A DNA stretch of 64,000 nt, from IMG/VR virus record IMGVR_UViG_3300037859_000002, positions 47,212-111,211 of that record, one strand, 5' to 3'. Below are positions 1 to 64,000 of this stretch, piece by piece. The translations under genes and the position numbers were made by a program. The stretch is from a virus. How positions within the stretch are numbered: position 1 is the first letter of the stretch; every line of letters begins with the position of its first letter. The notes beneath the pieces are model-generated. The model saw nothing but the letters and a program-made list of their open reading frames with translations, did not search any database and was not told the origin of the DNA.

Positions 1-90
1 GTAGAATCTGCTGGAGTCGGTCGAGGCGAATTTCATGGCCAGCCGCGCGTAGTTGGCGCGGATGATCAGGCGCGGTCGTGGTTCCGGCAT
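1..90 (-). CDS. small array gene, partial (runs off window)
   Basis: ATG at 90 with AAGGAGA RBS just after hammerhead HH1. Confidence 0.6.
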   Translation of the reverse strand, partial: MPEPRPRLIIRANYARLAMKFASTDSSRFY

Positions 91-104
91 GGCCGGTCTC
101 CTTT

Positions 105-167
105 GCGCTTTCGCCCGCCCATGCTGGGGCGGGCTCGTCAGTCCCCGCCACATGGCGGGGCGAGCGC
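105..167 (-). ncRNA. hammerhead ribozyme HH1, type III
   Basis: GCGCUC / stem I CCCCGCC-GGCGGGG / CUGACGA / stem II GCCCGCCC-GGGCGGGC / GAAA GCGC; triplet CUC. Confidence 0.9.
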
Positions 168-186
168 GACCGGGCGCTGGGCCCGG

Positions 187-699
187 TCACCAGTCTTCGG
201 CCAGGCTCTCATAGAGCCGGCCCGCTTCGTCGTATTCATGGACGGCGTGCCATTCGACCATCGCCAGTCGCTGGGGCAGCTCGGCGAATTTGAGATGCTT
301 GGCCCGGTCCGGCCACGAGAGCGTCGACCACCGGGCGGCAAGCCACCGGTCGACCTGCTCGCCCCAGTCCTCGCACAGACAGCCGTAGTTCTCGAGCTGC
401 TCGTGCAGCTCGAGGAGCGTGTCCATCGTGCCGTCCTGGCCCTCGTGGATGGCCAGGATTTCGATCTGTTGATCGATCTGGGGGAGGCCCAGCTCAGCGG
501 CGGTGAAGACCTTGCTGCTCGCGTTGTCGGGCCAGCCGAAGACGGAGAGCAGCATTCCCCAGTCGGCCTGGGCCCTGGGGCCATCGCTCGGGTTCCACCA
601 GCCGACGCCGAGCCAGGCCCCGAAGGGCGCGGGCAGACGGCGGCGGTCGAGCGGCGCGATCGAGCCGATGGCGATGGCGCGCATCATGTCGTTCGACAT
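187..699 (-). CDS. hypothetical protein
   Basis: 170-aa ORF bounded by HH2 and HH1, with RBS. Confidence 0.75.
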   Translation of the reverse strand: MSNDMMRAIAIGSIAPLDRRRLPAPFGAWLGVGWWNPSDGPRAQADWGMLLSVFGWPDNASSKVFTAAELGLPQIDQQIEILAIHEGQDGTMDTLLELHEQLENYGCLCEDWGEQVDRWLAARWSTLSWPDRAKHLKFAELPQRLAMVEWHAVHEYDEAGRLYESLAEDW

Positions 700-708
700 G
701 GTGTGTGT

Positions 709-765
709 TTCCCTTTCGCCGCTACTGGCGGCTCTTCAGGCCCCACACTCTGTGGGGTCGAGGAA
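709..765 (-). ncRNA. hammerhead ribozyme HH2, type III
   Basis: UUCCUC / CCCCACA-UGUGGGG / CUGAAGA / GCCGC-GCGGC / GAAA GGGAA. Confidence 0.9.
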
Positions 766-794
766 GCCCCCGCCACAGGGGCGGGGGCGCAGGT

Positions 795-1220
795 TCAGGC
801 GCGCGACTTGATCGGGATCGTGGTCACCGTGGCCGAACCCTTGTGGTCGACGGCGATGACCTGGATCGGCGGTACCGCGACGGGCCCTTCGTGCCAGGCG
901 ACGAGCGGCGCGAGCTCCTCGAGTGAGGAGCGCGCGTCGGTCCAGTCCTCGGGCGGGTCGTTGCCGACAAGGATGCCGGTGCCGACCAGGGTGCCCGTCG
1001 TCACCGACGGGATCCGGAAGGCCGGGGCCCTGGGGAACTTGAGCAGCCCTTCGTCGTCGACGAGCAGGATGTCCCCGTTGGGGAGCCTGCCGCCGACGCA
1101 GAAGAACCCGTTGAGCGTGGCGCGCGCCCAGCGGCCGAACTCGGCGATCTGGTCGCGCGCGTGGGGTGCCCGCTCTTCGCGGATCTCACGCTTGGCGGGG
1201 TCGATGATCAGGACTCTCAT
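795..1220 (-). CDS. DUF3846-like phage protein
   Basis: MRVLIIDP start after GAGGA RBS; DILLVDDEGLLK and LVGTGILVG motifs (family recalled from memory). Confidence 0.6.
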   Translation of the reverse strand: MRVLIIDPAKREIREERAPHARDQIAEFGRWARATLNGFFCVGGRLPNGDILLVDDEGLLKFPRAPAFRIPSVTTGTLVGTGILVGNDPPEDWTDARSSLEELAPLVAWHEGPVAVPPIQVIAVDHKGSATVTTIPIKSRA

Positions 1221-1229
1221 GTGGGTCGT

Positions 1230-1299
1230 GTTCCTCTTCAGTGCCACCCTGATTGGTGGCAGACCCACCCTGGCGTGGGGCCAGGGTGGTTTCGGATCA
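1230..1299 (-). ncRNA. hammerhead ribozyme HH3, type II
   Basis: UGAUCC GAAA / stem III CACCCUGGC-GCCAGGGUG / GUC / UGCCACC-GGUGGCA / CUGAAGA GGAAC. Confidence 0.9.
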
Positions 1300-1539
1300 G
1301 GCTGGTCGCAGACTGACGACCTTGCCGCCCGAGGTGTTCATGACGCGTCGGGCCAGCAGTTCCTGGCGGCGTTCGTGGGTGAGCCCCGCGAGGGGCAGGG
1401 CCACGATCAGCAGGGCCAGCATTGGCAGCGCCCCGGCCGCGGCCGCGATGGGCACGAGCCTGTCGATGGCGTAGCCGATGGCCAGGCCGATGCCGATTTC
1501 GCCGGCAAAGAGCAGCCGTTCGAGCGTCGGTTCTTCCAT
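1297..1539 (-). CDS. small membrane protein
   Basis: 80 aa with two hydrophobic segments; bounded by HH4 and HH3. Confidence 0.7.
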   Translation of the reverse strand: MEEPTLERLLFAGEIGIGLAIGYAIDRLVPIAAAAGALPMLALLIVALPLAGLTHERRQELLARRVMNTSGGKVVSLRPA

Positions 1540-1545
1540 GGGAGT

Positions 1546-1616
1546 TGATCCTCTTCAGCGCCACCTTGATTGGTGGCCGACGCGCCCCGGCCATGGGCCA
1601 GGGCGGTTTCGGATCA
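1546..1616 (-). ncRNA. hammerhead ribozyme HH4, type II (identical to HH20)
   Basis: UGAUCC GAAA...GUC G GCCACC-GGUGGC G CUGAAGA GGAUCA; perfect 6-bp stem II. Confidence 0.92.
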
Positions 1617-1973
1617 GGCGGGTCGGTCAGGATGGTAGTCGAGCGCGCGCTTCAGCCGTGCGACCAGCGTACGTGGCTTGCTCTCGAGGCCGAACAGCGA
1701 CTCGGACACCTGCTTTGTGATGCCAAAGAACACGGGTCCGATGGACTCGCTGCGGACTTCCTGTTCCCCGACAAAGGGGAACAACATGCGCCCGTCGTCG
1801 AACAGGTGGCGCAGCGTCAGTCCCTCGTTCTGCATCTCGGGCGTCATGGCCGCGTGGCCGATGATGCACCCGGGGCTGCCACAGAAGTCGGTCCAGCGGG
1901 TCATCACCAGCTGATCGGGCGGAATGCTCGCCGCCAGGTCGGTGACGAAGGCCAGCCTCTCGTAGGGTGTCAT
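1614..1973 (-). CDS. CGxxxCIxGH family protein (paralogue 1)
   Basis: CGSPGCIIGH..PEMQNEGL; similar to 2617-2997 and 62482-62865. Confidence 0.75.
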   Translation of the reverse strand: MTPYERLAFVTDLAASIPPDQLVMTRWTDFCGSPGCIIGHAAMTPEMQNEGLTLRHLFDDGRMLFPFVGEQEVRSESIGPVFFGITKQVSESLFGLESKPRTLVARLKRALDYHPDRPA

Positions 1974-1980
1974 GCGCGTG

Positions 1981-2051
1981 GTTCCTCTTCAGGCCCGCGG
2001 GATTGCGGGCAGAGCGGCCCCGCCGCGGTGCGACGGGGTGCTTTCGGATCA
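1981..2051 (-). ncRNA. hammerhead ribozyme HH5, type II
   Basis: UGAUCC GAAA GC...GCUC U GCCCGC-GCGGGC CUGAAGA GGAAC; one extra U after the cleavage triplet. Confidence 0.85.
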
Positions 2052-2252
2052 GTCTTCGGGAGGCGCCCTCACCACGGGATACGGGTAGCCCAGCGCGGTC
2101 ATGACCCGTTCGTGGATCTCGCACGCGTGGTCCCGGTCTTCCTCGTTCCAGGTGGGGCGGCCCTGCCGGCGGCGCCGGCGGTGGGCCGCGTCGGTGCCCG
2201 CCGCGTGGGCGAGCCCGAGGGCCTCCTGGTAGCTGTCAGCGCGGATGGGCAT
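2049..2252 (-). CDS. hypothetical protein
   Basis: short ORF overlapping its upstream gene and ending in HH5; start uncertain. Confidence 0.6.
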   Translation of the reverse strand: MPIRADSYQEALGLAHAAGTDAAHRRRRRQGRPTWNEEDRDHACEIHERVMTALGYPYPVVRAPPED

Positions 2253-2541
2253 CGACGCCCTCGCCGTTGACGGCGTGGCCCACCAGGGTGCCGTAGCGGC
2301 GCCTGGTCGCGTGGGCCATCATGGCCAGGGCTTCGCGCACGCGGCGGGCATCGGCCGCGATCGACAGGAGCTCCGTTTCGGGCACCTGTTCGACCCCCTC
2401 GGGAAAGCGTTGCTGGATCTGCTCGGCGATGTCCTGCACGAGCCTGCAGCAGGCTTTCATCTGGGTGGCCACGGCGTTGCCCGAGGGCATGGAGTCGAGC
2501 GCGAGCGTGAGCCAGTCGTCGGGCAGTTGGTGTTGAGGCAT
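2236..2541 (-). CDS. hypothetical protein
   Basis: 101-aa ORF; RBS lies in HH6. Confidence 0.7.
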   Translation of the reverse strand: MPQHQLPDDWLTLALDSMPSGNAVATQMKACCRLVQDIAEQIQQRFPEGVEQVPETELLSIAADARRVREALAMMAHATRRRYGTLVGHAVNGEGVDAHPR

Positions 2542-2546
2542 CTGGT

Positions 2547-2619
2547 TGATCCTCTTCAGTGCCGGCGATGGTGCCGGCCGAGCGTCCCCGCCGCGATGCG
2601 ACGGGGCGCTTTCGGATCA
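2547..2619 (-). ncRNA. hammerhead ribozyme HH6, type II
   Basis: UGAUCC GAAA GCG..CGCUC G GCCGGC-GCCGGC A CUGAAGA GGAUCA. Confidence 0.92.
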
Positions 2620-2997
2620 GGTTGTGACCGGCTCTTTCAAAAGCCGGTCGATCAGGGCCAGCTGCCGGTCCTTGGTCTGGTGCCGGGGCCGGGCATCATC
2701 GGAATAGAACAGCACGGTCCCGGCGTCGTTGCTGATGCCGAAGAACTCGGACAGGCCGATGTTGCCGACGGGGTTGCCGTTGACGGTCGGCGAAGGCCAG
2801 GGGCCATCGGTCAGCTCCAGGCCCTCGGCCTGGAGGACCGGATCCTGGGCACCGTGGCCCGCGATGCACGCGGTGGTGCCGCACTGTGAAACCCAGGCGC
2901 TCATGTGGATTGCTTGGGCCGGTGTGTTGGCGATGACCTTGCGCAGGCGGGCCAGCCGCTGTCGCGGCGTCAGGCCAACGGGTTCCGGGTCTGTCAT
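2617..2997 (-). CDS. CGxxxCIxGH family protein (paralogue 2)
   Basis: GLTPRQRLARLR..CGTTACIAGHGAQDPVLQAEGL. Confidence 0.8.
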   Translation of the reverse strand: MTDPEPVGLTPRQRLARLRKVIANTPAQAIHMSAWVSQCGTTACIAGHGAQDPVLQAEGLELTDGPWPSPTVNGNPVGNIGLSEFFGISNDAGTVLFYSDDARPRHQTKDRQLALIDRLLKEPVTT

Positions 2998-3003
2998 TGG
3001 TTT

Positions 3004-3073
3004 GCTCCTCTTCAGGCCCGCGGGATTGCGGGCGACCGCCCCGCCCCGGTGTGGGGCGGGGGGTTTCGTCAGC
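3004..3073 (-). ncRNA. hammerhead ribozyme HH7, type II (weak stem II)
   Basis: GCUGAC GAAA CC..GGUC GCCCGC-GCGGGC CUGAAGA GGAGC. Confidence 0.8.
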
Positions 3074-3248
3074 GCGTCGTGGCCGTTTGCTGGGGCGCCA
3101 TGGTGCGGACCAGTCGCTGGCGCAGGGCCTCGACCCTGTTCCAGGCCGTCCAGTCGGTGGCCTGGCTCTGGGTCGCCACCTGCTGACCGTAACTGGTCAG
3201 CGCCGTGATCAGCGTCAGCAGCTCGTCCTCGTCGAGGGCGATGTTCAT
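3069..3248 (-). CDS. hypothetical protein
   Basis: MNIALDEDELL... ORF with ATGA overlap to the upstream gene. Confidence 0.65.
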   Translation of the reverse strand: MNIALDEDELLTLITALTSYGQQVATQSQATDWTAWNRVEALRQRLVRTMAPQQTATTR

Positions 3249-3631
3249 GCGCGGGGCGCCGCCAGGTAGCGTGCGATCCGAACGGCCGACTGCTCGTCCA
3301 GCCAGTCCAGGAGCTGGGCCTTCATCAGGTCCGCCACCGGGCCATCGTTGAGTTCGGGACGCTGCTCGCGCAGGCTTTCGGCCAAGCGGCGCCACGAGCT
3401 GGGCTGCAGGGTCAGGCCCTGCTCAGCGAGCGCGGCGCGAATGTCCGCGGTGCAAAGCAGGACGTGGCCCAGCCGGACCGCGAGTTCCTCGAGCAGGGCC
3501 CGGCCCTCCTCGATGGTGGGCTCGCGACCGAAGGTCGCGCACCAGATGCGCGCGCAGATTTCGGCGATGTCGGCCGCCCGATCGCGGAGCGTGCGCTCGG
3601 GCGCGGCCTCGAAGACGGATTGTTCCTCCAT
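3245..3631 (-). CDS. hypothetical protein
   Basis: MEEQSVF... start after GAGAGGA RBS at the end of HH8. Confidence 0.7.
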   Translation of the reverse strand: MEEQSVFEAAPERTLRDRAADIAEICARIWCATFGREPTIEEGRALLEELAVRLGHVLLCTADIRAALAEQGLTLQPSSWRRLAESLREQRPELNDGPVADLMKAQLLDWLDEQSAVRIARYLAAPRA

Positions 3632-3643
3632 CGGAGTGGGTCC

Positions 3644-3708
3644 TCTCGTTTCGCGCCCACGAACCGGCGGGCGCTCGTCGGCGCCTCTCACATGAGAGGC
3701 GAACGAGA
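3644..3708 (-). ncRNA. hammerhead ribozyme HH8, type III, CCGACGA core variant
   Basis: UCUCGUU / CGCCUCUC-GAGAGGCG / CCGACGA / GCGCCCGC-GUGGGCGC / GAAA CGAGA. Confidence 0.8.
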
Positions 3709-3738
3709 TACACTTAAATGTGGTGAGCCGGGAGTCAA
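3709..3738 (-). promoter_or_regulatory. putative sigma70-type promoter overlapping a CACAT-N4-GTGTA motif
   Basis: TTGACT, 16 nt, TAAGTG; lies between a terminator-like hairpin and HH8. Confidence 0.45.
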
Positions 3739-3777
3739 ATGGAAAGGCCCCCCACCCGGAAAAGGGTAGGGGGCCTT
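3738..3777 (-). terminator. putative intrinsic terminator
   Basis: AAGGCCCCCTACCC-loop-GGGTGGGGGGCCTT followed by TCCATTT. Confidence 0.5.
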
Positions 3778-3788
3778 GCGCGCGAGGG

Positions 3789-3998
3789 TCAGGCGCGGCG
3801 CATCTGGCGCAGACCCTCGCGGGTCGACCTGGCGCCGCCGCAGATGGCCCGATGGGCCACCGCGGCTGCGGCTCTGGTGCGCCGAAGCATCTCCTGCTCG
3901 TCGAGCTTGATCTCGCCGGTCAGGCTGTCCTGCAGGTCCTGCAGGGTATCGCGGGCCGCGGCCAGCGCATCGCGCACATAATCGGGCTGCTTGGGCAT
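3789..3998 (-). CDS. hypothetical protein
   Basis: MPKQPDYVR... with AGGAG RBS. Confidence 0.7.
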   Translation of the reverse strand: MPKQPDYVRDALAAARDTLQDLQDSLTGEIKLDEQEMLRRTRAAAAVAHRAICGGARSTREGLRQMRRA

Positions 3999-4016
3999 GG
4001 TATGTGCTCCTGGCCC

Positions 4017-4117
4017 CGGCTGCCTCTTCGGCACAGGATGGGGGCCCACATCGCTGTGGATGCACGCCGCGGCTCCTTCCTCGCGGGAGGGGCGCGCGCG
4101 CGCATTTCGATCAGCCG
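4017..4117 (-). ncRNA. hammerhead ribozyme HH9, type II, CCGAAGA core variant
   Basis: CGGCUGAUC GAAA UGCGCGC..GCGUGCAUC CACAG..CUGUG CCGAAGA GGCAGCCG; triplet AUC. Confidence 0.75.
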
Positions 4118-4350
4118 CGCTCGGTGCGCGCGGTCCGGCTCGGATCATCCGGATCTGCGGCTTCGAAGGCGCGGTGGTCATAGGTCGTGGTCTCGCCCTG
4201 CTCGAGGTCCCAGTCGACGCCAAACTCATCATCGGCGGCGATCCTGACCGCCTCTTCGACGGTGCGGGCCATGACGATGCCCGTGTGACAGAGACACTGG
4301 TCGACATAGCGGTGGACCACGAATTCTCGCTCCGGTGGGTCGGCGCTCAT
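4111..4350 (-). CDS. hypothetical acidic protein
   Basis: 79-aa ORF; GGGAGG RBS in HH10. Confidence 0.7.
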   Translation of the reverse strand: MSADPPEREFVVHRYVDQCLCHTGIVMARTVEEAVRIAADDEFGVDWDLEQGETTTYDHRAFEAADPDDPSRTARTERG

Positions 4351-4362
4351 GCGCGCGTTCCT

Positions 4363-4418
4363 CCCTTTCGCCGGCGGCTGGCCGGCTCGTCAGCCCCCAC
4401 CAGGTGGTGGGGAAAGGG
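4363..4418 (-). ncRNA. hammerhead ribozyme HH10, type III
   Basis: CCCUU / UCCCCACC-GGUGGGGG / CUGACGA / GCCGGC-GCCGGC / GAAA GGG. Confidence 0.9.
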
Positions 4419-4442
4419 GCCGCCCCCCGCAGGGGGCGGTCG

Positions 4443-4685
4443 TCAGTCCCGTCGGTCGATCCAGTAGCGCGGCACCCGATGATCGGGTGGGAAGCCGAAG
4501 CTCCCATCCTGCTCGAGGGTGACCACGATGGTCTCGGGGGTCTCGATCGCGACGGTGTCGACCACGACGAGCTCGAACTGGAATGTCGTGTTCGTGCTGT
4601 CGGCGTCGGCGTAGCGGTCGCCCGCGAGGTCGATGACCGACCCCGGTGTGAGGTCGGCCACCCGAACCATTTCGGGCGCGATCAT
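4443..4685 (-). CDS. hypothetical protein
   Basis: MIAPEMVRVADL..., ATGA overlap with upstream gene. Confidence 0.65.
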   Translation of the reverse strand: MIAPEMVRVADLTPGSVIDLAGDRYADADSTNTTFQFELVVVDTVAIETPETIVVTLEQDGSFGFPPDHRVPRYWIDRRD

Positions 4686-4942
4686 CCTGTGCGATCCCAT
4701 CCTCCGGGATGGCCAGGACGTGGGGTGATCATCGTCACCCTGGGGCGTCGGCGCCGCCACTCGTGCAGCGCCAGCAGCCCGTAGAAGGTCGTGGCCGCGG
4801 CGCCTGTCGTCAGCGCCGCGGCCCACATGATCTGCTGCACCGTCGGGTCGTCCTCGAAGATGAGGAACACGCCGGTCGCGGCAAAGATCACGCCGGCGAC
4901 TCCGCTGATGCCCAGCAGGGCAAAGCCGAGAAGTCGGTACAT
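4682..4942 (-). CDS. small membrane protein
   Basis: two hydrophobic helices and a basic tail. Confidence 0.7.
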   Translation of the reverse strand: MYRLLGFALLGISGVAGVIFAATGVFLIFEDDPTVQQIMWAAALTTGAAATTFYGLLALHEWRRRRPRVTMITPRPGHPGGWDRTG

Positions 4943-4950
4943 GGGTCGTT

Positions 4951-5008
4951 CCCTTTCGCCGGCATGCTGGCCGGCTCATCAGTCCGCCCCATCAGGGAGC
5001 GGAAAGGG
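4951..5008 (-). ncRNA. hammerhead ribozyme HH11, type III
   Basis: CCCUU / UCCGC.CCC-GGGGCGGA / CUGAUGA / GCCGGC-GCCGGC / GAAA GGG. Confidence 0.92.
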
Positions 5009-5058
5009 CGACGCGCCCGCCCCAGCCTTGGGGCCAGAGCGGGCGCGCGTCGTTGGTT

Positions 5059-5286
5059 TCAGGCCGCCAGGGCTTCGTCAGAGGGCGGGGTCGCCCTGCT
5101 GGACTTGCGCCACTCGTAGACCGCACCTGCCACGCAGGTGACGGCCATCAGGGCGTTGACCGCGATGTTGAGGCCCGGTACCAACATGGTGCCCGCGCGC
5201 ATCATCGGGAGCCAGGCAATGGCCAGGCCGGTGAAGCCCACCGCCGAAGCGGCGTAGATGCGGGCGTTCATTTTGTTGCTGGTCAT
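5059..5286 (-). CDS. small membrane protein
   Basis: MTSNKMNAR..., two hydrophobic helices. Confidence 0.7.
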   Translation of the reverse strand: MTSNKMNARIYAASAVGFTGLAIAWLPMMRAGTMLVPGLNIAVNALMAVTCVAGAVYEWRKSSRATPPSDEALAA

Positions 5287-5295
5287 GATGTGTTC

Positions 5296-5350
5296 CCCTT
5301 TCGCCGCAGACTGGCGGCTCATCAGGCCCCACACGCTGTGGGGTCGAGGG
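5296..5350 (-). ncRNA. hammerhead ribozyme HH12, type III
   Basis: CCCUC / CCCCACA-UGUGGGG / CUGAUGA / GCCGC-GCGGC / GAAA GGG. Confidence 0.92.
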
Positions 5351-5386
5351 TGGGTGCCCCCACACAGGGGGCACCCAACAGGAAGA

Positions 5387-5614
5387 TCACGCGGCCTGCT
5401 CCAGGGCCTTGTCCTGGGGCTTGCCCAGGTAGCGGGCCGCCACGTTGGCGCCCACGGCGACAACGACGCCCCCGACCGCGATGGCGCCCAAAACGGGCGC
5501 CGTCATCGGAACCAGCGGCAGCAGCAGCACCGCCAACCGGTAGCCCGCCAGACCAGAGGTCAGCAGGCCCGCGGTCTCGGCCACGGCAGCGATCTTCTTC
5601 GTGTTGAAGGTCAT
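5387..5614 (-). CDS. small membrane protein
   Basis: MTFNTKK... with AGGAG RBS and a hydrophobic core. Confidence 0.7.
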   Translation of the reverse strand: MTFNTKKIAAVAETAGLLTSGLAGYRLAVLLLPLVPMTAPVLGAIAVGGVVVAVGANVAARYLGKPQDKALEQAA

Positions 5615-5626
5615 CGGATCGATCTC

Positions 5627-5703
5627 CTGAGTGATGATGCGTTCGCCCCTTGCCAAAGGGGCCTCGTCAGCCGGGCTCATTGGCTACCCGGTCGCACACT
5701 CAG
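5627..5703 (-). ncRNA. hammerhead-like RNA HH13, type III, non-canonical core
   Basis: UGCGA / CCGGG-CCCGG / CUGACGA G / GCCCCUU-AAGGGGC / GAAC GCA; the A15.1-U16.1 pair is replaced by C-G. Confidence 0.6.
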
Positions 5704-5711
5704 AATCGTCG

Positions 5712-5760
5712 TTGACATACCGTATGTGGTGATTCTCCACATATATTCAACCACTTAGGC
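5712..5760. promoter_or_regulatory. divergent promoter/operator region
   Basis: AT-rich; TTGACA (+) and TTGAAT (-); inverted repeat TATGTGG-N7-CCACATA at 5723-5743; lies between divergent modules. Confidence 0.55.
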
Positions 5761-5802
5761 GCAGAAAAGCTCCGAAAATGCACCGAAAATGGTCGATCCC
5801 AC

Positions 5803-6645
5803 ATGCCTAAGGGCCACCCGCCCTCCATCTGGGCCAGCATCCGCGCCGACTATGTCGCAGGCCTGGGCACGACCAACGACCTGGCCCGAACCTATGGCGT
5901 CGACGCCTCGGGCATCCGCAAGCGCCGCATCCTCGAGGCCTGGCCCGAACCGGGCGAACGCATCGTAGACACCGCCCTCTACAGGACCAAATCCAAGCAG
6001 GGTGTGAAACCCGCAGATCAAGCCCCGCGCTCGCCAAAGCAGCAGGCCGGAACACATTTCACACCCGAGGGTGTGAAACCCATGGAACACCCTGGAACAC
6101 CCCCCCGGACGGGCGTGCTCCAGAAGCCCCGAACGCGAGAGCAGGCGCTGCTCATGGCCGCCGAACGCGAGTTCGTCCGAGACCTCGCCATCATCGACGC
6201 CATCGCCCCCAAGGCGGCAGCCCTCATCGAAGACCACCTGGCCCGGACCGCCCAGCTCAAGCAGCACTTCACCCGGCTCCACACCCTCCTGGGCAACCTC
6301 ATCCACGACGACCCCCAGAAGCGCGCGACCGCACAGGACGTGCTCGGCCAGGTGCCGCCCGAAACGGTGCTGAACACGATGCTCAACCTGGCCTCGTCGA
6401 TCCAGCGGCTCGAGCGCCAGTCGCTGCAGCTCGACATGGGGCCCCGGCGCCTCGAGCTCACCGGCAAGGACGGGGCGCCGCTGCCCGCCACCCAGGTCAA
6501 CGTCGGTGTGGGCGTGAAGCTCGACGCCAAGACCATGACGACCGAGCAGCTGGCCGCCCTGGGCTCGGTCCTGGAGGCCGTGGACGGCCAGGCGCCGCGC
6601 ACGGCGCTGAAGCGTCCGCCCCAGGGGCCGATGATTGAGGGCTGA
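5803..6645 (+). CDS. terminase small subunit-like protein
   Basis: N-terminal HTH (WASIRADYVAG..LARTYGV..IRKR), C-terminal ELTGKDGAPL motif, upstream of TerL. Confidence 0.65.
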   Translation: MPKGHPPSIWASIRADYVAGLGTTNDLARTYGVDASGIRKRRILEAWPEPGERIVDTALYRTKSKQGVKPADQAPRSPKQQAGTHFTPEGVKPMEHPGTPPRTGVLQKPRTREQALLMAAEREFVRDLAIIDAIAPKAAALIEDHLARTAQLKQHFTRLHTLLGNLIHDDPQKRATAQDVLGQVPPETVLNTMLNLASSIQRLERQSLQLDMGPRRLELTGKDGAPLPATQVNVGVGVKLDAKTMTTEQLAALGSVLEAVDGQAPRTALKRPPQGPMIEG

Positions 6646-6649
6646 GCAG

Positions 6650-7390
6650 CGCCGGCCTTTCTTCGTGCGTCGGGCCCGTGGTAGAACGCGCGTCGCTACT
6701 GCCGAGGTCACGCTCGGCGTGAGTCCTGCGATGGCCTGGCCAGATCGGGCGGGGCGCTCCCCGCGGACATCGAGCACAGGGCGAACGGTGGAAGTAACGC
6801 CCCTCCAGTAGCCACTTGCACGGCACATCGAAGTGTGAGATACGGTGCGGGCTGCTTGGCGATCAGGCCCGTTACTTTGGAAACTGTAGGTCGTCCGTTC
6901 AAATCGGACCAGCGGTCGCAAGGCTGCTGTAGCTCAGCCTGGTAGAGCAACGGTATGAAACGGACCGCCCTAAATTCCGGCGGCAACTGCTAACCCATCC
7001 GGCCAGGGGTTGTGGCCGGGGACCGAGATGAGTGCCCCGCGAGGGGAGCCAAGCCCCCACAGGGGGCCGCCCGGTTGATCACCGGGCGCTCGGAGGAATT
7101 CAGTTCTGCGGTGGCCGGTACGAAGCGCGAGCAAAGAACCTCGTCGCCCCACGGGCAACCTTACAGTAGGGGCTGGCTACGCCCGGCACACGCAAGTGGG
7201 ATGCCGGCAACGTCGCAAAGCCAGTTCGGCCGCCCGGGACGCCGGGGCGCTCGGCCGACGTGTTGGCCATCGCAGAAGCCAGCTGATTTGGGGTGGTGTT
7301 CTCGGCCCGCATTTCGTGGGCCAAAGCCTTGATAAAACGAGCGTATGTGCTGGTGCCCTTGAGCTGGTCTGGCCATCGCGGAAGCCTTCG
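6650..7390 (+). ncRNA. large structured ncRNA candidate (possibly GOLLD-like)
   Basis: ~740 nt without a credible ORF; many hairpins with GNRA-type loops; internal 17-nt repeat; abuts tRNA-Met; ends approximate. Confidence 0.45.
6883..6954 (+). ncRNA. circularly permuted tRNA-like domain
   Basis: order is anticodon-stem 3' strand, variable loop, T arm, acceptor stem capped by GCAA, D arm, anticodon-stem 5' strand. Confidence 0.75.
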
Positions 7391-7392
7391 GA

Positions 7393-7469
7393 TGCAGGGT
7401 AGAGCAGCCCGGTAGCTCGTCTGGCTCATAACCAGAAGGTCGCCCGTTCGAATCGGGCCTCTGCAACCA
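7393..7469 (+). tRNA. tRNA-Met (CAT), initiator-like
   Basis: full cloverleaf; GAGCAGCCCGGTAGCTC D arm; CT-CAT-AA loop; TTCGAAT; encoded CCA. Confidence 0.92.
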
Positions 7470-7517
7470 CCCCGGCTCGGATTGCCACACACAAGCATAA
7501 CGTGAGCGCAAGCCGCG

Positions 7518-8006
7518 ATGCCCATCAACAAAGCCGTGCTTCATGTCTTGGAGCAAATAGAGCGGTCGCTCCGTATCAAGCTGCGGCCGCCGCCGCTCTC
7601 CGAACACGAGTTCGTCGCCGGATTGGACCGACACTATCCCGATCTGCCTGCCGCGCGCCGCGCTGCCCTCATCCAGGAATTCGCGGCCATGCAGAGGTTG
7701 GGGCCGCTCCGCAAGGAACGGGCCGCGGCCGCCCTCGAGGATATGCGGTCGGGCGCCAGCCGCGATCCCAGAGCGCAGGCCATCATCGAGATCCTGGATA
7801 TTCTCGGCCCACCCCCTGAAAACCCAGGGGCCGTACCGCTGGTCGGCGGCTTCCGTGAGCGTGTGGCCCGCAATCGCCAGGAGAAGGACCGGGAAAAGTG
7901 GCAGGACAAACTGCGGGAACGGTCCAAAGCCATGGCCAGAGCGAGATACAAGGCGCGCAAGGAGCGCCAGCTGGCCGAGTTGAATAACCTCCAGTCTGCT
8001 GGGTAG
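7518..8006 (+). CDS. hypothetical basic protein
   Basis: 162-aa ORF between the tRNAs. Confidence 0.65.
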   Translation: MPINKAVLHVLEQIERSLRIKLRPPPLSEHEFVAGLDRHYPDLPAARRAALIQEFAAMQRLGPLRKERAAAALEDMRSGASRDPRAQAIIEILDILGPPPENPGAVPLVGGFRERVARNRQEKDREKWQDKLRERSKAMARARYKARKERQLAELNNLQSAG

Positions 8007-8021
8007 CTTCCACAGGCTTTC

Positions 8022-8096
8022 GCCCCGCTAGCTCAATGGCAGAGCGCCCCCTTTGTAAGGGGATGGTTGCCGGGTCGAAACCGGCGCGGGGCTCCA
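8022..8096 (+). tRNA. tRNA-Thr (TGT)
   Basis: cloverleaf GCCCCGC...GCGGGGC T CCA; TT-TGT-AA loop; atypical T loop GTCGAAA. Confidence 0.88.
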
Positions 8097-8151
8097 CGCT
8101 TCCAAAACACATGAAAATGTGCGACAGGGGCGCCCCACCAGGAGGCTGCAC

Positions 8152-8547
8152 ATGCGCATCAAGGGCCGGCTCATCATCGACGAGTATGTGCCAGGCGAGC
8201 CGGTGGCACACCGATGGCCGCTCCGCTTCAAGATCACTGGCGAGGATCTCGATCATGAGTTCATGATCGACCGGCACATCCCCGCCGGGGGGCAGGCCGT
8301 GTTCGGCATCGACATCGAGGTCCTCACCCCGGCGCCCGATGCGGTGCCCCCGGGTGGTCTCGCCCCCACCGACTTTCCGCCGCGGCTCGGCGTCTCGAGC
8401 GTCGGAGGGATCAAGCCCGCGTCCCTTACCGATGCCTTGGTCGGAACCCTGATGAAGGTGACGCCGCTGCCCGACCCGGCGGTGATCACCGAGGCGATCG
8501 CCGCGATCGCCAAGCCCACGAGGGTGAAGCCCCGGCGCCGCCGATGA
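8152..8547 (+). CDS. hypothetical protein
   Basis: GGAGG RBS, MRIKGRL... start, ATGA overlap with next gene. Confidence 0.7.
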   Translation: MRIKGRLIIDEYVPGEPVAHRWPLRFKITGEDLDHEFMIDRHIPAGGQAVFGIDIEVLTPAPDAVPPGGLAPTDFPPRLGVSSVGGIKPASLTDALVGTLMKVTPLPDPAVITEAIAAIAKPTRVKPRRRR

Positions 8548-8813
8548 CCGCGTCAGAGCGTCGGCGCCTGGTCTCGACCGCGATCCTCGAGGCCGCGGGC
8601 GTCGTCCCCGAGGAGGCCGCGGCCCGAGACCCGGTCCCCGATGAAACCGACCTGCAGGGCCTGGGTCTCGACTCGCTCGACATGGTCGACATCCAGATCT
8701 CGCTCAACCTCGGGCTCGGCATCGACGTCCCGGACGCCGACATGGAGGGCCTCGAGACCGTCGGTCACATCTATGCCCTGGTGGAGCGCCTGTGTGATGG
8801 AACACCGGCCTGA
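8544..8813 (+). CDS. acyl carrier protein-like
   Basis: acidic, 89 aa, LGLDSLDMVD phosphopantetheine-attachment motif, GIDVPDAD..LETVG. Confidence 0.85.
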   Translation: MTASERRRLVSTAILEAAGVVPEEAAARDPVPDETDLQGLGLDSLDMVDIQISLNLGLGIDVPDADMEGLETVGHIYALVERLCDGTPA

Positions 8814-8825
8814 TCGTCGCTGACC

Positions 8826-10391
8826 GTGCCGCTCGACCTCACCCAGGTGCAGGACCTGGCGCTCGCAAACCGCATCGAGATCGAGCGCGAGCTCGGGCGC
8901 CGCAGCTTCTGGCACTTCTTCCGGATGGCATGGCGCTACATCGATCCGGCGCCCTTCGTCGATGGCTGGCACCTGCGCGCGATCTGCGACGCGCTCGAGG
9001 CCCTGGCCCGACGCGACTTCCGTGAGCTCGTGCTCTGCGTGCCCCCGCGGCACACGAAGTCGCTGCTCGTCTCGGTCTGCTTCCCCGCCTGGGTCTGGAC
9101 CTGGGATCCGGCCCACCAGTTCATCACCGCCTCATACGACCAGCGCCTGGCCGTGCGCGACGGGCTCAAGAGCCGCCGCCTGGTCAAGAGCGCCTGGTTC
9201 CAACAGCGGTGGCCCGAGGTCCAGTTCCGCAAGGACCAGGACACCAAGACCTACTACGAGACCACCGCGGGCGGGCACCGGTTTCTCACCACGCCGGGCT
9301 CGGGCGTGACGGGCCACGGCGCCGACACCATCCTGGGCGACGACCTGCACAACGCCAAGGAGGCGACCACCGAGATCAGCCGCGAGGAAGCCCGCGAATT
9401 CTGGTTCGAGAGCATCAGCTCGCGCCTCAACGACCAGATGACCGGCGCCTTCGGGGTGATCCAGCAGCGCCTGCACAACGACGACGTGGCCGGCCACTGC
9501 ATGCGCAAGGGCTACCACAAGGTGGTGCTGCCCGCGCTCTTTGAGGCCGACCACCCGGACGCATACGCGCTCGACCCTCGCGTCGAGGGCGAACCCCTGT
9601 GGCCGGCGCGCATGCCCCTCGAGGCGATCGAGCGTCAGCGCCAGACCCTCGGGGCCTATGCCTTCGCTGGTCAGCAGCAGCAGCGCCCCACGGCGCGCGA
9701 GGGCGGGCTGTTCAAGCGCGCCGACTTCATCATCGGCGAGGCCATCCCGCCCGGGGTCATCAGCTGGGTCCGCCGCTGGGACCTGGCGGGGACCGAGCCC
9801 AAGCCCGGGGGCGACCCCGACTACACCGTGGGCGTCAGGATGGGCCGCCTGCCCGACGGGCGGTTCGTCATCAGCTCGGTGATCCGGGAGCGCCTGTCGC
9901 CCCTTGGGGTGGAGAAGCTCCTTCTCGCGACCGCGCAGCTCGATGGTACGGGGGTCACGATCGGGCTGAGCCAGGATCCCGGTCAGGCGGGCAAGGCCCA
10001 GATCAGGGCGCTGACGACGATGTTGAACGGCTACATGGTCGTGTCGGAGCCCGAGACGGGATCGAAGTTCACCCGCGCCGAGATCCTGGCCCCCCAGGTG
10101 GAGGCGGGCAACCTGCTGCTGCTGCGCGCCGACTGGAACGAAGAGTTCCTGGTCGAGATGCAGATGTTCCCCAACGCCTCGCACGACGACCAGGTGGACG
10201 CCGCCACGGGCGCGCACCGGCTGCTGACCCAGAACCAGCAGGGCATGCTCGACCTGATGCGCGCCGAATTCCGCGACGCGATGTTGAAGCGCGCGCGCGA
10301 GCTGATCGCCCAGGGCCAGATGGCCGACCCAGAGATTGCGGTCGCCACGGGGTTGGCGCTCGAGGAGATCGAGGCCCTTCGGCGCGCTTGA
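8826..10391 (+). CDS. terL: terminase large subunit
   Basis: PPRHTKS Walker A, ILGDD Walker B, WDLA and HDDQVDA nuclease motifs. Confidence 0.95.
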   Translation: MPLDLTQVQDLALANRIEIERELGRRSFWHFFRMAWRYIDPAPFVDGWHLRAICDALEALARRDFRELVLCVPPRHTKSLLVSVCFPAWVWTWDPAHQFITASYDQRLAVRDGLKSRRLVKSAWFQQRWPEVQFRKDQDTKTYYETTAGGHRFLTTPGSGVTGHGADTILGDDLHNAKEATTEISREEAREFWFESISSRLNDQMTGAFGVIQQRLHNDDVAGHCMRKGYHKVVLPALFEADHPDAYALDPRVEGEPLWPARMPLEAIERQRQTLGAYAFAGQQQQRPTAREGGLFKRADFIIGEAIPPGVISWVRRWDLAGTEPKPGGDPDYTVGVRMGRLPDGRFVISSVIRERLSPLGVEKLLLATAQLDGTGVTIGLSQDPGQAGKAQIRALTTMLNGYMVVSEPETGSKFTRAEILAPQVEAGNLLLLRADWNEEFLVEMQMFPNASHDDQVDAATGAHRLLTQNQQGMLDLMRAEFRDAMLKRARELIAQGQMADPEIAVATGLALEEIEALRRA

Positions 10392-10450
10392 CCCGATAAC
10401 ACATTTTGATGTTATCATGCCCCCATTGGTGGAATCGATAAGGGGGTGGC

Positions 10451-10790
10451 GATGGTCTGGAATCTCGAGGTGCTGTGCCCGATCTCGGAGCGCGAGATCA
10501 GATCGGCGGCAAAGCTGATGCCCATCGTGGCCATGAGCCACGTGGTCAGGGTGCTCACCCCGCCCTTGGTGGCCGCCGGCATCGGTTGCGTCTGGTTCGC
10601 GGTCATGTGCGGCCTGGTCGAGGCGCCGGTCCATGTGGTCGGCCCGCTGATGGGGATCGGCCTGGGCGTCATTTTCGGTTCGCTCGTCACGGCCTCGACG
10701 GGCGTGCGGCTCACGCGCGTGTCCCGCGACTGCGAGGAGGAGTGGCGCGCGCAGCAGGGCCAGAGCAACTCGCGCCGGAGCGTGCCATGA
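10451..10790 (+). CDS. membrane protein
   Basis: two hydrophobic segments; start uncertain. Confidence 0.5.
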
Positions 10791-11116
10791 GCGCCGCTCC
10801 GCGTGTGATCGAGCTCGGGGTTCCCAGTTACTGGAACGACGACCAGGTCGAGGCCTTTCGAAGCGCCTGGGAATACATGCAGACCGGCAAAGACTCACTC
10901 GGCCTGCTCGTTTGTAACGACCCCTCAACAAGACCGATCAGCGTCGCCAACCGCGAGCGCGCCCTTCACTGGGCGAAGGATTTCATCAGCCGCGGCTCGC
11001 TCAACGTCGTCGACGACCAGTCGTTCGACGAGCTGAAAAAACTCAGTCGCTCGATCGGCTTGTTCCTCGATTATGGCCACTGGGTGATGCAGATGCCCGA
11101 AGGCGACGGCCGATGA
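10787..11116 (+). CDS. hypothetical protein
   Basis: MSAAPRVIELG..., ATGA overlaps on both sides. Confidence 0.65.
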   Translation: MSAAPRVIELGVPSYWNDDQVEAFRSAWEYMQTGKDSLGLLVCNDPSTRPISVANRERALHWAKDFISRGSLNVVDDQSFDELKKLSRSIGLFLDYGHWVMQMPEGDGR

Positions 11117-11358
11117 ACGTGCTGGTCCGCTTCTGCCTCGCCCTGGTCGCGATGCCCTTTGTGGTCGTCGTCGCCTTCTGCGCCCTGGCCGCGGCGGTCG
11201 CGACCGCCGCATGGATCTTCATCCTCATGTGCGCGCTCTCGCTCGGCCTGATCGCGCTGACCATGTGCGTGCTCGCCATGCCGGACAAAGCGGTGAGCAG
11301 CAAGGTCGTGAACATGACGATCCACCGCGGTGGCAAGGACGGAAAGCCCGCGGCGTGA
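11113..11358 (+). CDS. small membrane protein
   Basis: very long hydrophobic stretch. Confidence 0.65.
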   Translation: MNVLVRFCLALVAMPFVVVVAFCALAAAVATAAWIFILMCALSLGLIALTMCVLAMPDKAVSSKVVNMTIHRGGKDGKPAA

Positions 11359-11365
11359 TCCGCTG

Positions 11366-12061
11366 ATGCCGCGCGCACGCATCGATCCCGGTTGGCTGCG
11401 CGCGGCCCTGATGGATGAAATCCGCGCCTGCATCGCCGCCGGCCGGTCATTCCCGACCAACAGCGATCTTGGGGCGCGCTGGGACATCAACGCCGTCACC
11501 GTGGTCGAGAAGCTGAACCAGTTGAAGGCCATGAAGCTGATCAGGGTCGAGCGCTTCGGCAACAGCCGGCGAATCACCCTGGTCGAAACCGGCGGGCAGA
11601 CGAGGCTGCCCAGCGGGGTGCGCGAGACACAACACTGGTCCGAGCGAGGGGGGCGCCCCCCCCGGCGCGGGACCGGCGCCCGATCCGGGGCGCCTCCAGG
11701 GGGCGCGTCGGCCGCCCCAGCGAACCAAGGGGGCCTGACGCGCCGCCCCGGCGCCCGGACGCCCCAGGCGCCGGGTGTTTTTGAGGCCAAGGCCCCCGAG
11801 CCGACACCGGTGCCAGATCAGGCTGAAGTCCGACTGCGGGCCAACATCACCAGGGCGAAGAACCTCGCCCAGCGCTCCGTGGCCGGCACCTACAAGGCGC
11901 CGACGGTGTTGCCGGTCCCGCGACGCTGTGCGTTCCCCGTGCGTGACTGGCGCGCCCACCCGCGCGCCTGGTTCTGCGGTAGCCCCTCGGTCGAGGGGCG
12001 CCCCTATTGCGCCGCGCACTGCGAGGTCGCCTACCAGAAGCGCAAGGAAGAAACGGAATGA
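11366..12061 (+). CDS. HTH protein with GcrA-like C-terminal domain
   Basis: N-terminal winged-HTH-like segment; C-terminal RRCAFP..WFCG...GRPYCAAHCEVAY. Confidence 0.75.
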   Translation: MPRARIDPGWLRAALMDEIRACIAAGRSFPTNSDLGARWDINAVTVVEKLNQLKAMKLIRVERFGNSRRITLVETGGQTRLPSGVRETQHWSERGGRPPRRGTGARSGAPPGGASAAPANQGGLTRRPGARTPQAPGVFEAKAPEPTPVPDQAEVRLRANITRAKNLAQRSVAGTYKAPTVLPVPRRCAFPVRDWRAHPRAWFCGSPSVEGRPYCAAHCEVAYQKRKEETE

Positions 12062-12330
12062 CCAATGAGGTGCGCCAGCTTCAGTCGCCAGAGCGGCCGG
12101 GCCTGACCATGGCGCAGGCGGGTCTGGTGCTCGTCTACCCGGCTGACAAGTCGGCCCCCTTGGTCTTTGCCCTGCACGGTCGCCAGACGGACGCGCAGGG
12201 CGACCCGAAGGTGATCGTCCACTCCCAGGGAGGCCTGGTCGCTCTGGATGCCAACCAGGTTTCGGACCTGGGGCTGATCGTTCCCAACGCGCTGTTCGCC
12301 AGCCTCGCCCCGGGATATGGGCATGCCTAA
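12058..12330 (+). CDS. hypothetical protein
   Basis: ATGA-coupled ORF MTNEVRQL... Confidence 0.6.
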   Translation: MTNEVRQLQSPERPGLTMAQAGLVLVYPADKSAPLVFALHGRQTDAQGDPKVIVHSQGGLVALDANQVSDLGLIVPNALFASLAPGYGHA

Positions 12331-12742
12331 GGGGGCGAATTCACAGTGTGAACTCTGTTTGTACCCTAGGAGCTCGAGTGAGCTCCTGAAGGCCCTCGTG
12401 GGTGACAATCCAATCAAGAAGATGGCCCTGATGCTCGGCTGGGAGCATGTGCGCCAGAACCTGGGCTGGCCCGTCGAGTATGAGAAATGGCCTACGTTCC
12501 TGCAGCAGACCTACGAGGACGGCCGCCAGATGGCCGTCGAGGTCCGCGCCGCGCTCATTGGGAGCCGGTCAGGCTGGCTGGAGGCCTGGCCGAGCCTGGA
12601 TTCACTGCCCCCGGAGACCCATCGCGTGCTGGCCGAGCGCGCTTGTTGGGAACAGGTCTCGCCGTTCTCCCACCGTGCACCCGATCCCAAGCTGACCTTC
12701 GCTAGAACGCCGCTGCCGCGAGGAGGCCGACGATGCCGATAG
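12317..12742 (+). CDS. hypothetical protein
   Basis: in-operon ORF; start uncertain. Confidence 0.55.
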   Translation: MGMPKGANSQCELCLYPRSSSELLKALVGDNPIKKMALMLGWEHVRQNLGWPVEYEKWPTFLQQTYEDGRQMAVEVRAALIGSRSGWLEAWPSLDSLPPETHRVLAERACWEQVSPFSHRAPDPKLTFARTPLPRGGRRCR

Positions 12743-12987
12743 ATCCGTTCCCGATGTCGCCCGGCCCCGCTGGCCCAGCCGAGAACGCCGCGGCCGCCAC
12801 CCCCTCGGCCTCCGACATGGCGGTCACGATCAGGGGCTTCCACTGCAACGTCGCCGGTGACGTCGTCTGCCGCATGAAGAGCGGCAGCCAGTCGGTGACC
12901 TTCGCCTGCTCGGCCGGGGCCTTCTACCCCTACCGCCTGGCCGCGGTCCTGCCCGGCACGACGGCGTCGATCATCCTGCTCTGGTAA
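12733..12987 (+). CDS. small phage protein
   Basis: GGAGG RBS; beta-rich 84-aa ORF before the portal. Confidence 0.65.
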   Translation: MPIDPFPMSPGPAGPAENAAAATPSASDMAVTIRGFHCNVAGDVVCRMKSGSQSVTFACSAGAFYPYRLAAVLPGTTASIILLW

Positions 12988-12993
12988 GCCGCA

Positions 12994-14745
12994 GTGCCAG
13001 ACGAGAACACGGGACTGCCGCCGGGATCGGCCCGCGGCATCCTTAGGCTCATCGCGCCCGAGTTCATCCGTCGCGTCGTCGCCGGCATCGGCTTCCCCCT
13101 GCGCGGAGAGGCGCGCCCCCCGATCCAGGGCGCCGACCTCGGCAGCCTCGGGACCGAGACCAATCAGCCCATGCCCAGGGTGCGGCGCGAGCCCTTCTTC
13201 GGGCCGGGCCAGCCGCTCACCCCGGTGGTGGCCGATCGCACCGAGGTCGAGGGCCGCGCCACCGACTACCCCTTCGCGCTCAACCAGAATTACCGGCCCC
13301 GCTCGTCCGAGCCGATCTCGTTCGAGATCCTGCGCCGGATGGCCGACCCGACCACGGGCTACGACCTGATGCGGCTCGCGATCGAAACCCGCAAGGACCA
13401 GATGGCCAAGCTCGAGTGGTCGATCCTGCCCCGCCAGGAGGGGGCGAAGAAGCGCTTCCGTAAGGCGACCCCGCGGTGCGCCGAGATCGAACGCTGCCTG
13501 CGCAGCCCCGACCGGCGCCTGCCCTGGGAAAGCTGGATGCGCGAGCTCATCGAGGACCAGCTGGTGATCGACGCGCCCGCGGTGTTCGTGCGCAAGACCG
13601 TCGGCGGCGACCTCTACTCGCTCGACGTGGTCGACGGCGCGACCATCAAGGTCCTGGTCGATGGCACGGGCCGGGCGCCGATGCCGCCCGAGCCGGCCTA
13701 CCAGCAGGTGCTCAAGGGCGTCGTGGTCGCCAACTACACGGCGGACGAGCTGATCTACATGCCGCGCAATCCGCGCAGCAGCCGCTTCTACGGCATGTCC
13801 CCGGTCGAGCAGGTGCTGATGACCGTGAACATCGGGCTTCGTCGCCAGCTCAGCCAGCTCGACTACTACACGGCGGGCAATATGCCCGACTCGATCATCT
13901 CGGTGCCCGAGACCTGGACGCCCGCGCAGATCAAGGAATTCCAGACCTACTGGGATGCGATGATCGAGGGCAACCCGAGCCTGCGCCGCCGCGCCAAATT
14001 CGTGCCCGCGGGGATCAACCCCGTGATGACCGGCGCCAGCGCAGGCACGGGCCTGATGGACCAGTATGACGAGTGGCTGGCCCGGGTGATCATGTACGCC
14101 TTCAGCCTGCCGGCACTGCCGTTCATCCGGATGCAGAACCGCGCGACGGCCGAGACCGCGAACGCTTCGGCCCTCGAAGAGGGGCTGCTGCCGATGATGG
14201 CCTGGCTCAAGGGCCTCATGGATCGCATCATCGAGGTCGCCTTTAACGAGCCGGGCCTCGAATTCGTCTTCGACAGCATCCGCAAGCTCGACCAGGCCGA
14301 GCAGCTGTCCATGGACCTGCAGATGATGGAGCGGGGCATCAAGTCGCTCGACGAGGTGCGCGAGGAGCTCGGCCTCGAGCCCCTGGGGCTGCCGCACATC
14401 CGCATTGGCATCGGCCCCCTGGGCTTCATGACCGTCGAGGACATGAAGAAGGCGATCGCCCAGGGTCTGACCATGCCCCAGGCCCCGCCAGCGGTGGATG
14501 CGATGGGCAATCCGATCCCAGGGGGTGCGCCCGGGGCCGGCATCTCTGGCCAGACCGCCGCCCAGGTGCTGGAGCAGCTGCCGCCCGGGTTGCGCAACTT
14601 CGTCGACGGGGCGCTGACGCCCAGGGCGATGATCCGCGCCGAGGCCCTGGTCGATGAGGAGGAGTCCGACCCTCCGTCTGGTACGATGGCGGCGTTCATG
14701 CACCAGGCGATCGACGAGGCCTCGCAGCTCGCCCGTGGTTCATGA
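12994..14745 (+). CDS. portal protein
   Basis: YGMSPVE, YYTAGNMP and LDEVREELGLEP motifs; position. Confidence 0.92.
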   Translation: MPDENTGLPPGSARGILRLIAPEFIRRVVAGIGFPLRGEARPPIQGADLGSLGTETNQPMPRVRREPFFGPGQPLTPVVADRTEVEGRATDYPFALNQNYRPRSSEPISFEILRRMADPTTGYDLMRLAIETRKDQMAKLEWSILPRQEGAKKRFRKATPRCAEIERCLRSPDRRLPWESWMRELIEDQLVIDAPAVFVRKTVGGDLYSLDVVDGATIKVLVDGTGRAPMPPEPAYQQVLKGVVVANYTADELIYMPRNPRSSRFYGMSPVEQVLMTVNIGLRRQLSQLDYYTAGNMPDSIISVPETWTPAQIKEFQTYWDAMIEGNPSLRRRAKFVPAGINPVMTGASAGTGLMDQYDEWLARVIMYAFSLPALPFIRMQNRATAETANASALEEGLLPMMAWLKGLMDRIIEVAFNEPGLEFVFDSIRKLDQAEQLSMDLQMMERGIKSLDEVREELGLEPLGLPHIRIGIGPLGFMTVEDMKKAIAQGLTMPQAPPAVDAMGNPIPGGAPGAGISGQTAAQVLEQLPPGLRNFVDGALTPRAMIRAEALVDEEESDPPSGTMAAFMHQAIDEASQLARGS

Positions 14746-14972
14746 GCTGGCGGCATCCGAAGTTCTGCGGGCGTTCGCAGGGTGACCATCGGACCAAGGA
14801 TTTTGGAACCAGGGAAGGGGCGGCCATCCTGGCCTGCCGGATCGCTGCCGCCTGGGCAGAAGTGGGGGTGACCGTGATTCCGGAGATCGAGCGCATCAAG
14901 GCGACCGACCATCGGGTGCCGCGCTACCGCGTCGTGCTGCCCGGCTTCGTGAACGGCATACCCCCCCGATGA
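14742..14972 (+). CDS. hypothetical protein
   Basis: ATGA-coupled ORF. Confidence 0.6.
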   Translation: MSWRHPKFCGRSQGDHRTKDFGTREGAAILACRIAAAWAEVGVTVIPEIERIKATDHRVPRYRVVLPGFVNGIPPR

Positions 14973-15286
14973 TCAGGGCGCTCGCGCTTCTTCTCCTGGT
15001 GGTGCCCGCCTGGGCGCACCAGGCGCCCTCAGGTTGGGAGTATCCCAACGAGTGCTGCGCCGCGCACAACGACTGCGCGATGATCGAGGCGCGCTTCGTC
15101 AGCATCACGCCCCAGGGTTATCGGGTGGTGCTGCCCCTGGGGGCGCACCCTCGGCCCTATGCGGTGGACGACCTGTTTGTGCCCGCGGATCCGCGGATCC
15201 GGCGCAGCGGCGACGGCGACTGGCATCTGTGCATTCGACCCAACGGGCAAGTCCTCTGTCTGTACGTCGCTCCTGGTTCAACGTGA
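14969..15286 (+). CDS. secreted Cys-containing protein
   Basis: signal peptide, WEYPNECCAAHNDC, C-terminal HLC..LCLY. Confidence 0.7.
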   Translation: MIRALALLLLVVPAWAHQAPSGWEYPNECCAAHNDCAMIEARFVSITPQGYRVVLPLGAHPRPYAVDDLFVPADPRIRRSGDGDWHLCIRPNGQVLCLYVAPGST

Positions 15287-15297
15287 GGAACGCCCCG

Positions 15298-15471
15298 ATG
15301 GAAGAGCGTCTGGCGCCCAACCCGTATATCGGTTTTCAGGGTCCCCACTGGTCCGACATCTACCGACCCGACAGCGCGCTGACCTCGGCGGCCCTCGCGG
15401 CCGCGGCGCCGCAGCTGATGCTCGAGGTCGAGCGCCTGAAGCGCGAACTCCAGGCATGCCTCGCGAAGTGA
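15298..15471 (+). CDS. hypothetical protein
   Basis: GAGGA RBS, MEERLAPNP... Confidence 0.5.
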   Translation: MEERLAPNPYIGFQGPHWSDIYRPDSALTSAALAAAAPQLMLEVERLKRELQACLAK

Positions 15472-15508
15472 GGCGGCACCTGTTTCCACATCGATATGTG
15501 AGGCCATC

Positions 15509-15892
15509 ATGGAACTGACCGATCGCGACCGCCTGCGTATGCAGGGCCTGCACTCCCAGCTGGTGGCGGTGCTCGAGCTCGCGGCCAGCGAGTTCACGGG
15601 CGCCGAGGGCTGGTTCATCAGCGAGGGCCGGCGCAGTCTCGAGCGCCAGAAGGAGCTCTATGCGGCCGGGCGGACCAAGACGCTGCAGAGCCGGCATCTG
15701 ACCGGCCACGCGGTGGACATCTACCCGATCTCGGAGAGGCCGATCCCTGAGATGGCGCCCGAGGATTTCGACTTCATCAACCTGGCTGTGCGCAGCGCGG
15801 CGCTGAAGCTGCAGGTGCCGATGAAGCACGGGATCGACTGGGGCTGGGACGCGCCCCACCACGAGCTCGACGCCGCCGTTTTCCCGGCCTGA
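15509..15892 (+). CDS. endolysin, M15-family peptidase
   Basis: EGRRSLERQKELY, SRHLTGHAVD, DAPHHEL Zn-peptidase motifs. Confidence 0.88.
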   Translation: MELTDRDRLRMQGLHSQLVAVLELAASEFTGAEGWFISEGRRSLERQKELYAAGRTKTLQSRHLTGHAVDIYPISERPIPEMAPEDFDFINLAVRSAALKLQVPMKHGIDWGWDAPHHELDAAVFPA

Positions 15893-15897
15893 CGCGC

Positions 15898-17226
15898 GTG
15901 CGCCTTGACCTGATCAAGAGCGATCTGGCCGAGGTCGGGGCGCTGCTGAAGATGTTCGACGAGGCGCGGGTTCGCCGCGACCGGGCCGGTCGCTTCGCCG
16001 ACCAGGGGGGCGGCCCCAGCCAGCGCCAGCCCGGCCAGGTCCCATCTGCGGCGCCGGTGCGCACCCGCTACGCCTCGTCCAAGGTGTTCCGCATGGCCTC
16101 GGCGACCGAGGCCCCGACCAGCACCTTCGGTGAGGTCGATCACCTGCCGCAGCGGCCGCGCAAGATGGCCGCCGCGGAATACGCGGGGCTGCGCCAGGCG
16201 GCCCAGGCCATCGCGCGCGATCGCCGGCCAGCATACCTCGAGCGCGCGGCCGAGCGGGGTCTGATCCCCGAGGGCGCCACCCCCAGGGCCGTGCGCCTTG
16301 CCTATGCGCACGCGGTTTCCCTGGCCCAGCACGACGCTGGCCTGCACCGCTATGACTACAAGCTCTCGGCTGAGACCAAGGTCGAGCTGACGCCGCTGCT
16401 GCCGTTCATGCGGTATGCGCGCAAGCGCATGGCCAACGAGCTCGGGGCCGAGCAGGGTCCGGCCCTGGCGAGCATCCGTGCCGCCTTCGGCACCCCCTTC
16501 GCGGACGGGCGGACCGACGTGAAGATCAAGGCCGTCGGCGCGGCCCGCGCCCGGCGCGATGGGCTGATCGAGGCCGCGCGCGCCAAGGGCCTCATCGGCG
16601 AGACCGATGATCCAGGCGACGTGCGCGCCGCCTATGACTACGCGGTGCGCCAGACCATGCTCGACCAGGGCACGCGCACCTATCGGGGTGCCCGCCTGGG
16701 CCAGCCCCGGCTCCTGCCCTTCGTCGAGATGGCCAGCGCCGATCTCAAGGAGGTGCTGCCGACCGAGGGTCAGGCGCGCGTCAGGATGGCGCCGCGGAGC
16801 GAGCTCGCCGACTACGCGGTGCGGGCGCCCGACCCGGTCAAGGTCGCGGACATCATGCGCGAGTTCAAGCGCGGCCGGCTCCGCTCGGGTCGCAACGGCC
16901 CCGTGGTCAAGGACCGCCAGCAGGCCATGGCGATCGCCCTGTCGATGGGGCGGCGCGCCTCGCCGGAGGAGCGGGTGGCCAAGGCCTTCGCCGACCTGGT
17001 GCTGCGCAAGGGCCTGGCCACACTGGTGGCGATCGACACGACCACCGTGGCCCGCCGCGCCCGCTGGGCCGGCGCGGCCCTGAACAACCAGCCGCAGATG
17101 CGCCCGCCCACCACCCTGGCCCAGAAGGCCCTGGCCGATCGGCGTTCGGAGATCGCGCAGCGCGCGCGATACCAGCGCACACGCCTCAGCCAGAACATCG
17201 CGACCTCGCCGATCTGGCGGCGCTGA
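15898..17226 (+). CDS. head-associated protein (RDxxGRF motif, DUF6496-like segment)
   Basis: RRDRAGRFA; KVADIMREFKRGRLRSG...QQAMAIALS. Confidence 0.65.
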   Translation: MRLDLIKSDLAEVGALLKMFDEARVRRDRAGRFADQGGGPSQRQPGQVPSAAPVRTRYASSKVFRMASATEAPTSTFGEVDHLPQRPRKMAAAEYAGLRQAAQAIARDRRPAYLERAAERGLIPEGATPRAVRLAYAHAVSLAQHDAGLHRYDYKLSAETKVELTPLLPFMRYARKRMANELGAEQGPALASIRAAFGTPFADGRTDVKIKAVGAARARRDGLIEAARAKGLIGETDDPGDVRAAYDYAVRQTMLDQGTRTYRGARLGQPRLLPFVEMASADLKEVLPTEGQARVRMAPRSELADYAVRAPDPVKVADIMREFKRGRLRSGRNGPVVKDRQQAMAIALSMGRRASPEERVAKAFADLVLRKGLATLVAIDTTTVARRARWAGAALNNQPQMRPPTTLAQKALADRRSEIAQRARYQRTRLSQNIATSPIWRR

Positions 17227-19259
17227 TGCTCGAGAAGCGTACCGCGGGCGCCCCGCTCTCCGAGGCCGAGATCCAGCAGCGCCGGGACGCGGCCCGCGCG
17301 CGCTGGGCCGCCGCGGGCGTCGGTGCCCTGGCCGGGGCCGGGGCCGCCGCCCTGGTCGCCCACGAGGTCGCCGACCGGACGTTCAAACGCCGGGTGCTCG
17401 ACGCGGCCCAGCGCCGGGCCGTCGATGCCCAGACCGCGGTGGACCGCGCGCGCACCCAGGTGCGTGGCTGGGCCAACCTGCTGCAGAACGACTTCGCCGA
17501 GCGCGAGAAGTGGATACGGGGTTCGGGCGCGCCCGTGCGCGGCGCCGTGGCCAACGAGCTCAACCGCGAGCGCACGCGCCGCGCCATGCCCGGCATGGGG
17601 TTGCAGGAGCGTCCCCTCTCCGCAGCCGCCCGGCGTGTGCAGCGCTTCGGCCACCTTCCGACGATCGGCACGGTCAACAACAACCAGGTGCTCAAGCTCA
17701 TCGAGCAGCGGCTCGCCCGGCGGGTCCAGAGCATCAAGAGCATGCGTGCCGACCTCTACGTTGATCCAGCCGCCGACTTCCCTGAGTTCAAGGACGCGCA
17801 GGGCGGCCACCGTCAGGAGCGGGCTCTCAACGTCTACCTCAAGGAGGCCGAGAACGAGCTGCAGGCGTTCCGGAACCGTAAGACCCCGGGCGCGGCCCTC
17901 GTCGCCCCAGGGAAGCGGAAGGCCAAGGGCAACGCCGGGATCGAGCTGGATGCGCCGAAGGCGCGTGGAGCGCCCGCGGAGTCCGACGTCAGGGCGCACA
18001 CCAAGTCTGTGTTCAGGGGCGGCTGGACCAAGAAACAGATCGCCACCGCGATCGCGGTCGAGCGCAAGGCCATCGCGGCGAAGACCGCGCGGGCGATCGG
18101 CAGGATCGAGCGTGTCGCCCGCGCCCGAACCGTCCGGGCCGAGGCCGCGGCGCGGGCCAAGCTGCGCCAGGACGTGGGGCGTCTCTCGGCCTGGGCGCTG
18201 TCGCGGGCCAGGCGGCTGCGCAACCGCACGGCCCTGGTCGGCGCCCTGGTCGGCGCTGGGGTGGGGGCGCTCGCGGTCAAGCGCAAAGATTTGCAGGAAT
18301 CGCTCGGGAAAAGCGCGCCACTCGCGAAGGCCGACCTCGAGGGCGCCCTGGCCGAGGCCCTGCTGCGGATGTTTCAGCGCTGGCGCAGTGCGCGCGAGAC
18401 CGCGGCCGCCACACCCGCTCAGGCGGCCGACGACATTGACCGCTCCACCGAAGTGTTGGACGATCTCTTCTCGGGCGGGGCGGGTGAGGCCATTGGCCAG
18501 CTTGATCCGTCGGGTGGACCAGATCGGGAGCGGCGCCTCGCCGTGTCGTTCGACCTGCGGAATCCGTTGGTCGAGCGCGAACTCCGGCGATACCGCCTCG
18601 ATCTGGTTCGCGAGATCTCGGGCGAGCAGACCCAGGCGATCCGCACGATCCTGCTCCGCGGCACCGCCGAGGGCCGCCCGACCCAGGACATGGCCCGCGA
18701 CATCCGTGAGACCGTGGGGCTGACCGCCTGGCAGGCCGAGCAGGTGCAGCGCTATCGCCGGCAGCTCGAGACCCTCGATCCGTCGGCGCTGCGGCGCGAG
18801 TTGCGCGACCGTCGCTTCGACCGGACCTTCCAGGCCGCGATCGACCGTAACCAAAATCTGACGCCCGAGCGCGTGGACCGCATGGTCGACGGCTACTACC
18901 GCCGTTTCCTGGCCTTCCGGGCGACGACGATCTCCCGGACCGAGGCGCTGCGGGCCACCAATCTGGGCAACGTCGCGGCCGCCCGCGCCTGGCTGACGGA
19001 GAACCCGTCGATGACCCTGGTGAAGACCTGGGTGGCCACGCGGGACGCCCGCACGCGCGACCTGCACGTCGAGCTCAATGGCCGCTCGGTCGTGGGGATC
19101 GACACGCCCTTCGTCTGTTCGGACGGGAGCACGATCCGGCATCCGCATGATCCGGAGGCGGCGGCCAAGCATACCGTGAATTGTCGGTGCACCATCTCCT
19201 GGGCGCCGGTTGCGAAAGCGCGCGCCGTGGAGCGCGCGGTCCAGGAGGCTTCGTCATGA
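17226..19259 (+). CDS. head morphogenesis protein (SPP1 gp7/MuF) with long N-terminal extension
   Basis: ISRTE, KTWVATRDARTRDLH, HPHDP...NCRCT. Confidence 0.85.
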   Translation: MLEKRTAGAPLSEAEIQQRRDAARARWAAAGVGALAGAGAAALVAHEVADRTFKRRVLDAAQRRAVDAQTAVDRARTQVRGWANLLQNDFAEREKWIRGSGAPVRGAVANELNRERTRRAMPGMGLQERPLSAAARRVQRFGHLPTIGTVNNNQVLKLIEQRLARRVQSIKSMRADLYVDPAADFPEFKDAQGGHRQERALNVYLKEAENELQAFRNRKTPGAALVAPGKRKAKGNAGIELDAPKARGAPAESDVRAHTKSVFRGGWTKKQIATAIAVERKAIAAKTARAIGRIERVARARTVRAEAAARAKLRQDVGRLSAWALSRARRLRNRTALVGALVGAGVGALAVKRKDLQESLGKSAPLAKADLEGALAEALLRMFQRWRSARETAAATPAQAADDIDRSTEVLDDLFSGGAGEAIGQLDPSGGPDRERRLAVSFDLRNPLVERELRRYRLDLVREISGEQTQAIRTILLRGTAEGRPTQDMARDIRETVGLTAWQAEQVQRYRRQLETLDPSALRRELRDRRFDRTFQAAIDRNQNLTPERVDRMVDGYYRRFLAFRATTISRTEALRATNLGNVAAARAWLTENPSMTLVKTWVATRDARTRDLHVELNGRSVVGIDTPFVCSDGSTIRHPHDPEAAAKHTVNCRCTISWAPVAKARAVERAVQEASS

Positions 19260-20545
19260 GCGCCAAGGTCAGGGTCTTCCGCGCGATCGGCCGAGTCAGG
19301 AACGCGAAGCTGCGCGCCAGCGCCGTCGGTCGGGTCAAGGCCGGGGCCGGACACATCGGTCGCCTGGGCCTCAAGGTCAGCCTGCCCACCGTTGCTGCCG
19401 CGGCCGGCGCCGTCGGCGGCATCGGCATCGTCCGCGCCATCGAGGGCCGCCTTTCACCCAGGAAAGATCAGAGCATGAACCGCGTTGGCGTCGAGAAGAT
19501 CGAGGATCCGAACCTGATGCCCGAGGTGGGGGCCCTGCTCGCCCTGGTGCCCGAGCATGAGCGCCAGGGCCAGGCGCTGCTGGCGCATCGATATGCAATC
19601 GAGGTCGGCCGCCTGCTGGAGAAGAACGGCACGCGCCCCGATGAAGAGGTCGAGCTCGCGAAGTGGGCTGGCGACAGCCTGTTGCGCAAGGCCAGCATGG
19701 CAGGTGTCATGAGCGTCCTGGGGCGTGCTCAGGGCGCGGTGAAGGCTGGCGTCGCCCGCTACCGCGTTGGGGCCAACCGTGCCGGTGCCACCGGTGCGCT
19801 GGCCATGGGTGACTTCCAGGGCAGGCGGACGCCCACCAATCCGAGGAAGATCATGGGCGCGATGAAGCTCGGTCGGAGGTTGGGTGTCGGCGCTTTCCAC
19901 GGCGGCGTTGCCGCCGGCGCGGGCGCTGCGGGCTATGGCGCCTACCGGGCCACGCGCTCCAACAAGGCCGACGCCACCACCGACCTGAACAAGGAGACCA
20001 CGATGAACGACCTCGAAACCCAGCTCGAGAAGATCGCCCAGGCCATGGCAGAGCTTCCGGAAGCGGACCGCCAGCGCGAGATGATCCGTCTCGCCCAGTC
20101 GGCCAACATCGGTGCCCAGCTGAGCAAGCTCGCCGGTGATGCCGACGCCCAGGGCCAGTTGCTCGACGCCTGGGCCGCCGATGATCCGATGAAGAAAATG
20201 CTCGGCGGCATGCTCCGCTCGGTCAATCCGCTGATCGGCACCCACAAGAGCCAGGCGGGCGCCAAACTGAAGCCCGCGACCGAGGGCGTGATTCCCGCCG
20301 CGGCGGGCAAGGGTGTGGGCTCGCAGAACGCGGGCCTGCACGCCAGCAACGGCGGCCGCATCCGGGCCAAGAAGGTCGCGGTCAAGGGCAGCATCCGTGA
20401 AAACGCGAACGCGGCGGCCAAGGCGGCGATCCGCATCGGCGGCTCGGTGTACAACCAGCGCACTGGCGGCATGGGTCGTGCCCACAAGGCCGACACCGCG
20501 GTCGACCTGCGCAAGGCCGCCCAGGACCGTTGGGCCAACCGCTGA
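19256..20545 (+). CDS. Gly/Ala/Arg-rich head-region protein
   Basis: ATGA-coupled 429-aa ORF. Confidence 0.65.
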   Translation: MSAKVRVFRAIGRVRNAKLRASAVGRVKAGAGHIGRLGLKVSLPTVAAAAGAVGGIGIVRAIEGRLSPRKDQSMNRVGVEKIEDPNLMPEVGALLALVPEHERQGQALLAHRYAIEVGRLLEKNGTRPDEEVELAKWAGDSLLRKASMAGVMSVLGRAQGAVKAGVARYRVGANRAGATGALAMGDFQGRRTPTNPRKIMGAMKLGRRLGVGAFHGGVAAGAGAAGYGAYRATRSNKADATTDLNKETTMNDLETQLEKIAQAMAELPEADRQREMIRLAQSANIGAQLSKLAGDADAQGQLLDAWAADDPMKKMLGGMLRSVNPLIGTHKSQAGAKLKPATEGVIPAAAGKGVGSQNAGLHASNGGRIRAKKVAVKGSIRENANAAAKAAIRIGGSVYNQRTGGMGRAHKADTAVDLRKAAQDRWANR

Positions 20546-20554
20546 GGCCCTGAC

Positions 20555-21301
20555 GTGGACCTTGCTCATCTGCCCCCTGCGAGCGGCATCTATCAGGTTT
20601 GCCACGCTGGATCTGGCAAGGTCTACATCGGCAGCAGCCGCAACATGCGCGCCCGATTGTTCAAGCACGTCACCGACCTTAACCAAGGTCTTCACCATAG
20701 CCTGTTGCTCCAACGTGCGTGGGTGAAGCACGGGCCTTCGGCGTTCGCGGTCACTGTCATCGAGCTCTGTGATGTCGATCAGATGCTGGTGCGCGAGCAG
20801 GCACATCTAGATCTGCACAAATCGTGGGATCCATCTGTCGGTTACAATGTGTCGCCGACGGCTGCGAACTGCTTGGGTGTGAAGCACACCGAGGCCACAA
20901 AGCAGAAGCTATCGGTGCAGCGTCGTGGACGGCCGAAAAGCGAGGAGTGGAAGCGGAAGATCTCTGCGATCCACAAGGGACGGATCATCCCTGAGGCACA
21001 GCGTGAGGCCATTCGGGCGAAACTCACAGGTCGTAAGCTTTCGCCCGAGCGCATCGCAAATGCAGTTGCTGGGAAGCTCGCCCTCATCGCGTCCGGCTGG
21101 AAACGGCCGCCGCTTTCTCCTGAGGTTCAGGCGCGGCAGGCCGCAAAGCTGCGTGGGCGAAAGATGTCCGATGAAACGAGGACGCGCATGAGCGCGGCCC
21201 GAAAAGGCAAAGCGGTGCCTGAGGAACAACGGGTGGCGATCGCCGCTCGGATGCGTGAAATCTGGCGCCAGCGCCGCGCTGCGAAAGAGGTCGGCACATG
21301 A
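20555..21301 (+). CDS. GIY-YIG homing endonuclease with NUMOD3-like repeats
   Basis: SGIY...VYIGSS..R..H; repeats HTEATKQKLS, SEEWKRKIS, MSDETRTRMS. Confidence 0.92.
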   Translation: MDLAHLPPASGIYQVCHAGSGKVYIGSSRNMRARLFKHVTDLNQGLHHSLLLQRAWVKHGPSAFAVTVIELCDVDQMLVREQAHLDLHKSWDPSVGYNVSPTAANCLGVKHTEATKQKLSVQRRGRPKSEEWKRKISAIHKGRIIPEAQREAIRAKLTGRKLSPERIANAVAGKLALIASGWKRPPLSPEVQARQAAKLRGRKMSDETRTRMSAARKGKAVPEEQRVAIAARMREIWRQRRAAKEVGT

Positions 21302-22110
21302 ACATCACGATCCCCCTCACCAAAATCGACGTTGAACGCCGATTGATCTTCGGGCGTGCGGTGCAAGAGGTGCCGGACAAGTCTGGCGAGATTCTCGACT
21401 ACGCGACGGCCAAGCCAGCGTTCCAGGCGTGGTCGAAGGGCTTCGAGGATGCCACCGGAGGCCTGAGTAAGGGCAACCTGCGCGTCATGCACAAGAAAGA
21501 TGGCGTCGCCGGTAAGCTTGTCGATCTAACCTACAACGACGGCGAGAAGGCGATCGATATCTGCGCCAAGGTCGTTGACGATGTGGAATGGGCTAAGTGC
21601 CTTGAGGGGGTCTATACAGGTCTTTCCGTCGGCGGCTCCTACGCGCATCGCTGGAAGGACGGCGAGCACACGCGCTACACGCCCCGGGTCGCCGAGGTCT
21701 CGCTCGTGGACAGTCCGTGCATCCCGACCTGCCGGATCATCGACCTGGTGAAGGCCGACGGCATGACCGGACAGCTGGAGCTCAGGGGCCGCGCCCGGAC
21801 CTATGCAGAGCTGGCGCCCCCGGCGCCCCCGCCGAGCTACAGCGCGCTGGTGAAGGCCGCGCCTCGAACCTACGGTGAGATGGAGAAGGGCGCGCTCGGT
21901 TCCGGGCTGCGCGCGGCCCGCATCGCCTATGACAACGGCCGCGCCCTGGGCGCATCGCGCGCCGCGAGCGCCGTTGGTGGGGCCTACCATGGGGTTCGTG
22001 GCTTCAAGCGCGCCGGGGGAAAGATCCGCAGTCTCGCTGGTGCTGCCGTGGGTGCCGCTGCGATCGGCGGCGGCCTGCTGGCTTGGCGCCGCCGGCGCAA
22101 GAGCGCCTGA
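21298..22110 (+). CDS. prohead maturation protease
   Basis: LRVMH, YTGLSVGG and EVSLVDSP motifs. Confidence 0.8.
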   Translation: MNITIPLTKIDVERRLIFGRAVQEVPDKSGEILDYATAKPAFQAWSKGFEDATGGLSKGNLRVMHKKDGVAGKLVDLTYNDGEKAIDICAKVVDDVEWAKCLEGVYTGLSVGGSYAHRWKDGEHTRYTPRVAEVSLVDSPCIPTCRIIDLVKADGMTGQLELRGRARTYAELAPPAPPPSYSALVKAAPRTYGEMEKGALGSGLRAARIAYDNGRALGASRAASAVGGAYHGVRGFKRAGGKIRSLAGAAVGAAAIGGGLLAWRRRRKSA

Positions 22111-22116
22111 GCCGCT

Positions 22117-25100
22117 GTGACCAAGCCGGTCTATGACGCCTGGGTCATCAAAGCCCTGAACAAGCGCGTCATCGCCCACAACGAAGCCGAGACCGACCCG
22201 CGCAGACGCCTGCGCCTGGCCGACGTCAAGACCGTTCACGGCCGCGGCTGGCGCGACAAGGAGAGCGCCATGGCCAAGGTCGATGCCTTCGTCGACCACC
22301 TGGCCAAGGCCGAGGATTTCGAGGAGTGGAAGCACCGCCGCGACAACGGCGGCCGCTTCGCACCCAAGGGCGGGGGCAAGTCGCCCGAGCGTCACCGGGC
22401 CGACATGGAGCGCGACGACCAGTACCGGGCGGCCCACACCCAGGTCATTCCCGAGACGCGCTTCACCACCCTGGGCGCCCCCTTGGCTGGCCTTGCGGGC
22501 GTCGGCCTTGGTGCCGCCTCCTGGGGATCTGGCCTGGCGAACCGCGCCTTCAGCGGCACGGGCCGCAGGGTCGCGGGCGCCGTGGCCGGCAACGCCGCCA
22601 AGGTCGCGGTCGGCGTGCCCGTGCTGCTGGCCACGACGGCGACGCGCCCCCTGCTGGGGCGGGCCGCGCTGGCCTTCGGGCTGCGGCCGCCATCGCGTGA
22701 GGCCTATCGCCGGTTTGTCCGCGGCTCTGCCAACGGCGCCGACCATGGTGCGCGCGTGGCCGCCGACCTGGGCATGCGCGCCTGGACCGCGGCGCGGACC
22801 CGTGTGCTGGCCGCGGCCCGCAAGACAGGGGGGCCCAAGGCTGTGTGGCTTGCCGGTGCCGCCGTTCCGGGCGTTGCGTATGGCACCGGTCTGTACCACG
22901 CCGCGGGCGCCGTGGGCCCGGTGCTCGACAGCCTGTTTCCGCGCCGGGTGGACAAGGTCGACGCGGGGGCCGCGCTGGTCAAGCGCATGGCCCAGGGCGA
23001 GGACCTGTTGGCTGCCGTTGCCGGCTCCGAGGAGCTGGCGCTGGTCAAGGCCGCCTATCTGCAAGACCTGGCAAAGGCGACGGTGCCGAGCGCGGCCTCG
23101 ATGGCCCGCATCGCCAACCAAGCAATTTCCCGGTTTCAGCGCCGAATCGGCCCGGCCGTGGTGCGCTACGGCACGGGCAAGGTGCGCCGGGCCATCGTCG
23201 GCGCCTCGGGCCGCGCCATCGCGGGCGCCACGGCCGCCGCCGCCGGGGGCCTCGCCGCGGGTGGTGCCACCTATGCCGCGGGCAACCCCTATCGCGACGC
23301 CGAGGGCCGCTTCACCAGCCGCGAGAAGGCGGCCTTCATGGTCGGCGTCGCCGGCGGCCTCGCCTCGGGCACGGCCGTCGTGCTCGGCCTGCGCCGCGGC
23401 AACATGAAGGCCGCCTCGGCCGTGATCCGCGATGTCGCGGACAAGGCGCGCGGCAACCTCGACCAGTTCCAGGCCCGGGTCGAACGCGAGCTGACCGCTC
23501 GGGCGCAGAAGACGGGCATCAGTGTCGGCGGCAACATCGACCTGACCAGGGAATTCCCCGAGGTGGGCCGCAAGGCGCGGATCGCACTGCCCACCAAGAG
23601 CATGACCCTGGCCGAGACCCGCAATCGTGTGGGCAAGCAGTTCGACGACGACATCGCAGCCGCCGCGGGCTCGCCCGCGAATTGGATGCGCCTGCAGATC
23701 GACGAGGCGCACGCGCGCCAGGTCGCGGCCGTGACCAAGGAGGCGATGACCCTCTCGGGACCCAACAAGGGGGCCTTCAAGGCCGGCTGGGACCAGAAGC
23801 GGCTCGATCGCGCGGTCAAGACGCTCGGCGACGTGCGCGACAAGGCCAAGCTCGAGGCCGAGAAGAGCCTGTCGGACCACACTGCCGTGGGGCAGGCCCT
23901 GAAGACCGACCTGGGTGAGCTGAAGGACTTTCTCGGGCGCGCTAACCTCGCGCGGGGCACGGCGGGCACCGAAGCGCTGGCCGTGCCCACGGCGGTGCTG
24001 AAGCTCGACGGCAAGGCCCAGAAGAAGGTCGACCGGTTCCTGGAACTCGGGCGGGAGTATGCTGCGGCCCACAAGGCCTCGATCGAGACGATCAAGACCG
24101 GCGATCCCGACGAACTGGCGCTGCACCGCGCGCGCGATGCCGCGGCCAAGGCGGTGCCCGAGATCGAGAAGAAGCTCAAGCAGGCGACCAAGGCCTTCGA
24201 CGATCTGGTGGAGGAGATGAAGCACCAGACCCAGGCGAGTGGGCACACGACCCTGGCCCAGGCCGCGGCCGATCACGCGAAGATCCCGATGCCCAAGATC
24301 GTCGACGAGGTCACCACCAGCGGGCTTCGCCTGGCGGGTCAGCCGCCGAAGGGTGAGGCTATCTTCCTGAAGCCGCCACCCGATGAGGCGGCGTTGCGCC
24401 AGGTGCGCGCGCGCATCCTGGACGAGGTTGATACCAGGTTTGCCCAGACCGCGAAGATCGAGGCGCTGCAGGTGCGCAAGATCGCCGAGGCCGAGGTGAG
24501 CCGTGCTCTGGGCCAGCTGCGTGAGCTGGCGCCCGCGACGCTGCCCGAGGGCGCGGGCGCCGCTCTGATGCGCGCGGCCGAGGCCGCGGGGCGCTACAAG
24601 GCCGAGGTGCTGAAGGACCTGAAGAAGGTTCCCAAATTGCTCGACCGCGGTCTCCATCACCAGGCCAGCGCCTGGCTTACCTCGATCTCCAACAGCGCCG
24701 TCAAGCTTCGCGGTCGAGCCCGCGAGCTGCTGAGCGGCATCGCCTACGACAAGCAGTCCGACGGAACCTGGAAATTTTCGCCCAAGAAGGCGAGCCTGAA
24801 GACCCTGGGCCTGCTCAGCGCCACCGGGGTGATCAAGATCACCGACGATGCGCTGCTGCCCCAGTGGGGCGACCGTTGGAAGCGTCCGGGCAAGGAGCTG
24901 AAGCCCGTCTCCGAGATCCAGTCGAACGGCGACGGCCGGATCGGCGTCACCTTCGTGGATGCGAACGACGGCCAGCGCAAGTGGGCCTCGGGCTACGAGA
25001 TCAAGGGCGGGGTCGAGACCCCACTTCGCTTCGGCACCCTGTACGAAAGGCCGGGCCAGCAGCAGGGGCAGCAGCGCGACCAGGGTAGGCGCGAGAACGC

Positions 25101-26637
25101 CTTCCAGCCTGAGAATGACGCCTCGAGGCAGACCATCGGCAAGGCCATCTCGGCGGCCTTCCAGGCGAAGAAGATCGAGAACGGTGACGCCGACGATGCT
25201 GGCCGATTCCAGTTCCTGGGCAAGGGTGGCGTGCCCAACGAGGTGAGGGCCGGCAACGCCGAGGCCCTCTCGGTTCGTCGTCGGGCCATCGCGAGGATGC
25301 GGCGGCAGGAGCGCGACTCGCTCGGGCAGAACGACTACTTCAAGGCGCTCTCGAGCCTGTTTGACAAAGACGCGCGGCTGCTGACCCTGGACGATCGCGT
25401 CGACCTGTTCTTCGGCAAGGGCGGCATCGCCGCCGGCGCCGACGCCAATACGGGGATCAAGCAGCGCGTGCGCAACGAGCTCGATCGCTGGCGCGACTTC
25501 GCCAACCAGGACCAGCGCAACGACATGCGCCGCCTGGTCGGCACCCTGCATCTGCGCGGCGACCTCAACGACAGCGAGGCCAAGAGTGCCTACGGCATCA
25601 TCTCGTCCAGGCCGATCCGGGGTGCCACGGCCGACACGCCGGTGGTGACGCCGACCGCACCCAAGGTGCCGGTGCTCTCTGCCCGCGCAGCGAGTGCGCC
25701 TGAGGTGAAAATCCGGCTGGACAAGTTCGGTTCGGAGATCCTGAGCGCCGTCAATTCCTACAGCTTCGACGAACAGCAGAGCGCCCAGTGGCAGCGCACC
25801 CTCAGGGGTTTCGGCGCCTCCGATGATCCGCAGAAGCAGCGGCAGAGTTTCTCAAACCAGATCGCCGAGCTGGCGGGCGATCTCTACGAGATCGAACGCG
25901 CCCGCAACCAGGCGCTCGACGAAACCGAGCTGCTGGGCCTCGTGCGCCGACGCATGCTGAACTCGATCAAGTCCACGGGCCGGATCTTGATCGAAAAGCT
26001 CGATGCCGGAGCCGGCCTGGCCAAGGCCTGGGATGAGTCGAAGTTCGTGCGTCACGCCAAGGGCAGCATCGCGGGCGGCGAGTTCGCTCCCAAGGGCGGC
26101 CACGGCGAGCGGGCGGGTCGTGTCGCCGAAGGCCTCGCCGCGAGCAGGGCGCACACGGGCGAGGAGCGCTCGCCCTTCGAGCCCGTGCGTGCGCTGGGCA
26201 ACCTGGGCAGCATCGCCTCGAGCACCGCCGCCTGGCAGGCGGCCGAGCGGTTCCTGCCCGCTGGTGGCAGGATCGTCGCCCGGGCCGGCCGGTTCGGGGT
26301 CAAGCTCGCGGCCTCGGGCGTCGCAGGCTCGGCCGGCAAGGTCGGCGGCGAAGCGGTGGCCAACGCTGGCTACAAGGTGGCGGGCAAGCCCTCCCCCGGC
26401 ACCTACGAAGAGCCGCTGCGCCCCGCCATAGAGGAGAGCATGCGCCTGGCGGGCAACATCCTGGGCACACTCGGAGGCGCCGCCGCCGGCGCCGCGGGCG
26501 GCCCGGCCGGCTCGTTCGCCGGGGGTGTCGCTGGCGCCGTCGCCGGCGAGGAGGCCGGGGGCGCGGTCTACCGCTTCGTCACCAGCCGCCACGGCGAAGA
26601 GGCCGCGGCGCGGATCCAGCGCTTCTTCCAGCCCTGA
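22117..26637 (+). CDS. giant (1506 aa) head-region protein
   Basis: long ORF with typical codon usage, three RDxxGRF-like motifs and glycine-zipper segments. Confidence 0.8.
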   Translation: MTKPVYDAWVIKALNKRVIAHNEAETDPRRRLRLADVKTVHGRGWRDKESAMAKVDAFVDHLAKAEDFEEWKHRRDNGGRFAPKGGGKSPERHRADMERDDQYRAAHTQVIPETRFTTLGAPLAGLAGVGLGAASWGSGLANRAFSGTGRRVAGAVAGNAAKVAVGVPVLLATTATRPLLGRAALAFGLRPPSREAYRRFVRGSANGADHGARVAADLGMRAWTAARTRVLAAARKTGGPKAVWLAGAAVPGVAYGTGLYHAAGAVGPVLDSLFPRRVDKVDAGAALVKRMAQGEDLLAAVAGSEELALVKAAYLQDLAKATVPSAASMARIANQAISRFQRRIGPAVVRYGTGKVRRAIVGASGRAIAGATAAAAGGLAAGGATYAAGNPYRDAEGRFTSREKAAFMVGVAGGLASGTAVVLGLRRGNMKAASAVIRDVADKARGNLDQFQARVERELTARAQKTGISVGGNIDLTREFPEVGRKARIALPTKSMTLAETRNRVGKQFDDDIAAAAGSPANWMRLQIDEAHARQVAAVTKEAMTLSGPNKGAFKAGWDQKRLDRAVKTLGDVRDKAKLEAEKSLSDHTAVGQALKTDLGELKDFLGRANLARGTAGTEALAVPTAVLKLDGKAQKKVDRFLELGREYAAAHKASIETIKTGDPDELALHRARDAAAKAVPEIEKKLKQATKAFDDLVEEMKHQTQASGHTTLAQAAADHAKIPMPKIVDEVTTSGLRLAGQPPKGEAIFLKPPPDEAALRQVRARILDEVDTRFAQTAKIEALQVRKIAEAEVSRALGQLRELAPATLPEGAGAALMRAAEAAGRYKAEVLKDLKKVPKLLDRGLHHQASAWLTSISNSAVKLRGRARELLSGIAYDKQSDGTWKFSPKKASLKTLGLLSATGVIKITDDALLPQWGDRWKRPGKELKPVSEIQSNGDGRIGVTFVDANDGQRKWASGYEIKGGVETPLRFGTLYERPGQQQGQQRDQGRRENAFQPENDASRQTIGKAISAAFQAKKIENGDADDAGRFQFLGKGGVPNEVRAGNAEALSVRRRAIARMRRQERDSLGQNDYFKALSSLFDKDARLLTLDDRVDLFFGKGGIAAGADANTGIKQRVRNELDRWRDFANQDQRNDMRRLVGTLHLRGDLNDSEAKSAYGIISSRPIRGATADTPVVTPTAPKVPVLSARAASAPEVKIRLDKFGSEILSAVNSYSFDEQQSAQWQRTLRGFGASDDPQKQRQSFSNQIAELAGDLYEIERARNQALDETELLGLVRRRMLNSIKSTGRILIEKLDAGAGLAKAWDESKFVRHAKGSIAGGEFAPKGGHGERAGRVAEGLAASRAHTGEERSPFEPVRALGNLGSIASSTAAWQAAERFLPAGGRIVARAGRFGVKLAASGVAGSAGKVGGEAVANAGYKVAGKPSPGTYEEPLRPAIEESMRLAGNILGTLGGAAAGAAGGPAGSFAGGVAGAVAGEEAGGAVYRFVTSRHGEEAAARIQRFFQP

Positions 26638-26819
26638 TCATGGAATGCGGGGCAGGGTGGACCCAGTCGTCGTCACCGACGACGGGGATGACCGCCATTG
26701 ATCTCGCGATGCGCCGTCGGCGTGTCGGACGTTCCCGGGGAGCCGCCACGGGAACTCAGTTTGGTCGGCTCGGCCGGCGCCTGTTTTTTGGCGGTTCCAT
26801 GCAGAAAGGAGCTCTCACG

Positions 26820-28331
26820 ATGACACGTGAGGAGATGATCGCGCGTGCCCGTGAGAGCGTCACCGGCATCCTGGCCAGTGGCGCTCCCGACGCGGAAGCG
26901 TTGCTGACCAAGTCGCTGGGCGAGTTCGCCGACCACGTGGCGAACACGGTCGAGGACCTGGCCAAGGCGGAGGCGGAGCACGAGATCGAGGCCCCGCACG
27001 TCGTTCGTTTCGCCCAGGCGCTGGCTCAGGCCCAGGACCGGGTGAACAGCCTGTGTGAGGGCAACGAGTTCGTGCCCGGCACGGATGAGGCGCCGGTGAA
27101 CGAGGCCACGGGCGAGATGCTCCAGGGCTGGATCGACCACGGCGAGCTGCTGCTGCGTGCCATGGTCAATGACCGGGCGACCCTGGCCACCGACCAGGAT
27201 CCCAAGGATGACCCGCGCGCGCTGATCATGGTGCCCGCCGCGGGTACAGAGGGGACCGACGCGGCCGTGGCGCTGAAGGTCGATGCGCCCGAGGAGCTGG
27301 CCAAGATGGCCACCGATCCGGCCGATCTGAAGGCGAGCTTCGCCCGACTGGGGAGCCACATGCTTTCGCTGGCCGGCGTCGATACCGAGCCGCTGGCGAA
27401 GGCCTGGGATGAAGCGCAGGGCGCCGAGCCGGCCGGTGAGGGCGCCGAGTCTGGCGGCGAGATGGGCGGCGAGATCAATCCACTCGAGGTGCTGGGCAAG
27501 CTCGCGGCCTCGATCATGCTCGTGGTCGACAGCCTGCAGAAGGCCGGTGGCGACATGGGTGGCGACCCCGAGGGTGGGAACGCGCCGCCGCCGATGGCGG
27601 CCCGGCCCGAGCCGGGCGCGAAGGTTCCGGCCGACGGAGCGCCCGACGAGAGCGGTGAGGGCGGTGAGGGCGGTGAGGGCGGTGAGGGCGAGAAGAAGCG
27701 GCCCCCGTTTGCCAAGGCGGTGCGGCGCCTGACGCTGACCAAGGCGGATGTCGAGGCCCTGACCGTGTTCCAGGATCCCGTGTCGGGCGAGGATCTGGGC
27801 CTGACCGACGACGGCCTGGTCGTTGACCTGGAGGACGGCGAGATCCTGGGCGTGGCCAACGAGGCCGCGGACGGGTCGGTCGTGATCGATCCGCCGACGG
27901 ACGAGGTGCTGGCCGCGGCGGGCATCGAGCTCGAGCCGGTCGGCGAGGATGATCCTGCGCCCGAGGAGATCGAGGAAAAGGCTGGCGCGGAGGCTGAGCC
28001 TGAGGCTGAGAAGGCGGCCGGCGCGAGTGCGCTGGTCAAGGCCGAGCCCTCGCCCGAGGTGGTCGAGGCCCTGAACGCCGCGGCCCAGGCGTTGACCACG
28101 ATGAGCGCCCGCCTGGAGAAGTCCGAGGCGGAGATCAAGTTGCTGAAGACCCAGCCGGCGGCGCCCAAGGGCTTCGTCCGGGCGGTCGACAAGGGCGGCG
28201 AGGGCGTCACCATCGAGGGCCGCACCGAGACCGTGAACATCGAGGAGCTGCGCAAGCGCGACCCGCAGGCGGCGACGCTCCTCGAGATCAAGAACATCCA
28301 CAGCGCCGGCGGCCGTCCCTTCATGGGCTGA
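26820..28331 (+). CDS. putative scaffolding protein
   Basis: very acidic, directly upstream of the capsid gene, AAGGAG RBS. Confidence 0.65.
   Translation: MTREEMIARARESVTGILASGAPDAEALLTKSLGEFADHVANTVEDLAKAEAEHEIEAPHVVRFAQALAQAQDRVNSLCEGNEFVPGTDEAPVNEATGEMLQGWIDHGELLLRAMVNDRATLATDQDPKDDPRALIMVPAAGTEGTDAAVALKVDAPEELAKMATDPADLKASFARLGSHMLSLAGVDTEPLAKAWDEAQGAEPAGEGAESGGEMGGEINPLEVLGKLAASIMLVVDSLQKAGGDMGGDPEGGNAPPPMAARPEPGAKVPADGAPDESGEGGEGGEGGEGEKKRPPFAKAVRRLTLTKADVEALTVFQDPVSGEDLGLTDDGLVVDLEDGEILGVANEAADGSVVIDPPTDEVLAAAGIELEPVGEDDPAPEEIEEKAGAEAEPEAEKAAGASALVKAEPSPEVVEALNAAAQALTTMSARLEKSEAEIKLLKTQPAAPKGFVRAVDKGGEGVTIEGRTETVNIEELRKRDPQAATLLEIKNIHSAGGRPFMG
27652..27687 (+). repeat. 9-bp tandem repeat (GCGGTGAGG x4)
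   Basis: encodes (GEG)n. Confidence 0.85.
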
Positions 28332-28502
28332 CCGGCCGCGACTGACCTTGCCTGCCCGGCCCGCGTTCCGCGGCCGGGGCTACGCGTATTTGCCTATCAC
28401 ACACTGATGGGATCGGCCCCCGCTCGTCACCTCCGCTTGAGCACCGGACCCGCCCGTACCCGCCGCATGGGCAGCGGTCTTCCGACACAGGGATGTGTTC
28501 CG

Positions 28503-30011
28503 GTGATCAATCCTTCAATCGCGACCGTTCTGGCGATGATCCAGAAGTCTGTCGAGGGCAACCTCGGCGTGGGCAATGGCAACGAGCTGGCCAAGGCCTT
28601 CACCCAGTCGAACAACCAGCTCACGGGTCTGACCGCCTTCGATCTCGAAGGGCCGGCCAAGACCTTCACCCCGATCATCACGCCGCTGCGCAACATGCTG
28701 CCGCGCGTCAGCGGCGGCATGGGCATCCAGGCCAACTGGAGGGCCATCACTGCCATCGGTTCGGCCGGCATGTCGGTCGGTGTCAGCGAGGGCGCCCGCG
28801 GCGGCCTGGTGACCACCACTGTCAAGGAATACCTGGCCGCGTATCGCACGCTGGGCATCGAAGACAGCGCGACCTTCGAGGCGGATCAGGCCTCGCAGGG
28901 CTTCGACGACGTGAAGGCCCGTGCTGTGCAGGGCGTGCTCAAGCACCTGATGCAGTATGAGGAGACGGTGATCATCGGCGGCGCCGGCACCCAGGCGCTG
29001 GGTGTGACCCCGACGCCGACCCTGTCGACCGCCACGACCGGCGGTACGATCGCGGCGACCACCACGGTGTCGGTCATCTGCGTGGCGCTCACGCTCGAGG
29101 GCTGGGCCTTCACCCAGCAGAACGGCGGCATCGGCGGCCAGATCACCCGCACGAACGCCGACGGAACGACCACGCAGTATGGGTCTGGCTCGGCGCAGAA
29201 GTCGGCCAACGCCACCGTGGTCACGGGTGGCACCACGACCAACACGGTCAGCGCGAGCGTGACGCCCGTGCGCGGTGCCGTGGGCTACGCCTGGTATGTC
29301 GGGCCGGCGGCCTCGGAGCGCTACGCCGGGGTGACGACCATCAACTCGATCCTGGTGACCGCGCTGCCTTCTGGCACGGCGCTGATGATCGGTGGCGGCT
29401 CCACCGACTACTCGACGAACGCCACAATCCACGATGGCTTCCTGGGGCTGGCGACGCCGGTTGCCTCGGGCGCCTACTGGGCGACCCAGCCCACAGGCAC
29501 CGCCGGCACGGGCACGCCGCTGACGGCTGACGGTGCGGGCGGCATCGTCGAGATCGACACGATGCTCGAGTCCTACTGGACGAACTACCGCATGAGCCCG
29601 ACCGAGATCTGGGTGAACCAGCAGGAGATGGCCGGGCTGCGCAAGAAGGTGCTGACCGGCACCTCGACGGCGGCGCAGCGGTTCACTTTCCAGACCGCGC
29701 AGGGGAACATCGTCGCCTCCGGCCTGGTCCGGGGCTACCTGAACCCGTTCGGGATGGGGATGGCCATGGAGGTGCCGATCAAGCTGCACCCGAGCGTGCC
29801 GCCCGGCACGATCCTGGCCCTGGCCCACGAGCTGCCCTACCAGTTGAGTGGTGTGCAGAACGTGAACCAGATCAAGTGCCGCAGGGACTACTACCAATTG
29901 GAATGGCCGTTGCGCACCCGGAAATATGAGTACGGCGTGTACACCGATCAGGTCCTGCAGTGCTACTTCCCGCCCTCGATTGGTGTGATCACCAACATCG
30001 CGCGCGGCTGA
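28503..30011 (+). CDS. major capsid protein
   Basis: ITPLRNMLPRV; size and position between scaffold and head-tail genes; start uncertain. Confidence 0.8.
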   Translation: MINPSIATVLAMIQKSVEGNLGVGNGNELAKAFTQSNNQLTGLTAFDLEGPAKTFTPIITPLRNMLPRVSGGMGIQANWRAITAIGSAGMSVGVSEGARGGLVTTTVKEYLAAYRTLGIEDSATFEADQASQGFDDVKARAVQGVLKHLMQYEETVIIGGAGTQALGVTPTPTLSTATTGGTIAATTTVSVICVALTLEGWAFTQQNGGIGGQITRTNADGTTTQYGSGSAQKSANATVVTGGTTTNTVSASVTPVRGAVGYAWYVGPAASERYAGVTTINSILVTALPSGTALMIGGGSTDYSTNATIHDGFLGLATPVASGAYWATQPTGTAGTGTPLTADGAGGIVEIDTMLESYWTNYRMSPTEIWVNQQEMAGLRKKVLTGTSTAAQRFTFQTAQGNIVASGLVRGYLNPFGMGMAMEVPIKLHPSVPPGTILALAHELPYQLSGVQNVNQIKCRRDYYQLEWPLRTRKYEYGVYTDQVLQCYFPPSIGVITNIARG

Positions 30012-30072
30012 ACTGAACAAGGCCGGGTGGATACTCTCCACCCGGCCTATTCTATTTGGAGGATGCTTCGTA

Positions 30073-30471
30073 ATGCAACTCTACCGGGTCACCCCCTCGG
30101 ATGTTTCCTGCGTCAGCGTCGACGGCATGATGATCCCCATCGCCGACGGCATGTTCGAGCACGAGGGCCTGCCGACCGCTGCGATCAACGCGCTCGCCGA
30201 ACACGGCGTCAGGGTCGAGCTCGTGCCCACCCCGCCGGCTCCCGCGCCCCAGCCACCGGCGGACGTGCCGGACCAGCCGGCTCCCGCGCCCCAGCCACCG
30301 GCGGACGTGCCCACCCCGCCGGCTCCCGCGCCCCAGCCCACCGAGGCCGAGGAAAAGGCCGCCCTGCTCACCCAGCTGCACGCCCTGGGCGTCGATCCCG
30401 ACAAGCGCCGCTCGGTGAAGCAGCTGCGCACCATCCTGCAGGAACTCACGGCCACCAAGGCCGAGAACTGA
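30073..30471 (+). CDS. Pro-rich protein with tandem repeats
   Basis: three PAPAPQP units; helical C-terminus. Confidence 0.7.
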   Translation: MQLYRVTPSDVSCVSVDGMMIPIADGMFEHEGLPTAAINALAEHGVRVELVPTPPAPAPQPPADVPDQPAPAPQPPADVPTPPAPAPQPTEAEEKAALLTQLHALGVDPDKRRSVKQLRTILQELTATKAEN

Positions 30472-30474
30472 TCC

Positions 30475-31020
30475 GTGGTCGCGCTCGTCACGCTCAACGA
30501 GGCCAAGGCCTGGATGAGCATCACCGACAGCGCCCAGGACACACAGATCACCGACCTGATCACCAAGGCCTCGGCCGCCGTCGAAGACTACCTCGACCGA
30601 CCAGCGACCTCCCAGGCGAGCACCGAGCTCTATGACGGCCTGGGCGGGCGCCGGCTGTTCACCAGTCGCTGGCCGATCACGGCCGTTTCCTCGATCCTGA
30701 TCGACGGCCAGGCAGTCGCGTCCGGCACCTTCGTGTTCCAGGGACGGATGATCCAACTGCGCTCCGGGACCTTCACCCTGGGCGAGCTCAACGTCGAGGT
30801 CACATACACGGCCGGCTGGACGACCCTGCCCGATGAGGTGCGGACCGCGACGCTGATGACCCTGCAGGCCATGCTGTTCGGCACCGCCGCCGATCCAAAC
30901 CTGGTCTCGGAGAGCGCGGGCGGCGTCTTCGGCGGCTCTTTCATCAGCACCGGTCCGGGATCGATCCCGCCGGCGGCGCGCTCCTATCTCGATTCCCATC
31001 TCCCGACGTTCATGCCCTGA
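30475..31020 (+). CDS. head-tail connector protein
   Basis: LVTLNEAKAW..DTQI..LI..AS..VEDYL; VEVTYTAGW. Confidence 0.85.
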   Translation: MVALVTLNEAKAWMSITDSAQDTQITDLITKASAAVEDYLDRPATSQASTELYDGLGGRRLFTSRWPITAVSSILIDGQAVASGTFVFQGRMIQLRSGTFTLGELNVEVTYTAGWTTLPDEVRTATLMTLQAMLFGTAADPNLVSESAGGVFGGSFISTGPGSIPPAARSYLDSHLPTFMP

Positions 31021-31604
31021 TGCGCCGCAGCGATTACGTCGCCCACCGCATCGGGGTCCGGACCCGCCAGCGCGGGGGCACCGCGACCCTCAGGCACGTC
31101 ACAAGCTCCGGCGGCCCGCAGGCGGCGATGAACCCCCCCAGGGTCGTGAGCGCGGTCGTCAACGGCGCCTTCGCTGGCGGCGCCACGAGCATGAGCCTGC
31201 GCGCCACCACCGCGGTGGGGCGCCTGCTCGCCGGCGATCGCATCCTGGTCGGGCCCCAGACCATCCTGGTCACCGGAACGGCGCTCGCGGTCGCCAACGT
31301 CTGGACCGCGATCCCGGTCCAGGCACTGCTCGTCGGCCTCTCGGATGGCCAGGCTGCGACCTTTTCGTGGGCGGCGGATGAGACGGTTGCGGCCGAGGGC
31401 ATGCAGCTGGACCAGCGCTGGTTCCCCGGCACAGAGATCAGCGGCAGCGACAGCCAGGTCCTGGTGCCAGCCCAGGGGCTGAGCCAACCGCCGCGTCTGG
31501 GCGACCTCCTGATCTGGGCCGGGGCCGACCACAAGGTTCTGGGTGTCGCCTCCAAGCTCGTGCAGGGGCAGGTCGTGCAATGGGTTCTGTTGCTCAGGAA
31601 GTAG
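31020..31604 (+). CDS. putative head-closure/virion protein
   Basis: position in the operon. Confidence 0.55.
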   Translation: MRRSDYVAHRIGVRTRQRGGTATLRHVTSSGGPQAAMNPPRVVSAVVNGAFAGGATSMSLRATTAVGRLLAGDRILVGPQTILVTGTALAVANVWTAIPVQALLVGLSDGQAATFSWAADETVAAEGMQLDQRWFPGTEISGSDSQVLVPAQGLSQPPRLGDLLIWAGADHKVLGVASKLVQGQVVQWVLLLRK

Positions 31605-31607
31605 CGC

Positions 31608-32009
31608 ATGCCGATCTCCGAAGAAGCCAATTCGCGCATCAGCGTCCTGGAAAGCAACCAACGCGAGTCCAGTGAAGATGTCAGACAACTAACGACTGAC
31701 GTGCGCGAACTTACCAAGGCGGTCTCCGGTCTCTCACAGTCTGTCGCGGTACTGGCCGAGCGCGTCTCGATCGTCGGGCCCGCCTACCAGAAGGTGCTCC
31801 TCGATCTCGAGACGATGACCAGGAACAACGCGACCCTGAATTTGCAGGTCGCGACCCTGACCGAGAAACTGCTCGCGATCTCGGCCCAGGTGTCGAGTTC
31901 GACATCCGGCAGCTCGGTGAAGTATGGCGCCGCTGGCGCCGGCGGCGGCAGCGTCGCCTTCGGCATCTACGAGCTGGCCAAACTTTTCTTCGGTCGCGGC
32001 GGTGGCTGA
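31608..32009 (+). CDS. coiled-coil protein with C-terminal hydrophobic tail
   Basis: heptad pattern. Confidence 0.6.
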   Translation: MPISEEANSRISVLESNQRESSEDVRQLTTDVRELTKAVSGLSQSVAVLAERVSIVGPAYQKVLLDLETMTRNNATLNLQVATLTEKLLAISAQVSSSTSGSSVKYGAAGAGGGSVAFGIYELAKLFFGRGGG

Positions 32010-32739
32010 GGATTTTTCGGTCTCGGTCGCCCGCTGGTGCGAAAAGGCCAAGGGCAGGGCCGACGAGGCCTTCCGCGGTATCGCCCAGGCGGCCCTGGTG
32101 CGGGTGCAGCAGCTCACGCCCGTCGATACGGGCTACCTGCGCGCCAACTGGGTCGCCATGAAGGAAGGTGACCCGGTGCCCAAGGCGGCGCCCCGATCCG
32201 CTCCGGGAGGCATCGCCAGCACCATCGGCGGCGCCGGCGGCGGCATCGCCGGCAAGGCCGTGGCCGTGCGCGCTCTGGGCGGTGCCCTGGGCCCGGTGGG
32301 CAGCATCGGTGGCGCCATCGTTGGCACCGTGGGAGGGCAGGTCGCCGAGGGTGGTGAGATCAACGTCGCCGGCGCCCTGGGCTCGGCCGCGGGCACCGCG
32401 GTCGGCGCCACCCTGGGATCGGCGGTGCCAATCGCGGGCACCATCATCGGCGGCGCCGTCGGTGGCGTCGTCGGCGGCATCGCTGGCGAAGCCCTGGCCA
32501 CGGCCGTTTCCAGTCCTGATGGCGGGCGCGGCGGCGGCATCGCCAGCGCCAGGGTGGGCGACAAGATCATCCTGCTGAACCCCGTGGCCTACGCCAGGCG
32601 CATTGAATACGGCTTCGTCGGCCAGGACAGCCTGGGCCGGCGCTTCAACCAGCCGGGGCGCGGCATGGCCCAGCAGACCATGGCCGAGATCCCATCGATC
32701 GCCGAGCGCGTGCTCGCCGACATGAAGGGCCAGGGATGA
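32002..32739 (+). CDS. HK97 gp10-like neck protein with glycine-zipper insertion
   Basis: TPVDTGYLRANW and NPVAYARRIEYG motifs. Confidence 0.8.
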   Translation: MAEDFSVSVARWCEKAKGRADEAFRGIAQAALVRVQQLTPVDTGYLRANWVAMKEGDPVPKAAPRSAPGGIASTIGGAGGGIAGKAVAVRALGGALGPVGSIGGAIVGTVGGQVAEGGEINVAGALGSAAGTAVGATLGSAVPIAGTIIGGAVGGVVGGIAGEALATAVSSPDGGRGGGIASARVGDKIILLNPVAYARRIEYGFVGQDSLGRRFNQPGRGMAQQTMAEIPSIAERVLADMKGQG

Positions 32740-33143
32740 GCATCGCGGCCATCGAAGCGGTCCTGCACGATCGACTGGCGCTGCTCACGGGCATCGATAT
32801 CGCCTGGCCCGACCAGCCGTATGTACCGACGGTGGGACGCCCCTACCTGGCGCCCACCCTGGTGGCCAGGCAGCGCCGCAGCATGGGCGCCGGCCCGTCG
32901 GCCGCGCACCAGTGGATCGGCACCTACCAGGTCTCGGTCTACTGGCCGGCAGGCGAAGGGCCAGGCGCCTACAACGCCCAGATCGACGCCCTGATCGCGC
33001 ACTTCCCACGGGCGCTGACGCTGCCCACCAGTGCGGGCCGCCCGGTGATCATCGAGGAGGCGACGCCCCAGCCGAAATACGATGCAGGCGACTGGGTCAA
33101 CGCCCCGGTGGTCATGCAGTGGTTCCTCAACATCGGAGACTGA
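32736..33143 (+). CDS. tail terminator-like protein
   Basis: IAWP..Y.P..GRPYL; GTYQVSVYWPAGEG. Confidence 0.75.
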   Translation: MSIAAIEAVLHDRLALLTGIDIAWPDQPYVPTVGRPYLAPTLVARQRRSMGAGPSAAHQWIGTYQVSVYWPAGEGPGAYNAQIDALIAHFPRALTLPTSAGRPVIIEEATPQPKYDAGDWVNAPVVMQWFLNIGD

Positions 33144-33145
33144 GC

Positions 33146-33334
33146 ATGTACCGGGTCCTCGCCTACGAGCTGAAGCGTCACGATCGCATCTACTTCCGCG
33201 GCGAGGTCCACGACTTCGCCGAGTGGCCGGACGAAGCGCGCGCCAAGGATCTGCAGGAGGCGCTCGGCGCCGGCCTGATCGAAGCGCTCGAGCCGGGCGC
33301 CGCCGACGAGGCCGAAGCAACGCCGGCTGATTGA
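33146..33334 (+). CDS. small hypothetical protein
   Basis: GGAGA RBS, MYRVLAY... Confidence 0.55.
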   Translation: MYRVLAYELKRHDRIYFRGEVHDFAEWPDEARAKDLQEALGAGLIEALEPGAADEAEATPAD

Positions 33335-33437
33335 TCTGCTGATCCAGAGATAAGGCGGCCCGCGCCCTCGCGGCGGCCGCCAACCCGTGCCCGCAGATCA
33401 CATCAGAATGTGATTACCAGCAGAAAGGACCATCGCA

Positions 33438-34655
33438 ATGGCGTTCGCAAAGGGCATCCAGAAGGAACTGGTGCTGGCGCGGGAAACCACGTTCGGGGTA
33501 CCCGCCTCCGGAGCCGGGACGGTGCTGCGGCGCGTCAGCGGTGGCATGCAGTTCTCCAAGGACATCTACCAGTCCAACGAGATCCTGCCCTCCCAGATGG
33601 TGCGTGACCTGCGCCACGGCGTCCGTCGCGTGCAGGGCAGCCTGTCGGGCCAGTTGAGCCCCGGCGCCTACGTCGATTTCTTCGAGGGCGTCGCGCGCCG
33701 GGCCTTCACCACGGGCATCAACACCGGGGCCCTCACCAACGTGACCGCCGCGGCCGGCCCGCCAGGCACGTTCACCCGCGCCGCGGGCGACTACCTGACC
33801 GACGGCTTCAAGGTCGGCGACGTCGTGCGCTGGACCGGCTTCACCACCGGCGGCGTGGCGAACAACGCGCGCAACTACCGGATCACGGCCCTCACATCCA
33901 CGGTCATGACCGTCACCGGCATCGGCAACGAGGTCGTGGCCGCCAAGGCCTCGGGCGACAGCGTCACCTGCACGGTCGTGGGCAAGAAGACCTGGATGCC
34001 CTTCACCAGTCAGCAGTACTACAGCTACACGGTCGAGCAGTGGTTCGGCGACGTGCCGTCGAGCGAGCGCTACCTGGGCTGCCGCGTGCAGTCGGTTGGG
34101 CTCAACCTGCCCGCCACCGGCCTCGTGACCTTCGATGCCCAGATGGTGGGTCGCGACATCGTCACGCCCATCAGTAGCAGCCGACTGTTCGCCTCGCCCA
34201 ACGGGCCGACGACCGACAACAGCCTCGCGGCCGTCAACGGGGCCCTGCGCTTCGGCGGCGTCGACATCGCCACCGTCGTGGCCGGCCAGGTGTCGTTCGC
34301 GACCGAACTCGAGGCCAATCCAGTGGTGGGCTCCAACATCGTCCCCGAGATCTTCCAGGCGCGCGTGCGCTGCGAGGGCAGCCTCACGGTCTACGTCACC
34401 GACCAGGCGCTGATGAACCAGCTGATCGACGAGACCGAGACGTCGCTGCACCTCTACCTGACCTCGGACAACTCGATCAACGCGCCCTTCGTGTCGATCG
34501 TGCTGCCCAGGATCAAGACGACCTCGGCGGCCAAGGGCGACAGCGACCGCTCGATCACGCAGCAGGTCAGCTTCGTCAGCCTGGAGAACATCGCCGGCGG
34601 CGCGGGCTTCAACTCGGAGCGCACGATCTTCTCGATCCAGGACAGCGCCGCCTGA
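33438..34655 (+). CDS. major tail tube protein
   Basis: ETTFGV, SNEI..RHGVRRVQG, YTVEQWFGD; position. Confidence 0.85.
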   Translation: MAFAKGIQKELVLARETTFGVPASGAGTVLRRVSGGMQFSKDIYQSNEILPSQMVRDLRHGVRRVQGSLSGQLSPGAYVDFFEGVARRAFTTGINTGALTNVTAAAGPPGTFTRAAGDYLTDGFKVGDVVRWTGFTTGGVANNARNYRITALTSTVMTVTGIGNEVVAAKASGDSVTCTVVGKKTWMPFTSQQYYSYTVEQWFGDVPSSERYLGCRVQSVGLNLPATGLVTFDAQMVGRDIVTPISSSRLFASPNGPTTDNSLAAVNGALRFGGVDIATVVAGQVSFATELEANPVVGSNIVPEIFQARVRCEGSLTVYVTDQALMNQLIDETETSLHLYLTSDNSINAPFVSIVLPRIKTTSAAKGDSDRSITQQVSFVSLENIAGGAGFNSERTIFSIQDSAA

Positions 34656-34695
34656 GCGCCGTCGTCTGCTGAGTGAACCCCACACCGGAGGACCA

Positions 34696-35109
34696 ATGTT
34701 CGATATCGCCAAGCTCGACACATTCACCCGTGCCGAGGAGGGGGTGGCCATGGAAGTGGTCAACCCCCGCACCAACAAGGCCGTGCTCGACGAGGAAGGC
34801 CGGCCGGTCACGATCACCCTGCTGGGCCGCAACAGCACCACGGCGCGCCAGACCTACACCAGGATCCGCGACCGGCAGATGGAGCGCGCCAACAAGGGCA
34901 TCATCGCCAACGACGCCGAGAAGGATCGCGACGACGTCGAATATCTCTCGGCCTGCACGCTCGGCTGGTCCATGACCAGCATGGACGACCAGCCCTTCGG
35001 CTTCAGCCCCGAAAATGCCAAGCGCCTCTGGGGCGACCCGCGCATGCGAACCGTGCGCGAGCAGGCCATGGCCTTCGTCCAGAACGACGGGAACTTCCTG
35101 CGGGACTGA
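34696..35109 (+). CDS. tail assembly chaperone
   Basis: between tube and tape measure genes; ends GNFLRD. Confidence 0.8.
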   Translation: MFDIAKLDTFTRAEEGVAMEVVNPRTNKAVLDEEGRPVTITLLGRNSTTARQTYTRIRDRQMERANKGIIANDAEKDRDDVEYLSACTLGWSMTSMDDQPFGFSPENAKRLWGDPRMRTVREQAMAFVQNDGNFLRD

Positions 35110-35483
35110 CGGGGCGGCTCCTCGAATTCGCCGAGCACCAGTTCAAGCTCGACGTGCCCCTGCGTGACGGGGGCAGCCTGCGCGAGGCCCTGTTGAGCGT
35201 GCAGCGCCAGCTCAACAGGACTCCACCCGAGCTCGAGGGTCCGCCGCTGCCCGCCGCGGCCCAGGACATCTGGGCCGTCTTCCACCAAATCGCCGCGGGC
35301 CGTGGCCTGTCGGCTCAGGGCTTCCCCGTGGCGCTCACCAACACCGAGATCCTGTCGTGGTCGATCCTGCGGGAGCGACGCCTCACCGAATGGGGACTCG
35401 AGACCATCCGCCGCCTGGACGGACTTTACGTGGGCACCATGGCCAGGGGCCTGCGCGAGCTCATGCAGATCAAGGAGGGCTGA
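35103..35483 (+). CDS. second tail chaperone ORF (possible -1 frameshift extension)
   Basis: open -1 frame overlapping the end of the upstream chaperone. Confidence 0.65.
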   Translation, partial: GLTGRLLEFAEHQFKLDVPLRDGGSLREALLSVQRQLNRTPPELEGPPLPAAAQDIWAVFHQIAAGRGLSAQGFPVALTNTEILSWSILRERRLTEWGLETIRRLDGLYVGTMARGLRELMQIKEG

Positions 35484-35486
35484 CCT

Positions 35487-38400
35487 ATGGACGTGGCCAG
35501 CCTCTCCTTCTCGATCGACAGCGGCCCGGCGGAACGGGCCATCACCTCGCTCGACCGGCTTCGCTCCTCGGCCGACAGCATGGGCCGCTCAAGCGCCCAG
35601 CTGAACCAGCAGTTCAGCCAGGGGGTGCGCTCGCTCACCGACTACCAGCGCGCGACCCTGCTGTTGGGCGAGACCGCGAGCAAGACGGCCAAGAGCCTGG
35701 ACGACCTGGTGGGCAAGATGGATACCCTGACCAGGGGCAGCGTCTTCTCCGGCGGCTCGGGCATGATGGAGCTGCAGAAGCAGCTCGAGAGCATGAGCCG
35801 CCTGTATGGCCAGTCGGCCGCCTCGGCCGAGAACTTCGTGCGCGCGACCCGCGCGATCGGGCTCTCCGCGGGCGAAACCTCGACGGCGCTCCAACGCATC
35901 ACCCTCGCACTCGAGAACGTCACGGCCGAGGGCCGCCAGGCGCGCTCGGTCCTAGAGCAGTATGGCGTGACCCTGAACGGGCTGGGCCTGCGTGACGCCG
36001 AGAGCGTGCTCCGCAATTTCACCAGCAGCGTTCGGGGTTCGCGCGACAGCCTGCAGCGCACCCGCGACATCCAGATGGTCTTCGGCCCCCTGTCGAGCGA
36101 GAGCGCAGACGCGCTCAGTCGCCAGCGGTTTCTCACCGAGGACCAAAGGCGCCGCGATCTCGAGAGCAACGACGCGAGCCGCCGGGCCGCCGCGGCCCGT
36201 GAGCTGGCTTCTGGGGGCGCCTCCTTGGCCGAGCGCAACCGCGCGAGCCTCGAGGCGCTGCGCTCCGACTTCGGCATGCAGGGCCCCGACCTCGGCCGCA
36301 TGTTCCGCTTCGGCCAGAGCGAGCGCGACGTGCTGCTCTCGCGGCGCAACCAGTACGAGGCCTTCCGGCGCGGCGAGGGCCCGGCCCCGGATGGGCTGCT
36401 CAACATCTACGCCAACCAGGCCACGGACCGGATGTTCGGTGGCATCCGGCGCTGGTACGACAATTTCGCCACCGGGGGCTTCGCCGCCCGCCAGGGTGTG
36501 GCCGGGGCCGCCAGCGACTTCTTCAGCGGTGACGTGGGACCCATCACGGGCGCCTATGCGTATGCGTCGATCACGGCGCGAAATCTGCTGAACATGGGGC
36601 CCAGCGACTATGAGGGCCGGCTGCAGCGCGCGATCGAGGAAAATCGCCTGCCCGAGAGTGCCCGCGACCGCCAGATGCGCCGGCTCAGCCAGGCCCAGTC
36701 CCTTCAGCTGATGGGCGACACCGGCATGGCCGGTCTGGTGGCGGCTGAGAGCGCCAACGAGGAACTGGTCCGCAACTACATCCCCACCGCGACGGGCGCG
36801 GGCATCGCCCTGCCCGACGCCCAGCGGCGCTTCAACCGGATCTACGGCAGCAACGCCTTCCGCGGCTCGGTCGCGGCCGATCCGTCCATCGGTTTCGACT
36901 ACCAGGCGCGCCTGCAGGGCGGCAACCTCGACAGCGTCGGGGCCTTCCAGCGCCGGCTGTTCGCCGCGCAGTACGCCCAGAGCCTGGGCATCAGCCCATC
37001 GGACTTCGATCTCGGCGGCGAGAACCTGTTTACCCAGGGGGAATCCGACGTCTTTGGACGGCTCTTCGCGAGCCAGACCTCGGCGCCGATCCTGCGCCAG
37101 TCCAACACCCAGCGTCGGCTCTCTGAGAATGTCGGGGGTGCCGTGCGCGGCGGCTTTAACCGCGGTGAGCGGGGCGCCGCGATCGAGGACCTACAGACCT
37201 CGGAACTCGCCTACCAGCAGGTGCTCGAGCAGACGGGCGATCGCGTGCGCGCCCTGGCCGTGGCCGAGAACGAACTGGCCCAGGCGCGGGATCGGCGCCG
37301 CACCGCCGCGGTCGCCACGATCGCCCAGATGAAGGACGAGGCCGAGGCCGCCGAGACGCTGGCTCGCGCCCTGGGCGGCTTCCCCGGTTCGCAGGCGGAC
37401 GTTGCGCGCGGCTACCGCGCCCAGCTGGGCATCGAGACCCGCCGGCGCTTCGAGGCCAACCCTCTCGAGGGGACAGAGGACGAGATTCGCCAGCGCCTGG
37501 CGCGTCGGGACACCGGGCAGTTTCTCATCCAGGGCCAGGGCCGGATCTCGGATCTGCGTGGCCAGGCCGAGATCAGTCGCGCCCTGCTCGCGGCCGTGCC
37601 GCGAGGGAGCCTCGCGGTCGAGGACGCCCAGCGCAACGCGAGCATCGACCGGGAAGAGGCCCAGGGCCTGGCCCGGGCTCGCGCCGCCGGCGACGTCGAG
37701 GCCGAGCAGGCCATCCGGTCGTACATCGCCTCGCTGCGCGAGCAGTCTCAAGCCACCGCCGAGGCCGGTCGCGCGGTCGCGACCCTGACGTCCCAGATGC
37801 GCGTCCTCGCCTCGATCGAGACCTCCAACGAGCTCGCGGGCATGAACCAGGGCCAGCAGCAGCGCGAGCAGTTCGTGCTCAACCAGGCGCGCGGCCGCGC
37901 CGGATTGGAGAACGCCACGCCCTCCACGGTGCCGCCCGAAGTGCGCGCCGAGCTCGAGGCCCTCTACGAGGCCCAGAGGCGGCCCGGGAACCGTGTCGCC
38001 ATCGACAACGCGCGTCAGCGTGAGGCCCTGGCCCGCGCCGGGGTCGCCCCCACGGGCGCGGGCGCCGCAGCCGCCAGGGCGCGTGTGGCGCGCCAGTTCG
38101 CGATCGGCACCCAGGGCGAGGATCCGGCCGTTGCCGACGCCAACTACCGGGCCGCCCTGTCCGAAATCGGCTCGGGCGTCGCCGGCTCGGGCGTCCAGGG
38201 GATCTTCCAGACAGAGCAGGACACGCTGGCGCGCGCGCGGCGCACCAATGCGCTGCTCACGCGCGGGCGCGCGGGTGCCGCGATCGAGGGCATCGACGCC
38301 CAGGTGGCCCAGCGCATCGCCCTGGGCGGGGCCGCCGCGGGGCAGGGGCCGGCCCTGCGGGGCGCCCTGCTCGGGAACCTGGTCGAAAGCGAGCGCGGCG

Positions 38401-39548
38401 GCATGGCCGAGCGCACGGCCGGTCTGCGCGAGGAGCTGGAAAACCGCCGGGCGCTCACCGAGGCCGAGAAGCAGGGTGCCGCCGCGGTCGAGGACCTGGC
38501 GCGCGCCCAGCAGGTGGCCCGCGAGGCCGCGGTGCTGCGTGCCGCGGCCGAAGCCACGGGCAACGCCCAGATCCGACAGACCGTCGAGGCCCTGATCGCC
38601 GAATACACGCGCCTGGGCAACGAGAATGCCCGGGCCGGCCGCAGCCAGGGCGCCGTCCGCGAGGAGCGGGCCGAAAACAACGAACTCGAGGTGCTGCAGT
38701 TCCAGCGCGCCAACCAGTACCGATACTCGCGCTCCGGCCTGGCCGGCGAGGTCGGAGCCCTGCGCGCGAGGCAGCGTTCGGAAAACGCGGGCCGGACCCC
38801 GGAGGAGACCGCGGCATCGGAGGGTCGGGCCCGCCAGATCGAAACCGCCCGCGAAGAACTGCGCCTCACCCAGGAAATCCGCGACAGCTACCTCCAGGTT
38901 GGCCAGGCCATCAGCCAGTCGGCCGAGATCGCGATCATCAGGGGGCGCAACGCGCGCGACATCTGGCAGGGCCTGGGCGAGACGATCCAGCAGATCATCC
39001 TGCGCTCGACCTTCACCAAGCCGCTCGAGCGCGGCATCGAGAGCATCACCGGCGCGGGCTTCGATTTCATCAGCCGGCAGTTCTCCGGCGGGTCCGGCAG
39101 CAGCGGGGGCGGCATCTTCCAGAGCATCGCCAGCGCCGCGCTCTCGCTCTTCGGGTCGGCCGAGGGCAACGCCTTCGCCTCGGGTCGGATGATCCGCATC
39201 CACCCCTTCGAAAAGGGCGGCCTGCCGACCAACAGCGTGATTCGCGAACCCATGACCTTCGACATCGGTGCCGCCGGCGAAGGGGGAAAGCCCGAGGCGG
39301 TGATGCCCCTGGTGCGTATGCCCAGCGGCATGCTGGGTGTCCGCGCCGGCGGCGGCGGCGGTGGCATTGTCGTGGCGCCGACCATCAACGTCACCGCGCC
39401 GGCCGGTCAGAGCGACGCGATGAACGAACGCCAGAGCCAGACCATGGGCCGAGAGATCGCGAAGTCGATGAAATCGCTGGTCCTGGACGTGATGCGCGAA
39501 GAGGGTCGGCCCGGGGGCATGCTCTACGATAACGGGGCGCGCCGCTGA
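35487..39548 (+). CDS. tape measure protein
   Basis: 1353 aa, helical and Ala/Arg-rich; C-terminal AGEGGKPEAVMPL...LGV. Confidence 0.92.
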   Translation: MDVASLSFSIDSGPAERAITSLDRLRSSADSMGRSSAQLNQQFSQGVRSLTDYQRATLLLGETASKTAKSLDDLVGKMDTLTRGSVFSGGSGMMELQKQLESMSRLYGQSAASAENFVRATRAIGLSAGETSTALQRITLALENVTAEGRQARSVLEQYGVTLNGLGLRDAESVLRNFTSSVRGSRDSLQRTRDIQMVFGPLSSESADALSRQRFLTEDQRRRDLESNDASRRAAAARELASGGASLAERNRASLEALRSDFGMQGPDLGRMFRFGQSERDVLLSRRNQYEAFRRGEGPAPDGLLNIYANQATDRMFGGIRRWYDNFATGGFAARQGVAGAASDFFSGDVGPITGAYAYASITARNLLNMGPSDYEGRLQRAIEENRLPESARDRQMRRLSQAQSLQLMGDTGMAGLVAAESANEELVRNYIPTATGAGIALPDAQRRFNRIYGSNAFRGSVAADPSIGFDYQARLQGGNLDSVGAFQRRLFAAQYAQSLGISPSDFDLGGENLFTQGESDVFGRLFASQTSAPILRQSNTQRRLSENVGGAVRGGFNRGERGAAIEDLQTSELAYQQVLEQTGDRVRALAVAENELAQARDRRRTAAVATIAQMKDEAEAAETLARALGGFPGSQADVARGYRAQLGIETRRRFEANPLEGTEDEIRQRLARRDTGQFLIQGQGRISDLRGQAEISRALLAAVPRGSLAVEDAQRNASIDREEAQGLARARAAGDVEAEQAIRSYIASLREQSQATAEAGRAVATLTSQMRVLASIETSNELAGMNQGQQQREQFVLNQARGRAGLENATPSTVPPEVRAELEALYEAQRRPGNRVAIDNARQREALARAGVAPTGAGAAAARARVARQFAIGTQGEDPAVADANYRAALSEIGSGVAGSGVQGIFQTEQDTLARARRTNALLTRGRAGAAIEGIDAQVAQRIALGGAAAGQGPALRGALLGNLVESERGGMAERTAGLREELENRRALTEAEKQGAAAVEDLARAQQVAREAAVLRAAAEATGNAQIRQTVEALIAEYTRLGNENARAGRSQGAVREERAENNELEVLQFQRANQYRYSRSGLAGEVGALRARQRSENAGRTPEETAASEGRARQIETAREELRLTQEIRDSYLQVGQAISQSAEIAIIRGRNARDIWQGLGETIQQIILRSTFTKPLERGIESITGAGFDFISRQFSGGSGSSGGGIFQSIASAALSLFGSAEGNAFASGRMIRIHPFEKGGLPTNSVIREPMTFDIGAAGEGGKPEAVMPLVRMPSGMLGVRAGGGGGGIVVAPTINVTAPAGQSDAMNERQSQTMGREIAKSMKSLVLDVMREEGRPGGMLYDNGARR

Positions 39549-40258
39549 TGGCGCTCGCCGCCGGATGGCTCGACATCAACGTCGGGGCCGTGATCGAACT
39601 GTTCACGCTCGACGACAGTGAGATCGGTGGCTCCCTGCTGTTCCACTGGGCGCCGGGCCCGATCGATGGCCAGCCCGTGATCTTCGACGCCGTGACCTAC
39701 AACCCGGTGCCGATCGAAACCGATGGCTTCGACTACAACGGGCGCGGCAAGCAGCCGATGCCGCGCCTGCGGATCAACAACCTGGGCGGCGTCGTCGTCA
39801 GCCTCCTCCCCGATATCGACGGTCTGCTGGGCGCCAAGATCACCCGCAAGGTCACGCTCGACCGCTATCTCGACGGCCGGCCCGGGGCAGACCCGACGGT
39901 CTTCGCGATCGATGTCTTCCGGATCGAACGCCTGGCCAAGCAGAACCGTACGATCGTCGAGTGGGAGCTCACGGCCGCCACGGACCAGGAGGGCCGACGT
40001 CTGCCCGGGCGCCAGATGCTGCGCGACACCTGCGGGCGACGCTACCGGCGCTGGAACGGCAGCGCCTTCGACTACACGAAGGTCAGCTGCCCCTACAACG
40101 GGGCCAGTTACTTCAACGCCAAGGGCGAGAGCACCGTCGATCCCGCGGCAGACAAGTGCGGCAAGTTGCTCGCCGACTGTGCGAAGCGATTCCCGAACGA
40201 GCCGCTGCCGACCTGGGCCTTCCCGGGCATGGCGCGCGTGGACCTCAAGAGCCAATGA
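39548..40258 (+). CDS. lambda gpL-like minor tail protein
   Basis: IELFTLD, PMPRLRI, C-terminal Cys cluster DKCGKLLADCAKRF. Confidence 0.9.
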   Translation: MALAAGWLDINVGAVIELFTLDDSEIGGSLLFHWAPGPIDGQPVIFDAVTYNPVPIETDGFDYNGRGKQPMPRLRINNLGGVVVSLLPDIDGLLGAKITRKVTLDRYLDGRPGADPTVFAIDVFRIERLAKQNRTIVEWELTAATDQEGRRLPGRQMLRDTCGRRYRRWNGSAFDYTKVSCPYNGASYFNAKGESTVDPAADKCGKLLADCAKRFPNEPLPTWAFPGMARVDLKSQ

Positions 40259-40962
40259 TCATTGACGCCGGGACGCTCGATGCCATCCGCGAGCACGCGA
40301 TGTCGAGCTATCCAAACGAGGCCTGCGGCATCGTCACCAGCGTGGGCTTCGAGCCCAAGACCAACGTGGCGGCCGATCCGCTCAAGGCCTGGGCCATGGA
40401 TCCGGCCGAGGTCGACTACGATAGCGTGCTGGGCGTCGTCCACAGCCATCCCGACGGGCCGGACTGGCCGAGCGCGCTCGACATGCGCGGCCAGATCGCC
40501 ATGGACGTGCCCTACGGCCTGATCTGCTGCACCGCAGAGGCGACGACCCCGCTCTGGTGGTGGGGCGCCTCGATCGAGCGGCCCCCGCTGCTGGGTCGCC
40601 CCTTCCGGCACGGCCCCTCTGGCTCCGATGGGCGCGGTGACTGCTATGCCCTGATCCGTGACTACTATCTGGCCGAGCGGGGCGCCCACCTGCCGGAGTT
40701 TCCGCGCGACCAGGACTGGTGGCTGGACGGTGGCAACCTCTATGTCGACGGCTTCGGGCAGGCGGGCTTCACCGAAGTGGGAGGCGATCCCGCGCCTGGC
40801 GACGTCCTGCTGTTCAAGATCCGCTCCGAGGTCTCCAACCACGGGGCCGTCTACCTGGGCAACGGCCTGATCCTCCACCACACGTTCCAGCGGCTCTCAC
40901 GACGGGAGCCGCTGGGCAACTGGCGTTTCCTGGTCCAGAAGATCCTGAGGTACGGCGAATGA
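40255..40962 (+). CDS. lambda gpK-like protein (JAB + NlpC/P60)
   Basis: YPNEACG, HSHPDG..PS..D, DCYALIRD, NHGAVYLG. Confidence 0.92.
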   Translation: MIIDAGTLDAIREHAMSSYPNEACGIVTSVGFEPKTNVAADPLKAWAMDPAEVDYDSVLGVVHSHPDGPDWPSALDMRGQIAMDVPYGLICCTAEATTPLWWWGASIERPPLLGRPFRHGPSGSDGRGDCYALIRDYYLAERGAHLPEFPRDQDWWLDGGNLYVDGFGQAGFTEVGGDPAPGDVLLFKIRSEVSNHGAVYLGNGLILHHTFQRLSRREPLGNWRFLVQKILRYGE

Positions 40963-41669
40963 TGCGGACGGTCCATCTCTACGGTGCCGCGGGTCGTCGT
41001 TTCGGGCGCCAGCATCGCTTCGACGTCGAAAGCCCGGCCGAGGCCACGCGCGCCCTGATCGCCAACTTCCCCGAGATCCGGCTGCTGATCGCCGACCTCA
41101 GCTGGCAGGTCATCCGAGGACCCCGTCGCCGCGGCGACGTGATCGACGAAACGCGCCTCGGCTGGCGCGGACAGGGCGACTACCACTTCGTGCCCATGCT
41201 GGCCGGCGCCGGTGGCCGTGGAGGCACGGGCAAGATAATCCTCGGCTCCGTGCTGCTCGCGGCCGCCCTGATTCTGGCCCCGCCCGTCGTGGGTGCCCTG
41301 GGTCCGACCCTGGGCATGGCTACGTCGATCGTCTCGGTCGCGGGCCTGACCCTGACCTATGGCGGCGTCGCGACCTTCGGGCTCGGCCTGATCCTCACCG
41401 GGGTCGTTCAGATGATGACGCCCCAGCCCAAGCGCCGTGAGACCCAGACGGCGGCGGCGAACCAGAGCTTCGGTTTCTCCGGGCCGGTCAACATCAACGA
41501 AGAGGGCACGCCCGTGCCCTTGGCCTATGGCAAGTGCCTGACCGGCTCGGTCGTGGGCGCCGCCTCGATCAAGTCCGAGGACTTCGTCTCCGGCCAGCAC
41601 GTCACGACCCCGGCGTTCAAGTACGGGAAGGTGGGCCTGCTCTTCGGCACCGCCGTGGATCGCGAGTGA
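40959..41669 (+). CDS. lambda gpI-like tail assembly protein
   Basis: VHLYG..GRRFGR, SPAEA, FSGPVN..G.PVP..YG. Confidence 0.9.
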   Translation: MMRTVHLYGAAGRRFGRQHRFDVESPAEATRALIANFPEIRLLIADLSWQVIRGPRRRGDVIDETRLGWRGQGDYHFVPMLAGAGGRGGTGKIILGSVLLAAALILAPPVVGALGPTLGMATSIVSVAGLTLTYGGVATFGLGLILTGVVQMMTPQPKRRETQTAAANQSFGFSGPVNINEEGTPVPLAYGKCLTGSVVGAASIKSEDFVSGQHVTTPAFKYGKVGLLFGTAVDRE

Positions 41670-44600
41670 CCAAGCCGTTCGTGCTTGCCGGCGCCGGCGG
41701 TGGTGGCAAGGGCGGCGGCGGCGGCTACGTCGCGCGCGAGGACCCCAACACGCTGCGCTCGAAGTCGACGGCAAAGATCATTGACGTCATCAGCGAGGGC
41801 CCCATCAGGGGCTTCGTCAACGCCGAGCAGAGCATCTACTTCAACGGCGCGCAGCTGAAGGACAGCACCGCGCACTACAACTTCCGCGGCGTCAGCCTGG
41901 CGCTCATGCAGGGCCTGCCCGACCAGGATCCGTGCCCTGGCTTCGAGGCCGTCGAATCAGAGGTTTCGGTCGGTCAGAAGGTCGTGGTCGCGACCCCGGT
42001 CATTCGCAGCTTCACCAAGCCCGAGGCGACGGCCGTGCGGGTGACCGTCAGGATCCCGTCGCTCTACTACAGCACCGACAAGGGCGACCTGATCGGCAAC
42101 GCCGTGAAGTTCGCGATCGAGGTGCGCCGCACCGGCTCGGGCACCTGGTTGCGCCCGGTCGAGGAGACGATCTCCGGCAAGTGTACGAGCGCCTATGACC
42201 GAAACTACCGGATCGAGCTTCCCATGCCTGGTCCCAACTGGGACCTGCGGGTCGTTCGCATCTCGGCCGACAGCGACACCACGCGCTCGCAGACCGACCT
42301 GGTCTTTGCCAGCTACACGCTGATCGTCGATCAGCTGGTTGCCTATGCGGACACCGCCTACGTGGCCCTGGCCGCCGACGCCGAGATCTTCGGCAATCAG
42401 ATCCCCAGCCGCTGGTACGAGATCTACGGGCGCATCATCCAGGTGCCCAACAACTACTACCCAGAGAATTATGACCTGACGTGCCCGCTGCTGGGCACCG
42501 CCGACCTGAGCCCGATGGCCACCTCGGGTGGCGCGGGCGTCTGGGTCCGCTCGACCGAGACGCGCTTCATCGGCGCGGTCACCGATGCCAACGCGCCCTG
42601 GGGCCTGGCCCTGGGCATCGGCGCCCAGCCGGCCGCGGTCGGCACCGCCTGGACCATCGAACAGAAGACCGGGGCCGCCCCCGCGGCGGGCGAAAGCTGG
42701 ACCGCGACCATGTGGGTCAAGCGCCAGGCCGACTGCGGGTTCTACGCCTACCTCTGGCTCGCCGCCGGGATCGGCAACTGCGTGGTCGCCAAATTCAACC
42801 TCAACACCGGGGTCGTCGATACACCGGTGACGAACGGCACGCCCAACCAGACGCTGGTGGCCTCCCAGGTGACCGCGCTGGGCAATGGCTGGTATCGCTG
42901 CAGCGCCCGTTGGCAGTTCTCGGCAACACATACGGATGTGAAGCTGGGGATCTACGGCAGCTTCGGCACCGCCGGGTCGGTCACCGGGGAGTTTCGCTAC
43001 GGGGGCGTCGTCTTCGGCAAGACCTCCCTGCCGGTGCACAACTTCTTCTCGAGCCCGGCGGCCAACACCGTGGGCAAGGGCCTGCCCAGCGCGCGCTACT
43101 ACGACGGCGTCTGGGACGGCGGCTTCAAGAGCGAGTGGACCGATAATCCGGCCTGGGTGCTGCACGACATCCTGACCAACACGCGCTTCGGCCTCGGTGA
43201 CCGGATCGTGCCCAGCCAGGTCGACAAATGGGTGCTCTACGAGGCGGCCAAGCGCAACGACCAGCTGGTGCCAGACGGCTTCGGCGGCTGGGAGCCGCGC
43301 TACACCTTCAACGGCTGGATCACCGACGACGATGACGCCTATCGGGTGGTCGTCGCCATCGCGGCGGCGATGCACGCCATGGTCTTCTGGACCCGCGGCA
43401 CGATCAGCCTTTCCCAGGACGCGCCGCGCGATCCGGTGATGCTGGTCACCAACGCCAACGTGGTGGAGGGCGACTTCCAGTATGAGAGCAGCGCGCTCAA
43501 GGCGCGCCACTCGGCCATCTACACGCAGTGGAACGACCCGACGCTGAACTACCGGGTCGGCACCGACGTCTACGAGGAAGACGGCCTGATCCAGAAATTC
43601 GGTCTGCGCAAGGCCGACATCCGGCCCCTGGGGGTGACCCAACGGGGCCTGGCCCGGCGGCACGGTCGCTACATCGCCTTCACCGAAGCCAATGAGAGCA
43701 AGGTCATCGCCTACAGGGCCGGGCTCGACCACATTGCGATCATGCCCGGCGACGTGGTCTCGGTGCTCGACCGCGACCTGGTGGGCGTGCGCAACGGCGG
43801 TCGCCTCGTGGCCGCGACCACGGGCAGCGTGACCCTCGACGCGCCCACCGAACTCGAGGTCGGTCGCAACTACACCATCAGGGTCGTGATGCCCGACGGT
43901 ACGCTCCAGGAGCGGCCGGTGGTGAACCCGCCGAACATCTACACGGTACTGAGCGTCTCCCCCACCTTTTCGGTGGCACCGGCGCCCAACGCGATCTGGC
44001 AACTGGTCGGCACCGACCTGAAGCCCAAGTCATTCCGGGTGATCTCGAAGGTCCAGGTCGAGCCCCACCTGTTCGAGATCTCGGCCATCAACTACGTGCC
44101 CGAGAAGTGGGACACCATCGAGAACGATGTGGCCTTCGCGCCCGACAGTTGGACCGGGCTGCCGACCGGCTCGCTCAAGCCGCCCACGAATGTCAGCTAC
44201 CTCGACTACATCGGCAGCCGCGGCCTGGCCCCGCTTGCGGGCGTGGCGATCAGCTGGTCGCCCTCGCCGGATCCGCGCACCGCGCTCTACGAAGTCGAGA
44301 TCAGCCGGCCCGAGAACGGTGACATCTACGAGACGCTCGAGAAGACCGCCGGGGTCACATCCGTGGTCGAGAACATCACGGACGTGATCGGCCCATGGCG
44401 CGCCCGGGTGCGGGCCTCCGACGTGCTGGGTCGAAAGAGCAGCTGGGCCGAGCTGGTTTTCGTGCCAGCGGGCTTCAACTTCCTGCCCGACGACGTGCTG
44501 AACTTCCGGGCGGCGCTCAACCGTGGCCGCATCGATCTCTCGTGGGACCCGATCGCGCAGCACGCGGCCGTGCGCTATGACATTCGCTACTCGCCCGTGT

Positions 44601-45472
44601 TCATCGGCGCCACCTGGACCGGCAGTGCCGTGCTGGCCGAGCAGATCGACGGCACCTTCCTGAACGTGCCGGCCGTCGCCGGCACCTTCCTGATCAAGGC
44701 AATTTCGTCGGTCGGTCGCGCCAGCGCCGTCGCCGGAACCGCGGTATTCTCGGGCGACATCAACGTGCTGAACACCGTGCAGGTGTTCACCGAGGAGCCG
44801 GCCTTCGCTGGCACCAAGACGGGCCTGACGGTCTCGGCCAGCCAGTTGCGCCGGACCAGCCTGGCCACGGGTGTCAGCAGCAGCGGCACCTACGACTTCG
44901 GTCTGCTCGACCTGGGCGCAAAGTTCCGCTCCCGCATCACCTACAAGACCCAGACGTCCGGCACGCTTCCCGGCTCGGTGATGGCAAACTGGCAGCCCCT
45001 GGCGGTGGCCGAGCCACTGGCGGGCAACGTCAGTGACCAGTGGGATGGCGTGCTGCTGGTGCGCACCACCGACGACAATCCATCGGGATCGCCCACCTGG
45101 TCGGCCTACCGGCCTGTCGGCATCGAGGAAATCGAGTGCCGGGCCATGAGCTTCCGTTGGGTTCTGACGGATCTCGATGGCTACACCAACGTCGCGACCT
45201 CGAATCTCGAGGTCACCGTCGACATGGATGACCGGGTGATCGGCGCCAGGAACGTCAGCATCGGCGTCAGCGGCGAGACCCTGGTGTTCGATCCGGCGTT
45301 CAAGGCGGTGCCCGCGATCGTCGTCACCCCATACGGCCTCGGCAGCACCGATCGCTATGTCGTCGACAACCAGACGGCCAGCAGCTTCCGCGTCCGGCTC
45401 TTCGACAACGGCGGCACCGGCATCGCCGGCACCATCGACTGGGTCGCCAAGGGCTACGGCATCGAGATCTGA
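41666..45472 (+). CDS. lambda gpJ-like tail tip protein
   Basis: DVISEGPI, WTDNPAW, EPRYTFNG, FN3-like C-terminal part. Confidence 0.92.
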   Translation: MTKPFVLAGAGGGGKGGGGGYVAREDPNTLRSKSTAKIIDVISEGPIRGFVNAEQSIYFNGAQLKDSTAHYNFRGVSLALMQGLPDQDPCPGFEAVESEVSVGQKVVVATPVIRSFTKPEATAVRVTVRIPSLYYSTDKGDLIGNAVKFAIEVRRTGSGTWLRPVEETISGKCTSAYDRNYRIELPMPGPNWDLRVVRISADSDTTRSQTDLVFASYTLIVDQLVAYADTAYVALAADAEIFGNQIPSRWYEIYGRIIQVPNNYYPENYDLTCPLLGTADLSPMATSGGAGVWVRSTETRFIGAVTDANAPWGLALGIGAQPAAVGTAWTIEQKTGAAPAAGESWTATMWVKRQADCGFYAYLWLAAGIGNCVVAKFNLNTGVVDTPVTNGTPNQTLVASQVTALGNGWYRCSARWQFSATHTDVKLGIYGSFGTAGSVTGEFRYGGVVFGKTSLPVHNFFSSPAANTVGKGLPSARYYDGVWDGGFKSEWTDNPAWVLHDILTNTRFGLGDRIVPSQVDKWVLYEAAKRNDQLVPDGFGGWEPRYTFNGWITDDDDAYRVVVAIAAAMHAMVFWTRGTISLSQDAPRDPVMLVTNANVVEGDFQYESSALKARHSAIYTQWNDPTLNYRVGTDVYEEDGLIQKFGLRKADIRPLGVTQRGLARRHGRYIAFTEANESKVIAYRAGLDHIAIMPGDVVSVLDRDLVGVRNGGRLVAATTGSVTLDAPTELEVGRNYTIRVVMPDGTLQERPVVNPPNIYTVLSVSPTFSVAPAPNAIWQLVGTDLKPKSFRVISKVQVEPHLFEISAINYVPEKWDTIENDVAFAPDSWTGLPTGSLKPPTNVSYLDYIGSRGLAPLAGVAISWSPSPDPRTALYEVEISRPENGDIYETLEKTAGVTSVVENITDVIGPWRARVRASDVLGRKSSWAELVFVPAGFNFLPDDVLNFRAALNRGRIDLSWDPIAQHAAVRYDIRYSPVFIGATWTGSAVLAEQIDGTFLNVPAVAGTFLIKAISSVGRASAVAGTAVFSGDINVLNTVQVFTEEPAFAGTKTGLTVSASQLRRTSLATGVSSSGTYDFGLLDLGAKFRSRITYKTQTSGTLPGSVMANWQPLAVAEPLAGNVSDQWDGVLLVRTTDDNPSGSPTWSAYRPVGIEEIECRAMSFRWVLTDLDGYTNVATSNLEVTVDMDDRVIGARNVSIGVSGETLVFDPAFKAVPAIVVTPYGLGSTDRYVVDNQTASSFRVRLFDNGGTGIAGTIDWVAKGYGIEI

Positions 45473-45478
45473 GGTTCC

Positions 45479-46789
45479 ATGACGCAGTACACGTTCCCGA
45501 CCATCAACGCGGCCGTCGATGACGGTACCGACCTGGCGGGCTTTCTCAACGGGCTCTGGTCGGCGCTGCGGACCATGAATTCGGGGACCGCGCGCCCGAC
45601 CTATCTGACCGAGGGCGTGTTCCTCAAGAAGCCGAGCGGTAGTCTCAGCCAGCTCGTCTTCTGGGATGGCGCGGTCGAGACCGTCTGGATGCAGGGCGAC
45701 CCGGGCACGGGCACCTACACCGTGCAGCTGGGCTCCAACTCGGTCGGCAGCGCCCAGCTGCAGGCCGGGTGTGTCACGACCGCGAAGTACGCGACCGGGA
45801 GCATCCCGAACGCTGCGGTGCCCAACAACGAGATCGACGGCGGCAAGCTCAAGGACGGGACCATCGTGGCCGCCAAGTATGGAGCCGCGAGCATCCCGAC
45901 CGCGGCCTACCAGAACCTGTCGATCACGGCGGGCAAGCTCGCGGCCGGCGTCGCTGGAGAGGTCAACACCGCCAGCAATGTCGGTGTCGGCACCGGTAAG
46001 TTCGTGCGTGACAAGACCGGCACCAACATCAACGTCCGCAGCCTGCGTATCGTCACCAGTCTGACGCCGCCGCCGCCAGTCGCCGGGGGCCAGATGGTGA
46101 TCAGCGGGCTGACCGTCGTGCCCAGCGTTTCAGGTGATGACGTGGTCCTGACTTTCGGCACCACATGGGCAGAGATTACGGTCGCGCCTCCGCCCGGCGG
46201 CGGTGGTGGCGGCGGCGGCGGCGGCACCTGCTTCCCACCCGGCACGCTGGTGCTGCGCGCCGATGGCGCATGGGTGCCGATCGAGACGATCAGGCCAGGC
46301 GACTTCATGGTCGGCGCCCATGGCGAGATCAACGAGGTGCTCGCCATCGACGTTCCCAAGCTTGCGGGCCGCGCGCTCTGGCGCATCAACGGTTACCATC
46401 TGACGACCGCCGAGCATCGGCACGTCACCGAGAGGGGGTGGGCGTCGATCAGCCCAGATGATTGCTGGGCCGAGCACATGAAATGGTACCCGGTGATGAT
46501 GGCCGGTGGTGAGATCGTCGATCGCCAGCTGGTGAAATTCACGCGGACCCCAATCGAGACCATGGTGGTCGGCGACCGCCTGCTTCGGCATGACGGCACG
46601 CACGAGGCGATCTCGACGATGTGGGCCGAGCATGGGCACGCCTCCGACATGAACGTCCATACGCTGGTCATGGGGGGGAGCCACACCTTCGTCGCCAATG
46701 GCTTCGTCGTCTCGGGCTGGGCTCGGGATGACGACTATGACTACGAGACCTGGACGCCGATCGGCGGCGATATCAAGGGCAGTCCGTGA
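45479..46789 (+). CDS. tail fibre-like protein with C-terminal Hint domain
   Basis: short fibre repeats, Pro/Gly linker, CFPPGTLV, TAEH, HTFVANGFVV. Confidence 0.8.
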   Translation: MTQYTFPTINAAVDDGTDLAGFLNGLWSALRTMNSGTARPTYLTEGVFLKKPSGSLSQLVFWDGAVETVWMQGDPGTGTYTVQLGSNSVGSAQLQAGCVTTAKYATGSIPNAAVPNNEIDGGKLKDGTIVAAKYGAASIPTAAYQNLSITAGKLAAGVAGEVNTASNVGVGTGKFVRDKTGTNINVRSLRIVTSLTPPPPVAGGQMVISGLTVVPSVSGDDVVLTFGTTWAEITVAPPPGGGGGGGGGGTCFPPGTLVLRADGAWVPIETIRPGDFMVGAHGEINEVLAIDVPKLAGRALWRINGYHLTTAEHRHVTERGWASISPDDCWAEHMKWYPVMMAGGEIVDRQLVKFTRTPIETMVVGDRLLRHDGTHEAISTMWAEHGHASDMNVHTLVMGGSHTFVANGFVVSGWARDDDYDYETWTPIGGDIKGSP

Positions 46790-46897
46790 CGTCACGAGAT
46801 CGTGGCTTCGGTTTTTGCGCCCCCGGCGCGGACGGGCGCTCCGCCCCTCGGCTATGAGGGCGGATCACATCGATATGGGTTCTGATCGGGGGGCGGG

Positions 46898-47341
46898 ATG
46901 GCGCTGCTGACGTTCAACCCGCAGGTCAATCCGAGCTACCCGGCTGAGCGATCGACCCAGGCGAAGGTCAACATCGTTCAGTTCGGTGACGGCTACAACC
47001 AGCGCAGCACCGATGGCCTGAACTACCTCACCGACCGCTGGATGCTCACCTGGGAGACGATCACCGCGGCCCAGGCGCGCACTCTCGATGCCTTTTTCCG
47101 GGCGCACGTGGCCACGGCCTTCCTGTGGACGCCCTTCGACGAAACCGTGGCTCGCAAATTCATCGTCGACGGCTCCTGGCGCTTTGGCTTCACCGGACCG
47201 ACGACGCGCTCGCTGAGCGTCACCTTCATCGAGGTCTTCGACGCCACCGACCCGGTCCCGACCACCGATACTTTCCTGGTGAACGTCGCCAACGATCGGC
47301 TGCTGGTGAATAGCGGCGGCGACCGCCTGCTCTGGAGCTGA
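46898..47341 (+). CDS. lambda gpM-like distal tail protein
   Basis: VQFGDGYNQRSTDGLN, AFLWTP. Confidence 0.88.
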   Translation: MALLTFNPQVNPSYPAERSTQAKVNIVQFGDGYNQRSTDGLNYLTDRWMLTWETITAAQARTLDAFFRAHVATAFLWTPFDETVARKFIVDGSWRFGFTGPTTRSLSVTFIEVFDATDPVPTTDTFLVNVANDRLLVNSGGDRLLWS

Positions 47342-47344
47342 AAC

Positions 47345-48304
47345 ATGGCCGACAAGCGCGCCGACGAACTGAACCCCCTGGCGACGGTGGTGCCCACCAC
47401 GCACGACATGCTGGTGCGCGTGGGCACCGAGACCCAGCGCGCGTCGATCGCCTCGTTCCTTGCATCGGCCGCCTTGGCCGGTACGGGTCTGATCAGGACG
47501 GTCGGCGGCACCGGCAACCTGACGTTCTCGATCGACACGCAGGATCCGGCTACGCTGGCGGCGCTCTCCACCATCTCGTTCTCGACCACGATGCTCGGGG
47601 TCGACACGGGCGAGATGAAGCTCGTGGACGTGCAGTTGCTGGCGAACAAGGCGCGTGAGACCCAGACGGTCGACATCACGGCCGCTACCAACCTCACCAG
47701 CACCCACCACGGCCGCACCCTGCTGGTGAAGAGCAACCAGACACTGCAGGGGATGCTCGCCCTCGCCGACGGCTTCTCATGCCGGATCGTGCATGACGGC
47801 GGTGTCGGCACCGTCTCCGTCGAGGCGGGGGTAACGCTGGTGGCCCCGGCGGGCGCCGCGACCGCCGCCAGCCGCGGTTCGTCGATCAACGTGATGAAGC
47901 TCACCATCGCCTCGGTGCCGACGCTGTTCGTGCTCGGCGTCCCCGGCACGGCCGTCGCGGGCATGAACATCGCGGTCGTGGGCACGACCATCAGCTCGGT
48001 CGGCACCGCCGATGCGATCAACACCCAGTCGGGCACGACATACACCATCGTCGCCGGCGACAACGGCAAGACCCTGGTGTTCACCAATGCTGCCTCGGTC
48101 ACGGTCACCCTACCAACGGGGCTCGGCGCGGGCTTCGTCTGCGCCGTCATCCAGGCCGGCACGGGTCAGGTCACGATCAGCCCCTCGAGCACGACGCTGA
48201 ACAACCGCAGCGGCCACACCAAGACCGCGGGCCAGCACGCGGCCATGCGGCTGCACGCCACGGCCGCGAACGTGTTCAACCTCGCGGGCGACACGGGCGC
48301 CTGA
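47345..48304 (+). CDS. virion/fibre-associated protein
   Basis: NTQSGTTYT..DNGK..VTLP..QAGTGQV module. Confidence 0.7.
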   Translation: MADKRADELNPLATVVPTTHDMLVRVGTETQRASIASFLASAALAGTGLIRTVGGTGNLTFSIDTQDPATLAALSTISFSTTMLGVDTGEMKLVDVQLLANKARETQTVDITAATNLTSTHHGRTLLVKSNQTLQGMLALADGFSCRIVHDGGVGTVSVEAGVTLVAPAGAATAASRGSSINVMKLTIASVPTLFVLGVPGTAVAGMNIAVVGTTISSVGTADAINTQSGTTYTIVAGDNGKTLVFTNAASVTVTLPTGLGAGFVCAVIQAGTGQVTISPSSTTLNNRSGHTKTAGQHAAMRLHATAANVFNLAGDTGA

Positions 48305-49200
48305 TGTCGGTCCTGCCGAGCCTGATGGCGATCTTCAAGCCCCTGGGGGGCGCGCCGCCGCCGCCGAGTGGGCTGGGCAAGCAGTTGCGCGGCACGGGCT
48401 TCCTGAAGGCGACGGTGACGCTGGGCGTGCCCGTGGGCATCACGCTGCCGAACGTCACGTCCGGCACGCTCCTGGCCTTCTACGACTTCACGCACGCGAG
48501 CTTCGAGACCGGCCGGGCCGCAGACGCGCTGACCGTCTTGGATCGTGGCACCAACGGCTATCACATCACCCTCGATGATGCGGCCGCGTATGTGCCGACG
48601 GAGGATCTGACCGCGATCGGCGGCGGGCGCCGCAGCCTGGTCTGGAACACCGCGACGGGGAACCTGCCGCTGCGCAACATCGTGTTCTCCAACACGATCG
48701 CGACCAACGCCACGGGCTTCACCGAGGTGACGGCCGTGCGCTGGGAGAACGTTGGCAACAACATCAACCCGGGCAGTCTGGGACGCGCCCAGCGCAACGG
48801 CGACACCGGCACGTTCAATCGGACCGGCCTCGTGGTCGGCTACTCGGCCGGCTTGAACGTCACCGGCACATGGGCCGGCTCGAGCCAGTCGAGTGCCGCG
48901 ACCCAGAACAACGTTGGTACGGGCACCCACGTGCTCTCGACCCGCACGGGCAAGGGCGTGGCCAGCGAGCTGCGCACCAACGGCACGATCACCACCGCGG
49001 GCTCGACCACGACGCAGAACATCTCGACCACCGGGGGGCTGAACATCGTGCTCGGCGGGGCCTGGCGGAACACCGGGTCGGTGACACCGCGCCAGTACCT
49101 TGTGGCCAGCGCGATCTTCGCGGGCCGCCTGAGCGACGGCGACCTGGCGGCCGTTCGAGGCGTCATGGCCACGGCCGCCAACGTCACCATCACGGTCTGA
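48304..49200 (+). CDS. putative lectin-like virion protein
   Basis: Thr/Gly-rich beta-type sequence; position. Confidence 0.55.
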   Translation: MSVLPSLMAIFKPLGGAPPPPSGLGKQLRGTGFLKATVTLGVPVGITLPNVTSGTLLAFYDFTHASFETGRAADALTVLDRGTNGYHITLDDAAAYVPTEDLTAIGGGRRSLVWNTATGNLPLRNIVFSNTIATNATGFTEVTAVRWENVGNNINPGSLGRAQRNGDTGTFNRTGLVVGYSAGLNVTGTWAGSSQSSAATQNNVGTGTHVLSTRTGKGVASELRTNGTITTAGSTTTQNISTTGGLNIVLGGAWRNTGSVTPRQYLVASAIFAGRLSDGDLAAVRGVMATAANVTITV

Positions 49201-49209
49201 GGCGCAGGC

Positions 49210-50814
49210 ATGCCCAAGCTTCTCGTTCTGAACCACGGCCAGAGCCAGCTCCGCTTCTTCTACCTGGGCAACGAGACCGTCGAGATCGGCCAGGCGGCCT
49301 CGCCCCCGACGGGCAACACCAAGATGTATGACGCGCTGGTCGCCCGCATGACCGGCTGGTCGGTCGTGGTCGGCAACAGCGGCGCGGCCAACACGAGCTT
49401 CCTCGACGACTGGGTGGTGCCTGAGACGGCCGGCGACGCGGGCTTCACGGTCAACGCCACGGACTTCTTCACCGTGGTCAGCAACCTCGTCTCTGCCAAC
49501 CCGGACACGACCAAGGTGGCGGTCAACCACGTCGTTCAGACCCAGGACTGGAAAAACAACCTCCTGACCCCGACCTACGGCGCCCGATACATCGCGGCGA
49601 TGAAGAAGTTCGAGACCAAGATGACCGCGCTGCTGGGGGCGCTCCCCTGGATGTGGGGCTACTGCCATATCGGGGAGCGCAACGCCTCGGTCGATCCCGA
49701 CAACATCACCGACGCGCGCCGGTTCATCAACGCCATCGCCGGGGTCGAGAAGCACCCACTGGTCAGCGCCTCGGACCGGATCAACCGCTTCCGCATCCTG
49801 ACCCAGCCTGGCATCTGGCGCAGCAGCCGCACGACCGCCAACGCCGCCTCCAACAACCCGCTGGGAACCCCTGGGGACTTCACCCACCAGGGGGTCTCGG
49901 GCTCGCGCCGGCTGGGCAAGGAGATGGGCCACGAGATCGCGCGCTGGGCCGGCGGCACGGTCGAGAGCACCATGGGCCACCCACGCTGCACCGCGGCCTG
50001 GAAGATCAACGACACGAGCTTCAAGGCCCGCTTCTTCATCACGCCCGGCTCGGTGCTGAAGACCGAGACGCCGCTCGCGATTCCCGTGCAGATCAGCGCC
50101 AACATCATCGGTCAGAACGCGGGTGAAACCCTGGGGCCGGTGGTGCTGACGCCGACGGCGCTCAGCATCGACAACACCAGGGCCGCACAGGGGATCGCCG
50201 AGATCACGTGTACGATGTCGGCGCCCATGCCGCCGGAGGCATACCTCTATTTCGATGCCGAGCTGCTGGATTATGTGCGCGTCGGCGAGCTCGGCACCAC
50301 CCCGGCCGAGCGCAAGCTCTGCCTGCTCTACGAAGACGCCAGCCCCGGCGCCGTGCTGAGCGTGGCCGCCGATTTCGCGGACATCGCCAGCCCCTATGTG
50401 CCGATGCCGGTGATGGCCACGCACGCAATCCCATTGCGCGACGGAGATCCTGACGTGTCAGCCCTATCCGACTACGCCGAAGCCCTGTGCATGAGCACCC
50501 TGATGACCGGCACCCGCTACGCGGCGCTGGGCACCGGCAGCTCAGACACCGGGTTCACCGAATTCACGGGCGGCGGATATGCTCGCGCCTCGGGCAGCTT
50601 CACCCTGGTCGGCAGCCAGGCGAGCAACACCGCAGCCCTGGTGTTTCCGAGCCCGACGGCCGACTGGGGGATCGCGACCCACATCGCCGTGTTCGATGCC
50701 TCTTCGGGCGGCAACATGATCTGGCACGGCCCGACCGAGGCTCCGCTGCAGATCAACAATGCCGACCCGGCGCCGCAGCTGGCGGCCGGCCAGCTCATCC
50801 TGAGCATCAACTGA
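49210..50814 (+). CDS. putative SGNH-like virion protein fused to a structural module
   Basis: HGQS near N-terminus, DFTH, C-terminal EFTGGGYAR module. Confidence 0.5.
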   Translation: MPKLLVLNHGQSQLRFFYLGNETVEIGQAASPPTGNTKMYDALVARMTGWSVVVGNSGAANTSFLDDWVVPETAGDAGFTVNATDFFTVVSNLVSANPDTTKVAVNHVVQTQDWKNNLLTPTYGARYIAAMKKFETKMTALLGALPWMWGYCHIGERNASVDPDNITDARRFINAIAGVEKHPLVSASDRINRFRILTQPGIWRSSRTTANAASNNPLGTPGDFTHQGVSGSRRLGKEMGHEIARWAGGTVESTMGHPRCTAAWKINDTSFKARFFITPGSVLKTETPLAIPVQISANIIGQNAGETLGPVVLTPTALSIDNTRAAQGIAEITCTMSAPMPPEAYLYFDAELLDYVRVGELGTTPAERKLCLLYEDASPGAVLSVAADFADIASPYVPMPVMATHAIPLRDGDPDVSALSDYAEALCMSTLMTGTRYAALGTGSSDTGFTEFTGGGYARASGSFTLVGSQASNTAALVFPSPTADWGIATHIAVFDASSGGNMIWHGPTEAPLQINNADPAPQLAAGQLILSIN

Positions 50815-50815
50815 G

Positions 50816-52147
50816 GTGCCCTACGACGCACCCCAGTGGAAGCCCGGATTCCTGGGCATCCAGTTCGACCGCGAGAAGCTCTGGTCGCGCGGCTATGCGT
50901 CCGATGCCTGGTCGCTCCTGAAGGCCCAGGGCGTCGACTTCGTCCGGGGCACCCACTACCTGTGGTCGCCCGAAAGCACTGGCCTCTATGACGCCTACAA
51001 GACCTCGGTGAACTTCTGCGAGTGGAAGGTCGTCTCGGTCCGGCGCAGCACCAACGTCTCGACGCCAGAGCGGATCGTGCTGCAGCTCGATGGCGGCAGC
51101 TACATCCACAAGGCCGGCGAGGTGATCAGGCTGAACCAGCCGATCTCGTATGACGGGTACACGCTACCAGCGAACACGGACATCACGCTCACGATCGACA
51201 GCTCGGTCAACGACGTGATCATCATCAACACGGGGTCGGCGCGCGCTGACCTGGGGGTGCTGAGCGTCACGGCCGGCACCTGGATGCTGCACCGAAACTT
51301 CTGGCGCCAGGGCACGTCGATCGCGCGCTATCCGTTTGGCACGATGGTCGGCCAGGTCGATGCCATGCTTGCCGCCGGCCTGGCCTTCTACTGGGGGGGG
51401 CAGCATTCCAACCTCCGCGACCGGGTGGTGCGCTGGGGCGAATCCATCGTCCACGAGATCGAGAACGCCGGCTACGCCTACCTGGCGGCCAAGGCCTGGC
51501 CGGCGAGTAAGGTCGCCTTCAGCACCGAGAACGAGCCCGTGTGGCTCTACACCGACAACAATCCGACAGAGCAGGCGCAGCGCTGGCTCGACTACCTGCC
51601 GTTCGTGCGCACCCAACACGCGGCGCTCCGGGCGCTCATGCCCGATCACACGCTGATCTACGGCTACCCGGCCTACAACGCCGCCTATGGGCTGCGCGAC
51701 TTCGCCCACCCGTTGAGCGGCGATCGCAACACGATGGCGACCGCACACTTCTACCCCTCGAACCAGGGATCATGGAATTTCGGGCTCACCGTCGAGAGCG
51801 AGTATCAGACGGTGATCTCGCGCATCAACGAGCAGCAGCTGCGGCACGGTGTGCGGGTCATCATCGGCGAGCACGGCTGGATCCTGGCCGACGTGGTGCT
51901 CAAGGCCCAGCGCCTGGGCTGGGCCGCCAAGGCGGCGCGACAGAAGGGCATCCCGATCTGCTTCTGGGCCTTCGACGAGTCGGGCTACTCGCTGGGCGCG
52001 CTCGCGAACAGCGGCACCGGATGGCGGGCCACGGTGAGCCAGCAGATCATCGATGCCGTGCGGGTGCCGACCAAGACGGGCAAGGCAATGACCAAGGTTT
52101 CCGGTGGCAAGGTCCTGTTCTTCGAGGGCCGGCCCGTCTCGGTTTAG
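50816..52147 (+). CDS. GH5-like glycoside hydrolase
   Basis: ENEP, HFY, IGEHG and FWAF clan GH-A motifs. Confidence 0.75.
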   Translation: MPYDAPQWKPGFLGIQFDREKLWSRGYASDAWSLLKAQGVDFVRGTHYLWSPESTGLYDAYKTSVNFCEWKVVSVRRSTNVSTPERIVLQLDGGSYIHKAGEVIRLNQPISYDGYTLPANTDITLTIDSSVNDVIIINTGSARADLGVLSVTAGTWMLHRNFWRQGTSIARYPFGTMVGQVDAMLAAGLAFYWGGQHSNLRDRVVRWGESIVHEIENAGYAYLAAKAWPASKVAFSTENEPVWLYTDNNPTEQAQRWLDYLPFVRTQHAALRALMPDHTLIYGYPAYNAAYGLRDFAHPLSGDRNTMATAHFYPSNQGSWNFGLTVESEYQTVISRINEQQLRHGVRVIIGEHGWILADVVLKAQRLGWAAKAARQKGIPICFWAFDESGYSLGALANSGTGWRATVSQQIIDAVRVPTKTGKAMTKVSGGKVLFFEGRPVSV

Positions 52148-52161
52148 GTGGAGATCACACA

Positions 52162-52302
52162 ATGATGGGATTGCAGCTCAGCCTGGTCACGGCGGGCAAG
52201 CCCGGGGCGCCGCCGCCACCGCCGGCGGTCGACCTGCTCGTGACCAGGGCGGGCGACAACCTGACCACGCGCGGGGGCGACCAGATGGTCGAGAGGAGCT
52301 GA
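52162..52302 (+). CDS. small virion protein
   Basis: GGAGA RBS; C-terminus resembles the tail of the gpM-like ORF. Confidence 0.5.
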   Translation: MMGLQLSLVTAGKPGAPPPPPAVDLLVTRAGDNLTTRGGDQMVERS

Positions 52303-52305
52303 TCC

Positions 52306-54087
52306 ATGGCCAACAAGACGATTCCGCTTCTCGATCCTGTTGTCCTGACCCGCGCTTCCGAATTCTGGGGCGACAACGGCACCGCGGACGGGCGCGAGAG
52401 CATCGCCGACATCCTGGCGCTCGCGCTACAGGCCGACATCACGGGGCTGAAGACGACCGACAGCCCGCAGTTCGCGGCCATCAACATCGGCGCCGCCACG
52501 GACACGACGATCGCGCGCGTGAGTGCGGGCGTCATCTCGGTCGAGGGCGATACGGTCGTGACCCTGACGGCGACGCAGACGCTGACGAACAAGACCTTCA
52601 CGGCCCCGGTGCTGGGGACCCCCGGGTCTGGCAACCTGTCGAACTGCACGGCGCTGCCTGTGGGGTCGCTCACGGGTGACCTGCCGTTCTCGAGTTTCGT
52701 GCAGGCCGGTTCCGCCGGCTTCGTCGGCGCCACCGGCGCGGGTGACTACGCGCACCGCACGATCGTGCAGACCAAGGCCGACCTCTCAATCGACGATCTG
52801 GTGACGCTCTCTGGTGTCGCCGACGGCGCGGTCAACCTGGGCACCTTCACGGGCACGACCATCGCGGACAACGTGACGATCAAGGCGGCGCTCCAGTCGC
52901 TGGAGACTTCGCTCGAGGTCCTCTCCCTGGATGCGGAGATCACGGCGATCGCGGGCCTGACCAGCGCGGCCGACCGCCTTCCCTACTTCACCGGGAGCGG
53001 CACCGCGGCGCTCGCGACCTTCACCGCCGCGGCGCGCGCGCTGGTCGACGACGCCGACGCGGCGGCCCAGCGAACCACCCTGGGACTGGGGACTGCCGAC
53101 AATCCGCAGTTCGCGACCATCGAGCTGGGCGCCGCCACGGACACGACCCTGGCGCGGTCAAGCGCGGGCAACGTGTCCGTCGAGGGCAACGTGCTCTACC
53201 GGGCCGGTGGCACCGACGTGCCTGTCTCCGATGGCGGCACCGGCCTTTCGGCGACGACGGCCTATGCCGTGCTGTGCGGTGGCACCACAACCACGGGCGC
53301 GCTGCAGAGCGTCGCCGGCCTGGGCACCAGCGGCCAGGTCCTGACCTCGAACGGCGCGGGCGCGCTGCCGACCTTCCAGGCTGCCAGCGGCGGTGGCGCC
53401 GCGGGCTTCGCCAGCCTGCGGGTGGTGACCGCCACGGGCAACATCACCAACAGCGACAGGAACGGCGTGGTCTACCTGAACACCGCCAGCGCTGGCCAGA
53501 CCGCGACGTTGGTGCGTACGAGCTTCACGGCGCTCGACCGCCTGCTGGTCGAGAACATCGGCAGCGCCGCCTGGACCGTCAGTGCCGGCACGGATGGGTT
53601 CAACACCGCGGGCAACGACAGCTTCGTGCTCTACCCCGGTGAGGGCTGCTGGATCACCTATGAGGGCACGGCCGATCCCTACTGGCGCACGGCCATCCCC
53701 GGCAGCCTGACTCTTGCGGCCAACCAGGTGATGGTGCTGAACAACGCCGGCACGGCCTTCGAGGCCCGCACACAGAAGCCCGAGTGGCGCCTGACCCTGC
53801 CGATCACGGCGAACGGTACCTATGCGCTGGGCCTGGAGGGCGACCTCCCGGTCAACTGGGTGAACTGGAAGTGCCGCACCGTCGGCGGCACCGCCAGCAT
53901 CCAGGTGCGCAAGAACGGCACGGCCGTGAACGGCTTCGGCTCGGCGGTGGCACTGACCAGCACGGCTGGCGACACGGCCTCCACGGGCACCAGCGGCGAT
54001 GGCGCCTACTGGGATGTTGTGGTGACCTCGGCGTCATCGCTGACGGGCATCGCGCTCGTCGCCGAGGGTGTCAGGACCGGTAACTGA
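52306..54087 (+). CDS. tail fibre protein
   Basis: duplicated PQFA.I..GAATDTT.AR module; QTLTNKT; GQVLTSNGAGALP. Confidence 0.8.
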   Translation: MANKTIPLLDPVVLTRASEFWGDNGTADGRESIADILALALQADITGLKTTDSPQFAAINIGAATDTTIARVSAGVISVEGDTVVTLTATQTLTNKTFTAPVLGTPGSGNLSNCTALPVGSLTGDLPFSSFVQAGSAGFVGATGAGDYAHRTIVQTKADLSIDDLVTLSGVADGAVNLGTFTGTTIADNVTIKAALQSLETSLEVLSLDAEITAIAGLTSAADRLPYFTGSGTAALATFTAAARALVDDADAAAQRTTLGLGTADNPQFATIELGAATDTTLARSSAGNVSVEGNVLYRAGGTDVPVSDGGTGLSATTAYAVLCGGTTTTGALQSVAGLGTSGQVLTSNGAGALPTFQAASGGGAAGFASLRVVTATGNITNSDRNGVVYLNTASAGQTATLVRTSFTALDRLLVENIGSAAWTVSAGTDGFNTAGNDSFVLYPGEGCWITYEGTADPYWRTAIPGSLTLAANQVMVLNNAGTAFEARTQKPEWRLTLPITANGTYALGLEGDLPVNWVNWKCRTVGGTASIQVRKNGTAVNGFGSAVALTSTAGDTASTGTSGDGAYWDVVVTSASSLTGIALVAEGVRTGN

Positions 54088-54088
54088 G

Positions 54089-56737
54089 ATGCCGGTCGCG
54101 CGCACCTACGGGACCAGGCTTCGCACGCGGGGAGCGGGCGCGGCCCGACAGGCGGTGCCCGACTTCGGTGGCGCGGGCGGCCTGATCGCGACGCTGCAGC
54201 TGGTGAACACCAGCGGCAGCACCCAGGCTGCGGCGCCCACGCACATGGCCGGCATCTGGCTGCGCGAGGGCGACCTGCCCAGCGGCCAGCACCCGCAGTG
54301 GAAGATCGACGGCACCACGCGCAAGGCCACCTGGCGCGTGAATGCGCGCTGGCCCGATGGCAGCGCCCAGCACATCAGCTTCATCCTGATCGCCCCCAGC
54401 ATCGCGGGCAGCGCCACCAAGGACGTGGAGGTCTGGGGCGGCGGCGCGGCGCCAGTGACCTCTGGGCTGGACCTGACCACCATCACCGGCCGCGATTTCA
54501 AGACCGAGATCACCGGAATCACGAACCTGACCGGCACATGGACCGCGAGCGTCGACCGGGGGATCAGCGACAACGACAGCGTCCTGCTGATCATGAACGG
54601 CGAGGCGGGGCCGGTGTACCGCGTGCGGACGCAGCTGCGCGACAGCGGCAACGTCGCGCACGGCCAGCTGCACTCGTATGACTACGTGCAGGTGCTGGCC
54701 AACGACAGCGGCACGCTGGCGCATTTCCGCCTGCTGTCGCGCATCGTTCCGCCGTTTCTCAACGTGGACAGCCCGTCGAAGGTCAAGCGCAGCTTCGCCT
54801 CGCTGGTGGTGAAGGACGGCGCCTCGACGATCGCGACGCTCACCTCCGGCAGCGCCAAGACTTTCACCGCCAGCGGCGGCAGCGTTACGGTCACCATGAC
54901 CGGCCACGGCCTCGAGACTGGCATGGCCGGCCGCATGACCACGACGGGCACCCTGCCTGGCGGGCTGAGCACAGGCACCGACTATTACCTGCGCGTGACC
55001 GGCACCAACACGGTCCAACTCTATCCCATTGCAAGCGATTCAGTCGGCGACTTCAACGTCATCACACCCTCCTCGGCCGGGTCGGGCACCCACACCTTCA
55101 CCCCGCACATCGAAGTCGTGCACTTCGCCAGCGTCTTCACCGCCACTGGCGAGGGCAAGTACCAGTTCGCCCAGGGCGGCGGGTCGGTCTCGACCGAGAA
55201 CACCTGCCGCTGGGTGTTCCCGAAGGCCTACCTGAAATCGACGAAGTGCATCCCGACCTGGCGGGTGGACCACACGCCCACGGCGTTCGCCACCCACAGC
55301 TACGTCCCGAACGGCAAGGGCCCGCTGCGCTCCCGATTCGGCGACACGGGGGCGCACCCCCAGATCGCTGTGCAGCCGCAATGGGCGGCCACGCACTTCC
55401 AGCTGCAGACCGCGACGCAGGAGCAGACCGTGCGCGTCGCGGGCCTGAGCCTGGGGCACGCGACGATCTGCGTGCGCAACAGCGGCACCGGCACGGTCCC
55501 GGTGCTGAACGCTGCCAGCGGTACGCCCTACACGGGCATGGGAACCGCGGTGGCGACCTCGATCCGCTGGAACGGCTCCCCGGGCCAGAGCACGGGCTTC
55601 ACCATGCCTACTGGCGACTCCACCGGGGTCATCCTCGCCGAGGGCTTCAATCACTGGGGCGGCGGGCCGGTGATGTATGCGGCCGGCATCACGGGCGAGC
55701 CGCAGTACTTCGACCTGCTGGTCGAGACCGCCAACTACACGATCCTGTCGCGCGAGCTGAACAGCAGCAGGAACAACGCCAGCGCCAGCCGCTACGGCTA
55801 CCAGATCTTCGATCCCTACCAGGTGCGCGAGGATGCCTGGGCGATGGCCAACATGGGCCACGCCGCCGGCATGATCAGCGTCGCGCACTGGGATGCCGCG
55901 GGGCTGCACACCTATCTGCAGGACTGCCTGAAGGTCACCTACGACGAGGCGAACGCGCGCGTCACCGCGCTGCCGACCTTCCAGCAGAACAACGGCCTGA
56001 TGCCCTACATCATCGAGCAGGGGGGCGCGAACGCCGGCAACATCAAGACCTATCTGGCGCCGTGGAACACCGACTACATGATCGAGGCGGTGTCCGCGAC
56101 GTACGGGCTGACCAAGTACGCGGGCGCCAAAACCTTCGGCGAGTTCCTGGGCAAGCTGCCGGCGGCGGTGCATGCCGACGTGGGGCTGTTCCACTGGTTC
56201 GTCTACCAGGTCCTGATCTCGACGGCGGAGATCTACGCGCTGGTCACCAACATCAACCAGGTGCACTACCTGCTGGACCTGCTGTCGGTCGATGTGAGCG
56301 GCAACACGATCACGGTGGACCCGCCGGCACAGTTCAACATGGCCGACGGCGATCGGATCCTGATCACGGGATCCGGCGCGGGTCCGACCGCCTTCCAAAG
56401 CCTGTATGCGCGCGATGTCAGTGATCCTGGGGTGGGGTCGAACAAAACGTTTCGCGTGGCGACCACGGCGGGCGGCACGGCGATCGACATCACCAGCACC
56501 AGCGTCGGCTTCGTCAACGCTCGGCTGCTGGGGTCGCAGCCGAACACTTACGGCCTGACCTACGCTGGCGATAACCAGTATCAGCAGGTGGGCTTCTCGG
56601 CCTACTCGATGGCCGTGGCCATGGGCCTGTCGGGGTTCAGTACGATCCAGACCGAGGCGGCGAGGCTGATCGCCCTGGATTCGTTTTCAACGTTTGCCAA
56701 CCCAATGAACGACCGGACATCGAGCGTGCTGACATGA
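54089..56737 (+). CDS. large receptor-binding or depolymerase-like virion protein
   Basis: 882 aa; RWPDGS N-terminal module; TLPGGL..GTDYY module. Confidence 0.6.
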   Translation: MPVARTYGTRLRTRGAGAARQAVPDFGGAGGLIATLQLVNTSGSTQAAAPTHMAGIWLREGDLPSGQHPQWKIDGTTRKATWRVNARWPDGSAQHISFILIAPSIAGSATKDVEVWGGGAAPVTSGLDLTTITGRDFKTEITGITNLTGTWTASVDRGISDNDSVLLIMNGEAGPVYRVRTQLRDSGNVAHGQLHSYDYVQVLANDSGTLAHFRLLSRIVPPFLNVDSPSKVKRSFASLVVKDGASTIATLTSGSAKTFTASGGSVTVTMTGHGLETGMAGRMTTTGTLPGGLSTGTDYYLRVTGTNTVQLYPIASDSVGDFNVITPSSAGSGTHTFTPHIEVVHFASVFTATGEGKYQFAQGGGSVSTENTCRWVFPKAYLKSTKCIPTWRVDHTPTAFATHSYVPNGKGPLRSRFGDTGAHPQIAVQPQWAATHFQLQTATQEQTVRVAGLSLGHATICVRNSGTGTVPVLNAASGTPYTGMGTAVATSIRWNGSPGQSTGFTMPTGDSTGVILAEGFNHWGGGPVMYAAGITGEPQYFDLLVETANYTILSRELNSSRNNASASRYGYQIFDPYQVREDAWAMANMGHAAGMISVAHWDAAGLHTYLQDCLKVTYDEANARVTALPTFQQNNGLMPYIIEQGGANAGNIKTYLAPWNTDYMIEAVSATYGLTKYAGAKTFGEFLGKLPAAVHADVGLFHWFVYQVLISTAEIYALVTNINQVHYLLDLLSVDVSGNTITVDPPAQFNMADGDRILITGSGAGPTAFQSLYARDVSDPGVGSNKTFRVATTAGGTAIDITSTSVGFVNARLLGSQPNTYGLTYAGDNQYQQVGFSAYSMAVAMGLSGFSTIQTEAARLIALDSFSTFANPMNDRTSSVLT

Positions 56738-57144
56738 GCCGAGAGCTTCTCAGGACCTTCACGCGCGGCGGCTTCCACGCGCACGAAAACCATCTGCCGA
56801 ACGTGGGCGATGGCGTGCCGCTGCATCCGCACGAGTATGCCCACGTCATCTTCAGCACCGTGCCGCTGCGCCTGCTGGTGAAGGACGACCGCGGCGAGAT
56901 CATTGATCGCATCGTGGCCGCCGGCTCGCTCCCCGTTGTCGAGGCGCACGTCTGGCACGGCGTCGTCGCGGTCGAGCCCGACACGAGGTTCACCTGCGCG
57001 TTCCCCTGCTGGCAGCCCGGCGCGGACGGTCGCCCCATGTGGCTTGCCGATCCCAAGATCGAATCTTCCATGGTCAAGGGCGGGCCCGTTCCCGACTGGC
57101 TGGCACGGGCGATGGCGAAGGCGCGGGAGACCTTCGGTGGCTAA
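56734..57144 (+). CDS. cupin-like protein
   Basis: HPHEYAH...WH motif. Confidence 0.6.
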   Translation: MSRELLRTFTRGGFHAHENHLPNVGDGVPLHPHEYAHVIFSTVPLRLLVKDDRGEIIDRIVAAGSLPVVEAHVWHGVVAVEPDTRFTCAFPCWQPGADGRPMWLADPKIESSMVKGGPVPDWLARAMAKARETFGG

Positions 57145-57508
57145 GCTGCTGGTGCGCGGTCCCGCGCCGTTCAAGGTCGGCAGCCCGACGGCGCTGCGTC
57201 CCGGCGACCTGCTGGACGCACTCGACGATGCGCACGCATTCAGCCAGGCCGAGCTGGGCAGCAACCTGTTCGTCTGCCTTCATGTGTCGGGCGTCTCGGC
57301 CCGCGAACTGACGCCCTACTGCGCCAGCATCGGCGCCGACGAGAGGGGCGGCGCCCTGGCGCTGAAGCGCGCCTGGTCCATCGATCTGGGCCGCCTCGGC
57401 CTGCGCGGCACCGACGGCCTGTTCCACCGCACCTGGGACCAGCTGAGGCACGCCCTGGTGCGCAAGGAAGCGCCGGTCGATCCGCTGCACTTCACGGGGC
57501 GAAGCTGA
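57137..57508 (+). CDS. hypothetical protein
   Basis: coupled ORF with GTG start. Confidence 0.55.
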   Translation: MAKLLVRGPAPFKVGSPTALRPGDLLDALDDAHAFSQAELGSNLFVCLHVSGVSARELTPYCASIGADERGGALALKRAWSIDLGRLGLRGTDGLFHRTWDQLRHALVRKEAPVDPLHFTGRS

Positions 57509-58473
57509 TGGCGACCAAGACGATCGGCAGTGGCGGAGGCCGCGACTATTCGACGGTTGCCGCGTGGATCACCTATTTGGAGGCACTGACCTTCAGCGGC
57601 GACGAGATCGGCGAGTGCTACAACGACTCCGAGTTCGTCACCTCGGCCGAGCTGGTGTTCGACAGCGACATCGACAACACGGGCAGCCAGAAGGTCATCC
57701 TGCGTCCCGCCTCGGGCCAGGGCTTTGCCGACCACGCGAGCGCCGCGACCAATGCGCTGCGGTACAACGCATCGAATGGTGTCGGCATCCGGATCACCTC
57801 CGGCGTCGACTCGGTGATCAAGGCGAGCATCCCGCGCTTCGAGATCTATGGGATGCAGCTGAAGAAGGACACCGCGTACCTGTCGGTGCTCTGGACCAAC
57901 GGTGACGGCAGCTCCAACACGGGCGTCATCGTCGAGCGCTGTATCATCCAGGGGGTCGGGGGGCGCGGGGTCAGCTGGAACGCGACGGGCGAAATCCGGT
58001 CCACGCTGATCCTGCACAACGGCGCGAACCCTGGCGTCGATTCCAGCCTGGGCTCGCTGACGATGAAGAACTGCACGATCGTCAGGTCGGCAGCGGCCGC
58101 GACCACGGGCATCAATCGCGTGTATGCGACGACGGTGATCAAGAACTGCGCGGTCTTTGGGTTCTCCACAAACTTCGCCGGCACCATCAGCGGCAACAAC
58201 AACGCCAGCGACGGGTCGATCAGCTTCGGCAGCGGCAACCAGGCGAGCCTGACCTACGCAAGCCAGTTCCAGGTCATCACCAGCGGCTCGGAAGATTTCC
58301 GGGCCGTGACCAGCGGCAGCCTGGACGGCAACGGCGCCAACGCCGATGCGCCCACGACCGACATTATCAACCAGACTCGACCGAACCCGCCGGCGATTGG
58401 CGCCTGGGACTTTCCAAGCGGTGGTGGCGGTGGCGGAGAATCCTACCTGATCTCCGCCATGGTTTTTGGCTGA
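57508..58473 (+). CDS. beta-helix (pectin-lyase-like) virion protein
   Basis: DYSTVAAW N-terminus, KNCTI/KNCAV repeats, C-terminal IGAWD. Confidence 0.65.
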   Translation: MATKTIGSGGGRDYSTVAAWITYLEALTFSGDEIGECYNDSEFVTSAELVFDSDIDNTGSQKVILRPASGQGFADHASAATNALRYNASNGVGIRITSGVDSVIKASIPRFEIYGMQLKKDTAYLSVLWTNGDGSSNTGVIVERCIIQGVGGRGVSWNATGEIRSTLILHNGANPGVDSSLGSLTMKNCTIVRSAAAATTGINRVYATTVIKNCAVFGFSTNFAGTISGNNNASDGSISFGSGNQASLTYASQFQVITSGSEDFRAVTSGSLDGNGANADAPTTDIINQTRPNPPAIGAWDFPSGGGGGGESYLISAMVFG

Positions 58474-58497
58474 CACAAACTCCTGAGGAGAAATGAA

Positions 58498-58737
58498 ATG
58501 CGTGTACCACTCGCCGCCGCGGCGGCGCTGAGCCTATCGGCGTGTACGACGGTGCCAAAGGATGCGAGCGAGGCCGAGCGCGCGGTCACCCTGCTCGCCG
58601 ATGGTGCGCGGGCCTTCTGCGCGGCGACGCTCGCCACCAGGGCGCTGATCACCGACCGGGCGCGCCAGGCCGAGCATCTGGGCAAGATGAGCGCCCTCTG
58701 CTGGGAGAGCGACCAGCCCGTGCAGGTGACGCCATGA
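58498..58737 (+). CDS. lipoprotein (possible spanin component)
   Basis: lipobox LSAC. Confidence 0.6.
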   Translation: MRVPLAAAAALSLSACTTVPKDASEAERAVTLLADGARAFCAATLATRALITDRARQAEHLGKMSALCWESDQPVQVTP

Positions 58738-58937
58738 ACCGCGGGATCTCCTACATCCTGGCCCGCCTGGCCGAGAAGAACACCTGGGCCGGGCTGGCCG
58801 CGGCCGCTGCCGGCCTGGGCATCCTGATCAAGCCCGAGCTCTGGGAATCGCTGACGGCGCTCGGCATGGCCGCCGCAGGCCTTGGCCTGGCCTTGTCGAA
58901 GGACGCGCCGCCCACACCTCCGCCGCCAAAGCCGTGA
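58734..58937 (+). CDS. putative holin
   Basis: 67 aa, RLAEKNTWAGL, two hydrophobic helices. Confidence 0.65.
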   Translation: MNRGISYILARLAEKNTWAGLAAAAAGLGILIKPELWESLTALGMAAAGLGLALSKDAPPTPPPPKP

Positions 58938-59173
58938 GCGAACAGGGGGGCGAGCCCCCGGCCCCAACCTGGGAGAGCGATCCGGCCATTCCTGGTGTGC
59001 GTGTTCGCGAGGGCTACCTCTTCTGGACGGTGGGCGATCAGGCTTTCCACGTGCACCACGCGGATCCGCGTGTGCGGGTGCTGGGCGGCACCGACGGGCT
59101 GATCCACGGCATGGTCGAGGGCGACACTCTGGTGCGGCTCTGGGTGCCCAAGGAGCTGATGGACGCAGCCTGA
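58934..59173 (+). CDS. hypothetical protein
   Basis: GTGA-coupled last gene of the operon. Confidence 0.55.
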   Translation: MSEQGGEPPAPTWESDPAIPGVRVREGYLFWTVGDQAFHVHHADPRVRVLGGTDGLIHGMVEGDTLVRLWVPKELMDAA

Positions 59174-59180
59174 GCCACAG

Positions 59181-59230
59181 ACGCACGAAAGGCCCCCGGG
59201 GGAGTGATCCCTCGGGGGCCTTTTTTGCGT
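59181..59230. terminator. intrinsic terminator between convergent modules (probably bidirectional)
   Basis: AAAGGCCCCCGGGGGA-loop-TCCCTCGGGGGCCTTTTTT. Confidence 0.88.
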
Positions 59231-59231
59231 T

Positions 59232-59786
59232 TCAGGAGCTGCTGTTGATCGCGGCATTGCACAGCACATTGGCGATGGTCGGCGCCGTATGTTCGGTCCG
59301 GACGGTCGGCTCTCCCGGGTGCCATGAGCCGGGGCGGCTGATCCGATAACGGTGATTGTGAACCACCAGGGTCGGAACATGCACCATATCCGGGTGGGGC
59401 TCTTCGACGAGCGTGTCGAAAACCCAGCTGTCGCCAATGTACCGCGCAACCAGCAGACGTCCCACCCTGTCTGGTAAGATCGCCCTGGCGCCAATGGCGA
59501 CGGGATGTAACAGGTCGAAACCTCCGTTCCACCCGTATCGCAGCGCCTCGTTGATCAAGAGCAGTCCGCTGATGATCCATTCTGCATCGTCGTGGTCCCA
59601 CGGTGTGGGCGCTTGCCACGGCTGATCGATGAGCCGCGCGACCACCGCTTGAGTTTCCTCGAAGCGATGGCGTCGGGCGTTATCCATGCCTGGAGCATGC
59701 CCGCGTCTGGCGGCCATTTCACTGTGGATATGGGCATCGAGGTCGAGCAGGCGCTTCGTCAGCAGGATGACGGGCTCTGTGTTCAT
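59232..59786 (-). CDS. hypothetical protein
   Basis: MNTEPVILL... after GAGGAG RBS. Confidence 0.7.
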   Translation of the reverse strand: MNTEPVILLTKRLLDLDAHIHSEMAARRGHAPGMDNARRHRFEETQAVVARLIDQPWQAPTPWDHDDAEWIISGLLLINEALRYGWNGGFDLLHPVAIGARAILPDRVGRLLVARYIGDSWVFDTLVEEPHPDMVHVPTLVVHNHRYRISRPGSWHPGEPTVRTEHTAPTIANVLCNAAINSSS

Positions 59787-59792
59787 CGGTTT

Positions 59793-59858
59793 CTCCTCAG
59801 CGCCGGTCGATGATGGCCGGCAGAGCCGCACCGGGATCTTCCCGGTGGGCTTTCGTCA
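59793..59858 (-). ncRNA. hammerhead ribozyme HH14, type II (stem II reduced to ~1 bp)
   Basis: UGAC GAAA GCC..GGCUC UGCCGG-CCGGCG CUGAGGA G. Confidence 0.7.
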
Positions 59859-60206
59859 TTCCTTCAGGGGCAGCACGCCGAGTTGCTTCAAAGACTCATA
59901 GGTCGCAAGCCCCCGCGTTGAGCCGTACATGGTCAGGCCCATGGCATCGAGTTTCTCGACGATGGCAAGCACGTGCTGGGCGGCCATCTGTTCTCCCAAT
60001 TTTTTTGTGCTGACGTGGAGCGAGTGCTGCGCGACTCTTTGCCACACGGTGTCACCTGTGTGATCGGTGGGAAAATAGCGCCAACCCTCGCAGACGGTTC
60101 TCAGGGTTTCCTGATCGGCTGCGGCGCGTGGGACCTGGACAGACCAGGTGCCGGAAAAGGGTTCGAAACTGACGTAGTAGGCTCGACTTAGATCAAGTAC
60201 TGTCAT
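59856..60206 (-). CDS. hypothetical protein
   Basis: MTVLDLSR... after GAGGAG RBS. Confidence 0.7.
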   Translation of the reverse strand: MTVLDLSRAYYVSFEPFSGTWSVQVPRAAADQETLRTVCEGWRYFPTDHTGDTVWQRVAQHSLHVSTKKLGEQMAAQHVLAIVEKLDAMGLTMYGSTRGLATYESLKQLGVLPLKE

Positions 60207-60214
60207 CGGATAGC

Positions 60215-60283
60215 TCCTCTTCATGGGGATGATTCCCCGACCGTTCCCCCTGAGTCAAAGCTCAGGGGGCCGGTTTCGGATCA
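60215..60283 (-). ncRNA. hammerhead-like RNA HH15, type II, AUGAAGA core variant
   Basis: UGAUCC GAAA CCG..CGGUC GGGGA-UCCCC AUGAAGA GGA. Confidence 0.7.
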
Positions 60284-60793
60284 GTCGAGGCAGTGGCCGC
60301 GCACGCGATCATAGACCTCGCCCGTGTCCTGTCTGAGCATGTCTCCATACTCGAGCAGGGCCAGGCACGCGGGCGCGCTCGACTGGCGCAGGATATAGAT
60401 CCGGCTCCGGGGGTCGGAGCCGTTCCAGAAATCCTGGCACTGGAGGTGCTCGCGCTCGGTGTAGTCGGGCTCATCGAGCACCGGGTAGTCGTGGTAGCGC
60501 TCCACGATCGCGTCGGCCCGTTCCAGCAGCTCATGGGCGTCGGCCTTGATCATGATGACCTCGACCCAACCGCACAGCGCGTGCGTGCAGTGGGTGACGA
60601 CCACGCCGTCGCTCTCGCCTCCGATGGCGCTGAGTGCGGCATCGAAGTTGGAGAGCTCGAGCGGGCCGCTGTCGCGGTTGCGACCGAAGAAGCGGTACCA
60701 GCCGTCCCATTGGGTGCCCACGTAACGGGCGGGCCACTCCTGGTCATAATCCTCCCAGCGCTGCAGGTGCAGCGGCGTGTAGGGGTCGTCCAT
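60281..60793 (-). CDS. phage hypothetical protein
   Basis: MDDPYTPLH..., RDS..LELSNF, GWVE, DYPVLDE. Confidence 0.75.
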   Translation of the reverse strand: MDDPYTPLHLQRWEDYDQEWPARYVGTQWDGWYRFFGRNRDSGPLELSNFDAALSAIGGESDGVVVTHCTHALCGWVEVIMIKADAHELLERADAIVERYHDYPVLDEPDYTEREHLQCQDFWNGSDPRSRIYILRQSSAPACLALLEYGDMLRQDTGEVYDRVRGHCLD

Positions 60794-60799
60794 TGTGGT

Positions 60800-60870
60800 T
60801 GACCTCGTCAGCGCCGGCGATGGTGCCGGCCGAGCGTCCCCGCCGCGATGCGACGGGGCGCTTTCGGTCA
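60800..60870 (-). ncRNA. hammerhead ribozyme HH16, type II (near copy of HH6)
   Basis: UGACC GAAA...CUC G GCCGGC-GCCGGC G CUGACGA GGUCA; compensatory one-pair indel in stem II relative to HH6. Confidence 0.92.
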
Positions 60871-61263
60871 GGCGGACACGGGCACCGGGCCGGTGATCCA
60901 TTCGCTCTCGTCGTGACGGATCACGATCGACTGGTGCCGGTCGTTGTAGACCACCGGGGCCTGCATGCCTGCGTCGGCCCAGCTTCGGAGCCGATTACCG
61001 TTTTCGACGGCGAAGGCCCAGGCGACTGCCGCAGGATCGTCGGACTGGTAGTAGGCCCGGACCTCGTAGTAGGTGCCGAACTCGTGCGGGTTGCCGCGGA
61101 TCTTCATGGTCAGGCCCACGGGCGGCGCGCCATAGACGCGCTCGATGGCCAGCATGAAGGCGCGGCATTCCAGGCGATTGCAATCGCCTGCGTTCTCGGT
61201 GATGCCGGTGGCGGCGCCCTCCTCATACGAAGGACCGCTCCCGAAGTCGGTGAAGGTGGACAT
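60868..61263 (-). CDS. phage hypothetical protein
   Basis: MSTFTDFGSGP..., NPHEFGTYYEV. Confidence 0.75.
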   Translation of the reverse strand: MSTFTDFGSGPSYEEGAATGITENAGDCNRLECRAFMLAIERVYGAPPVGLTMKIRGNPHEFGTYYEVRAYYQSDDPAAVAWAFAVENGNRLRSWADAGMQAPVVYNDRHQSIVIRHDESEWITGPVPVSA

Positions 61264-61268
61264 GTGGT

Positions 61269-61339
61269 TGACTTCTTCAGGCCGGCGACGATGCCGGCAG
61301 ACACGCCCTGCCCGACGATGGGCAGGGGTGTTTCGGTCA
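61269..61339 (-). ncRNA. hammerhead ribozyme HH17, type II
   Basis: UGACC GAAA CAC..GUGUC U GCCGGC-GCCGGC CUGAAGA AGUCA. Confidence 0.8.
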
Positions 61340-61612
61340 GGCTGATTTCGGGATCGAGCCGGGTGCCGCCAGCACGAAGCCATGAACATAGGCTCGATCG
61401 CACTGGCCGACGACTTCGGTGATCGCGTCGTCGCTCATGGAGGACTCAGGTTCCTTCATGAACTCGCCCTCTGGCAGGTAGTTGGAGCAAATGGCCACCG
61501 CTTCGCGCACGGCGACTTCCCAGTCGCTGTCGAGCAGGAACCAGGCAAAGGCCTCGGTGTGGTCGACGCCTTTGCCGAGCGGCTGAGTCTGCAATCCGAA
61601 GATCCAGCTCAT
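61337..61612 (-). CDS. hypothetical protein
   Basis: 91-aa ORF between HH18 and HH17. Confidence 0.7.
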   Translation of the reverse strand: MSWIFGLQTQPLGKGVDHTEAFAWFLLDSDWEVAVREAVAICSNYLPEGEFMKEPESSMSDDAITEVVGQCDRAYVHGFVLAAPGSIPKSA

Positions 61613-61618
61613 GGCTTT

Positions 61619-61673
61619 CCCTTTCGCCGGCGTGCTGGCCGGCTCTTCAGCCCCGCCGATGGGCGGGGAAGGG
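61619..61673 (-). ncRNA. hammerhead ribozyme HH18, type III
   Basis: CCCUU / CCCCGCC-GGCGGGG / CUGAAGA / GCCGGC-GCCGGC / GAAA GGG. Confidence 0.92.
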
Positions 61674-61682
61674 CGCCCGCGG

Positions 61683-61916
61683 CTACGGGGCGGGCGGCAG
61701 GACGCGGATGGTTTCGCCCGTCGTCTGCGATGAGCAGGCGAAGCTCGCGCCCCTGGACTGGGTTTGGTAAATCAGCCGCCGCGTGGCTTCGCCAGCGGTC
61801 TGGCATGCCTCCAATGAGGCATAGACCGCGGTCATGACCGTCGGCGGAACCGTCGGTGGATTGGCAACCACGCCCGGGCTGCTCCAGATCCAGAATATCA
61901 GCACCCATCCGGACAT
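61683..61916 (-). CDS. small hypothetical protein
   Basis: GGAGG RBS; hydrophobic N-terminus; SLEACQ...FACS. Confidence 0.65.
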   Translation of the reverse strand: MSGWVLIFWIWSSPGVVANPPTVPPTVMTAVYASLEACQTAGEATRRLIYQTQSRGASFACSSQTTGETIRVLPPAP

Positions 61917-61961
61917 GCTTGGCCCTCCCCCTGTGAGGGGTCGCAGCCTATCAGAGCCGGG

Positions 61962-62027
61962 TGTCGCTCGTCAGTGCCCATTGGGCAGACGCACCGCCCG
62001 GACAACCCGGACGGGCGTTTCGGATCA
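61962..62027 (-). ncRNA. hammerhead ribozyme HH19, type II (irregular stem II)
   Basis: UGAUCC GAAA CGC..GCGUC UGCCC-GGGCA CUGACGA GCGACA. Confidence 0.8.
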
Positions 62028-62408
62028 GGGACTGTTCGGCTCATAGGTCAGGCTGGGCTTCACGTTCTTGACGTGGAGCACGCCGTGGCCATCGGTGCGG
62101 CCCAGAAATTCATAGGCGCGATCCGCCAGCTTCTGGATCTCGGCGGCCTGATGGCCGAAGGCAAGGGCCTGCATGTAGATCGCGACCAGGCCGCGGTTGC
62201 TGCCCCCCAGCGCGAATGGTTCGGGAGAGACCTCCCCGATCCAGATTTCGGTGGAGAGGCGGCGGATGTTCAGATCGAAGCTGCCATCTGGGTTTTCCCA
62301 GAGCGCGGCGCGGTAGTGCCTGTGCACGGCCTCCTTCAGGATGTGCTGGTTGATTTTCTCGGGCGTGGCATCGCGAATGAGCTGGAACAGTTCGAAAGCT
62401 GTGCTCAT
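62025..62408 (-). CDS. hypothetical protein
   Basis: MSTAFELFQL... after HH20. Confidence 0.7.
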   Translation of the reverse strand: MSTAFELFQLIRDATPEKINQHILKEAVHRHYRAALWENPDGSFDLNIRRLSTEIWIGEVSPEPFALGGSNRGLVAIYMQALAFGHQAAEIQKLADRAYEFLGRTDGHGVLHVKNVKPSLTYEPNSP

Positions 62409-62413
62409 CAGGT

Positions 62414-62484
62414 TGATCCTCTTCAGCGCCACCTTGATTGGTGGCCGACGCGCCCCGGCCATGGGCCAGGGCGGTTTCGGATCA
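62414..62484 (-). ncRNA. hammerhead ribozyme HH20, type II (identical to HH4)
   Basis: same 71 nt as 1546-1616. Confidence 0.92.
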
Positions 62485-62865
62485 GGCTTCGACACGCTCT
62501 TCCAGGAGCTGGTCCATCAGGGCCAGCTGCCGAGCCTTGGTTTCTTCCCCTGCCGGAGCAATGAGGTCGTAAAACAAAGCAGTCACCATCCTGGGATCAT
62601 TGATACCGAAGAACTTGGCCAGTTCCTGCGGTCTGTTGTGGAACAGCCCATGGATGCTGAGGCTCCCCGTGAGCGGCAATAGATTCAGTCCCTCGGCCTG
62701 GAGGACGGGATCCATGGCACCGTGTCCTGCGATGCACGCGGTGGTGCCGCACACGGACCTCCATTTGGCCATCTCGATCGTCTCGGCCGGGGTATCGGCG
62801 ATGACCTCGCGGAGGCGGGCGAGCCGCTGCCGCGGGGTCAGGCCGACGCGTTTTTGGAACTTCAT
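62482..62865 (-). CDS. CGxxxCIxGH family protein (paralogue 3)
   Basis: GLTPRQRLARLR..CGTTACIAGHGAMDPVLQAEGL. Confidence 0.8.
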   Translation of the reverse strand: MKFQKRVGLTPRQRLARLREVIADTPAETIEMAKWRSVCGTTACIAGHGAMDPVLQAEGLNLLPLTGSLSIHGLFHNRPQELAKFFGINDPRMVTALFYDLIAPAGEETKARQLALMDQLLEERVEA

Positions 62866-62873
62866 CGGATAGC

Positions 62874-62942
62874 TCCTCTTCATGGGGATGATTCCCCGAC
62901 CGCTCCCCCCGAGTCAAAACCCAGGGGGGCGGTTTCGGATCA
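62874..62942 (-). ncRNA. hammerhead-like RNA HH21, type II, AUGAAGA core variant
   Basis: near copy of HH15. Confidence 0.7.
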
Positions 62943-63269
62943 GAAATCTGGGCTCTCGCCCAGGTCGTCGCGGTCCATGCCGTCGACGCGGTCGGCCTTG
63001 GCCTTCCGCGCGTTCAGTTCATCCCGATTGCGCGGGTTGAACTGGCTGCGACGCCAAGCCGCCCGGGCGAGCTTGCGATCGAAGAACACGCGATCGCGCT
63101 TGATCACCGTGGTTCTTGCGGACCACTTGTTCTTGATCCCCTGGGTGAGGATGTTGATGTGCTCCTCGCCGTTGCTGCCCAGCGCCAGGCCTAGCTTGGT
63201 GCCGCCCGGGGCGAGGTACCAGATCTTGGTTTCTGCGTAGAGGCGATAGTCATCGGCGGTGATGATCAT
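62940..63269 (-). CDS. hypothetical protein
   Basis: 109-aa ORF with ATGA overlap. Confidence 0.7.
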   Translation of the reverse strand: MIITADDYRLYAETKIWYLAPGGTKLGLALGSNGEEHINILTQGIKNKWSARTTVIKRDRVFFDRKLARAAWRRSQFNPRNRDELNARKAKADRVDGMDRDDLGESPDF

Positions 63270-63469
63270 TGACCGACCCCTTTCTCAGCCGAGGCGGGGA
63301 TGATCATCACGCACTCGAGGTGCTTGCCCCGGTCGAACAGATCGATCTGGATACCCTTGCTGGCGCGGGCGGCGCGCGCGAGGGAGGCCCTCGCAGCATC
63401 CAGGTTGCGATGCCGAGACAGGACGTTCCCTCCTCGGACGACGCTCAAAGGATACTGGTTCGTGTACAT
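63266..63469 (-). CDS. hypothetical protein
   Basis: 67-aa ORF after HH22. Confidence 0.7.
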   Translation of the reverse strand: MYTNQYPLSVVRGGNVLSRHRNLDAARASLARAARASKGIQIDLFDRGKHLECVMIIPASAEKGVGQ

Positions 63470-63477
63470 GGGGTGTT

Positions 63478-63535
63478 TCCCTTTCGCCGGCGTCTGGCCG
63501 GCTCGTCAGGCCCCACGCGGTGTGGGGTCGAGGGA
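63478..63535 (-). ncRNA. hammerhead ribozyme HH22, type III (related to HH2)
   Basis: UCCCUC / CCCCAC-GUGGGG / CUGACGA / GCCGGC-GCCGGC / GAAA GGGA. Confidence 0.92.
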
Positions 63536-63577
63536 GCCCCCGCCACAGGGGCGGGGGCGCAGGTTCAGAAGATGCGG

Positions 63578-64000
63578 TCAGCCGGAAATCAGGATGATTC
63601 CGGAGCCTGGACCGCCGAGCTTCACCTTCTTGCGGGCCGCCATGTCCGGCCAGGTGCAGCGCACCAGGTCGGCGGGGCCGCGCTCGAGCATGACCTCGCG
63701 CTCATTGTTGTCGCTGAGCGCCGAGAACCAGTAACCGGCGTACTCCTCGAACACCGCGTTGGTGTCGAAGGCGTACGCGCAATCGGTGAGTTCGCTCGTA
63801 TCCCACGGCCAGGGCCAGCCCTCGGCCGGCCAGGTCGCATCGTCTCGGGTCTTGAGGAAGGCGTCGACCTGCAGGCGGAAATCCGCTTCGGTCTGGGCCT
63901 CTCGGAGCGCCAGTGGGACGTCGTAGCCGTCCCAGGCGATGCTTCCCAGCCATTCGGCTTCGGGGCCGCGCCCGACGTAGAAATCAGCTCTGGTGCCCAT
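63578..64000 (-). CDS. phage hypothetical protein
   Basis: MGTRADFYVGRG..AEWLGSIAWDGY, WPWPW. Confidence 0.75.
   Translation of the reverse strand: MGTRADFYVGRGPEAEWLGSIAWDGYDVPLALREAQTEADFRLQVDAFLKTRDDATWPAEGWPWPWDTSELTDCAYAFDTNAVFEEYAGYWFSALSDNNEREVMLERGPADLVRCTWPDMAARKKVKLGGPGSGIILISG

What the first reader, a model, noticed from the sequence alone, without database searches (positions are those of the whole stretch)
6883..6954. Circularly permuted tRNA-like domain with a GNRA-capped acceptor stem
Seen: ACTGT-AGGTC-GTCCG TTCAAAT CGGAC-CAGCGGTC GCAA GGCTGCTG-TA-GCTC AGCCTGGTA GAGC-A-ACGGT. The 3' half of a tRNA precedes the 5' half, the acceptor end is closed by GCAA with no CCA, and the anticodon stem opens into the surrounding RNA. 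The D and T loops are canonical, so the elbow should form. Established: permuted tRNA genes occur in some algae and archaea and rely on splicing endonucleases. Inference: here it is more likely a tRNA-mimic domain of a large RNA (decoy or ribosome/enzyme binder). Standard tRNA finders would probably miss it.
Basis: partly seen in the sequence, partly recalled or inferred. Interest (0 to 1): 0.85.

Follow-up and report, generated by a model that had tools for sequence, protein, structure and literature searches.

The report
Phage Y RNA with tRNA-like domain
The "permuted tRNA" is real, but it is the tRNA-shaped module of a Y RNA, the small RNA partner of the Ro60/Rsr protein, carried by a prophage; this kind of RNA is already described, and what is unusual here is that it lies 47 kb from the phage's own Ro60 gene.

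Summary
Window 6883-6954 reads T arm, closed 8-bp hairpin with a GCAA loop, D arm, all held by a 5-bp anticodon-like stem. Every canonical tRNA tertiary pair is present, and the re-permuted sequence is called a tRNA by ARAGORN.

It is the effector module of a YrlA-type Y RNA of about 134 nt (window 6851-6984, + strand). The literature already describes YrlA RNAs as resembling circularly permuted tRNAs with closed acceptor stems.

Main evidence:
- A full-length match to Rfam YrlA (34.6 bits, below the gathering score of 69), the best in the 111-kb provirus.
- A Ro60/Rsr gene (TROVE plus vWA) in the same provirus.
- Eleven related loci in which the RNA lies directly upstream of rsr.
- Covariation in four of the five helices.
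- A short element directly upstream of this provirus's rsr that shares the window RNA's 5' and 3' blocks but has no tRNA-like module.

Departures from published YrlA:
- 47 kb from rsr, on the opposite strand, in a tRNA cluster beside the terminase gene.
- GGCGAUCAG in place of the GNCGAA motif.
- Score below the Rfam threshold.

I class it as a variant of a known kind, of moderate to low interest.

In passing: a second class of such RNAs in phages accompanies DUF2828/DUF7788 proteins, whose predicted fold matches Ro60.

The parts
6851..6984 (+). Whole Y RNA (YrlA-like), minimum extent from the outermost helix P0
   Evidence: Rfam YrlA full-length match at 6865-6970. The session's own model R1 matches 6856-6979 at 73.1 bits. 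P0, the GG/CC pairs and P1 are read directly from the sequence and recur in relatives. Partners outside the window, in record coordinates: rsr at G000 5904-7445 (-) and the short paralogous element at G000 7447-7512 (-).
6851..6855 (+). P0 5' strand GCUGC, pairs with GCGGC at 6980-6984
   Evidence: Read from the sequence. The equivalent outer helix is seen in L124, L128, L131 and in the rsr-proximal element.
6858..6866 (+). GGCGAUCAG, the variant of the GNCGAA(N)G Ro-binding motif. GG pairs with CC at 6977-6978; CGAUCA is the 5' side of an internal loop.
   Evidence: It is in register with GGUGCAG, GGCGCAG, GGUGUAG, GCCGAAUG and GGCGAAG in the rsr-adjacent relatives. The rsr-proximal element has GGCGUUCAG.
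6866..6871 (+). P1 5' strand GGCCCG, pairs with CGGACC at 6961-6966 (one C.A mismatch)
   Evidence: Helix 1 of the family: 7 of 8 pairs show changes on both sides. There are two compensatory changes relative to the rsr-proximal paralogue (GACCGG/CCGGUC).
6872..6882 (+). 5' joining strand UUACUUUGGAA, containing the conserved UUACUU / AUACUU motif
   Evidence: The motif is conserved in window, L123, L124, L126, L128, L030, L031, L023 and in the rsr-proximal element.
   Evidence: Covariation in the T, acceptor-like and anticodon-like helices.
6967..6984 (+). 3' tail GCCCUAAAUU-CC-G-GCGGC: 3' side of the internal loop, the CC pairs and the P0 3' strand
   Evidence: The A/U-rich stretch followed by UUCC is conserved in relatives. 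UUCCGGCGGC occurs only twice in the 111-kb record, here and at the 3' end of the rsr-proximal element.
7393..7469 (+). tRNA-Met(CAU), 409 nt downstream on the same strand (context)
   Evidence: ARAGORN and Rfam.
8022..8096 (+). tRNA-Thr(UGU) on the same strand (context). The large terminase subunit gene follows at 8826-10391.

Best explanation
Window 6851-6984 (+) encodes a phage Y RNA of the YrlA type.

Shown from sequence and comparison: its 5' and 3' ends pair to form helices P0 and P1. These flank an internal loop that carries GGCGAUCAG on the 5' side and an A/U-rich stretch ending in UUCC on the 3' side. The same layout occurs in relatives that sit next to rsr. The loop of this stem is replaced by a complete tRNA body without an anticodon arm. 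Its order is T arm, closed acceptor-like hairpin, D arm, so it reads as a circularly permuted tRNA.

Inferred from the family: the stem module is the docking site for the Ro60/Rsr ring (TROVE plus vWA) encoded by the same provirus. The L-shaped tRNA-like module is the effector end. By analogy with Salmonella, Mycobacterium and Thermus phage phiLo, it would be recognised by host tRNA-handling enzymes (TruB, DusA, possibly RNase P and the CCA-adding enzyme). It would also help tether Ro60 to an exoribonuclease such as PNPase, as part of RNA surveillance or repair during infection.

The short element that ends 1 nt before the rsr start codon has the same stem module without the tRNA body. It is either a second, stem-only Y RNA or an Rsr-binding leader of the rsr mRNA.
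For: 1. Rfam YrlA (RF02553) aligns end to end (model 1-114) at window 6865-6970, 34.6 bits, E 3e-5. It is the best match in the whole 111-kb record. The only other hit is the tandem tRNA-Arg artefact, which is partial (model 23-88).
2. The same record encodes a 513-aa TROVE plus vWA protein. Its best solved relative is the Ro60 of Thermus phage phiLo (9KOP/9L5Y, E 3e-27).
3. Nine viral contigs carry the same RNA type, with the UACUU motif and the UUCC tail. All nine encode a TROVE protein 0.1-1.5 kb downstream on the same strand.
4. The two closest Rsr homologues in genomes (Hyphomonadaceae MAGs, 45% identity) have 2-3 such RNAs directly upstream of rsr.
5. A model built only from those nine relatives scores the window RNA at 73.1 bits over its full length.
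6. In 16 family members, 91% of cells pair, against 33-42% when the partners are slid. 22 of 28 pairs show changes on both sides.
7. The pattern GGCG[AT]TCAGNCCNGTTACTT and the 10-mer TTCCGGCGGC each occur exactly twice in the record: at this RNA and directly upstream of rsr. There are two compensatory changes in P1 between the two copies.
8. All tRNA tertiary pairs are present.
9. Published work establishes this architecture and its partners (PMC4201824, bioRxiv 10.1101/312249, PMC12135203).
Against: - The Rfam score is half the gathering score (34.6 against 69).
- The strict GNCGAA(N0-1)G motif is not met.
- The RNA is 47 kb from rsr on the opposite strand, whereas the published sets required a distance of 4 kb or less on the same strand.
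- Both covariance models also score tandem tRNA pairs highly (60.6 bits for the tRNA-Arg pair). The score is therefore driven by the tRNA core and does not by itself prove a Y RNA.
- The minimum-free-energy fold does not give the cloverleaf: -35.6 to -40.8 kcal/mol for the proposed fold against -49.3 for the minimum.
- The provirus ends are undefined (no att repeat was found). That rsr is a phage gene is therefore likely but not proven.
- Binding to Rsr and transcription were not tested.
Confidence: 0.85

Rival explanations
1. A Ro-independent tRNA mimic. In this reading the RNA has been uncoupled from rsr and now works as part of the phage tRNA cluster. It could act as a decoy or sponge for host proteins that recognise the tRNA elbow or acceptor-T arm (defence nucleases, modification enzymes), or as an RNase P processing signal for the neighbouring transcript.
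For: It lies 47 kb from rsr on the other strand, in a noncoding stretch with tRNA-Met and tRNA-Thr upstream of the terminase gene. The 7-bp acceptor-like stem resembles the M. smegmatis YrlA that RNase P cleaves (PMC4201824). Class-2 RNAs of the same shape also occur 7-26 kb from their partner gene, and one complete phage record has neither TROVE nor DUF7788.
Against: The stem module (P0, GG/CC, internal loop, P1, UUACUU, UUCC tail) is retained and is almost identical to the element that abuts rsr in the same genome, with compensatory changes. There is no anticodon loop, so it cannot be a bait for anticodon nucleases. All nine relatives of this RNA class found in viral contigs have a TROVE gene next to them.
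Confidence: 0.1
2. A decayed remnant of two adjacent tRNA genes: the 3' half of one fused to the 5' half of the next, with no function.
For: Tandem tRNAs give the same T-loop then D-arm order and score well with the YrlA models. 102 of 133 pattern matches in viral contigs were of that kind. The element sits in a tRNA-rich region.
Against: The two acceptor strands pair with each other through a 4-nt GCAA loop, leaving no room for two tRNA ends. The flanks form a 5-bp stem and further helices that covary across 16 homologues. The tertiary positions are intact. The flanking motifs are shared with the rsr-proximal element.
Confidence: 0.02
3. A permuted tRNA gene, as in Cyanidioschyzon merolae, or a permuted two-piece tmRNA gene, as in Alphaproteobacteria. 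In either case it would be processed into a molecule with a free CCA end that takes part in translation.
For: The 3'-half-before-5'-half order is the same. The likely host group is alphaproteobacterial: the nearest Rsr relatives are in Hyphomonadaceae. The 7-bp acceptor-like stem could be opened by RNase P.
Against: There is no anticodon loop, because the anticodon-like stem opens into the P1/P0 stem. No CCA is encoded. No bulge-helix-bulge motif was seen by eye, and no splicing endonuclease is expected in a bacterium (neither was searched for). ARAGORN, which detects permuted tmRNA, finds no tmRNA. There was no tmRNA family hit at E up to 10. The D arm is canonical, unlike in tmRNA, and no tag reading frame follows.
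Confidence: 0.02

Closest known systems
YrlA RNAs (Rfam RF02553) of Salmonella Typhimurium, Mycobacterium smegmatis and mycobacteriophages (Chen et al. 2014, PMC4201824; crystal structure PDB 6CU1, bioRxiv 10.1101/312249)
   Same: Modular Y RNA. The 5' and 3' ends form the Ro60/Rsr-binding stem. The effector module is ordered T arm, closed acceptor-like stem-loop, D arm, with the tRNA tertiary pairs and no CCA. A Ro60 orthologue is encoded in the same genome. Phage examples are known (22 bacteriophages in the 2014 study). The 7-bp acceptor-like stem is as in M. smegmatis YrlA, which is an RNase P substrate.
   Different: - It scores 34.6 bits against the gathering score of 69.
- It has GGCGAUCAG instead of GNCGAA(N0-1)G.
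- It has no V stem-loop (a 5-nt variable loop instead).
- It is 47 kb from rsr on the opposite strand, rather than within 4 kb on the same strand.
- A stem-only paralogue occupies the usual position next to rsr.
Thermus phage phiLo Ro60 with Yrl1 and Yrl2 (PMC12135203; PDB 9KOP, 9L5Y)
   Same: A phage-encoded Ro60, and the closest solved relative of this provirus's Rsr. It has phage-encoded Y-like RNAs with a stem-bulge-stem layout upstream of the gene. It is reported to assemble with host PNPase.
   Different: In the passages read, Yrl1 and Yrl2 were defined by a CGAA motif and RNAfold, and no tRNA-like module is mentioned. In that respect they resemble the rsr-proximal short element here more than the window RNA.
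Deinococcus radiodurans Yrn1
   Same: It is an Rsr partner that tethers Rsr to PNPase, and it has a T-arm-like element.
   Different: The order and orientation of its T-like and D-like arms differ, and it is thought to have evolved independently (PMC4201824).
Permuted tRNA genes of Cyanidioschyzon merolae, and permuted two-piece tmRNA genes of Alphaproteobacteria (from my own knowledge, not checked in a paper here)
   Same: The 3' half of the tRNA-like body precedes the 5' half in the gene.
   Different: Those are processed to free acceptor ends with CCA and act in translation. Here the acceptor end is closed, there is no anticodon loop or tag frame, and the open end is a protein-binding stem.

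Membership tests
YrlA-type Y RNA (RF02553; Chen et al. 2014) | T stem-loop with the tRNA T-loop consensus | tested here: met
   GUCCG-UUCAAAU-CGGAC at 6893-6909, with G53-C61 and U54-A58. The helix covaries in the family.
YrlA-type Y RNA (RF02553; Chen et al. 2014) | D stem-loop with the conserved GCUCA...GGUAGAGC | tested here: met
   6932-6948. It is invariant across the family, partly because the search pattern required it.
YrlA-type Y RNA (RF02553; Chen et al. 2014) | [quoted passage not shown] | tested here: met
   6910-6929: 8 bp plus a GCAA loop. All 6 modelled pairs of this helix show changes on both sides in the family.
YrlA-type Y RNA (RF02553; Chen et al. 2014) | tRNA tertiary-interaction nucleotides that allow an L-shaped fold | tested here: met
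   All of the standard tertiary pairs and base triples checked are present. The three-dimensional fold itself was not tested.
YrlA-type Y RNA (RF02553; Chen et al. 2014) | 5' and 3' ends pair into a stem that closes the module | tested here: met
   P1, P0 and the anticodon-like stem are read from the sequence. Helices 1 and 2 covary: 7 of 8 and 5 of 5 pairs show changes on both sides.
YrlA-type Y RNA (RF02553; Chen et al. 2014) | GNCGAA(N0-1)G motif near the 5' end | tested here: not met
   The window has GGCGAUCAG at 6858-6866: GNCGA is kept, the sixth base is U, and the spacing is longer. The rsr-adjacent relatives show a graded series (GCCGAAUG, GGCGAAG, GGUGAAG, GGCGCAG, GGUGCAG, GGUGUAG), so this is a variant and not an absence.
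YrlA-type Y RNA (RF02553; Chen et al. 2014) | Encoded within about 4 kb of rsr on the same strand (the operational criterion of the 2014 survey) | tested here: not met
   The RNA is at G000 54062-54195 (+) and rsr at G000 5904-7445 (-), 47 kb apart. They are in the same record.
YrlA-type Y RNA (RF02553; Chen et al. 2014) | Score at or above the Rfam gathering threshold | tested here: not met
   34.6 bits against 69. The seven rsr-adjacent phage relatives that were scanned also fall below it, at 36-52 bits, so the threshold misses this phage subfamily.
YrlA-type Y RNA (RF02553; Chen et al. 2014) | Bound by Ro60/Rsr, and modified by tRNA enzymes | not testable with these tools
   This needs a pull-down, a gel-shift assay and modification mapping.
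Permuted tRNA gene / two-piece tmRNA | Anticodon loop or tag reading frame, and processing to a free CCA end | tested here: not met
   There is no anticodon loop, no CCA and no tmRNA call.
Ro60/Rsr protein (partner, G000 5904-7445, minus strand) | TROVE (HEAT-repeat ring) domain followed by a vWA domain with a MIDAS motif | tested here: met
   Pfam TROVE 44.2 bits and VWA_2 32.6 bits. It aligns to phiLo Ro60 over residues 70-497, E 3e-27. The DxSxS motif is conserved in the alignment.

The most novel reading that the evidence does not exclude
The phage may run a two-RNA switch on its Ro60. A stem-only Y element, fused to the rsr leader in the leftward gene block, would gate the ring or autoregulate rsr. 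The tRNA-bearing YrlA, transcribed with the rightward tRNA and terminase block, would later replace it and couple Ro60 to a host tRNA-handling enzyme or to PNPase. Because its acceptor-like stem is 7 bp plus a G-1:C73 pair, this YrlA might be opened by RNase P and CCA-tailed, as M. smegmatis YrlA is. That would give a two-piece Y RNA.
Probability: 0.2. Interest if true: 0.55.

Novelty: new variant of a known kind. Interest (0 to 1): 0.3.

Why it matters
The finding does not reveal a new RNA class. The "permuted tRNA with a capped acceptor stem" is the published YrlA design. Three points are of use to people who work on Ro60 and Y RNAs.

- A Y RNA can be physically unlinked from rsr. Surveys that require a distance of 4 kb or less, as the 2014 survey did, would miss such cases.
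- A whole phage subfamily with a variant Ro-binding motif scores well below the Rfam threshold, so standard annotation misses it.
- The pair formed by the tRNA-bearing RNA and its stem-only paralogue shows the modular build of Y RNAs within one genome. It also gives a ready-made natural control for binding experiments.

The provirus record also encodes RtcB and several tRNAs, which is consistent with a role for Ro60 and Y RNA in RNA repair or surveillance during infection.

Tried and rejected
- blastn of the 747-nt intergenic stretch against 50,697 phage records gave no match.
- A search for relatives of the upstream ORF (5803-6645) in viral contigs found none.
- Relatives of the terminase were only 27-41% identical, and none had a convincing YrlA-like RNA upstream.
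- The promoter and terminator scan was uninformative.
- Sequencing runs: one DNA holder, labelled an algae metagenome and probably the source sample. No RNA holder was listed, so nothing can be said about expression.
- No att direct repeat was found between the tRNA-Arg/integrase end and the rest of the record, so the provirus ends are undefined.
- With filters off, model R1 found no second tRNA-bearing copy near rsr or near the window RNA. Its only hit at rsr was the weak stem-only one at L002 7452-7507 (8.8 bits).
- The CGAA-containing AUCGAAG at 6828-6834 was considered as the Ro motif and rejected. It is out of register with the relatives and folds as a small local hairpin.
- MAFFT alone aligned the flanks poorly. 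The structure-guided model alignment was used instead.
- hhalign between the Rsr and DUF2828/DUF7788 alignments matched only the vWA part. The profile search against solved structures gave nothing. Only the fold comparison showed the full-length Ro60 likeness.
- The permuted tRNA gene, tmRNA and tandem-tRNA relic readings were rejected (see the rival explanations).

Full report
**Observation.** It parses as follows:
- Anticodon-like stem: ACUGU (6883-6887) with ACGGU (6950-6954).
- Variable loop: AGGUC.
- T arm: GUCCG-UUCAAAU-CGGAC.
- Acceptor-like hairpin: 8 bp, CAGCGGUC / GGCUGCUG, capped by GCAA.
- U8 and A9.
- D arm: GCUC-AGCCUGGUA-GAGC.
- A26.

In tRNA numbering, every canonical tertiary contact is available: U8-A14, G15-C48, G18-U55, G19-C56, U54-A58, G53-C61, A9 with U12-A23, and G46 with C13-G22. 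The acceptor-like stem is 7 bp plus a G-1:C73 pair under the tetraloop.

When the 5' half is placed in front of the 3' half with any 7-nt loop between them, ARAGORN calls a tRNA. In its native order neither ARAGORN nor the Rfam tRNA model reports it. A pattern for T loop, 18-44 nt, D arm occurs once in the window and in none of 100 shuffles.

**What it is.** A permissive Rfam scan gives a full-length match to YrlA (RF02553, model 1-114) at 6865-6970, at 34.6 bits and E 3e-5. This is below the gathering score of 69. It is the best YrlA match in the whole record. The only other hit is partial and comes from two adjacent tRNA-Arg genes.

YrlA RNAs are the bacterial and phage Y RNAs. They have a stem that binds the Ro60 orthologue Rsr, plus an effector module built as T arm, closed 'acceptor' stem-loop, D arm (PMC4201824).

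**Genomic setting.** The window is bases 47212-111211 of a 111,211-bp IMG/VR provirus record with about 68% GC.
- The RNA lies in a stretch without convincing coding frames (6646 to about 7517; GC3 values). On the same strand are tRNA-Met (7393-7469), tRNA-Thr (8022-8096), and then the large terminase subunit gene (8826-10391) and the portal gene.
- The record encodes one TROVE plus vWA protein of 513 aa at record positions 5904-7445, minus strand. Its best solved relative is the Ro60 of Thermus phage phiLo (9KOP/9L5Y, E 3e-27, residues 70-497; PMC12135203).
- An integrase (1848-2888), two tRNA-Arg genes and a 5'-truncated RtcB RNA ligase gene (1-1407) lie at the left end.
- The rsr gene sits inside a long block of small minus-strand genes that runs up to the divergence point at about 52.9 kb, just before the RNA. 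It is therefore most likely a phage gene, although no att repeat could be found to fix the ends.

**Relatives.** Two pattern scans of viral contigs returned many tandem tRNAs. They also returned RNAs with a closed hairpin between the T loop and the D arm and no overlapping tRNA call: 15 in the first scan and 9 in the second.

Nine distinct contigs share with the window RNA a 5' UUACUU/AUACUU motif and a 3' A/U-rich stretch ending in UUCC. These are L023, L030, L031, L123, L124, L126, L128, L130 and L131.
- All nine encode a TROVE protein on the same strand, 0.1-1.5 kb downstream of the RNA.
- The seven scanned with Rfam match YrlA at only 36-52 bits.
- The two closest Rsr homologues in the genome collection (Hyphomonadaceae MAGs, 45% identity) have two and three such RNAs directly upstream of rsr.
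- A covariance model built from the nine relatives alone (A2, R1) scores the window RNA at 73.1 bits over its full length. The tandem tRNA-Arg pair also scores 60.6 bits, so this score reflects the tRNA core and is not proof on its own.

On the model alignment of 16 family members, 91% of cells form standard pairs, against 33-42% when the partners are slid. 22 of 28 pairs show changes on both sides. This includes 7 of 8 pairs in the closing helix P1, 5 of 5 in the anticodon-like stem, 4 of 5 in the T stem and 6 of 6 in the acceptor-like stem. The alignment is fitted to the model, which favours the structure, and the D arm is invariant partly by ascertainment.

**Stem module.** Read directly from the sequences, the layout is:
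- Outer helix P0: GCUGC 6851-6855 with GCGGC 6980-6984.
- Two G-C pairs: GG 6858-6859 with CC 6977-6978.
- An internal loop: CGAUCA on the 5' side and GCCCUAAAUU on the 3' side.
- Helix P1: GGCCCG 6866-6871 with CGGACC 6961-6966, with one C.A mismatch.
- The joining strands: UUACUUUGGAA on the 5' side and AUGAAA on the 3' side.

The published Ro-binding motif GNCGAA(N0-1)G is not met strictly. The window has GGCGAUCAG. The rsr-adjacent relatives show a graded series in the same register: GCCGAAUG, GGCGAAG, GGUGAAG, GGCGCAG, GGUGCAG, GGUGUAG. It is therefore a variant of the motif and not a different element.

**The link to this provirus's own rsr.** Unlike all eleven related loci, the window RNA is 47 kb from rsr and on the opposite strand. 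No second tRNA-bearing copy lies near rsr.

Directly upstream of rsr, at record positions 7447-7512 on the minus strand, there is a short element. It carries the same 5' block (CUUGGCG[A/U]UCAG[G/A]CC[C/G]GUUACUU, 21 of 24 identical) and the same 3' block (UUCCGGCGGC). About 13 nt take the place of the 72-nt tRNA-like module.
- Each block occurs exactly twice in the 111-kb record, at these two places.
- P1 differs between the two copies by two double-sided compensatory changes, and the C.A mismatch is repaired in the short copy (GACCGG/CCGGUC).
- The short element ends 1 nt before the rsr start codon.

This is the strongest local evidence that the window RNA's stem is a functional module tied to this Rsr. 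It also shows the modular build: Ro-binding stem with or without a tRNA-like insert.

**Mechanism.**
- Shown: the anatomy, its conservation, and the co-occurrence with Ro60 genes.
- Inferred from the family: Rsr binds the stem module. The L-shaped module is recognised by tRNA enzymes (TruB and DusA act on Salmonella YrlA). Y RNAs tether Rsr to PNPase, and this has been reported for the phiLo phage protein with host PNPase.
- Speculative: M. smegmatis YrlA, which also has a 7-bp acceptor-like stem, is cut by RNase P and receives CCA. The same could happen here.

The RtcB gene at the left end of the record (which may be phage or host) and the several tRNA genes fit an RNA repair or surveillance role during infection (PMC7824862).

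**Rival readings.**
- A Ro-independent decoy is possible but less likely, given the retained stem module.
- A tandem-tRNA relic is excluded by the closed 4-nt loop, the covariation and the conserved flanks.
- A permuted tRNA or tmRNA gene is excluded because there is no anticodon loop, CCA or tag frame, and no tmRNA call.

**Novelty and score.** The kind is known, including in phages. Three operational membership criteria fail: the strict motif, linkage to rsr, and the Rfam threshold. I therefore file it as a new variant of a known kind and not as a plain member. Interest is 0.3.

**Side result.** Other closed-hairpin RNAs from the same scans carry a different stem motif: a long P1 followed by ACAGCAA.
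- None of the six records tested (L122, L132, L060, L061, L094, L099) has a TROVE hit.
- Four of these RNAs lie next to DUF2828 plus DUF7788 proteins.
- Three further records encode such a protein 2-26 kb away, and one complete record has none.
- A medium-confidence model of one such protein (pLDDT 65) matches Ro60 structures over its full length. The top 13 hits are all Ro60: 9KOP at E 1.8e-8 and TM 0.5, then 2NVO, 1YVR and human Ro60.
- No paper in the library links DUF2828 to Y RNAs.

This looks like a second pairing of a Ro60-like protein with a tRNA-like RNA, and it deserves its own follow-up.

Noticed in passing
L099:1169-1217, L060:312-360, L094:9825-9883(-), L058:3997-4051(-), L132:1777-1892, L061:8084-8132(-) and 4032-4080(-), L078:3676-3727, L118:6035-6083: A second class of permuted tRNA-like RNAs in phage contigs: a long closing stem followed by ACAGCAA, then the T arm, a closed hairpin and the D arm. 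The six records tested (L122, L132, L060, L061, L094, L099) lack a Pfam TROVE hit. Most of the records checked encode a DUF2828 plus DUF7788 protein, next to the RNA in four of them. One predicted structure of this protein matches Ro60 over its full length. No paper in the library links DUF2828 to Y RNAs.
   Followed up: partly
Outside the window: record G000 7447-7512 (-), that is L002:7447-7512:-: A stem-only paralogue of the window Y RNA. It ends 1 nt before the rsr start codon, and its 3' helix strand lies where a ribosome-binding site would be. It could be a second Y RNA or an Rsr-responsive leader.
   Followed up: partly
Outside the window: L002:7984-8059 (-) and L002:8078-8160 (+): A tRNA with a CUA anticodon, an amber-suppressor type that ARAGORN labels Pyl (Rfam tRNA 40.9 bits), lies about 540 nt upstream of rsr on the same strand. 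Opposite it is a long-arm tRNA-like sequence with a sub-threshold tRNA-Sec match (38.8 bits); its anticodon reads UGA by eye. Whether the phage recodes TAG was not examined.
   Followed up: no
Outside the window: L002:1-1407 (+), 1464-1653 (+), 1848-2888 (-): A 5'-truncated RtcB RNA ligase gene, two tRNA-Arg genes and an integrase gene lie at the left end of the record. It is unclear whether RtcB is a phage or a host gene. In Salmonella, rsr, the Y RNAs and rtcB share an operon.
   Followed up: partly
window 6981-7392 and 6646-6850: About 410 nt and 205 nt of apparently noncoding, GC-rich sequence flank the Y RNA, with no family match. The 412-nt stretch folds somewhat better than shuffles (z-score -2.1), and the 210-nt stretch does not (z-score +0.6).
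   Followed up: partly
window 1225-1297 (-): This is the only Rfam hint of the hammerhead arrays that earlier first-stage notes report for this genome: Hammerhead_II at 31 bits against a gathering score of 37, E 0.0026. The gathering-threshold scan of the whole window reported none.
   Followed up: partly
window 11843-11931 (-): An 89-nt tRNA-Thr(UGU) is called by ARAGORN on the minus strand only, not by Rfam at the gathering threshold. It lies inside the region of plus-strand structural genes.
   Followed up: no
L128:6070-6122 (+): A relative's rsr locus also carries a DUF3800-VI RNA motif (45.2 bits, above its gathering score of 35), two tRNAs, and a second YrlA-like copy at 6709-6830, all upstream of rsr.
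   Followed up: no

Follow-up and report, generated by a model that had tools for sequence, protein, structure and literature searches.

The window analysed here, a stretch of 64,000 nucleotides with approximately 67% G+C, comprises bases 47212-111211 of a 111-kb provirus record of IMG/VR. The integration site of the provirus adjoins a tandem tRNA-Arg pair, with the integrase gene alongside. Relatives of its large terminase gene, terL, at approximately 50% identity, are found in Acetobacteraceae (Rhodovarius and Falsiroseomonas) and on an Azospirillum plasmid, often on contigs of approximately 100 kb; thus, the host is probably an alphaproteobacterium near the Acetobacteraceae and Azospirillum. 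The region under study, 6646-7392, lies between a terS-like gene and terL. Its upstream neighbour encodes a 280-aa protein whose match to small terminases is weak (PHROG, E = 0.009); a homologue with 27% identity is located upstream of terL in a Falsiroseomonas prophage. On the 3′ side, ARAGORN identified a tRNA-Met (CAU) on the + strand at 7393-7469, which scores 61.9 bits with the Rfam tRNA model; it is followed, all on the same strand, by a 162-aa ORF, a tRNA-Thr, two small ORFs and terL. The initial annotation had named terS and tRNA-Met as the flanking genes; the tRNA was confirmed by both tools, and the terS label is weakly supported at the similarity given above.

The flanking genes show a codon-position GC periodicity of 0.4-0.6, whereas the value is 0.04-0.24 in sliding segments starting at 6600-7450. 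The mechanical ORFs of the region that were tested gave no match in a PHROG search, and a Pfam search of the four proteins nearest to the RNA returned no family match. Protein coding was rejected on the absence of codon periodicity and of family matches, and the initial description of approximately 740 nt without a coding-like ORF is borne out for 6646-7392. As no sigma-70-like promoter or convincing terminator was found within the region, co-transcription with tRNA-Met is the simplest assumption.

The region is missing from the nearest terL/terS relatives compared. In the Falsiroseomonas prophage, the closest terS/terL relative that was read, the terS-terL gap is occupied by ORFs; the closest terL relative (P0002, 68% identity) is found on a 6.7-kb JGI contig whose locus falls outside this comparison. 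Searches for the region as a whole returned no homologue from GenBank phages, from plasmids, from 401 Acetobacteraceae and 401 Alphaproteobacteria genomes, or from over 200 loci surrounding terL relatives in viral, genome and metagenome collections. Outside the two modules described below, no part of the region has a homologue in the data searched.

The many hairpins with GCAA or GCGA loops reported at the outset were recovered by counting GNRA tetraloops closed by at least 3 bp. Five are present, at 6719, 6918, 7039, 7095 and 7192, against 1.5 ± 1.2 in dinucleotide shuffles (14 of 1000 shuffles reach five); the minus strand has two, and every other 747-nt tile of the window has at most four. 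The enrichment in GNRA hairpins is real but modest.

Large, ORF-free and structured, located in a phage and adjoined by tRNA genes, the region resembles the GOLLD (RF02032) and ROOL (RF03087) RNAs, and a GOLLD-like or new large RNA was the identity first proposed for it. This context fits; nevertheless, the searches with both covariance models, which had been suggested as a check, found nothing at E ≤ 10 anywhere in the 111-kb record, the ROOL result being unvalidated on a known case since the control genomes were silent too, and neither family was listed when 6400-8200 was scanned permissively with all 4227 Rfam families. The region also differs from these RNAs in containing modules of other kinds and in having no known conservation as a whole. 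The segment ATAAAACGAG, previously likened to GOLLD, is indeed present at 7332-7341, but no link to GOLLD was found, as the model does not match. What stands of the first interpretation is a genuine ORF-free, structured, non-coding + strand region beside a tRNA gene; that it is a GOLLD or ROOL RNA is extremely improbable. Group I intron and hammerhead candidates were also rejected, with no Intron_gpI or hammerhead match at E ≤ 10 over 6400-8200. The sole ribozyme hint, Twister-sister, was at chance level (13.7 bits, E 2.3) and was discarded.

At 6849-6980, on the + strand, we identified a YrlA-class module (module 1) composed of a tRNA-like domain and a connecting helix, with the flanking motifs GUUACUU (6871-6877) and AUUCC (6973-6977). 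Read from the sequence, its core (6883-6954, + strand) is a circularly permuted tRNA. The first half runs from the 3′ strand of the anticodon stem (ACUGU) through the variable loop (AGGUC) and the T arm to the 3′ strand of the acceptor stem; after a C-GCAA-G cap, the second half comprises the 5′ acceptor strand, U8-A9, the D arm, A26 and the 5′ strand of the anticodon stem (ACGGU). The core has neither CCA nor an anticodon loop. All four stems are fully paired, the variable loop has five bases, the acceptor strand has seven and the D arm is canonical. The bases that make the usual tertiary contacts of a tRNA (U8-A14, G15-C48, G18/G19-T-loop and G53-C61) are all found. The core also has the arrangement that characterises the YrlA tRNA-like domain, in which an acceptor-like stem-loop separates the near-invariant T and D stem-loops.

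Searched with the Rfam YrlA model (RF02553), 6865-6970 aligned to the full-length model with 34.6 bits (E 2.5e-5), half of the gathering score of 69 bits. The second RF02553 match in the record, at 30.6 bits, is the tandem tRNA-Arg pair and is a false positive of a type already known for YrlA searches (Chen et al. 2014, PMC4201824). The mimic differs from tandem tRNAs in that its two acceptor strands are complementary to each other, with just six bases between them. A BLAST search of 401 Acetobacteraceae genomes revealed RNAs that are 76-88% identical to the mimic core across the sealed junction. The Ro60-adjacent Y RNAs of Acetobacteraceae score 40-54 bits with RF02553, also under the gathering score, and these RNAs are located directly upstream of strong TROVE + vWA_Ro60 proteins, followed in one case by RtcB; the order rsr-yrlA-rtcB is the classical gene setting. 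Relative to the nearest Y RNA (in genome G253), both sides are changed in two pairs of the T stem and in one pair of the acceptor stem, which indicates that the fold has been kept by selection. As far as sequence can establish it, the tRNA-like body of module 1 is certain, and the Ro-binding handle is not.

Two other identities were considered for the mimic. In a two-piece (permuted) tmRNA, the permuted tRNA-like domain would be accompanied by a tag reading frame and by pseudoknots; this identity was rejected because ARAGORN reported no tmRNA and no Rfam tmRNA match was obtained, and it is also contradicted by the full D arm and by the connecting helix, which closes the domain locally. A double tRNA mimic with a DUF7873 partner was rejected as well, since the four nearest neighbours have no Pfam match, DUF7873 included, and there is only one mimic.

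For the Ro-binding handle, we compared module 1 with phage RNAs. Model R1 was built from 13 phage Ro60-adjacent RNAs (alignment A5), with the window sequence left out; the A5 RNAs lie beside phage-type TROVE genes and show covariation at 16 of 22 pairs. R1 matched 6849-7014 with 51 bits (E 3e-11), with 20 of the 22 model pairs canonical. With R1, members of the family score 99-142 bits; host-type Y RNAs reach 55-76 bits, and 45 bits are obtained for the tandem tRNA-Arg pair. The nearness of 51 bits to the 45 bits of this false positive is an observation against a Y-RNA reading.

The handle of the A5 family consists of a 5′ GGYGUAG-bulged helix, GUUACUUC before the variable region, and a 3′ UGUUCC. 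With the phiRo60-Yrl RNAs and the A5 family, module 1 shares the GNRA-capped acceptor stem, GUUACUU and, in part, the 3′ UUCC, as AUUCC stands where the family has UGUUCC. It departs from the family in lacking the 5′ motif GGUGGUGUAG and the UAG-bulged helix, in place of which it has a 13-nt bulge containing GGCGAU (6858-6863), in its 51 bits, and in its location, since family members lie 0.1-0.6 kb upstream of a TROVE gene. The motif GNCGAAN0-1G near the YrlA 5′ end is a putative Ro60 contact (PMC4201824); a match, GGCGAACG, is located at 6781-6788, approximately 85 nt before the module, where approximately 0.5 matches would be expected by chance in 747 nt, as estimated from base composition. 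The Ro-binding part of module 1 is therefore not clearly conserved and appears only partly recognisable.

Taken as a whole, module 1 resembles YrlA (RF02553; PMC4201824) in its permuted tRNA-like domain, which opens on the anticodon side to a connecting helix, in the tertiary-contact bases that it keeps, and in its core identity to Ro60-adjacent Y RNAs. Its acceptor stem, of 7-8 bp, is similar to the one in the Mycobacterium smegmatis YrlA, a 7-bp-stem RNA cleaved by RNase P (PMC4201824). Unlike YrlA, it scores below the gathering score, its Ro-binding motif is unclear, the Ro60 gene is 47 kb off on the opposite strand, and it is embedded in a 740-nt ORF-free structured stretch by a tRNA-Met in the packaging region. 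The centre of the locus is of the YrlA/Y-RNA kind, and it is new in being unlinked from a Ro60 gene.

The second module, M2, is a 175-nt five-helix RNA on the + strand (7103-7278) that folds alone with z = -4.0 (200 shuffles). It consists of a closing helix (P1), a hairpin (P2), a helix with a GCAA loop (P3), a helix with a GCAA loop and internal loops (P4), and a further hairpin (P5). In the BLAST search of Acetobacteraceae genomes, its 78-nt core (P3 and P4; 7147-7224, + strand) matched 74 nt in a Rhodovarius crocodyli prophage (G002:C2:73708-73780) with 91% identity and E 4e-21. The counterpart is located in an intergenic spacer after a GIY-YIG/resolvase-like gene, and its surrounding 168-nt multibranch RNA (L342:1460-1627), folded alone, adopts the same layout as M2 with z = -3.3 (200 shuffles). 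A 26-pair model of the core has only canonical pairs in either copy, and all eight substitutions are compensatory, four pairs being changed on both sides; P1, P2 and P5 keep their positions, while their sequences are unrelated between the two copies. Unlike the Rhodovarius RNA, M2 is nested in a larger region and has no GIY-YIG gene in its vicinity.

Two pattern scans of IMG/VR, one with all stems free, returned the Rhodovarius prophage only; since these scans may omit the window's own record, the known copies of M2 are counted as two. Rfam contains no family for M2, and a likeness of its core to the c-di-GMP-I riboswitch, seen by eye, was rejected with Rfam support nil. We propose M2 as a candidate new RNA motif with two known copies; it links two prophages in which nothing else was found in common in the regions compared.

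A direct repeat of 31 nt with 77% identity is located at 7264-7294 and 7370-7400. Its first 17 nt coincide with the repeat at 7264-7280 and 7370-7386 in the initial annotation, which was correct on this point. A second tRNA or pseudo-tRNA behind the first copy was considered and rejected, as tRNA features are absent there. The first 11 nt of the repeat are also present twice as the reverse complement, at 6726 and 7106. In the 64-kb window, all three exact matches to CTGCGRTGGCC, and one copy with a single mismatch, fall within this stretch, and the four copies are placed 5′, 5′, 3′, 3′, as nested helices need. The predicted outer helix, 6726-6748/7359-7381, has 21 bp, four of them G-U. Its 5′ strand contains the first 11-mer copy (CTGCGATGGCC), and its 3′ strand overlaps repeat copy 2 and ends 11 nt before tRNA-Met. 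The predicted inner helix, 7105-7122/7259-7276, is P1 of M2; it is formed from copies 2 and 3 and has 18 bp, also with four G-U pairs; the first 12 nt of repeat copy 1 are the 3′ strand of the M2 helix P1. Both predicted helices continue past the 11-mer, and with four G-U pairs each they are specific to the + strand.

The same four G-U pairs in each repeat-based helix account for a strand asymmetry in folding. Compared with 20 shuffles each, the + strand gave z = -3.7 for 6646-7392 and z = -5.3 for the 656-nt stretch 6726-7381, versus -1.2 for the minus strand and -0.75 and -1.87 for two coding tiles. The MFE and centroid structures of 6726-7381 are almost the same. Sub-segments taken singly fold no better than shuffles (z > -2); therefore, the extra stability is long-range. 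Enforcing the cloverleaf within the 656-nt fold costs 5.8 kcal/mol, and both nested helices stay. As for the parts between the modules and the long-range helices, the leader after the terS-like stop codon (6646-6725, + strand) is predicted to form a separate hairpin domain in the MFE of 6646-7392 and shows neither codon periodicity nor a detected homologue. The 5′ hairpin arm (6749-6848, + strand) has predicted pairings, the segment 6646-6848 that includes it folds at shuffle level (z = 0.4), and its bases 6791-6799 are complementary to the mimic's GUUACUU motif. For the + strand cluster at 6976-7099, MFE and constrained folds agree on four predicted hairpins (6976-7020; 7029-7051, with a GCGA loop; 7053-7067; 7068-7088), the last three enclosed by a predicted 5-bp helix (7023-7027/7089-7093). 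The folding signal of 6981-7099 is weak and lacks strand specificity (z = -1.9 for the + strand, -1.7 for the - strand), and no homologue of the cluster was found.

These long-range pairings raise the possibility that 6726-7381 is one new large structured RNA of approximately 650 nt, closed by the 21-bp helix, with the modules as permanent domains. Such an RNA would represent a new class of large phage non-coding RNA by a tRNA gene, akin to GOLLD and ROOL in kind and not in sequence. The long-range stability of the 656-nt fold, the agreement of its MFE and centroid, the order and confinement of the four 11-mers, the extension of both strand-specific helices beyond them, the persistence of the layout under the enforced cloverleaf and the lack of an internal promoter or terminator all agree with it. 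Nevertheless, each identifiable module occurs alone elsewhere, the closest readable terS/terL relative has ORFs in this position, and the local helix of Y-RNA type faces competition from the long-range pairing. In addition, the z-scores of the long folds come from 20 shuffles each, and sub-segments that fold at shuffle level argue against a single conserved large RNA. Covariation for the long-range helices is absent because no whole-region homologue was found in the phages, plasmids, approximately 800 alphaproteobacterial genomes and terL-related loci searched. We consider a single large RNA of this kind unlikely. Its fuller version, in which 6726-7381 would be a single stable multi-domain RNA serving during infection as a scaffold for a Ro60-like ring, host tRNA-handling enzymes and a partner of the five-helix domain, is, in our estimation, likewise unlikely. 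The narrower proposal that the two modules stay joined as one RNA is possible, if somewhat doubtful.

The same repeats could instead act as DNA. Repeats in both orientations beside terS are typical of packaging sites, as in lambda cosB and SPP1 pac, and the 11-mers might be, for example, small-terminase binding sites of a pac or cos site, in what would otherwise be mostly inert mosaic DNA, a spacer with a recombined Y-RNA gene fragment and a fragment of another RNA. The lineage-specific nature of the region, the ORFs that related prophages have in the terS-terL gap, the patchy occurrence of the modules in unrelated elements and the unremarkable folding of most sub-segments are compatible with such a mosaic. 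However, inert DNA is difficult to reconcile with a tRNA mimic that is intact in each stem and tertiary-contact base and differs from its relatives by compensatory changes, or with an M2 core whose substitutions are compensatory only. The helices also outrun the repeats through G-U pairs that are functional only in + strand RNA, and the + and - strands differ strongly in folding. For these reasons, we regard a mosaic of inert DNA as improbable.

The stretch is best read as a lineage-specific modular non-coding RNA locus. By comparison with their counterparts, the modules are separable, since both occur alone elsewhere. The interpretation that we favour, with modest confidence, is that it combines a YrlA-class Y RNA, that is, a tRNA mimic with an intact elbow and a sealed acceptor end, with an independent five-helix RNA, both co-transcribed with tRNA-Met. 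According to this modular interpretation, the RNA locus would have been inserted between the terS-like gene and terL and would be read on the + strand, very probably in one transcript with tRNA-Met. Cleavage by RNase P at the 5′ end of tRNA-Met would define the 3′ terminus of the RNA upstream, 11 nt past the outer helix. The arms around the modules could pair through the four 11-mer copies, and module 2, which also occurs alone in the Rhodovarius prophage, would be an independent RNA.

By analogy with Rsr-YrlA and phiRo60-Yrl, module 1 may bind the Ro60-like ring protein of the provirus, encoded 47 kb upstream. Through its tRNA shape, it could also attract host enzymes that handle tRNA or RNA, PNPase and tRNA modification enzymes among them. 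Another candidate is RNase P, given that a 7-8 bp acceptor stem is the kind that makes the M. smegmatis YrlA an RNase P substrate. Y RNAs and Ro60 form known RNA-surveillance particles, and a YrlA RNA is characterised as a discrete transcript of 80-130 nt to which Ro60 binds. In the Thermus phage phiLo, phiRo60 binds two phage Y-like RNAs and host PNPase, and Ro60-Y RNA particles were proposed to aid the evasion of host defences (PMC12135203).

As in organisms with YrlA, a Ro60 orthologue is encoded in the same genome. The only TROVE gene of the record (G000:C1:5904-7445, - strand) encodes a 513-aa TROVE + vWA protein that matches phiRo60 of Thermus phage phiLo (9KOP/9L5Y) with E 2.7e-27 over residues 70-497 and is barely similar to host-type Ro60. 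Known YrlA genes lie on the same strand as, and within 4 kb of, the Ro60 gene (PMC4201824), whereas the TROVE gene and the + strand module 1 are approximately 46.6 kb apart on opposite strands. When IMG/VR was scanned with a pattern for permuted tRNA modules with a GNRA cap, at least 122 matches were obtained and, among the matches listed, 50 had fully paired caps. In 26 of these 50 listed modules, a TROVE gene is present within approximately 0.6 kb on the same strand; 16 of the TROVE proteins are of the provirus type, and 13 of these 16 are 35-43% identical to the provirus protein, again among the matches listed. The other 24 listed modules have no TROVE gene in the fetched locus, and tRNA genes are found within 1.5 kb of 16 of them. 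Thus, about half of the viral mimics sampled in these listed matches are without a nearby Ro60 gene, and most of those are among tRNA genes. Five whole records with unlinked modules were inspected: a TROVE gene occurs elsewhere in two of the five, and one complete 188-kb genome has none. Since such modules occur in phages without any TROVE gene, a Ro-independent role is possible.

In the present provirus, the mimic RNA is set apart from its presumed protein gene, in a packaging region with tRNA genes and within a larger folded stretch. If the RNA works with the distant Ro60-like protein, gene adjacency would be an unsafe criterion for Y RNAs; if it works without such a protein, tRNA mimics would have a wider role in phages. 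Beside the provirus TROVE gene itself, no YrlA-like RNA was detected with the Rfam YrlA and R1 models; a tRNA whose anticodon is CUA is located there, together with a weak tRNA-Sec-like match.

The provirus record carries a phage-type Ro60 gene with TROVE and vWA domains to the left of the window, on the minus strand (positions 5904-7445 of the record). Upstream of this gene lies a tRNA with anticodon CUA, also on the minus strand (record positions 7987-8059; 40.9 bits with the Rfam tRNA model), adjoined by a sub-threshold tRNA-Sec-like match on the plus strand (8078-8160). Downstream, an 83-aa ORF on the minus strand (4631-4828) matches RtcB at the C-terminal end only. No YrlA-like RNA was found beside the TROVE gene in record positions 4631-8160.

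In Acetobacteraceae genomes (G253, G348, G113 and G012), Y RNAs, some of them in tandem, are located directly 5′ of true Ro60 genes (loci L343, L348, L344, L355 and L356) and share the flanking sequences 5′-GGGCCGGAGUUCGAYGGUUAUC-3′ and CGUCGGCGAUCACAUGACCGC. These RNAs reach only 40-54 bits with the Rfam YrlA model, whereas the gathering score is 69 bits; therefore, the curated threshold misses them.

The first 1,653 bp of the provirus record look like host DNA. This segment includes an RtcB gene, present as a 468-aa open frame that reaches the record edge. Next to it comes a tandem pair of tRNA-Arg genes and, after these, an integrase gene. The tandem tRNA-Arg genes scored 30.6 bits with the Rfam YrlA model and 45 bits with R1, the covariance model built from 13 phage Ro60-adjacent RNAs. 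As Y RNA candidates, these matches were rejected, being a clear dimeric-tRNA false positive. Another viral sequence, a 4.5-kb IMG/VR contig (L480), contains a very dense tRNA array, with 25 tRNAs according to ARAGORN. Seven R1 matches were located in this contig, one of which is a GNRA-capped permuted module.

Within the window itself (1-64000), the Rfam scan at gathering thresholds listed only two tRNAs and no hammerhead. ARAGORN additionally called an 89-nt tRNA-Thr (UGU) on the minus strand at 11843-11931, a site at which the Rfam tRNA model remained below its gathering score.

In the packaging region, an 89-aa ORF on the plus strand (window 8544-8813), located between terL and the tRNA-Thr gene that lies after tRNA-Met, matched PF00550 (E 4e-8), which corresponds to the phosphopantetheine-attachment (acyl carrier protein-like) domain. 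The presence of a gene of this type in a packaging region is unusual. Finally, the terS-like gene, the upstream neighbour of the gene-free RNA stretch, contains two copies of the 13-mer GGGTGTGAAACCC on the plus strand, 69 nt apart (window 6000-6081), which encode a repeated GVKP peptide.

Follow-up and report, generated by a model that had tools for sequence, protein, structure and literature searches.

RESULTS

Organization of the Array and Its Prophage Setting

The stretch of DNA analyzed here, hereafter called the window, comprises 64,000 nucleotides and corresponds to positions 47212-111211 of a provirus record of 111,211 bp; coordinates are window positions unless marked as record. Its right end (64000-59232) carries 11 small ORFan genes, all on the - strand and with coding-type GC3, which meet at 10 junctions (Table 1). 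Nine of these junctions contain a hammerhead fold (seven of type II and two of type III), and the remaining one, between genes 2 and 3, is an ATGA overlap (63269-63266). The spacers of the type II junctions measure 69-74 nt, and the ribozyme therefore occupies the whole spacer from stop codon to start codon. The array shares its terminator with the convergent + strand structural/late operon. The positions and types of the nine copies (HH14-HH22), their placement between small - strand genes with the architecture of another array at the left of the window, and the end of the array at a convergent terminator had all been proposed in the original prediction, and they were borne out by the motif parses, by the junction positions and by the 17-bp stem and T-runs of the terminator.

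Relatives of gene 1 (35-51% identity) were found in diverse bacteria, none of them hammerhead-flanked. Gene 4 is one of three paralogues in the record, each with a hammerhead on both sides; the paralogues show 57-60% protein identity to the window copy, and their flanking stem sequences are wholly different.

The + strand of the record carries terminase, portal, tape measure and tail fibre J genes, and an integrase gene adjoins tRNA-Arg genes at the left end (record 1464-2888), where an RtcB ligase is also encoded. On the basis of the structural genes and the integrase the record is a prophage, and the region belongs to a siphovirus-type prophage of a high-GC host that is probably alphaproteobacterial. 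A search for related phages found none. Base 64000 of the window is the final base of the record, which is trimmed at gene boundaries, and it coincides with the ATG of array gene 1, so that the right array halts at the trimmed end. A second copy of the tRNA-Arg/integrase region was sought across the record and none was found; no attR is visible. Because the record ends on an ATG and shows no attR, the prophage and the array probably extend past it, and the array promoter is probably located beyond the record end.

The left and right arrays had been suggested to be either two independent regions or parts of one longer array on a circular or permuted genome, with more ribozymes outside the window. 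A scan of the flanking sequence showed that they are independent. Past window position 1 the left array continues with one more copy only (record 46514-46459) and is then bounded, about 1 kb past the window edge, by + strand genes at record 44.5-45.9 kb; a further array, the third, is found separately at record 34.2-36.1 kb. Since the left array stops at + strand genes and the third array is separate, the window is not a circle but a part of the provirus record, and continuity of the left and right arrays is ruled out. The expectation of further ribozymes held on the left side, with the additional left-array copy and the third array. Were the prophage to excise as a circle, the genes upstream of the right array would be the integrase-side leftward ones and not those of the left array.

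Table 1. Genes, hammerhead copies and other features of the right array (the arrow marks the predicted cut)
Feature	Position	Strand	Predicted cut after	Description
Gene 1	63578-64000	-		140 aa, ORFan; no Pfam, PHROG or NCBIfam match
Hairpin	63536-63558	-		Extra, GC-rich, -21 kcal/mol; directly 5' of HH14 stem III
HH14	63535-63478	-	63530	Type III; UCCC-UC↓, stem I, CUGACGA, stem II GCCGGC/GCCGGC, GAAA-GGGA
Gene 2	63266-63469	-		67 aa; ATGA overlap with gene 3
Gene 3	62940-63269	-		109 aa, ORFan
HH15	62942-62874	-	62898, if active	Type II; core AUGAAGA (C3A)
Gene 4	62482-62865	-		127 aa; ESM Atlas, viral hypothetical proteins only
HH16	62484-62414	-	62447	Type II; stem II UGAUCC/GGAUCA (6 bp, stop codon included), core CUGAAGA, GUC, G.G at 1.1/2.1
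Gene 5	62025-62408	-		127 aa, ORFan
HH17	62027-61958	-	61988	Type II; core CUGACGA, GUC, stem II 1 bp
Gene 6	61683-61916	-		77 aa; weak match to PHROG 3766 (function unknown)
HH18	61673-61619	-	61669	Type III; CCC-UU↓, core CUGAAGA, stem II GCCGGC/GCCGGC, GAAA-GGG
Gene 7	61337-61612	-		91 aa, ORFan
HH19	61339-61269	-	61300, if active	Type II variant; core CUGAAGA, GUC, U1.1 unpaired, A.C at 10.1/11.1
Gene 8	60868-61263	-		131 aa, ORFan
HH20	60870-60800	-	60832	Type II; stem II UGACC/GGUCA (5 bp), core CUGACGA, CUC, G.G at 1.1/2.1
Gene 9	60281-60793	-		170 aa, ORFan
HH21	60283-60215	-		Type II; core AUGAAGA (C3A)
Gene 10	59856-60206	-		116 aa, ORFan, GC 57%
HH22	59858-59793	-	59823	Type II; core CUGAGGA, CUC, U.G at 1.1/2.1, stem II 1 bp
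Gene 11	59232-59786	-		184 aa, ORFan, final array gene
Terminator	59187-59224	both		Bidirectional, intrinsic; 17-bp stem, T-run on + strand, weaker T-run on - strand

Detection of the Hammerhead Motifs and Their Conformity to the Consensus

With NUGANGA, GAAA, UH and three helices as its required elements, a descriptor search returned 24 matches in the 111-kb record, at about 20 distinct sites that were all on the - strand and at gene junctions, whereas the + strand of the record gave none. Ten shuffled controls yielded 0-2 matches each (mean 0.7), 288 kb of unrelated loci gave zero spurious matches, and the descriptor detected no motif within the 51-kb structural operon. Over the three arrays, about 26 copies could be parsed in the record. 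The Rfam model Hammerhead_II (RF02276) reported all seven type II copies at 13-28 bits, the highest score being that of HH17 (28 bits) and that of the HH19 variant being 23.8 bits, and Hammerhead_3 (RF00008, gathering score 48.5) did not report HH14 or HH18 at E ≤ 10. No copy reached the Rfam gathering score, which is 37 for Hammerhead_II. HH14 and HH18 rest on the descriptor and on the unconstrained minimum free energy (MFE) fold, which recovered the three-way junction in HH14, HH16, HH18, HH19 and HH20. Stem I is represented by 16 distinct helices in 22 parsed copies, with 3-4 Watson-Crick or wobble pair types per position, i.e. the helices covary.

The core C3-U4-G5-A6-N7-G8-A9 is present in seven of the nine copies (as CUGACGA, CUGAAGA or CUGAGGA) and fails in HH15 and HH21, where A3 breaks the C3-G8 pair, which elsewhere covaries to U3-A8 only. 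GAAA, A15.1-U16.1 and a non-G at position 17 are found in all nine (U16.1 is followed by C in seven and by U in HH18), and every copy forms stems I and III (or I and II), with the three helices in type II/III strand order. Six copies have an open helix of 3-6 bp, HH17 and HH22 have one of only 1 bp, and that of HH19 has 4 bp beyond its A.C mismatch. The core-adjacent pairs 1.1-2.1, 10.1-11.1 and 15.2-16.2 are all paired in HH14, HH15, HH17, HH18 and HH21, and also in HH22 if a U.G wobble is allowed. Four of the nine copies (HH14, HH17, HH18 and HH22) pass the strict criteria of Perreault et al., a count that weighs against the self-cleavage reading. The other five deviate by C3A (HH15 and HH21), by G.G next to the cleavage site (HH16 and HH20) or by two defects (HH19), and cleavage at HH15, HH19 and HH21 may be slow or absent. 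A search for the tertiary contact between stem I and stem II (loop-loop or pseudoknot) that underlies fast cleavage established none; loop I keeps AUC/AAUC and loop II of the type III copies keeps CCAG, and complementarity between loop I and the tail exceeded that of shuffled sequences in HH22 only, as a possible 6-bp pairing of UCAUCG in loop I with CGAUGA at the start codon (p ~0.02).

Translation Signals and Hairpins Built into the Ribozymes

In the type II copies the UGA of the upstream gene belongs to the 3' strand of stem II, and a stop codon stands 1-3 nt ahead of GAAA in seven of seven. The 5' strand of stem II together with the end of the core (GA-GGA) is the Shine-Dalgarno sequence of the next gene, and GAGG lies 7-12 nt ahead of the ATG in five of the seven copies; between HH17 and the ATG at 61916 lie an additional hairpin and a separate Shine-Dalgarno sequence. 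In the type III copies this role belongs to the 3' strand of stem III, GAAA-GGG(A).

A hairpin of about -20 kcal/mol invariably closes the RNA on the 5' side of the scissile bond; it is provided by stem III in type II copies (-17 to -26 kcal/mol) and by an extra hairpin in type III copies. Such a hairpin precedes 10 of 10 type III copies in the record, with a mean of -20.3 kcal/mol compared with -8.4 ± 3.6 kcal/mol for random same-strand 32-mers; that of HH14 would become the 3' terminus of the upstream cleavage product, and that of HH18 holds the UAG stop of gene 6 in its loop. The RNA 3' of the scissile bond begins with the stem I hairpin.

DISCUSSION

From the arrangement of genes and motifs, we propose that the region forms the promoter-distal portion of a leftward polycistronic operon of small accessory genes, the transcript of which would cleave itself into hairpin-capped single-gene mRNAs, a reading to which we assign a probability of about 0.7. 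The presence of the motifs in 9 of 10 junctions and on the - strand only, the covarying helices and the paralogues with conserved hammerheads support cleavage. According to this model, copies with an intact core would cut the nascent transcript co-transcriptionally after U16.1-H17, and the sole helix joining the two cleavage products (3-6 bp) would then melt, releasing single-gene mRNAs with a 5'-OH beside a 5' hairpin and a 2',3'-cyclic phosphate beside a 3' hairpin. The ribosome-binding site of each released mRNA would thereby be unmasked, and the stability and translation of each cassette would become uncoupled from those of its neighbors.

A role that is compatible with cleavage, and that we consider possible but rather unlikely, is that the ribozyme modules act at the DNA level as conserved linkers for the exchange of cassettes between arrays by homologous recombination. 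A perfect match over 76 nt links HH16 with 1544-1619; HH20 and HH21 match 2543-2621 and record 36029-36109, respectively, at 95% identity, and HH14 matches 705-798 at 91%. The genes beside these matching elements are unrelated, and the similarity ends at the element edges. However, this pattern would also result if only the element had undergone gene conversion or a recent duplication.

Somewhat less probable still is that most copies are decayed, non-cutting derivatives acting as intergenic hairpins that stabilize RNA or mask ribosome-binding sites, with the C3A copies serving as internal promoters in the DNA. The five copies that depart from the strict consensus do so in or beside the core, as such decay would have it. 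Moreover, the C3A element holds TTGACT-18-AATCAT, which gives three promoter-like sites in the region compared with 0.5 in shuffled sequences; two of the three are the same repeat. HH21 copies HH15 at 94% identity. All three C3A copies (HH15, HH21 and record 36048) share the -35-like and -10-like hexamers without a difference, within a stem that differs, and each C3A copy carries two GANTC sites, a motif that is scarce in the window (72 seen versus 188 expected). On the other hand, seven of the nine copies retain the 11 invariant core nucleotides and UH, and drift would not preserve an invariant core over 16 different helix sets. The G.G and G.A mismatch at 1.1/2.1 recurs among copies with different stems and so looks tolerated rather than decayed, and variants in prophage contexts were often active when assayed (PMC3088659).

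It is very doubtful, although conceivable from the sequence of the fragment ends, that these ends are resealed, whether through reversal of the ribozyme reaction or by the RtcB ligase, a step that would give circular single-gene mRNAs translatable from an internal Shine-Dalgarno sequence. A fragment between two ribozymes of the same type starts with the 3' half of one hammerhead and finishes with the 5' half of its successor. The open helix varies little between copies (UGAUCC/GGAUCA in type II and CCC/GGG in type III), and the halves could therefore re-pair, placing the 5'-OH beside the 2',3'-cyclic phosphate. An observation that fits circular mRNAs is the perfect 6-bp pairing between the 5' strand of HH16 and the 3' strand of HH17, a copy in which stem II itself has only 1 bp. 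Finally, that the motifs are chance matches in GC-rich intergenic hairpins, with which the Rfam scores below the gathering thresholds would agree, is refuted by the + strand, shuffle and unrelated-locus controls.

The layout to which the proposed self-cleaving operon corresponds has been known since 2011, and the array is a large and very regular example of it. Clustered hammerheads flanking single prophage genes of Agrobacterium, Azorhizobium and Clostridium cleaved themselves in vitro as expected (PMC3088659). As in that report (Perreault et al. 2011, PLoS Comput Biol, PMC3088659), type II and III hammerheads occupy the coding strand between small prophage genes, most of them hypothetical, in alphaproteobacterial-type hosts, weak stem II helices and core variants are tolerated in prophage contexts, and the proposed role is to turn a long phage transcript into single-gene mRNAs. 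Both traits of such clusters are found here, namely several close coding-strand hammerheads flanking individual genes (at 9 of 10 junctions) and a prophage context. In contrast to the arrangements assayed in 2011, which had three ribozymes, the present array is larger and more regular, with nine copies in 4.3 kb, and the ribozyme is the whole spacer. The text of that paper mentions neither the stop codon in stem II, nor the Shine-Dalgarno sequence in the open helix, nor the strong hairpin that always precedes the cut, and the terms "ribosome," "translation," "Shine-Dalgarno" and "stop codon" do not occur in it. The copies share with RF02276 and RF00008 the core CUGANGA...GAAA...UH, the three-way junction and the type II/III strand order, but differ from the Rfam families in that stem III of type II is far longer (10-14 bp), stem II has 3-6 bp (1 bp in HH17 and HH22) and, HH22 possibly aside, appears to lack the usual loop I-tail pseudoknot, and 1.1/2.1 mismatches are frequent.

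What bacterial and phage hammerheads do biologically has yet to be settled (PMC6765202). The array provides a compact natural test bed, in which nine junctions with graded departures from the consensus combine a stop codon and a ribosome-binding site within the product-joining helix with a strong hairpin before every predicted cut, and synthetic operons could borrow its regular design. Should cleavage expose the ribosome-binding site and yield hairpin-capped ends, the ribozymes would be gene-by-gene expression insulators, a role that, if true, would explain why they are present beside fast-turnover accessory cassettes and never in the structural operon.

Small Genes and Hammerhead Junctions of the Right Array

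The - strand of the region spanning window positions 59100-64000 was found to contain 11 ORFs of 67-184 aa, each with the distribution of GC over the codon positions that marks genuine genes at the 68% GC of this genome: GC3 (0.67-0.88) is higher than GC1, and GC1 is higher than GC2. Their products had no match in Pfam, PHROGs, or NCBIfam, except for two weak PHROG matches of "unknown function." Of the 10 junctions between these ORFs, nine are spacers that measure 69-108 nt and contain one hammerhead-type fold apiece (HH14-HH22), and the tenth is an ATGA overlap. The count and typing of the original prediction, i.e. seven type II copies (HH15, HH16, HH17, HH19, HH20, HH21, and HH22) and two type III copies (HH14 and HH18), were borne out. 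HH17 is the only ribozyme of the array that is set back from the start codon, and the spacer that follows it (window 61917-61957) carries an additional hairpin (CCCCUCACAGGGGG) as well as a ribosome-binding site of its own, GGAGGG. The hairpin located past the last gene is an intrinsic terminator, strong in the direction of the convergent + strand operon and weaker in that of the array.

The hammerhead descriptor, which called for NUGANGA, GAAA, a UH site, and three helices within set energy limits, matched the - strand of the complete 111-kb record 24 times, at about 20 different sites, and the + strand not at all. Ten shuffled versions gave 0-2 matches (mean, 0.7), and 288 kb of unrelated loci gave only two, both of them real hammerheads brought in by a pattern scan. 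Every match in the record lies at a gene junction within one of three leftward small-gene arrays, and the 51-kb structural operon has none. The Rfam Hammerhead_II model reported all seven type II copies at 13-28 bits, under its gathering score of 37. HH14 and HH18 were not reported by Rfam Hammerhead_3, and their assignment rests on the descriptor and on an unconstrained minimum free energy fold that reproduces the three-way junction.

The individual copies differ in quality. Both type III copies, HH14 and HH18, conform to the consensus throughout. In HH17 and HH22, the core is complete and the positions adjoining it are paired, but stem II is reduced to 1 bp, a length that can be active if a pseudoknot helps (Perreault et al. 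2011, PMC3088659); a search for pseudoknots linking loop I with the start codon produced a candidate in HH22 only (6 bp, loop I with CGAUGA at the start codon). The cores of HH16 and HH20 are complete and their stem II has 5-6 bp, with a G.G at 1.1/2.1, and HH19 has an unpaired U1.1 and an A.C at 10.1/11.1. A purine-purine mismatch at 1.1/2.1 occurs in five copies across the record, with differing stems, and looks like a tolerated lineage trait rather than decay. In the near-identical HH15 and HH21, A replaces C3. Because C3 pairs with G8 and the sole natural covariation reported is U3-A8 (PMC3088659), these two copies are probably slow or dead. Cuts are predicted after window positions 63530 (HH14), 62447 (HH16), 61988 (HH17), 61669 (HH18), 61300 (HH19), 60832 (HH20), and 59823 (HH22), and would fall after 62898 and 60239 in HH15 and HH21 if these are active.

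Stop Codons, Likely Ribosome-binding Sites, and Hairpins at the Ribozymes

The UGA stop codon of the upstream gene is built into every one of the seven type II copies as the outermost portion of the stem II 3' strand (UGAUCC, UGACC, or UGAC), 1-3 nt ahead of GAAA; stem II is here the open helix connecting the cleavage products. In HH15, HH16, HH20, HH21, and HH22, a GAGGA or GAGG formed by core G8-A9 and the 5' strand of stem II lies 7-12 nt ahead of the ATG, and in the type III copies GAAA-GGGA (stem III 3' strand) lies 6-9 nt ahead of it. Given these positions, the likely ribosome-binding site is paired within the one helix joining both cleavage products. Stem II showed no neighbor-specific compatibility; its compatibility is generic across the copies.

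The type II copies have an unusually long stem III (26-33 nt, -17 to -26 kcal/mol), and all 10 type III copies in the record carry an extra hairpin 0-2 nt before stem III (mean, -20.3 kcal/mol); random 32-mers from the same strand gave -8.4 ± 3.6 kcal/mol. With this long stem III in one topology and the extra hairpin in the other, the upstream product would in both cases end with a strong hairpin, 2-7 nt ahead of the predicted cut, and the downstream product would start with the stem I hairpin.

Conservation of the Fold and Shared Ribozyme Modules

The 22 copies that could be parsed cleanly comprise 16 distinct stem I helices and 15 distinct closed helices, with three or four pair types per helix position, which is evidence that the fold is under selection. 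Pairs were counted by hammerhead numbering instead of by covariance models of our own; MAFFT aligned stems I and III in differing registers. A family of 124-127-aa proteins has one copy in each of the three arrays (window 62482-62865, window 2617-2997, and L045 15660-16031, the last being a locus of the same record) and shares the conserved motif CGTxACIAGHG...DPVLQAEGL. It had no match in the family libraries, and its ESM Atlas neighbors are viral hypothetical proteins only. The 127-aa gene of the right array (62865-62482) is 57-60% identical in protein and 70-72% identical in DNA to its two paralogues, and all three genes have a hammerhead on each side whose stems lack common sequence while the fold is kept.

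When the right array was compared with the rest of the record by BLAST, ribozyme-sized islands of 85-100% identity were found between unrelated genes, which suggests that the modules might be independently copied or converted, or might act as recombination linkers for cassettes. The three copies with A at C3, HH15 (62874-62942), HH21 (60215-60283), and that at record 36048, share an identical σ70-like TTGACT and AATCAT, 18 nt apart, and have two GANTC sites each. As a lead only, they may be ribozyme-derived internal promoters responding to methylation.

Genome Context and Relatives of the Arrays

The proposals that the window is a circle and that the left array runs into the right one were rejected, since the window consists of bases 47212-111211 of a longer IMG/VR provirus record (estimated 93% complete) and the left array stops roughly 1 kb beyond the left edge of the window. 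The arrays are separate, the last left-array copy being located at record 46514-46459 and a third array at record 34.2-36.1 kb. That last hammerhead (L046 6458-6515, in a locus of the same record) has a U3 core (UUGAAGA) and no gene behind it, and it would serve only for 3'-end formation.

Between the arrays, the + strand carries genes for terminase, portal, head morphogenesis, tape measure, and tail fiber proteins; the terminase shares no more than 41% identity with its counterparts in Rhizobium, Acetobacter, and Paracoccus phages. GANTC is strongly under-represented in the window (2.6-fold), which is a hallmark of CcrM-bearing alphaproteobacteria. The record starts at the ATG of an RtcB-family gene, which may belong either to the phage or to the host flank; RtcB joins 2',3'-cyclic phosphate to 5'-OH ends, the ends left by a hammerhead. 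No repeat of the tRNA/integrase region was found elsewhere in the record, and therefore the right attachment site is outside it. As the record also breaks off precisely at the start codon (ATG) of gene 1 of the array, the right array probably extends past this end, and its promoter, along with any additional copies, lies beyond the record.

Coordinates of features in the array and in the provirus record (G000; L044 and L045 are loci of this record)
Feature	Coordinates	Strand	Remarks
Hairpin	window 59187-59224		17 bp; 8 nt past end of last array gene
HH14 island	window 63473-63568 vs window 705-798		~91%
HH16 island	window 62412-62487 vs window 1544-1619		100% over 76 nt
HH20 island	window 60796-60872 vs window 2543-2621		~95%
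HH21 island	vs record 36029-36109 (L045 about 16029-16109)		~95%
tRNA-Met(CAT), tRNA-Thr(TGT)	window 7393-7469, 8022-8096	+	between left array and terminase gene
RtcB-family RNA ligase	record 1-1407 (L044)	+	
Two tRNA-Arg genes	record 1464-1653 (L044)	+	
Integrase	record 1848-2888 (L044)	-	
Ro60/TROVE-VWA protein	record 5904-7445 (L044)	-	
tRNA, CUA anticodon	record 7984-8059 (L044)	-	

No relative of the array was found among cultured phages by blastn, and IMG/VR scans anchored on the 170-aa, 321-aa, and TerL proteins revealed no related array, the best TerL match (41% identical) being without one. An alignment of the three 127-aa-family paralogues retrieved no informative relative from metagenome and viral contigs, and the gene 1 homologues of 13 bacterial genomes had no hammerheads. 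Ribozyme-specific DNA patterns recovered only three true hammerheads, all unrelated (loci L028, L033, and L048). That of L048 (4780-4830; IMGVR_UViG_3300036980_000702), a type III copy in an unrelated phage contig of 41% GC, has the same layout as the copies described here: a GC hairpin immediately precedes stem III, and GAAAGGG is followed by a Shine-Dalgarno sequence and ATG. Type III hammerheads of phages may thus generally possess the extra 3' hairpin.

Comparison with Known Systems and Proposed Role

Perreault et al. (2011, PMC3088659) described prophages with multiple hammerheads flanking individual genes, showed that sets of three from Agrobacterium, Azorhizobium, and Clostridium cleave in vitro, and proposed processing into single-gene mRNAs as their role; according to a 2019 review (PMC6765202), the purpose of hammerheads is still undefined. 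Because gene-flanking prophage hammerheads were already described in the 2011 work, the right array is a large and unusually regular case of a known arrangement and not a new kind of system. Ribosome-binding sites, stop codons, and translation are not mentioned by Perreault et al. (PMC3088659). In the arrays analyzed here, the placement of stop codons, likely ribosome-binding sites, and hairpins fits a model in which cleavage, itself inferred along with its effects on stability and translation, would free hairpin-capped single-gene mRNAs and would unmask their ribosome-binding sites.
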